From: the human T2T-CHM13v2.0 reference genome, Homo sapiens
Direction: 5' to 3' (one strand)
Assembly: GCF_009914755.1 (NCBI RefSeq)
Contig: NC_060946.1
Length of the DNA: 64,000 nucleotides
Shown here: positions 1-64,000 of the stretch, one piece after another
Layout: each line of letters starts with the position of its first letter
Numbering within the stretch: position 1 is the stretch's first letter
Notes under the pieces: generated by a model
The model's input: only the letters and a program-made list of their open reading frames with translations
Database searches by the model: none
What the model was told of the DNA's origin: nothing
Made by a program: the position numbers and the translations under genes

Positions 1-1339
1 TCTTTCACCATGGGGTGCCTGAAGGGTGGCTGATGCATATGGTACAATGGCACCCAGTGTAAAGCAGCTACAATTAGGAGTGGATGTGTTCTGTAGCATC
101 CTATTTAAATAAGCCTATTTTATCCTTTGGCCCGTCAACTCTGTTATCTGCTGCTTGTACTGGTGCCTGTACTTTTCTGACTCTCATTGACCATATTCCA
201 CGACCATGGTTGTCATCCATTACTTGATCCTACTTTACATGTCTAGTCTGTGTGGTTGGTGGTGAATAGGCTTCTTTTTACATGGTGCTGCCAGCCCAGC
301 TAATTAATGGTGCACGTGGACTTTTAGCAAGCGGGCTCACTGGAAGAGACTGAACCTGGCATGGAATTCCTGAAGATGTTTGGGGTTTTTTTCTTTCTTA
401 ATCGAAAGTTAACATTGTCTGAAAAGTTTTGTTAGAACTACTGCGGAACCTCAAAATCAGTAGATTTGGAAGTGATTCAAAGCTAAACTTTTTCCTTGGC
501 CCTCCTTGTGTTCTAATTGCTTGCAAGTGTAATACTAGGATGTCCAAGATGCCAGTTTTTGCTTCTTTGTTAGTTGTCAGCTGCTTTTATCAAATTTCAG
601 GCCATTATCCAACAAACACTATAAAAATGTTTGAACAATTGGATTTCAAACATTTTCGTTTTGTGGAGTGGTGCTCACCAAGTGGTACAGCCCTAAGCAA
701 GTGAACACAAACACATTTAAGTGTATTTTGTCTGATTAGATGTTAGCCAGTTATGCTATTTCATTCAAATGTCTGAAAAAATCAATTGACTATTCCCTTT
801 TCCTAAAGGGCAGAGACAGATAATCTCACTTCCAGAGAAATGACTTGGAGAAAAAAAAGTGTTGGTCTTTTTGCTCTTTTGTAATTAAATCCGGATGTAC
901 CTCAAAAGACTTAAGACTGTGGTGATAAGATGCTTTCCTCAGCAGAAAGGAGGGAAAAAAAACAACTGGAACTCAAAGCTTGAAATTCTGTGGCAAAACA
1001 TGAGATGTCCAGGATTGGAGGTTGAAAAGATTTCACTACAGTGTTCTGCAATAGTTGGAGCAGATAACTTTCAGTGTAGCCACAGCCATGGACTCCAGAT
1101 TTCCAGATTTTCAAGACCTGGACCTGGAACCCGAAAGAGCTTGTCACGATGCGGCAGGAACACTGGAGGTAGATTTTTTTTTATTTTTGAATTTTGGGAC
1201 TGTTGACCTTGCTGTGAGAAAAGAGACAACGACTGAGCAAGCACTACCACCAGCACTGTTACTGGGAATTAGAAGACCTGAGTTTCTGTCCAGACCCTCA
1301 GTGCAAACTGAGGATGCTCCATCCAAAGTGAATTATGGT

Positions 1340-1700
1340 ACTTGCCATTTTCCAAAATGCCTTATCCTTTACCATCTCTGCACTTTTGTTCATACTCTCA
1401 TTCTACTTTGGAACTGCTGCTCTGTGGCTTTTCATCTGTCAAAACTGCCATTTTCTCAGTATCCAACTCTTATGCCCTCTTTTCCATGAGTCTCCTAACT
1501 AGCCAGAATAGAGCTTTAAAGTTTTATGACATTTCGTTATGTATCCTCTATCTGTATACAAAATCCTGTAAAATAGTTACTTGCCTGCATTTACTGTCTT
1601 TGCAGATAGCAGACTCCTTGAAAGCAGGGTCCTTGTTTAGTGCATCTTTGCCCACATACACCACAACTTATCAAGATGCATTTATTAGGAAGGAGGAGTT
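1340..1700 (+). mobile_element. L2 LINE 3' fragment in TUG1 intron 1
   Basis: Resembles the L2 3' region (ctctgcacttttgttcatact..., agactccttgaaagcagggtccttgtttagtgcatctttg). Confidence 0.55.
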
Positions 1701-1730
1701 TAGAGAGCAGGCTATCAGAATAACCACTCA
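1606..1730 (+). other. TUG1: Candidate 125-nt cassette exon within TUG1 intron 1 (largely L2-derived)
   Basis: Acceptor ttactgtctttgcAG| ending at 1605; strong donor TCA|GTAAGT at 1731. Confidence 0.6.
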
Positions 1731-2412
1731 GTAAGTGTTTTCTTAATTGCTATGTGATAACTTACATTACTCTTAATGAGGAGAAAAGTCGCTAGATATG
1801 GATCATGTTTATGTTTTAATGTTTTTTAATTCTAAATTTTGATCTAGGGAGCCCTCAGACATAAGGAGAAACCAATATGTTGAATGATGGGGTATTACAT
1901 ACAGAAGGACCAAGACCTTATTTTCTCCTACTTAAGATGGAATCTTGTTAAGATGAAAGGACAGCTTTTTAAAAGGAGAAGGTCATAAGACAGTTTGAGG
2001 AAGGCATTGGAAGAGGAAGAGGGGCAATGTCTCCTTTGTTTTATTGTTGGTATATAAACTTAAAATCTCAGTTCTTTTTATGGCACTTGTGGAGCCACTT
2101 CCTCTCCTCACCAAAAAATGCCCAGTACCCTGAATCCGATCAAATTACTCTCCTAAAGTATAAGGCTTAGTTTCTGTGTGCTGCTTCGCGAGACAGTTCC
2201 CACAAATCGAGAGTGTTAATCAGACTTTTGTGTTTTCTTTTTTGGATTGCTGTTGTTTGTTTTCATTTATCATTTGTCTTTGCCTAAGCCAGGCTCATCA
2301 AGAATTAACAGCCATCAGGCTGCCGATGTGCTGACAGCAGACCCACTTAGAGTCCTGTGTTTGTAATTCCATGCATTTGTTATTTTACCTGTTTTGTCCC
2401 TGCCCCTTCTAG

Positions 2413-3159
2413 TCCTGTGCCTCCTGATTGCTGAGTGTTCACCTGGACCTTCTGACTACCTTCCCTGTGCTATTCCATCAGCCTACAGACCTGGTACCTG
2501 GATTTTTGCCCGAGATGATTCCTACCACCTTACTACTGACGAAGACACCCATTCCAGTGGACCACTGTGACCCAGGAGGCATTCAGCCATCATGATGTGG
2601 CCTTTACCTCCACTCCTGTCTTGTTCTACCCAGATTCAGCACAGCCCTTTATAGTGAAGTCAGAGTCCTCAAGCCAAATAGCTAAAGCTGTTTTATCACA
2701 ACAAAGGCCTAGTTTGTTCCATGAGTGTGCATTTCATTTCTTCAGTTAAAGCCTTCAGAGACACACAATAAATTTGGACCAGGGGATTTTTTAGTTATTA
2801 ATGCTCTCTGAAGAAAGGCAACATCTTTTTGAGAGCAGCATTGGACCACACCCCACAATCTCAAATGATTGAAATTCATGAACATCTAGGATCCCATGAA
2901 GGTCACTGGACCCTGTTTTTTCTACTTCAAATCCTGTAGTAGCCTACTGAATGAGAAAACATATTCTGACCCATTGGGATCAAATCAAAGGCACAGTGAA
3001 CTCCTCATAGCATCTTCTTTGGAATTACTCAGGAACCAGAACTTTTTACACAAATGTAAGAAATTCTACCAAGGAGTCCCCTTACCTAACAGCATCTCAC
3101 AAGGCTGCACCAGATTCCAGAAAAGGCTTCTCTTGATACATCAAGGTAGAACCTCTATG
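2413..3159 (+). other. TUG1: TUG1 internal exon with alternative donors (ends at 3145 or 3159)
   Basis: Donors AAG|GTAGAA (3146) and ATG|GTAAAT (3160); next acceptor tattttttgtatttcAG| ending at 4729. Confidence 0.7.
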
Positions 3160-3169
3160 GTAAATCCCT

Positions 3170-3365
3170 CTGTTTATAATGCACTTTACAGTTTCAAAGC
3201 ACTTGTACGTACATTTATCTCAATTATCAAAATAACAGTGAATTATAATCCCTTTTTGGAAATGAGGGAATGTAAATTTTAAAAGTTAAGCAATTATCCA
3301 AGGTGACACAGCTGTGAAAGTGGTAGAGGCCAGGCTTTCTGACACCCAGTCCAGTACTCTGCTTG
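3170..3365 (-). mobile_element. MIR SINE in TUG1 intron 2
   Basis: MIR core-like gcactttacagtttcaaagcac...aatgagggaa...gttaagcaattatccaaggtgacacagct. Confidence 0.7.
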
Positions 3366-4756
3366 GAATTAGCCTCCATTTTACCCACAGTGTTAAAATG
3401 GCTGGGTATTGGGAACCTCAGGAAATTTTCCAGCTTCCTGATCTGGTGCCCCTAGTCACATAGGATGTGTGATCACGTGATAGCTACATCTGGACCAGAA
3501 TCCCATGGCAATATCCCACGGTTTAAGGGCATAATATCTCCGTGGTGGTAGATTGTCAAGTCAAAAACGGGACATGTTCTAACAGCAAAGCTACCCAATA
3601 TGAAACACAAAGCTACTTTTAGATTTTTTAAGACTTACTGATATTCCTGGACCCTAAGAGCTTGTCTATGGTCCTATCTTTGCAAACTAGTATTTACACA
3701 AAATGAGCCACCTGGTTTTTTTAAAGTCAGTATTGTGTGTGTGTGTGTAAATATGACATGGAGAAAGCTTCTGTTACCTAGTAAGATAGTAAAGTATGTA
3801 AGACATGGCCCTTCCCCCAGTCTACATTGAGGTATAGTGTATTAAAGGATCTCAGGAGACTTGCAGCAAATTACTACTGCTTCTGTGCTTAAATTCAGAA
3901 GTCTGAAAAAAAAAAAAAAAAAGACTTCTAGTAAAGAGTTCCATTTTGCTGTTTAACCCTTTGTGTCCTAAGTTTAATCAAACACAGAAGGATATTTTTT
4001 TGCATCATTCCATCTAATGGAATGCAGAAACTGCTCTAGAGCAGTATAACCAGTGCTTCCTGATTGCCAGCAGATTGCCCTGGACACCCCAGAATAAACA
4101 GCATCTTCAAAATCCCCCTTTCTCATACCTTCTTATTAATGGTTGAATTAGTATGTCTCTGTCATCTGAGAGTCTTGCATCTTGACCATTACCTTTATTT
4201 TCTGTCAAGGGAATCCCTAGAAGATGTATGGGGAGACATAGGAAAGGAATGGAAGAAAGTTAATTCACCCCAAATTGGATAAATTCCATGACATTTAGCA
4301 ATATACTTCTGTATCCCTAGAATTGTATCATAACTTTAGTTCAAGGACATTGCATCTCAGGTGGGTTAAGGAGGTTGGGAAGGGGAGAAAAGGGATGAGG
4401 AGATATTTTCTTGAGATTTATCTCCTTGAGATAATGCTTGAGAAGTCATCCAGCCATGGACTTCTTGGAGTAATACTTACAAAGAATTGGATGCATTTTG
4501 CATCCTTAGGCAAAAACCCCAGTGCTGTTACAACTGAAAATCATTAGCCTTGTTCTCTGATAGATACTTACAAGCCCAACTGCAGGCAATCAAAATTTAT
4601 AGCAGATGAGTTCTAACTCCATCAACCTGTAATGTGGTCCATCTTAGGGAAAGAATAGGAAAACACCTTGGTTTACCACAGGCTTTGCTTACAGTTTCTG
4701 CTTTCTGTGACCTATTTTTTGTATTTCAGCATTTTGTGACCGACTTATTCTTAGAT

Positions 4757-4972
4757 CATTGGTTTTCCAAAGGCTTTGTGGCCATGAAGCCCTTTGAGTG
4801 AAAACTGTGCAGAAGCCCAGAGTAAAAGTGAAGCTGCTCTGGATGAAGTAGTGAAGCAAGAGTAGGGGCCTGAATCCTGCTACAACTATCTTCCTTTACC
4901 ACCGTGGTGACACCTAAGGGGACTTCCTTACAACACCTTGAACTCTTCCGAACACAGTTTGAAAACCACTGC
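4757..4972. mobile_element. Short hAT-type (MER) DNA transposon in the TUG1 terminal exon
   Basis: Inverted termini cattggttttccaa ... tttgaaaaccactg, typical of hAT-Charlie MITEs. Confidence 0.5.
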
Positions 4973-6471
4973 CCCAGACAGCAATATGTTTGACCTGAAT
5001 GGCATTCCAATCTTTTCTGTACCTCCACTCAGCACAGTTCATGTTCAGTAGATGCTGAACATTCTTAGAAATACTGTGTGTGAACTTAGAAAAGTGCAAG
5101 AAGACAGGCATGTCTTTGACCCCAGGAATGATCATTTGCTGAAGATGGTGTCAAGTGAACCTAGATTAACAGCCCTCCACTCCAGATGGATATCCAGTGA
5201 TTCCTAGAATGGGATATAGCCAGAGAACAATTCTATGCACCCTACACTGACAGACTCCCTTAAGCAACACCAGATGCTCTACTGGTACTTGAAGTACATG
5301 ACTTTGAAGTCTTGACCCTCCATGAATACCTGAATTATCAGCAAGCGGGTTTTGAAGCTGGTGCCTCATTGAGGCCATATTAGAGCAACTTGTACATTTG
5401 ACCTCTTGTTATCAGCCATGGTACTCTACTTCGTGTGCAAGAGATAACTATGAAAGCCAAATTCAAATACTGGCAACATTTCCTAAAGGGGCTCAATATC
5501 TTATCATTCGTCTTCTTTTCCAAACTACACATCACTGTATGACTCAACCAGTAGCAGTTATATTGCCCCTTGGTTTTTATTCAGTTTAACTACTGTTTCC
5601 AAGATAAATGAGCTAATAAGCTTTAAAAAAAAAAAAAAAAAGGCTGAATTCTTTTTTCTTCATCACTGGCATATCTGCCTATTCTCCAGAATTATTATGA
5701 CTATTCAGCTCACTTTAACAGTTGAACTTCAAGCGACAATCTTTGAACACCCCTTCTCATGTGATTTAAAATGAAACCATTTGGAAAAGTTTCTTCTAGC
5801 CAGTAATAGATTTTTTTTTTAATTGCTCTGCCTTGTGCCGAGAGATGTTCTTTTAAGATGAATCTTTTGATGTCTGATACCACCAAATATAGGTGGTAGG
5901 GAGAGTTGGAGGCTGGCCCTTTGAGCAGGCCATTAGCTTACTTGCTGGGCATTTCCGATAGCTTATTGCCTACCTTTTTGCTGGAAACAAACTGATTTGA
6001 AAAACAAAATCTATGAAGACTGCAGCTAAGGATTTTATCGGTAGACTTAAGAGCTTTTGTCCTTGTGGATATTTTAGTGGAACCACATCAGTCTCAATAC
6101 TGTCATTTTACACTGACTCAGAGCAGCTGACTTCATTCCTTGCCATGATATATATTTAAGGCAGGCATTGTAACAGACATAAAGACAACTTATCTGTTTC
6201 AGCAGGAAGGATTCAGTTTATGAACTCTCAGACCAGATCATGTTGAACAAGGAGACTTTGATGTGTGTCATGAGAAAACTCATTCTTTACTTCCCAGTCA
6301 ATTTAAAGGCCAGCTATCCTGAGCTACTCGAATGAATGCACTGGTTAAACATTGGAAATAGTTTGTTTATATCCTTGTCTCTCTCTAGGCCAATTGTGAT
6401 TACATGACTCGACTCTACATCTCGTCAAACAAGGCCTAGGTCTGGTTGCTGTAGACTGCTCGCCCTCAACA

Positions 6472-6477
6472 AATAAA
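6472..6477 (+). terminator. Candidate proximal polyadenylation signal
   Basis: AATAAA followed by T-rich sequence (ccttgtat...attatttgtt). Confidence 0.45.
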
Positions 6478-7999
6478 ATCTGGTTGACTAGCCTCCTTGT
6501 ATATACAACTATTATTTGTTAAGAAGAAATTATCGTCAATTTTCTACTACCTTCCAATTGTCAGCTCTTTTTTTCCTCTCTGGTTTTTCCTATACTTTAC
6601 AGAAAAAGACATTGATCTATACTGCCATTCCCTCTAATCCTGCCATACTCAGTCAAAAGGAATGACTTAAGATGAAGATGATCATCTGCTCGAGTCTAAA
6701 ATATACATTGTATATAAGAATTGGTGATTAGAAAAGCAAAAAACCTAAAACTTAAATCTAGGAGTCTGTATACTGTCTCCATGTCTCCATGCCTCAGATC
6801 TCATCTAAATCTTTGAACAGCACCATTCAACCAATCTGAGGCCTTGACTTGCTTGTAAGATGATTCTCAGAGATCGGCTGAGTTAAAAAAGATGACGACT
6901 TGATTACCAAAGAAAGTAGGGCCAACTTTGACAAATCTGGCTCTGCTGACCCTGTCACTCCCAGATGTAGCATAGACTCCTAAACAGAACCTCAAGTCTG
7001 ATTGAGGATAAGGCCTTCTCCTGAGCTGAAAGTTCTTTGGCAGATGAGCAAGAAACTGAAAGCTGATGTACCTGACTGGCTCTGTAAGATCAGAAAACTG
7101 TATCCAGAATAAGCCCTATGGATTAACCCCTGAGTACCCAGAGTAAAAACTAATTTACAGAACTTCCTTATTGATCTGCTGGTTCTTCCAGATCATATTC
7201 TGGCTATTGGTATGGCTGGCCTTTCTGAAGGTACCCTGCTTGTCTATTTTCCTGACTCAGCTCTTGCCTGCCTTTTTCACATGTTGCTGCAATTAGACTC
7301 ACCGTGAGGACTACAGTCAATTTCAGTCTATCTTGTGCCCAATACAACAAGGATTTTTAATAGTAACAACCCACACCTCACCCACTAGGACTCAATGTTC
7401 ACAACAGGAAGGACCATTGCTGCATACTCCTTGACCAGCAACTTTTTTGAAGATATTTTTAAGTGCAGAGTAGGCCTCTATTCCTGTATGTAATTGTTCA
7501 TTTTCAGCACCTGGAACCTCATCTATCGGGTCTGGAAGGAATACAGCAGTTCGAAAGCCGCGTCCATTTCTCTCCTTCAGTAGTGCAGAAATGAGTCCGA
7601 TTCACCAGTACACACAGAACTGTACCAGTTCAACCTAGCAAAAGAAGAAAAGTTTCCACTGTACTTAAAATTTACAGCTGACTCAAATTGCCTCACAGAA
7701 TTATTTGATGTAGAAGGCTAGTTGTCTTACTTCAGATCAGCAGGACAGTTGGGCTCTCAGACTCATGACCACTGAGTTTGCTTGTGTTGAAACTGTGGTT
7801 TCATCCAACATATGCTATTGGACATGATTATTATTCCATTCAAATGGATTACAGACTTCTTGAGGACAGGACAAACTTATCTCTCATGGTGTTTTTTTAG
7901 AATACTTTTATAACCAAGGAAGAAACCATGCCAGCTGTTACCATTCAACTTCTTAAGCAGAGATTAAGCTTTTTCATATCTGTTCTTATCCTGGACATC

Positions 8000-8455
8000 A
8001 GTAGTTTTTAATTGCCCAGCATCCGTTCCATCTTGTAACAACTCCCTGATGTTTCTTAAAACCACCTCTTCCTATTTTCAGTCTGTGGTTTGGACAGTCT
8101 GACCCAACCTTGAGCTTTGTGGGTGAACATGTAATTCAGACCTCATCAATCAGCAAATCCATCTGAACTGTGGAGGAGAAGCTCTCTTTACTGAGGGTGC
8201 TTTAGCTTTGTAGGATGAAAACCTCAAACTAACAGGGCCTACCATGTAGAGAATGAAGCCAGTGCAGGGGAAAGCAGAGCCAAAATATGGAGAGACTTGA
8301 ATCCTGATGACAGCGTTTGTGCCCCTGGATCCAACCGTGCCTGAAGCTAGAATATCCCCTGGACTTTTCAGTTATGTGAACCAATAAATACCCTTTTTTG
8401 CTTAAGTTACTTTGAGTTGGGTTTCTGTTACTTGAAATTGAATCCACACTAATAT
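8000..8455 (+). mobile_element. MLT1-type MaLR LTR in the TUG1 3' end
   Basis: MLT1J/K-like 3' part: cctggatccaaccgtgcctgaagc...ttttcagttatgtgaaccaataaat...tttgagttgggtttctgttacttg. Confidence 0.6.
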
Positions 8456-8579
8456 ATCTACCAACATTGAGACTTGACAGATCCAAGTATTTATTAAGCT
8501 AGAGGTCATGGTCACTGAAATTACTTTCCAAAGTGGAAGACAAAATGAAACAGGAACTGAGGGAATATTTAAGATCCCA

Positions 8580-8945
8580 CAGAAGCGTAAAAATGACATG
8601 GTAGAAAGTAATAGAAAACCTAAATGTCTGTCATTAAAGGATAGGTTAAGGTGTGGTTCAGCCATATAGGAATATCTCGTATCTGTTAAAATGAATAAAG
8701 TACATTCATTGTGTATGGAAAAATGGCCATGATACATTAGGTGAAACAAGTTATTAATAGAAAAGTGTACAGTGTGAACTCATTTTAAAATGTGTGTGCT
8801 TATGTTTATAAATGCATAGAAAGGTCTATTCACAGCTTTCTTTGAACAGTGTAGATCACATGAAACTTTCAACTTTATACATTTCTGTATTAATATTTTA
8901 CACTACCCACATTATTTTTAAACTTTATTTTAAATAAAGAATTTT
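8580..8945 (+). mobile_element. Old L1M 3' end fragment at the TUG1 terminus
   Basis: aaacctaaatgtctgtca...ataggttaa...gccatat... followed by an AT-rich L1ME-like tail. Confidence 0.45.
8933..8938 (+). terminator. Distal polyadenylation signal of TUG1
   Basis: AATAAA followed about 20-30 nt later by U/GU-rich sequence (tttagtgcttactgtttg). Confidence 0.7.
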
Positions 8946-10220
8946 TAAAATTAAATTTAGTGCTTACTGTTTGACCTTGGCAAGTTATTCAACACTGAGC
9001 CTGTTTTATCAAATGATTTAAAATGCCTACTTTTATGTTAGTAAATATTAAATATAAATCATTCATTACTCAAGTTGACAGATTGCTATACCATTGCTTG
9101 TTTGAGAAACTCAGAGCTTAGTAATTGTTCCTTAGTTTTTTAAGCATGTCTCCTTCAAGTGAGTTTATTTGGATTATCAGAATTTTGTGGTTTTAAGGTT
9201 TATCAAAGATTATTCTAGTTCTTGACTGATGTTGATCTGCTAAGACTATTGCAGTATCCACATTAGGCAGAAAGCAGGGGGAAAGTCACTTTTTTTAAAA
9301 AAATCCTTGAAATATTCTGATGTCACTGCAATTAAGGTCAATAGTGACCTTTTCATTGCTAAATCCGTTACACCTGCATCTAATATGAACTTTCAGCAGC
9401 ACAGGTAACTCCCACCAGCTTCTTGAAACACTTCCCTTAAGTGCTATAATACTTTTAATTTTCTTTTCAACTTGCAGACTACTCCTTTATTGTAGGTTCT
9501 TCTCCCCATCATGTAAATATAGGTATAGTGGACATCCATTGCTTTGGCTTGCCAAAAATCACTTCCCCTTTACTTTAATCATAGATCCCCACTTATCCTT
9601 TAGAAAGCTGCTCCTTCCCATTCTGTGTGGTGGTAGTGGAAATGTAGATGACAGTACTCCGGCCTCATGCCCCCTGGCTGAGGTTTGAGCAATGCAAGCT
9701 CGTTCTGTCCCACAAGGACTTTGATTCTTAAGAAAGGTGACCACAAAGTGATCAGAGTTGAGTCATTCTGATCGTAGTGTTCTAAAGAAACCATTTAAAA
9801 GTTTATGAAAGGAGATCTCCAAAGTATGCTGGCTCCTATTCTCCAAGCCTGGTTGTCCAAGTTTTCCTTTGATTGTATAAACTACCACATAGCCTCCTTA
9901 AAATAAGTTTCCTTTTTGTCAGCCAAAATGGGTTTCTATTGCTGGTGACCAAATGACTGACTAATTACAGAAATGGAGGCCGGAGAGTTAAATGGTAGGC
10001 CTTTAACCCACAGGAACATATGGAGGATCTGGAATTGATTATTGTACTGAGACAGATAATGGCACCAGCTCTTGTTCTGTGTCCCTGGGAGGATAAATCT
10101 ACGAGTTAAGGGTGACAAAACAGTAATGATATCATTTCTTGTCATTTGGAATCGTGCCTGTTGAGAGTAGAATTTGGAGGGCCAGGTAATTGTTGACAAT
10201 AGGACAATTTAAAGTGGATA

Positions 10221-11050
<830 letters not shown>

Positions 11051-12582
11051 CGGTAGCTGTCTTAAAGTGAAGGGCATCAGCTCAAACCCAGAAACTGACC
11101 TGTGGGCATAGAATAAAATACAGGCCCTTTTTGTGGCCAGGATAAGTGAATCTCGGTGCTTAAATCCACACTAGTACTTGGAGATTAATTATTCAAATTG
11201 CAAAATTACAATGCTGGTTGAATTTGTAGCATTACTAACGTCTCTTTTGTGAGAGTTAAGGTATTAATCAGAAAAGAGACTGTATAGAGTGCTGATACCT
11301 GGGAAGATTCAGAAGATTTAGAGAATCCCAATCCTCGAAATATCTCAGGAATGAAGGTTTGGGTTACCCTATTAGTCAAAAATCCCTGACTGAATTAAAC
11401 AAAAAAGTATAGTCAAAGAGGAAGAGATAAATAGCAGTTATAGCCCCATAACCTGTTGGAGAAGTAAGATCTGTAGCCTCTACCCCATATCTTTTAGGTT
11501 GCCTTATTTTATTTCCCCCTCTCCTCTTTATTCATTACAGTATTCTGCCCTAACATTTCCTGGCTGAAGTTTGAGCATGATGCAAGTTAATCCAATCAGA
11601 TTTCTCCTCCATTGGAGCTGAGCCATTCTAGTGGTAGTGTCCCCTCACTGATGTGTATGAGTGTGTTGGTGATGGTTAAATATATCAGGAAATCCGTAAG
11701 TTGCAGATTATCAAGATGGGGTTAAGAACTAGAGAAGAATGAGCATCACCCAGAAATCTTAGGCTTATAACTAGAAATTATTTTAGGTTATCTCCCTTTA
11801 AGAGGAAGATCTCCCTTTAGGGGGGATTATGTTGAGTGAAGGTATTAAGATTGTTCATGTTGAAGAATGCATGTCCACATAGTGTACGTTTGCCTACCCA
11901 GTGTTATCTTTTTCCCCTCTGAGAATAGCACTTCACCTTTCCTTTGGGAAACTACCCATTTCCCATGCCATGTGAGCCCAGAGGATAATGTGTAAGAGGT
12001 ATATGAGTTTCTGAGAGGAATGTGAGAGGTCTTCACCTGCCCAGATTCCTGACTTAATCTTTAAGTCTTCTTGCCCTGTAGACTCTGAAAAATCTCATCC
12101 ATTTCCATGGCCTTGGTTTCTAACTGTATATTGATAATTTCCAGATTCCTACCTTTGGCCTTGATATGTGTCTTGAGCTCCAGATCTGAATGCCCACCTG
12201 TACCTTGATATCCACTGCTTGATTAACACAAAGATACTCTCACCCAACATAATAAACGCTGACCTCTTCATTTTTTCCTTAAAATCTGCTCTCCAGTGTT
12301 CCCTTTGTTGGTAAATGGCACCACCCTCTACTCTGTTTCTCAAACCAGAACATGAGAGTTATTCTCGAAGCTTCCCTCTCTCCCAGAGTCCCTGTTAGTC
12401 ATTAAATGATCTTGGTGTTAGCATGTAAATATATACCTTAAAACTATCTCCACTTCTATCACTTTGTCCAAGGGAACATATATCTGTTGCTGTAAGTACT
12501 ATAATGCCTTTCTAGTGGTTTCACTGCCTCTATTATTGTCCCACTGCAGTCTTCTCTACAGGACAGCTAGAGTAGCCCCCCA

Positions 12583-17980
<5,398 letters not shown>

Positions 17981-19399
17981 TCACGTTTGCCTGATTCAAC
18001 ACTTGGCCTCTTTGGACAAGAGTCTGATTTCTCAAGTTCAGATGATGCCTGGAACTCTTTGGAGTTGGAGAGAAGATGGTTTGGCCAGAGAAGATCAGAG
18101 GCTGTTTTAGGTCTTCTAGGATTCAGGAGACATACATAGAACATGGCTTCCATGGAGGTGGCGAGACAGGAGAACCAACGAACTCAGGCTCCAGTCATAA
18201 ATATTTACTGGTATGCTCATAACACAACAATGATGGTCCTCAAAATGACATTCAACTTGCGTCCTATCCTAAGAACAAACACCTGGAGTGCACTATGAAC
18301 TGATGTTTTAAATCTCTGTTTGCCTTGTGACCAGCACAATTATACTGCAGTATATTCTGTGTGTATTTTACAATATTCATTTTCCAATGTAATCACTTAA
18401 GTTATACCACAAATTTTGGAAAGTGTATGACAAATCAAGAATGAAATCAGAGTTCAGAGCAACACGTAAACATGCACATGCACACATGAGACAGCCCTGG
18501 AAACCAGCCCCAAAGACAGGACCTAGAAGAGGTCTTGATGAAAGGCAGCCTGTAGTAGAACAGGCTTCGTTGCAGGTCCTACAGAAGAACGGGGTTGAGT
18601 TATGCAGCTTCTCCCATCCCTTTCTGGCCCAAAGCAAGCCCCAACCCCAACCACTTTGAGATGCTACATTATGTTTAACTATGGGAAAACTCACAGTGAT
18701 CAAAAATGAATGTGGAAAAGTTTCAAGAAACCTCGAGTCTATAATAGCAAGTATCCTTGGCTTTGGCCGAAAAGCAAATTGATACCAAGTTGTTCTTAGC
18801 ACTTCGCCAAATGGATTGCTGTTTCCTTGTGCCTGGAGCACCCAAAAAGGGAATGAGGGCTGAGGCTGCTGTGTTTATAGCTCTTCGCCAAGATACCTCT
18901 CCCAGTACCCTCTTTTAAGGCAAAGAACCCTGCTCCAATAGCATTGTGTCCTGACAGCCCTGTGGACCCCTTTGATGATAACCACATACTCTTGCTTCAC
19001 CTCTGTGCTTGTCCTTAGGACCTAACAGCCTAAGAAGGAGAGGCAGAACCTGCTTATTCCCTTCTTTCCTTGCCTCTCTCATTTCCTGGTCTTTCTTCCA
19101 CTTGGAAAATTTGAGTCAGATTTCCATGTGTCTTCCACCTAGGCCTTACAGGAAACCACTTCCTTTTATACATCTTTGGGTGCCCTATGTGGAGGGGATC
19201 CTCACACACTCTCCCTGGCTCTGACTCCTTCCCCTTCCCCTAAACCTATAGTGTCCATATTCTACCCCTGCCTTGTGAAATTTCATAAGGAGGAAGTTGC
19301 TCAACATCTATCAAGACTCATAGAAGATAAAGGGCTGTAAGAAATTTGGAAACTTCACATTCAGATTGCTGCTAAGAACTCAGATCAAGATGTGGTATA

Positions 19400-19592
19400 C
19401 AGGACATATACATAAATTGTTGGGTTTAGTGCAAAATGAAAATGCGGGGTCCCTTGTTCAAAAATCATTAAGAATTTCAAGAAGGTGACAATAGAGCACA
19501 AAACAAATGTGAGGCCCTTCTGGGAGCAGGGCCCTTTTAAGTATGGAGGCTTGTGTGACTCCGCAGGTTGCATGCCCAGTAATCTAGCCCTG
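19400..19592 (-). mobile_element. MER45A-like hAT-Tip100 DNA transposon
   Basis: gtgcaaaatgaaaatgcggggtcccttgttcaaaaatcattaagaatttcaag...aggttgcatgccc...gccctg. Confidence 0.7.
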
Positions 19593-20789
19593 ATGGTATA
19601 TTTTGCTCAAATATCCTTTGGTTAAGCATCTAAAACACACCCATACCACCCCGTCTCCCAATTCTGGACAGCATTCTGTAACATTATTACAATACATGTT
19701 AATAACTGATTAGGGCTGGGAATGGAACTAAGATCTCTGCTTTTATCCACTGTATGAGGATCCCCTCCATATAAATGATCTTCTACGCAGGCTTCTACCA
19801 AAACCTCATTCTCTGAGCCATATATCTTCTTCAACCTGGAAAACAATGGACCCATGATGGTGGATGAATAAGAACAGAGGCTTTTTAGCCACTCAACTAG
19901 GAGATGTTGATAACAGAATAGTAGCTTTCTTTTATCAAACCCTTAGCATGTGCCAGACACAACTCTGCAATTTACACACGTCATCTCATTTGACATGTTT
20001 CAGGTATGAATTTTATTCCATAGCCCTAGCGCAAGAAGTTTCCCATACCTTTATAGGTTATTTCATGCCGCCCTGAGTCTACTTGCTCACACCGCCCTAC
20101 CCCCAGCCATGACTCTGTGATGACAAAAATCTAAGGCACCTCCCATGGTGGTCACCACATGGAAAAAAAGCACCTCCTTCACCTGCTATTAGACATCATG
20201 CCCAGGACGCTTCCTTCTGGTGTCCAGAGACACTGGCTCTTCCTTCAGTCCAGTCCCCCAACTGACTTCAGATATACACCTGGACACTCACCTTCTCCAG
20301 CTGTAAGGACAAGCAAGAATTAGGTCTCCTCCATGTTTTGAACATCCTCAAATCCTGTCCCCTTCTTATTTCAAATCTTTGCATGGCCCTGAAACACCGA
20401 ATACTAAGGACATCTCCAGATGGGGTATGAGACAGCAATATCATCAGCCTCCTTTTGCTGGGGCTGGGCTGGAGATAAGAGCTGCTTACACCAGAGAGTG
20501 TTTTATATTTTCCTTTAATAACTTGCCAGGCAACATCAGATGAAGAAACTTTGGCTGAAAGAAGCCATTAATCTAAGGTTCTATAGCTAGGAAGTGGCAG
20601 GGCCAGGATTTGAAGCTGCCTGATCTATTCCCCAGATGTAGGCCACCTGCCACCATCATTGAGATCACCTTCAGAGAGTTCATTCAGAACTTCGCAAGCC
20701 TCACACTGGCCTACAGAATGAAAACCTCTGAGGAGAACCTTAGCTTCTGGAATTTCTATCTGGAATTCCAGCCAACCTCACAATATTAA

Positions 20790-22030
<1,241 letters not shown>

Positions 22031-22831
22031 TAGAAAACCCCACAGTCTTCACCCACAAGGCTGCATGGATGATTCCTCTCTTTTTTACTTCTACCCAGAA
22101 GCAACTTGTGTACTTACTGAGCATGACAAAGGGCATGTGCCAAAAGGCCTGCTTTTAAACTTTTTTAATTTCTTGATTATCAAAAGTAATAGATGTTCAT
22201 TGTAGAAAATCTGGAAGCACACAAAAAGAAAATAAAAATTACCCAGAATAATTTCCTCCTGCCAACTCAGATAACCACAGATAACACATTGGCAAGTAGC
22301 CTTCACCACCTTGGTTCTATACAGGGAGGCTGGATAAAGTTACAAACAGAGAATGTTCTGTACGGACCGTTTTGTGACTTGCTCTTTCCAGTGTCAGCCC
22401 ACATTTTCTGAAGAATTTGAAGCATCAGAGGGGTGAATTTGTTTCCAGCATTTTGGGCCATTGCCAGATTCCATTTTTAATGACCTCAGGTTTTTCCCAG
22501 AGTGGGCTTTGGCAAAGGAGACTCATTAAAAGGAAACTGAGGCCAGAGAGGGGAGGACATGCCAAAGGCCAGATAGCCTGTTGGCACCCAGAGAGTTCCC
22601 TCCTTCCAAATTCCTCATAACATCGTAGCTTAGCTGCTGTATTCCCAAAACCCACACAGTGCCCCAGAGCTTTACCCTTGGAATTATTATCAGAGATAAG
22701 TTCCTTAAAGCCACAGCCTCATCTCCAATCAAGGGAGTTCCTTGGAGGGACTTGGAATAGGAAGAAGCTAGAACCCTCTGAGATCTGGCCATCCACCACC
22801 CATGAGGCCCAATTCTTCCCTGGTCCCCTGA

Positions 22832-23056
<225 letters not shown>

Positions 23057-23059
23057 TGA

Positions 23060-23272
<213 letters not shown>

Positions 23273-23315
23273 TAAACTTTCATCAAGCCTCTGGAAGACC
23301 AGTCCTCTGTGCTAA

Positions 23316-23658
<343 letters not shown>

Positions 23659-23840
23659 TAGTTTAACATTTGTAAACTATGATTGTTCCAGTTGTTTGTT
23701 GCTGTATCACAAACCACCCCAAAAAGCTTAGTATCATAAAACAACAAGCATTTTATATACTTATGATTCTGTGGGTCAGGAATTGGGCAGGACACAGTAT
23801 GGATGGTTCATCTCTGTTCTTAGATATCTAAGACATCAGC

Positions 23841-23865
23841 TGCAGTGCAGTGCAGTGCAGTGCAG
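23841..23865. repeat. (TGCAG)5 pentanucleotide repeat
   Basis: Directly visible. Confidence 0.95.
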
Positions 23866-23954
23866 TGATGATGGCTGAAGATGGCTGGGACAGCTCAACT
23901 GGGGCCATGAGCTTGGGGCCTCAGTTCTTCTCCGTGATGCGTCTTCTGGGGTGG

Positions 23955-24503
23955 TGTATAAGTTAGGATTCTCCAGAGGGACAGATGTATATAAAAGGGG
24001 ATAGGATAGGATAGATGTATATAAAAGGGGAGTTTATTAAGGAGTATTGACTCACACAATCACAAGGTGAAGTCCCATAATAGGCCATCTGCAAGCTGAG
24101 AAGCAAGGAAGCCAGTCGGAGTCCCAAAACCTCAAAAGTAGAGAAGCCGACAGTGCAGCCCCCAATCTGCATCTGAAGACCTGAGAGCCCCTGGCAAACC
24201 ACTGGTGTAAGTCCAAGAGTCCAAAAGCTGAAGAACTTGGAGTTCAAGGGCAGGAAGCCTCCAGCACCAGAGAGATGAAGGCTGGAAGACTCAGCAAGTC
24301 AAGTCCTTCCACTTCTTCTGCCTGCTTTATTCTAGCTGCACTGGCAGCTGCTGGGTGCCCACCCAGATTGAGGGTGGGTCTGCCTCTCCCAGTCCACTGA
24401 TTCAAATGTTAACATCCTTTGGCCACACTCTCAGACACATCCAGGAACAATACGTTGCATCCTTCAATCTAATCAAGTTGACACTCAATATTAACCCATC
24501 ACA
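23955..24503 (-). mobile_element. MLT2A-type (ERVL) solo LTR nested in an older MLT1 LTR
   Basis: Ends with ccttcaatctaatcaagttgacactcaatattaacccatcaca, the reverse of the MLT2A 5' end tgtgatggttaatattgagtgtcaac. Confidence 0.8.
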
Positions 24504-25542
24504 GGCAGGAAATGTTCAAGATGGCTCCTTCACTTCCATGTGTGGTATCTGGGCTGGGAAGTTGGGTAGCTGTGGGCAAGGTGATGCTGCCTTTTCACAT
24601 GGCTAGCTTGGACTTCATCTTAGCATGGCAATCTCAGGTAGTTAGACTTCTACATGGCAGCTGGCTTCTCCCAAAGCAAACATTCCACAAAAGAGGAAGT
24701 GGAAATTGTCACCCCTCTTAAAGGCAACCCAGAGGTAAGCCACAGTACCTTTTTAGGACCTGCTCTTCGAAGTCACACACCATTACTTCTGCTTGATTCT
24801 GTTCACTAGAAGTAGGCCACTAAGTCTACCCATACTTGAGGGAAGGAGAATTAAGCTCCAGCTGTTGAAGAGTATCAAAGAACTTGTGGACATAGATTTT
24901 TCAAAAGTACCACCACAACCACACAGTCCACTTCACATTGAGTAGTGGACCCCCCTTTTCTTTCTCTCTTCAATCCTCTGCTCTCTCAGAACCAGTACAA
25001 ATTCCTCCTCTTGTCTCATAATGAGCAGTGTAACCGATTTCCTTTTCCTCCAGGTCTCTCTGAAACACTCCTGCCCTTATCTTCTACCCACATGAGCTTA
25101 TCAGTGTATTTTTTTCATCCCATAGATAATCTTTTCCCTTCGACGAATTTTGGTGCCAGTTATTAACATAATGAAATTTCTATTTGTTGTATGAACTTTT
25201 GTATAGAGAAAATTATGTTGAAAGAAAATTCCATATCCTAATCAAGCAAATGTGGAGGCAAAAGGAGACATTTGAAGACAAGCAGGGATTCTGAAACTTT
25301 CCCTCCCATGCACTCTCTGAAAAAAAAAAATTACTTGAGGATGTGCTCCAACACATTAATAAAGGAATCAAGGAAAAAGATTTGGGAAGCAAGAAACAGT
25401 GGAACTAAAGTAGGAGAGAGTTGGGAAAAAATCCTAACTTGATAGCTATGCAGCAGACCTAAAATACAATCTGTCAAAACTAGAACTGGAAGTAAGAGGT
25501 CTCAGGGATGAAAACTTCAAGAAGGCCAGGTGTGGTGGCTCA

Positions 25543-25943
<401 letters not shown>

Positions 25944-27182
25944 CTAGAAGTTCTTAAAGATGATATCCAGACAAAGGCTCTTTCACTACCAGAAAAGGAG
26001 AGTGCATTTAGAAGCTTTGCGGGGACAAAAGCTATGCTAGAACAATCATGGTCAAGCTAAAATGCATATGGTTTGGGAAAACTGGTGAGTAAGAAATAAA
26101 GACCACTAAATAGCCATCTAAAACAAAGCTGAATTTATTGCCTTCTTAGCAAGTAAAAGCCATGTCACTCAAACACAAGCTTGACAGCAAAAATTAAATA
26201 GGAGTGAAAAAAGGAAGTGCACTAAATAAGGCAAGATTCTGAATTTTGGCCTGCAAGTGACTTACAAAGTAGATTGTCAAGTCATCTTCAAGTTCTGTGT
26301 CACTGACACTAGGAACTTGATTTTAAGCAAGTCCAAGATAGATTATAAAAGATTCCACGAGACCTTAGGTCATTCATCAGAGGTGCTTAATGTGCATGTT
26401 CAAAACTTAGCAAGTTTTTTTTTGTTGTTGTTATTTTAAATAAGTATGAAATAGTGCCTAGCCCATAGTAGACAAAAAAAAAAAATGAGGAAGGAGAAAG
26501 ATTAATATTCTGAATTCATTATTTTGTTGGATTTATAATAGATAGTAAATAGATGTGTTTTCCGTGGGTATCTTTTTTTTCCCCCCTACAAGCAATTTGT
26601 CATTTTTATTGGATATTTTTCTTGGAGATCAGCCTTTTTTTTATTACCTTCTCCTGAAGAAAGTGTACTTTTTTTGTACTCCTCCTTGCAGAATAGGGCA
26701 ACTCCATAGACAGTGTGCCCAGAGTAGCCTAGTTCAGGTTTTGCATTTTGTTCCTGTCAATAAGTTTTTAAAGTGTGTGGTGTGGGTGTGTGTGTGTGTG
26801 TATGTGGTCTATTTGGCCATCATTAGTGTCTTCTGATTTTAATTTGGCAGGTGACAAAATGTTATTGCATGGAAATTTAAAGACATGCTTACTGAGAAAA
26901 ACAAAGTTTAATAAAGTTTAATAAAGTCATGCTTATTGAGAAAAACAAAGTTTAACCAAAAATATAATGTTCTCATGCTCTTACTATTTCACAATCTCTT
27001 TTTAAATTTAGAAGAATATATAGAGAAGGGGTGCTTTGGTTTCACTTCAGTTCTTTTTCTTCTATTAAATTCTAGTAAAATAAATATTTTTAAAAACTGA
27101 TGGCTGGGCCCAGTGGCTCACGCCTGTAATCCCAGCACTTTGGGAGGCCAAGGCAGGCAGATCGCCTGAGGTCAGGAGTTCA

Positions 27183-27427
<245 letters not shown>

Positions 27428-27519
27428 TCATAGTGATGGAATTAAGGATGATTTTTAAATTTTCATCTATATGCATTATGTCTTTCTGTAATTTAAAATT
27501 TTAATAACAAATAATGCCT

Positions 27520-28672
27520 TACAGAATGTCAGTTAACATCGTAGTTAGGTTCTTGGAAACCACAACTTTAAGTGAAATAACTAATGTACAGTGGGTTCTC
27601 CAACAACATTTACTTCAACGTCCTTTCCTTCTAACCTCGATGAGGAAAAAACAAAAAAATAAATATTTCATGATACATTGTTTTCCTTAAATTAGCAGTT
27701 GATACCTACCAGGTTCGTTCTGCCCATGTGCAGTAAACCAGTCACTGTGACCAGATTTTGCAAAACAGAAAAGGTTTATTCACAGGGCAGCCCAGCAAGA
27801 AGGTGGGAGAACAGCTCTCAAGTCGGCCTCCCTGAAAATAAGGTTTAGGAATGTTTATGGATTAGAGAAGCGGAGAGGTCTAAGGCGTAGGAAGAGATGA
27901 TTGACATTGAGGAAAAATGAATTGGTGATCTGTGCAAATGTAGTTGGGGTCATGGCTTTTTATAGGATGCATGTTCAGAAAATGGCTGCGTTAGCATCAT
28001 CAGAGGATAGAGTTTTTCTCCCTGTAATTCCAGAAGGCTACCTCAGGGGCATTTGCACATGCCCAGTTGAAGGGTTAGTGGTCTCAACCAGTTTGAACTG
28101 GACAGGAGCTGTCCCCAAGCTCCTGAAAAGCAACCTAAGCAATCATTAATTACCATGGCAACATATACTTCAGAAATGTTATCTGTAAGGAAGTCAGTGA
28201 AGGTCGTTACTGTGTTAAGCAGTGTGACTTTTAGCTACCTGGGTAAAATAATAATAATAATAGACAGCCGGGCACAGTGGCTCACGCCTATAGTCCCAGC
28301 ACTTCCAGAGGCTGAGGTGCTGAGTGGATCCCTTGAATCCAGGAGTTCGAGACCACCCTGGGCAACATGGCGAAACCCATCTCTACTAAAAATACAAAAA
28401 ATTAGCCAGGCATGTTGGTGCATGCCTATAATCCCAACTACTTGGGGGCTGAGGCAGGAGGATCACTTGAGCCCAGTAGGTTGAGGCTGCAGTGAGCCCT
28501 GATTGGGCCACCACACTCCAGCCTGGGCGACAGAGCGAGACCCTGTCTAAAATGACCACCACCACAAAAAAAGCAAAAAACAAGCGAGTGACCAAAAGCA
28601 GCAAGCAGGGCAGGTTAAGTTTGGCAGACCTAATCAGATTAGCCCCTTGGTTTCTTGAACCTATCAATGACT
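27520..28672. mobile_element. MER82-like Tigger element interrupted by an ERV LTR (~27700-28635) that itself contains an Alu (28266-28550)
   Basis: gttaacatcgtagttaggttcttggaaaccacaactttaag ... tcttgaacctatcaatgac flank the LTR-like segment. Confidence 0.5.
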
Positions 28673-29559
28673 TTTTTTCAGACGGCATCTCAGTCTTTCG
28701 CTCAGGCTAGAGTACAGTGACACCATCATAGTTCTTTGCAGCCTCCAACTCCTGGGCTCAAGGGCTTAAGAGATCCTTCTGCCTCAGCCTCCTGAGTAGT
28801 TGGGACTACAGGCCTGAGCCACCGGCCTGGCTTGTATTTTTAAACCATAAAGTTATTTTCATAAAAGAAAGCCAAATATACGTAAAAGGATATTGCTGAC
28901 ATCATTTATAATAACAAAAAAAGTCAAACAACTGAAATGTCTATCAATAAGAGAATGGAATAGTTATATTATGGCACCCCCATAAAATACTGTGTTGCTG
29001 TTGAAAAGAGTAATGTAGATTTATGTGAAGGAACATGGAAAAATACTTTAAAAAGCAAGTTGCAGAAAAATACATTCTCATTTTTATGGGGGAAAATAGT
29101 TCAGTTTAAATTACCCAACTTCAATTCAAAGGGCTGGGAATTAAAAAAAAGAGAGAGAGAGAGAGAGACACAGACATAGACAAAGAGATAGAGATATACA
29201 TATGTGTTTATGTATAGGTATATGTACGTATGAGTATATATATTTCAACCTGACCCCTAAATGCAAACTGATACTAAACAAAAAAAAATGTATTTCCTGA
29301 TGTAGGAAAATTAGTTGGACTTACTAAGGAAGGTACAATATGTGTTAAGACTGCACATACTGAATTTTATGAAACATGAACTATTTGAGGCAATTTTTAA
29401 TAATAATAAATTTTACATTATGACCTGACAACTTTAGAAGCTACCACCTCATGACCACATAAGACATTATTACTTTACTCCTTATATGGGGACCAGAAAT
29501 TATAGAAAGATGGAAACCTATCACTCAACAGATGCGGGACAGACTGCTACTTTGTATTT

Positions 29560-35165
<5,606 letters not shown>

Positions 35166-35948
35166 GAATTTTTATGAATGTATGCAACAACTTCACTGAA
35201 GAGGACTCCAAGGAAAGGATTAGGTGTTGACCTAAGGAAATTTTTGGAATCAGTTAAGTCTGTAGACTAAAGGCAAAAGGAACTGCACATAAGCACTGTA
35301 CTCTAGTTGATAAAGTTGTTACCTATTGGCTACAGATTAATTTTGATACTACTTTACATATATAATGAAATGAAACAAGTAAGTAAGTGGATGTCAGATT
35401 GTGGGAGTCAGGTTTCTCACTGTTGGAGTAGAAGTTTACAGATAATCCAGGTGAGAAGGCTAGAATTAACCATGTGGTAATGGATTCAAGTTGAATTCTT
35501 CAGTATGAACTCATGTTTAGCTTAATTTAGATACAGATGGCTACAGATAGAAATATTTCTAGATATGTGTATATACTCAGATAAGTAATACACATGCATT
35601 TTTTGCACTGCCAGCTGAGAGGACCTAAAATAAATGACATCTCAGTAACCATGAGAAGTTCTAGTGCCCAGATCTTGGTTTCTAATGCCATTCACCAGTA
35701 AAAAGAATCAGAGCTCTTTGGAGAAATCAGTGATTCTAGGACTCAGGCAGGAAATATACAAGATGAGCCTAGAGCATCTTGTAGTACAAGAAAATAAGGA
35801 AGTGCTCAAAAAAAGTTAATGAAGGTGTGTCATAGGAGCCAACTGAAAGAGCTCCCAATGGCCAAAGATGAAAAACAATTTGAGTAAAAATATAATATAA
35901 ATATTGGATTATAACCCAAAATATAAAAATAAATACCCACTAGTCCAT

Positions 35949-37082
<1,134 letters not shown>

Positions 37083-37149
37083 TCCATAATGATATAAATG
37101 ATTGGATAAATTACTAAATGAGGGGAAAAAGACAAATCTCCCATGCAGA

Positions 37150-38820
<1,671 letters not shown>

Positions 38821-39093
38821 CAAAAGAATTTCAAATAATGTATGTAGATACTCTGCTCTCAAGGAAGGGGAGCATAACTCTCCACTCACTAAGCATAGAT
38901 TGTACATAGTGACTTTCTTCCAGAGTGTACAGTATGGAAATAGGGAAGAAGGAGTAACTTCATTATGGAGAAACCTTGCAAACACTACATCAGCCAGGTG
39001 ATCAAGGCCAACATCAACTGTCAAAAATCATGATGATAGTATGTTTGCTTGATACGATGTGATGAAAATGAAAAACTTATGGTCTCCCTCCTA

Positions 39094-40131
<1,038 letters not shown>

Positions 40132-40303
40132 AGCATCCTACAAAATAACTTGACCAGTACTTCTCAAAACTGTCAAAGTTTTCAAAACCAAGGAAAGTAC
40201 AAGAAACTGTCACAGCCAAGGGGAGCCTAAGGAAAGATTACTAAATGTAATGTGGTATCCTGGATGGAATACTCAGACAGAAAAGGGATATTGGGTAAAC
40301 TAG

Positions 40304-41934
<1,631 letters not shown>

Positions 41935-41993
41935 AATAACAATCTATCAATATTGGTTCATTAATTGTAAACACATGGATTATACTAATGTAA

Positions 41994-46967
<4,974 letters not shown>

Positions 46968-47248
46968 AACAGTGTCCTTTGAATCACAAAAGTTTTTAAA
47001 TTGGATTAAGTCCAATTTATTTTTTTTCTTTTGTTCCTCGTGCTTTTAGTGTTGTGTCTAAGAATCCAGTGCCAAATCCAAGTTCAAAACTATTATTTTC
47101 TATGGAGTAGCCTTGGCATCCGTATTGAAAATCAATTGATCATAGACAGATGGGTTTTTTCCACCCTGGACTTTCAGTTATATTCCATTGATCTATATGT
47201 TTTTCCTTATGCCAGGACTTCACTGTCTTGATTATTATAGCTTTGTAA

Positions 47249-48317
<1,069 letters not shown>

Positions 48318-48454
48318 GTAATGTTTAGAAATCAGGAAGTGTGACTCTTCCAACTTTGTTCTTTTTCAAGATTATTTTGTTATTCTGAGTCATTTGCAAT
48401 TACATGTGAAATTTAGAATCAGCTAGTCACTTTCTACAAAAAAGCCAACTGAGA

Positions 48455-53787
<5,333 letters not shown>

Positions 53788-54250
53788 GGGAAAGCATCCA
53801 GTCTTTTCTGCATTAAGTATGTTAGCTGTAGGTTTTTCATAGATGCCCTTTATCACTTGAGGGAGCTCCCTTCTATTGCTACTTCATGTGTGTTTTTGTC
53901 ATGAAATAATGTTAGAGGTTGTCAAATGCTTTTTCTGCATCTATAGAGATGATTGTGTAGTTTTTATAATTTATGCTATTGATATTATGTGTTGTATAAA
54001 TTGATGTTTGGATGCTTAGCAAACTTGGCATTCTGTGACATAACCCACTTGGTCATGCTGTATATGTTGTTGGGTTCTAGCCCTTTATTTATTTATTTAT
54101 TTATTTATTTTTTGAGACAGAGTCTCGCTCTTTCACCTCCGCCTCCTGCTTCAGCTTCCTGAGTAGCTGGGATTACAGGCGCCCACCACCATGCCCAGTC
54201 TAGCCCATTTTAAAATTGGGTAGTCTTCTAATTATGAGTTGTAATATTTA

Positions 54251-54719
<469 letters not shown>

Positions 54720-55790
54720 TTATCATTTTTTTTTTCTGTTATGGATAATTTTTTTGTTGTCATGTCTAAGAACTTTGACTAACCCAAGATCACAAAAATG
54801 TTCTGCTGTGTTTTCTTCTAGAGATGTTATAGTTGCTGTACTTAAGTATATGTCTGTGATTCATTTTTAGCTCATTTTTCTGTATATTTTGAGATAACAA
54901 TGTAAATTCATCCTTCTGCATTTTGATACCCAACTGTCTCAGAAGGATTTGTTGAAAAAACTATTTTCCTTATCAAATTGCTTTGACACTTTGTCAAAAA
55001 TCAATTGACCATAAATGTAAGGGTTTATTTCTGGACTCTTGATATTGTCCCATTGATCTATGTCTAGCTTTTCACCAGTACCACATAGAGCTTTATAGTA
55101 AGGTTCGAATTTGGATTGTGTACATTTCCCCAACTGTTCTTCATCCAATTTTTTTTTGGCCCACCTCAGCCTCCCAAAGTGCTGGGATTTTAGGCGTGAG
55201 CCACTGTGTCCGGCCCATTCTTTTACTTTCAATCTAGCTATGTCATTACATTTACAATGAACTGCCTTTTACACAGTATATATTTGGATAATTTTTTTTT
55301 TTTTTTGAGACGGAGTCTCGCTCTGTTGCCCAGGATGGAATGCAGTGGCACCATCTTGGCTCACTGCAACCCAGGTTCACGCCATTCTCCTGCCTCAGCC
55401 TCCTGAGTAGCTGGGACTACAGGCGCCCGCCACCACACCCGGCTAATTTTTTGTATTTTTAGTAGAGATGGGGTTTCACCATGTTAGCCAGGATGGTCTC
55501 GATCTCCTGACCTCGTGATCCGCCCACCTCGGCCTCCCAAAGTGCTGGGATTACAGGTGTGAGCCACCACCTCCGGCCATATTTGGATAATTTTTTATCC
55601 AGTCATTCAGTATCTGTCTTTTAATTGGTATATTTAGACCACTTACATTTAAAGTAATTATTGATGTGGTCAGGCTCAAGTCTGCCAGTCTATTATGTGT
55701 TTTTTTGTTTTATCCCTCTGTTTATCATTATGTTTCTTTTTACTTGCCTTTGTGTGGATTATTTAAACATTTTTTAGAGTTCCAATTTGA

Positions 55791-57715
55791 GCTCTCCCTC
55801 TCCCTCTCCCTCTCCCTCTCCCTCTCCCTCTCTGTCTCCCTCTCTCTCCACGGTCTCCTTCCACGGTCTCCCTCTGATGCCGAGCCAAAGCTGGACGGTA
55901 CTGCTGCCATCTCGGCTCACTGCAACCTCCCTGCCTGATTCTCCTGCCTCAGCCTGCGAGTGCCTGCGATTGCAGGCGCGCGCCGCCACGCCTGACTGGT
56001 TTTCGTTTTTTTTTTGGTGGAGACGGGGTTTTGCTGTGTTGGCCGGGCTGGTCTCCAGCTCCTAACCACCAGCCTCGGCCTCCCGAGGTGCCGGGATTGC
56101 AGACGGAGTCTCGTTCACTCAGTGCTCAATGGTGCCCAGGCTGGAGTGCAGTGGCGTGATCTCGGCTCGCTACAACCTCCACCTCCCAGCCGCCTGCCTT
56201 GGCCCCCCAAAGTGCCGAGATTGCAGCCTCTGCCCAGCCGCCACCCCGTCTGGGAAGTGAGGAGCGTCTCTGCCTGGCCCCCCATCGTCTGGGATATGAG
56301 GAGCCTCTCTGCCTGGCTGCCCAGTCTGGAAAGTGAGGAGCGTCTCTGCCCGGCCGCCATCCCATCTAGGAAGTGAGGAGCGCCTCTTCCCCGCCGCCAT
56401 CCCATCTAGGAAGTGAGGAGCGTCTCTGCCCGGCCGCCCATCGTCTGAGATGTGGAGAGCACCTCTGCCCCGCCGCCCTGTCTGGGATGTGAGGAGCGCC
56501 TCTGCTGGGCCGCAACCCTGTCTGGGAGGTGAGGAGCGTCTCTGCCCGGCCGCCCCGTCTGAGAAGTGAGGAAACCCTCTGCCTGGCAACCGCCCCGTCT
56601 GAGAAGTGAGGAGCCCCTCCGTCCGGCAGCCACCCCGTCTGGGAAGTGAGGAGCGTCTCCGCCCGGCAGCCACCCCGTCCGGGAGGGAGGTGGGGGGGGG
56701 TCAGCCCCCCGCCCGGCCAGCCGCCCCGTCCGGGAGGTGAGGGGCTCCTCTGCCCGGCCGCCCCTACTGGGAAGTGAGGAGCCCCTCTGCCCGGCCAGCC
56801 GCCCCGTCCGGGAGGGGGGAGGGGGGGCCAGCCCCCTGCCCGGCCAGCCGCCCCGTCCGGGAGGGAGGTGGTGGGGGTCAGCCCCCCGCCCGGCCGGCCG
56901 CCCCGTCCGGGAGGTGAGGGGCGCCTCTGCCCGGCCGCCCCTACTGGGAAGTGAGGAGCCCCTCTGCCCGGCCAGCCGCCCCGTCCGGGAGGGAGGTGGG
57001 GGGGTCAGCCCCCCGCCCGGCCAGCCGCCCAGTCCGGGAGGGAGGTGGGGGGTCAGCCCCCCACTGGGCCAGCCGCCCCGTCCGGGAGGGAGGTGGGGGG
57101 ATCAGCCCCCCGCCTGGCCAGCCGCCCCGTCCGGGAGGTGAGGGGCGCCTCTGCCCGGCCGCCCCTACTGGGAAGTGAGGACCCCTCTGCCCGGCCAGCC
57201 GCCCCGTCCGGGAGGGAGGTGGGGGGGGTCAGCCCCCCGCCCGGCCAGCCGCCCCGTCCGGGAGGGAGGTGGGGGGGTCAGCCCCCCGCCCGGCCAGCCG
57301 CCCCATCCGGGAGGTGAGGGGCGCTTCTGCCCGGCCGCCCCTACTGGGAAGTGAGGAGCCCCTCTGCCCGGCCACGACCCCGTCTGGGAGGTGAGCCCAG
57401 CGGCTCACTGGGGATGGGCCATGATGACAATGGCGGTTTTGTGGAATAGAAAGGCGGGAAGGGTGGGGAAAAAATTGAGAAATCGGATGGTTGCCGGGTC
57501 TGTGTGGATAGAAGTAGACATGGGAGACTTTTCATTTTGTTCTGTACTAAGAAAAATTCTTCTGCCTTGGGATCCTGTTGATCTGTGACCTTATCCCCAA
57601 CCCTGTGCTCTCTGAAACATGTGCTGTGTCCACTCAGGGTTAAATGGATTAAGGGCGGTGCAAGATGTGCTTTGTTAAACAGATGCTTGAAGGCAAAAAA
57701 AAAAAAAAAAAAAAA
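55791..57715 (+). mobile_element. SVA retrotransposon (young, D/E/F-type), 5'-complete with 3'-truncated SINE-R
   Basis: (CCCTCT)n head, antisense Alu-like region, GC-rich VNTR (~56225-57390), SINE-R, poly(A); TSD AGAGTTCCAATTTGA at 55776-55790 and 57716-57730. Confidence 0.95.
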
Positions 57716-57784
57716 AGAGTTCCAATTTGATCTATTTCATTGGTGCAAAAGCAATGCTGGTTTTTGCCATTGGTTTTGGTTTTA

Positions 57785-58159
<375 letters not shown>

Positions 58160-58971
58160 CTAATATTTATAATGTTTTTTGAGTGTATTGCATTGTATAG
58201 TTGCTTAGTGATTGTTCTAGGCATTACCATATATTTATATAATTCATCATAGCCTACTGGTATCAAAGTTCCAATCTGAGTGAAGTGTAGAAACCGTACT
58301 TCCCAATTAGGTCTCTTAATGCTCCCATTTTTTAAGTATAATTGCCTTAAGTATTTCCTCTACATACATTGTGCACCACATCAGAAGGGTATGATAGCTT
58401 TTGCTTCGGTGATAAAATATAATTAAAAATCACCAACTGGCCGGACGCGGTGGCTCACACCTGTAATCCCAGCACTTTGGGAGGCCGAGGGGGATGGATC
58501 ACGAGGTCAGGAGATCGAGACCATCCTGGCCAACATGGTGAAACTCCATCTCTACTAAAAATACAAAAATTAGCTGGGCGCGGTGGTGCATGCCTGTAAT
58601 CCCAGCTACTCGGGAGGCTGAGGCAGGAGAATCACTTGAACAAGGGAGTCAGAGGTTGCAGTGAGCCGAGATCACGCCACTGCACTCCAGCTTGATGACA
58701 GAGTGAGACTCCATCTCAAAAAAAAAAAAAAAAAAAATCATGAACTGAAGGATAGTTTACTTCTATTTTTACCCACTCCATTGTACTTTCCTTTTTAGAA
58801 GCCCTAACCTTCTTCTTAGTTTCTTTCTTATTGGAGAACTTCCTTTAGCCATTCCTTAATGCCAGGTCTTCTGTTAAAAAATTATCTTGGTTCTTATTTA
58901 ACTGAGAATGATTTTATTTTTTTCCATTATTCCTGAAGGATAATTTCACTGGCTATAAAATTTGGGGCTGA

Positions 58972-59379
<408 letters not shown>

Positions 59380-59879
59380 TGATCCACCCGCCTCAGCCTC
59401 CCAAAGTGCTGGGATTACAGGCGTGAGCCACCACGCCCAGCCGGTCTTTGGTTTTCAAAAGTTTAATTATGATGTATCTTGATGTGGATTTCTTTGAGTT
59501 TATCCTATTTGAGGTTTATTCAGCTTTTTGTATGTATCTGTTTATGTCTCTTGCCAGACTGGGAAGTTTTCAACCACTATTACTTCGAATACTATTTTAG
59601 TTCCATGCTTTTTGTCCTCCATTCGGGCAATCCAACGATACAAACGTTATTTCCTTTGTTATTATCCAACAGATCCATAACGCTATTCAATTTTTTTTCA
59701 GTCTTTTTTACCCTCTGTTGTTTAGATTGACTAAATTCTATTGATCTGTCTTCAGGTTCACTAATGATATTCTCTGTCATCTCAGCTCCACTATTGTGTT
59801 TATCAAGCAAGGTTTTTATTTTGGTTATTGTATTTTTTTCAATCTATAAATTCTATCTGGCTCTTTTTTTTTTTTTTAA

Positions 59880-60032
<153 letters not shown>

Positions 60033-60035
60033 TAA

Positions 60036-61212
<1,177 letters not shown>

Positions 61213-62114
61213 TTGTCGAAGCATTTTTATAATGGCTACTTTAAAAACTTTGTCCAATAATTCCTACGCATAATTCATCTTTATATTGGCATTTGTTGAT
61301 TATCTTTTCTCATTCAGATTATAATTTCTCTTTTTCTTTTTATAATGGATTTTTTTTGTTGTTATTGTAGTCTGGACATCTTGGTTATGTTAGGAAACTC
61401 TTTTTTTATTTTTTTATAGACAAGGTTTGACCCGGATGGTTTTGAACTCCTGGCCTCAAGGGATGCTCCCACCTTGGCCTCCCAAAGTGCCGGGTTTACA
61501 GATCTGAGCCACTGCATCAGGCTGGGAAACTCTTGATCCTGTTGAAATCTTGTATTTTAGCAGACAGTCACTCTGTTTAGGTGTAAGTTCTGGCCTACTA
61601 TTATGGGCTTTAGTTCTAATGACAGCCTAGTTTTCTGAGCCCTCGCAATGCTACCCTGATCTGCTTCATTCTTCTGGTGATGCTGAGGCTCCCGCTCAAG
61701 CCCTGTTGGTGCCATATGCAGGGGAAGAGGTGCTGTCCTGTGTCAGCTGCTGAGGACCTTCTGGTGGGGTGGGGACAGACAGAAGCCACTGGGCCTGGCT
61801 TTCCCTGTGCTACTGGGTGGAGAGCAAGGAAACAAGGGAATTTGCTGCTGTTGCCACTGCAGTTGGATGGGACCACATGTCAGTGCCTGGTTGTGGAATG
61901 GAGGCTGCCATGGCCCAAGCTTCACTGCTGCCAGCAAATCAGGTTGCCCAGGGGGCCCCAGCTGTGGAGTGGGGATCAACCCACTTTTTTTTTTGAGATG
62001 AAGTCTGGTTCCGTCGCCCAGGCTGGAATGCAGTGGTGCCATCTTGGCTCACTCCTTACAGGCATGAGTCACCTTGCCCGGCCTCAACTCCCTTTTACAA
62101 GTACATACATTAAC

Positions 62115-64000
<1,886 letters not shown>

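What the first reader, a model, noticed from the sequence alone, without database searches (positions are those of the whole stretch)
16..5510. TUG1 appears to be built on a near-complete fossil Ty3/Gypsy (Sushi-like) retrotransposon
Seen: manual translation of the + strand, allowing frameshifts and stops, gives more than 25 short motifs. They fall in the order Gag capsid (18-425), zinc knuckle (582-626), aspartic protease (881-1135), RT (1189-2550), RNase H (2549-2921), integrase (3386-4201, 5301-5365) and chromodomain (5443-5508). Established: PR-RT-RH-IN order plus a chromodomain defines chromoviral Ty3/Gypsy elements such as Sushi-ichi, the source of the domesticated PEG10/RTL1 (SIRH/RTL/MART) genes. 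Inference: TUG1 is an ancient Gypsy insertion, or a dead RTL-like gene, in sense orientation that was kept as a conserved lncRNA. I do not recall this being part of the standard description of TUG1, but I cannot search the literature.
Basis: partly seen in the sequence, partly recalled or inferred. Interest (0 to 1): 0.92.

Follow-up and report, generated by a model that had tools for sequence, protein, structure and literature searches.

The report
Gypsy pol fossil inside TUG1 exon 2
About 450 bases of exon 2 of the human long non-coding RNA gene TUG1 are a decayed piece of an ancient Gypsy-type retrotransposon's reverse-transcriptase/RNase H gene, but the rest of TUG1 shows no detectable trace of such an element.

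Summary
Window 2428/2494-2921 (+ strand, in TUG1 exon 2) is a broken Ty3/Gypsy pol remnant covering the RT thumb/connection and RNase H. Pfam RT_RNaseH_2 matches at E 2.7e-9, above its cut-off. A frameshift-aware alignment scores 107-189 against 24 Gypsy polyproteins, and an RNase H profile scores 180 against 31.9±4.8 for shuffles. The closest intact relatives are teleost and frog chromoviral Gypsy elements with a DUF4939-type Gag. Human ERV and RTL1-like loci score only 47-99.

The remnant has about five frameshifts and four in-frame stops, and its first catalytic Asp is replaced. It overlaps Rfam "TUG1 conserved region 3".

Gag, zinc knuckle, protease, integrase and chromodomain are at chance level in free and anchored tests, judged against shuffled, reversed, minus-strand and offset controls. 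An RT-palm candidate at 2054-2265 passes one test and fails another.

TUG1 therefore holds an exonised Gypsy pol fragment, not a near-complete element. I found no published TUG1 repeat annotation that lists it.

The parts
2428..2921 (+). Ty3/Gypsy pol remnant: end of RT (thumb/connection) plus RNase H. The firm core is 2494-2921. The stretch 2428-2493 aligns only with references whose gene models lack about 45 residues of the thumb.
   Evidence: Frameshift-aware alignments: P0170 scores 189 over 2428-2921, with 66 of 179 columns identical and 5 frameshifts. Twelve other references score 130-176 and start at 2473-2526. The RNase H profile scores 180 against 31.9±4.8 for shuffles, 0 of 60 reaching it.
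2540..2746 (+). Longest unbroken piece of the remnant: 69 codons in frame 2, with no ATG. The position that is the first catalytic Asp in the references is Glu at 2663-2665.
   Evidence: Pfam PF17919 at E 2.7e-9. phmmer against 1.84 billion proteins gave 184 hits at E<=1e-3. These are TUG1-like translations followed by Gypsy polyproteins.
2413..3145 (+). TUG1 exon 2, which hosts the remnant. The remnant fills 427-494 of its 733 bases. The alternative acceptor at 2482 lies inside the remnant.
   Evidence: Hub annotation table, and the sequence read (AG at 2411-2412, GT at 3146-3147).
2415..2651 (+). Rfam RF01891, 'TUG1 conserved region 3', which overlaps the 5' half of the remnant.
   Evidence: cmscan: 246.4 bits, E 4e-48.
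2054..2265 (+). Unconfirmed candidate for the RT palm, in intron 1.
   Evidence: The RT profile scores 46 here. Anchored to the RNase H block, 0 of 300 shuffles reach it at ±30 or ±60 nt, and 6 of 816 sliding real-DNA controls reach it. However, four closest-family references give nothing: sum 104 against 122.5±20.1, with 411 of 490 controls at or above it. The alignment is also ambiguous between two RT motifs.

Best explanation
An ancient Ty3/Gypsy retroelement of the vertebrate chromovirus kind left a sense-oriented fragment of its pol gene between MORC2 and SMTN. The detectable part is about 430-490 bases, covering the RT thumb/connection and RNase H. It now forms the 5' two-thirds of TUG1 exon 2, including the alternative acceptor and Rfam conserved region 3.

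Shown: it cannot encode a protein. It has about five frameshifts, four stops in the main frame and a replaced catalytic residue.

Inferred: it survives in recognisable form because the exon is held by selection on the RNA or DNA of TUG1, not on a protein. It therefore acts, if at all, as a transposon-derived RNA domain of the lncRNA. The other parts of TUG1 (exon 1, exon 3 and the 5' ORF region) are not demonstrably Gypsy-derived.
For: - Identity of the fragment: Pfam RT_RNaseH_2 lies above its cut-off. tblastn gives 41 HSPs of up to 57.8 bits, against controls of at most 27.3 bits. Frameshift-aware scores are 107-189 for 24 Gypsy references. The RNase H profile scores 180 against 31.9±4.8 for shuffles.
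- Gypsy rather than ERV: 41 human RT_RNaseH_2-type loci score 47-99, including the chr14 locus with a 1377-codon frame that I take to be RTL1, at 75. No human paralogue is better than E 0.01. The best PDB match is MLV-type RT at E 0.86.
- Nearest relatives: Hemibagrus, carp, killifish and frog Gypsy polyproteins with DUF4939, Ty3_capsid, RVT_1, RNase H, integrase, SH3_Tf2-1 and Chromo domains.
- Broken frame: five frameshifts on the alignment path and four stops in frame 2 between 2747 and about 2885.
- Held in mammals: all 19 hits at E<=1e-3, of 36 candidates, are TUG1-like translations of 72-100% identity, among them polar bear and donkey entries. Different species break the frame at different places.
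- Rfam TUG1_3 overlaps the remnant.
Against: - The RNA-domain function is not tested here. Conservation could reflect DNA-level constraint instead.
- I could not see RepeatMasker/Dfam tracks or non-human genomes, so the age is bounded only by the named polar bear and donkey entries.
- Introns are only 52.2% identical between human and mouse (passage read in PMC8175569). A once-longer element lying in the introns could therefore have decayed beyond detection.
- One profile test hints at more RT upstream.
Confidence: 0.85

Rival explanations
1. One reading: the whole of 16-5510 is one near-complete Gypsy element (Gag, zinc knuckle, protease, RT, RNase H, integrase, chromodomain) on which TUG1 was built.
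For: - The RNase H block is real and in the sense orientation.
- A full polyprotein of the closest family (P0177, 1316 aa), laid collinearly on the anchor, would span roughly window 650-4590. That is the same order of size as the claim.
- The RT profile hints at 2054-2265.
- Introns are poorly conserved, so a loss of signal there is expected.
Against: - Exon 1 holds conserved blocks (Rfam TUG1_1 at 563-707 and TUG1_2 at 854-940) exactly where the zinc knuckle and protease were claimed. They give no Pfam or alignment signal.
- Free tests: upstream maximum 58 against a mean shuffle maximum of 59.9, with 23 of 40 shuffles at or above it. Downstream maximum 67, with 6 of 30 shuffles at or above it.
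- Anchored tests: downstream sum 449 against 446±26. Integrase profile 31, with 266 of 798 controls at or above it.
- An upstream excess over shuffles (383 against 325±19) vanished against offset bands (346-395) and reversed proteins (312-373).
- No signature motifs and no LTR-like direct repeats of 40 bases or more in 1-9000.
Confidence: 0.05
2. A dead domesticated gene: a Gypsy pol-derived (RTL1-like) host gene once coded for protein here, lost its frame, and was kept as a lncRNA.
For: - The remnant is in the sense orientation and is embedded in an exon.
- The locus is single-copy, with no paralogue in the human genome better than E 0.01.
- RTL1 shows that pol-containing Gypsy genes can be domesticated (chr14 locus; its identity as RTL1 is inferred).
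Against: - No open frame longer than 69 codons.
- The frame is broken differently in different mammals.
- No Gag part, which is what most RTL genes keep.
- Nothing here separates this reading from plain exonisation of a dead insertion.
Confidence: 0.05
3. The fragment comes from an endogenous retrovirus pol gene, not from Gypsy.
For: PF17919 also matches human ERV pol: at least 150 loci above the cut-off, out of 2250 first-look candidates. MLV-type RT is the only PDB match.
Against: - ERV-type human loci score 47-99 against 107-189 for Gypsy references in the same alignment.
- The long non-TUG1 hits I scanned from the 1.84-billion-protein search have Gypsy architectures (26 scanned with Pfam, 24 of them Gypsy-type, 9 with Chromo). 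The rest of the 150 listed were not checked.
- The PDB match is not significant (E 0.86).
Confidence: 0.03

Closest known systems
Vertebrate chromoviral Ty3/Gypsy elements (teleost and frog polyproteins such as Hemibagrus guttatus P0133/P0170/P0177; 'Sushi-like' in having a DUF4939-type Gag)
   Same: The RT thumb/connection and RNase H align collinearly at 37-41% identity (66 of 179 and 59 of 144 columns). This family gives the best scores of all references tried (158-189).
   Different: Those elements carry Gag, protease, full RT, integrase, SH3 and chromodomain. The window shows none of these. The TUG1 piece is frame-broken, single-copy and exonic. No named Sushi-ichi reference was available, so 'Sushi-like' rests on the Gag type of the relatives.
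RTL1/PEG11 and the RTL/SIRH/MART domesticated Gypsy genes
   Same: Gypsy-derived sequence kept at a fixed host locus in mammals. RTL1 keeps an RNase H-like part: the chr14 locus matches PF17919 at 80 bits.
   Different: RTL genes have long intact ORFs (a 1377-codon frame at that locus). The TUG1 piece has none. It resembles fish elements more than that locus (189 against 75). The identification of the chr14 locus as RTL1 is my inference from its position and length.
RIDLs: exapted transposon fragments as domains of lncRNAs (Johnson & Guigo 2014, PMC4114693; Carlevaro-Fita 2019, PMC6360812)
   Same: A transposon-derived, conserved, exonic segment of a lncRNA. TUG1 is already their example for Charlie15a/k and MLT1K (passages read).
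   Different: Here the source is the coding interior of an LTR element rather than a short non-autonomous repeat or an LTR. It is not in the repeat lists that those papers and Kapusta 2013 give for TUG1.
Rfam RF01891, TUG1 conserved region 3
   Same: The same bases: 2415-2651, a full-length model match.
   Different: Rfam describes it as a conserved lncRNA region. The call output gives no statement of origin.

Membership tests
Ty3/Gypsy LTR retrotransposon (as a complete or near-complete element) | RT-RNase H connection and RNase H domain of the Gypsy type, collinear on one strand | tested here: met
   PF17919 lies above its cut-off. Frameshift-aware alignment over 2428/2494-2921 scores 107-189. 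Controls score about 32.
Ty3/Gypsy LTR retrotransposon (as a complete or near-complete element) | RT fingers/palm (RVT_1, YxDD box) upstream of the RNase H | tested here: inconclusive
   No RVT_1 hit and no YxDD pattern. The RT profile scores 46 at 2054-2265 and is significant only when anchored. Four closest-family references give a null result.
Ty3/Gypsy LTR retrotransposon (as a complete or near-complete element) | Integrase (H2C2 zinc finger plus rve core) downstream of the RNase H | tested here: not met
   No Pfam hit. Integrase profile 40, with 25 of 60 shuffles at or above it. Anchored score 31, with 266 of 798 controls at or above it. Twelve references anchored: sum 449 against 446±26.
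Ty3/Gypsy LTR retrotransposon (as a complete or near-complete element) | Gag/capsid with CCHC knuckle, and aspartic protease, upstream | tested here: not met
   No Pfam hit in 1-9000 or in the 3 kb upstream. Full-length closest-family references do no better than the minus strand or reversed proteins. No CCHC or D[ST]G[AS] pattern.
Ty3/Gypsy LTR retrotransposon (as a complete or near-complete element) | Flanking LTRs | tested here: not met
   No direct repeat of 40 bases or more in 1-9000. This is a weak test for an element this old, and only this span was searched.
Chromovirus (Gypsy with a C-terminal chromodomain) | Chromodomain after the integrase | tested here: not met
   SH3/chromo profile 36, with 48 of 60 shuffles at or above it. 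No Pfam Chromo hit. Only the nearest relatives carry one.
Domesticated RTL/SIRH/MART gene | Intact ORF kept under coding constraint | tested here: not met
   The longest open piece is 69 codons with no ATG. There are about 5 frameshifts and 4 stops. Codon-level constraint across species could not be computed here.
RIDL / exapted transposon domain of a lncRNA | Transposon-derived, inside a mature exon, conserved across species | tested here: met
   Derivation. Exon 2 position: hub table. Conservation: 72-100% identity in 19 TUG1-like translations and the Rfam TUG1_3 match.
RIDL / exapted transposon domain of a lncRNA | The segment contributes a function of the RNA | not testable with these tools
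   This needs deletion or mutation of 2428-2921 in TUG1 with localisation or phenotype read-outs.

The most novel reading that the evidence does not exclude
The TUG1 transcription unit was seeded by a sense-oriented chromoviral Gypsy insertion, or by a short-lived pol-derived host gene, between MORC2 and SMTN. The RT/RNase H-coding stretch was then recruited as a structured RNA domain (Rfam TUG1_3) of one of the most conserved mammalian lncRNAs. On this reading, retroelement coding sequence rather than a repeat terminus is the raw material of a core TUG1 domain.
Probability: 0.1. Interest if true: 0.7.

Novelty: new member of a known kind. Interest (0 to 1): 0.4.

Why it matters
TUG1 is among the most studied and most conserved lncRNAs. 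The surveys I could read name only L2c, Charlie15a/k and MLT1K as its transposon content.

Showing that most of exon 2, including one of the four Rfam conserved regions, is a fossil of Gypsy RT/RNase H coding sequence does three things. It gives a concrete origin for that exon. It gives a datable marker, namely presence or absence of the fragment in the MORC2-SMTN interval of other vertebrates. It also gives a defined segment to delete when testing TUG1 domains.

It does not change what kind of thing TUG1 is, because exonised ancient transposon fragments in lncRNAs are common. The stronger claim of a near-complete element does not hold.

Tried and rejected
- Pfam on ORFs, on whole frames with stops read as X, on 18 TUG1-like translations from other mammals, and on the 3 kb upstream including the 5' ORF region. 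Only RT_RNaseH_2 was found.
- PDB sequence search: nothing significant.
- DNA search of the human genome with exon 2: only itself.
- Protein search of the human genome with the 69-residue piece: only weak ERV-type hits.
- Search of the human genome with P0133: it ran with a stricter filter and did not list TUG1, so it says nothing about other Gypsy fossils.
- An apparent collinear excess upstream (383 against shuffles 325±19, 0 of 40 reaching it) was rejected. Offset bands on the real DNA and reversed proteins score the same.
- A weak RT-like hit at 4434-4759 (profile score 51 with 8 frameshifts, 7 of 60 shuffles at or above it; P0096 at 27.3 bits) was rejected as chance.
- An H-x4-H...C-x2-C pattern at 3093 spans two stops, and 74 of 200 shuffles have such a pattern.
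- The search for homologous proteins with the short ORF returned only TUG1-like entries, not named Gypsy relatives.
- The search of earlier findings was not open.
- No tree was built. Clade placement rests on scores and on the domain content of relatives.
Full report
**What was claimed.** The proposal rested on more than 25 hand-found short motifs. By the hub's table, this span is the 3' part of TUG1 exon 1, intron 1, exon 2 (2413-3145), intron 2 and the start of exon 3.

**Check with curated profiles.** I scanned every stop-to-stop ORF of 25 or more codons starting before 5700 against Pfam at E up to 10. There were 71 on the + strand and 70 on the - strand.
- One family passed its cut-off: RT_RNaseH_2 (PF17919) on ORF 2540-2746, + strand, frame 2. 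It scored E 2.7e-9 and 37.4 bits against a cut-off of 29.8, covering profile positions 1-60 of 100.
- The - strand gave nothing above any cut-off.
- Reading the six whole frames of 1-9000 with stops as X gave the same single hit. It extended across a stop to about 2776.
- No RVT_1, rve, Integrase_H2C2, Chromo, Gag, zf-CCHC or protease model matched.

**Relatives.**
- phmmer of the 69-residue piece against 1.84 billion representatives gave 184 hits at E<=1e-3.
- The top hits are translations of TUG1 itself from other mammals, some with TGA read as W.
- The long non-TUG1 hits I scanned are Gypsy-type polyproteins. Of 27 scanned with Pfam, P0006 is unrelated and was dropped before tblastn. P0047 and P0040 lack clear RT/integrase calls, and 24 show RVT_1, RNase H and/or integrase.
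- tblastn of the 26 long references against 1-9000 put 41 of the 42 + strand HSPs of 25 bits or more in 2540-2875, frame 2, with a best of 57.8 bits. The other HSP is at 4544-4759 with 27.3 bits, equal to the best control.
- The reversed sequence and five dinucleotide shuffles gave at most 27.3 bits.

**Extent and state of the remnant.** No frameshift-aware aligner is installed, so I wrote one. It uses BLOSUM62 or profile scores, a gap cost of 6 and a frameshift cost of 10.
- Twelve references align from 2473-2526 to 2753-3075 with scores of 130-176.
- Eight full-length polyproteins of the closest family score 158-189.
- The best, P0170, covers 2428-2921 with 66 of 179 columns identical and five frameshifts. 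The stretch 2428-2493 depends on references whose gene models lack about 45 residues of the RT thumb. The firm core is therefore 2494-2921.
- A profile built from ten RNase H segments scores 180. Sixty shuffles score 31.9±4.8, the minus strand 32 and the reversed sequence 26.
- Frame 2 has four stops between 2747 and about 2885.
- The first catalytic Asp of the references is Glu at 2663-2665.

**Gypsy or ERV.** PF17919 also matches human ERV pol: 150 loci were scored above the cut-off, out of 2250 candidates.
- In the same aligner, 41 such human loci score 47-99 against the TUG1 stretch. These include the chr14 locus with a 1377-codon frame, which I take to be RTL1 and which scores 75. Gypsy references score 107-189.
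- The human genome holds no paralogue of the 69-residue piece better than E 0.01 and no second DNA copy of exon 2.
- The family of the best reference is named in public records as Gypsy integrase-like or Tf2-type polyproteins of Hemibagrus guttatus, carp, killifish and frogs.
- Its complete members carry DUF4939, Retrotrans_gag, Ty3_capsid, protease, RVT_1, RNase H, integrase, SH3_Tf2-1 and Chromo.

So 'chromoviral, Sushi-like' is a fair description of the relatives. It is not a property shown in the window itself.

**Beyond the block, free tests.**
- Upstream (1-2472), the N-terminal parts of 13 references give a maximum of 58. The mean shuffle maximum is 59.9, and 23 of 40 shuffles reach 58.
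- Downstream (2922-6000), the C-terminal parts of 10 references give a maximum of 67, reached by 6 of 30 shuffles. Their sum is 527 against 489.5±26.8.
- Profile scores are as follows.

| Profile | Score | Shuffles at or above it |
|---|---|---|
| RT | 46 | 3 of 60 |
| Integrase | 40 | 25 of 60 |
| SH3/chromo | 36 | 48 of 60 |

- The eight full-length closest-family references were run against the window plus 3 kb upstream. Their N- and C-terminal parts do no better than the minus strand or reversed proteins. The top N-terminal scores fall in the GC-rich promoter region.

**Beyond the block, tests anchored to the RNase H diagonal.**
- Downstream, 12 references sum to 449 against 446±26 at ±150 nt, and to 499 against 505±26 at ±450 nt.
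- The integrase profile scores 31, with 266 of 798 sliding real-DNA controls at or above it.
- Upstream of 2053, ten references summed to 383 against 325±19 for shuffles, with 0 of 40 reaching it. Offset bands on the real DNA gave 346-395 and reversed proteins gave 312-373. That excess is therefore composition, not homology.

**The RT-palm candidate at 2054-2265 is unresolved.**
- For it: 0 of 300 shuffles reach its score at ±30 or ±60 nt, and 6 of 816 sliding controls do.
- Against it: four closest-family references give 104 against 122.5±20.1, with 411 of 490 controls at or above it. Its key motif also aligns to two different RT boxes in different runs.
- I put it at roughly one in four.

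**Signature motifs.** No CCHC knuckle, D[ST]G[AS], YxDD or TDAS pattern occurs in any + frame of 16-5510. The claimed knuckle at 582-626 has one Cys and one His (the patterns are recalled).

**Context.**
- Rfam places its four TUG1 conserved regions as follows.

| Rfam region | Window coordinates |
|---|---|
| TUG1_1 | 563-707 |
| TUG1_2 | 854-940 |
| TUG1_3 | 2415-2651 |
| TUG1_4 | 2975-3155 |

- Region 3 is made of the Gypsy remnant. Regions 1 and 2 lie where the knuckle and protease were claimed. They are conserved yet show no retroelement similarity, which argues against attributing the negatives to decay alone.
- Introns are less conserved: 52.2% against 70.2% for exons between human and mouse (passage read in PMC8175569). 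A longer original insertion lying in the introns cannot be excluded.
- The 5' ORF region (TUG1-BOAT; passages read in PMC7487648) has no Pfam Gag hit.
- There are no LTR-like direct repeats of 40 bases or more in 1-9000.
- The remnant is present in other mammals. All 19 hits at E<=1e-3 are TUG1-like translations of 72-100% identity, including polar bear and donkey entries, and 6 of the 19 carry a precomputed PF17919 label.
- In my own scan, PF17919 matches 9 of 18 such translations at E<=0.02, and 4 of them above the cut-off. No other retroelement family appears.
- Frames are broken at different places in different species. This fits non-coding evolution.

**Literature.**

| Search terms | Papers found | Outcome |
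|---|---|---|
| TUG1 + Gypsy | 9 | Judged from the listing; passages read in one, which makes no link |
| TUG1 + MamGyp | 0 | Nothing found |
| TUG1 + Ty3 | 2 | Unrelated by title |

- Transposon surveys name only Charlie15a/k and MLT1K for TUG1 (passages read in PMC4114693, PMC6360812 and PMC3580499).
- Kapusta 2013's supplementary table lists L2c (24 nt, exon 1), Charlie15a (180 nt) and MLT1K (414 nt), the last two in exon 3, for TUG1-006. It lists nothing in exon 2.
- The main text of PMC7487648 has no occurrence of 'transposable' or 'retrotranspos'.
- I could not see RepeatMasker or Dfam tracks, so a silent database annotation remains possible.

**Verdict.** TUG1 exon 2 contains a genuine, sense-oriented, frame-dead fragment of a chromovirus-like Gypsy pol gene. 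By inference, it is kept because the lncRNA exon is constrained. This is a new example of a known phenomenon in a prominent gene. It is of moderate interest, well below the 0.92 first assigned.

Noticed in passing
proteins P0001-P0012, P0151-P0161: Public protein collections hold 'proteins' that are translations of TUG1 exon 1/2 RNA or DNA from mammals. Some have TGA read as W. Two are named as uncharacterised proteins of Ursus maritimus and Equus asinus, and six carry a precomputed PF17919 label. These are mis-annotated non-coding sequence.
   Followed up: partly
G000:C14:18613875-18616160 (loci L003, L053): Uninterrupted frames of 1000 and 1086 codons with RT_RNaseH_2 (69.8 bits) and integrase-like similarity to P0133 (58.9 bits), near the chr14 centromere side. 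This is an apparently intact pol-like ORF. I did not identify it.
   Followed up: no
window 4434-4759 (+): A weak RT-like alignment at the intron 2 / exon 3 border: profile score 51 with 8 frameshifts, and P0096 at 27.3 bits. It is at the level of controls (7 of 60 shuffles at or above it).
   Followed up: partly
window 3093 onward, frame 3 (+): An H-x4-H ... C-x2-C spacing lies about 57 codons after the RNase H end, near where an integrase zinc finger would sit. It spans two stop codons, and such a pattern occurs in 74 of 200 shuffles.
   Followed up: partly
proteins P0170, P0049, P0115: Several fish Gypsy gene models lack about 45 residues between two similar 'FLG' stretches of the RT thumb. 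In P0170, RVT_1 ends 23 residues before RT_RNaseH_2, against 64 residues in P0177. This makes their alignment to window 2428-2493 unreliable.
   Followed up: partly
window 3733-3750, 3906-3922, 5626-5641: A (TG)n microsatellite and two A-runs in intron 2 and exon 3, seen when reading the sequence.
   Followed up: no
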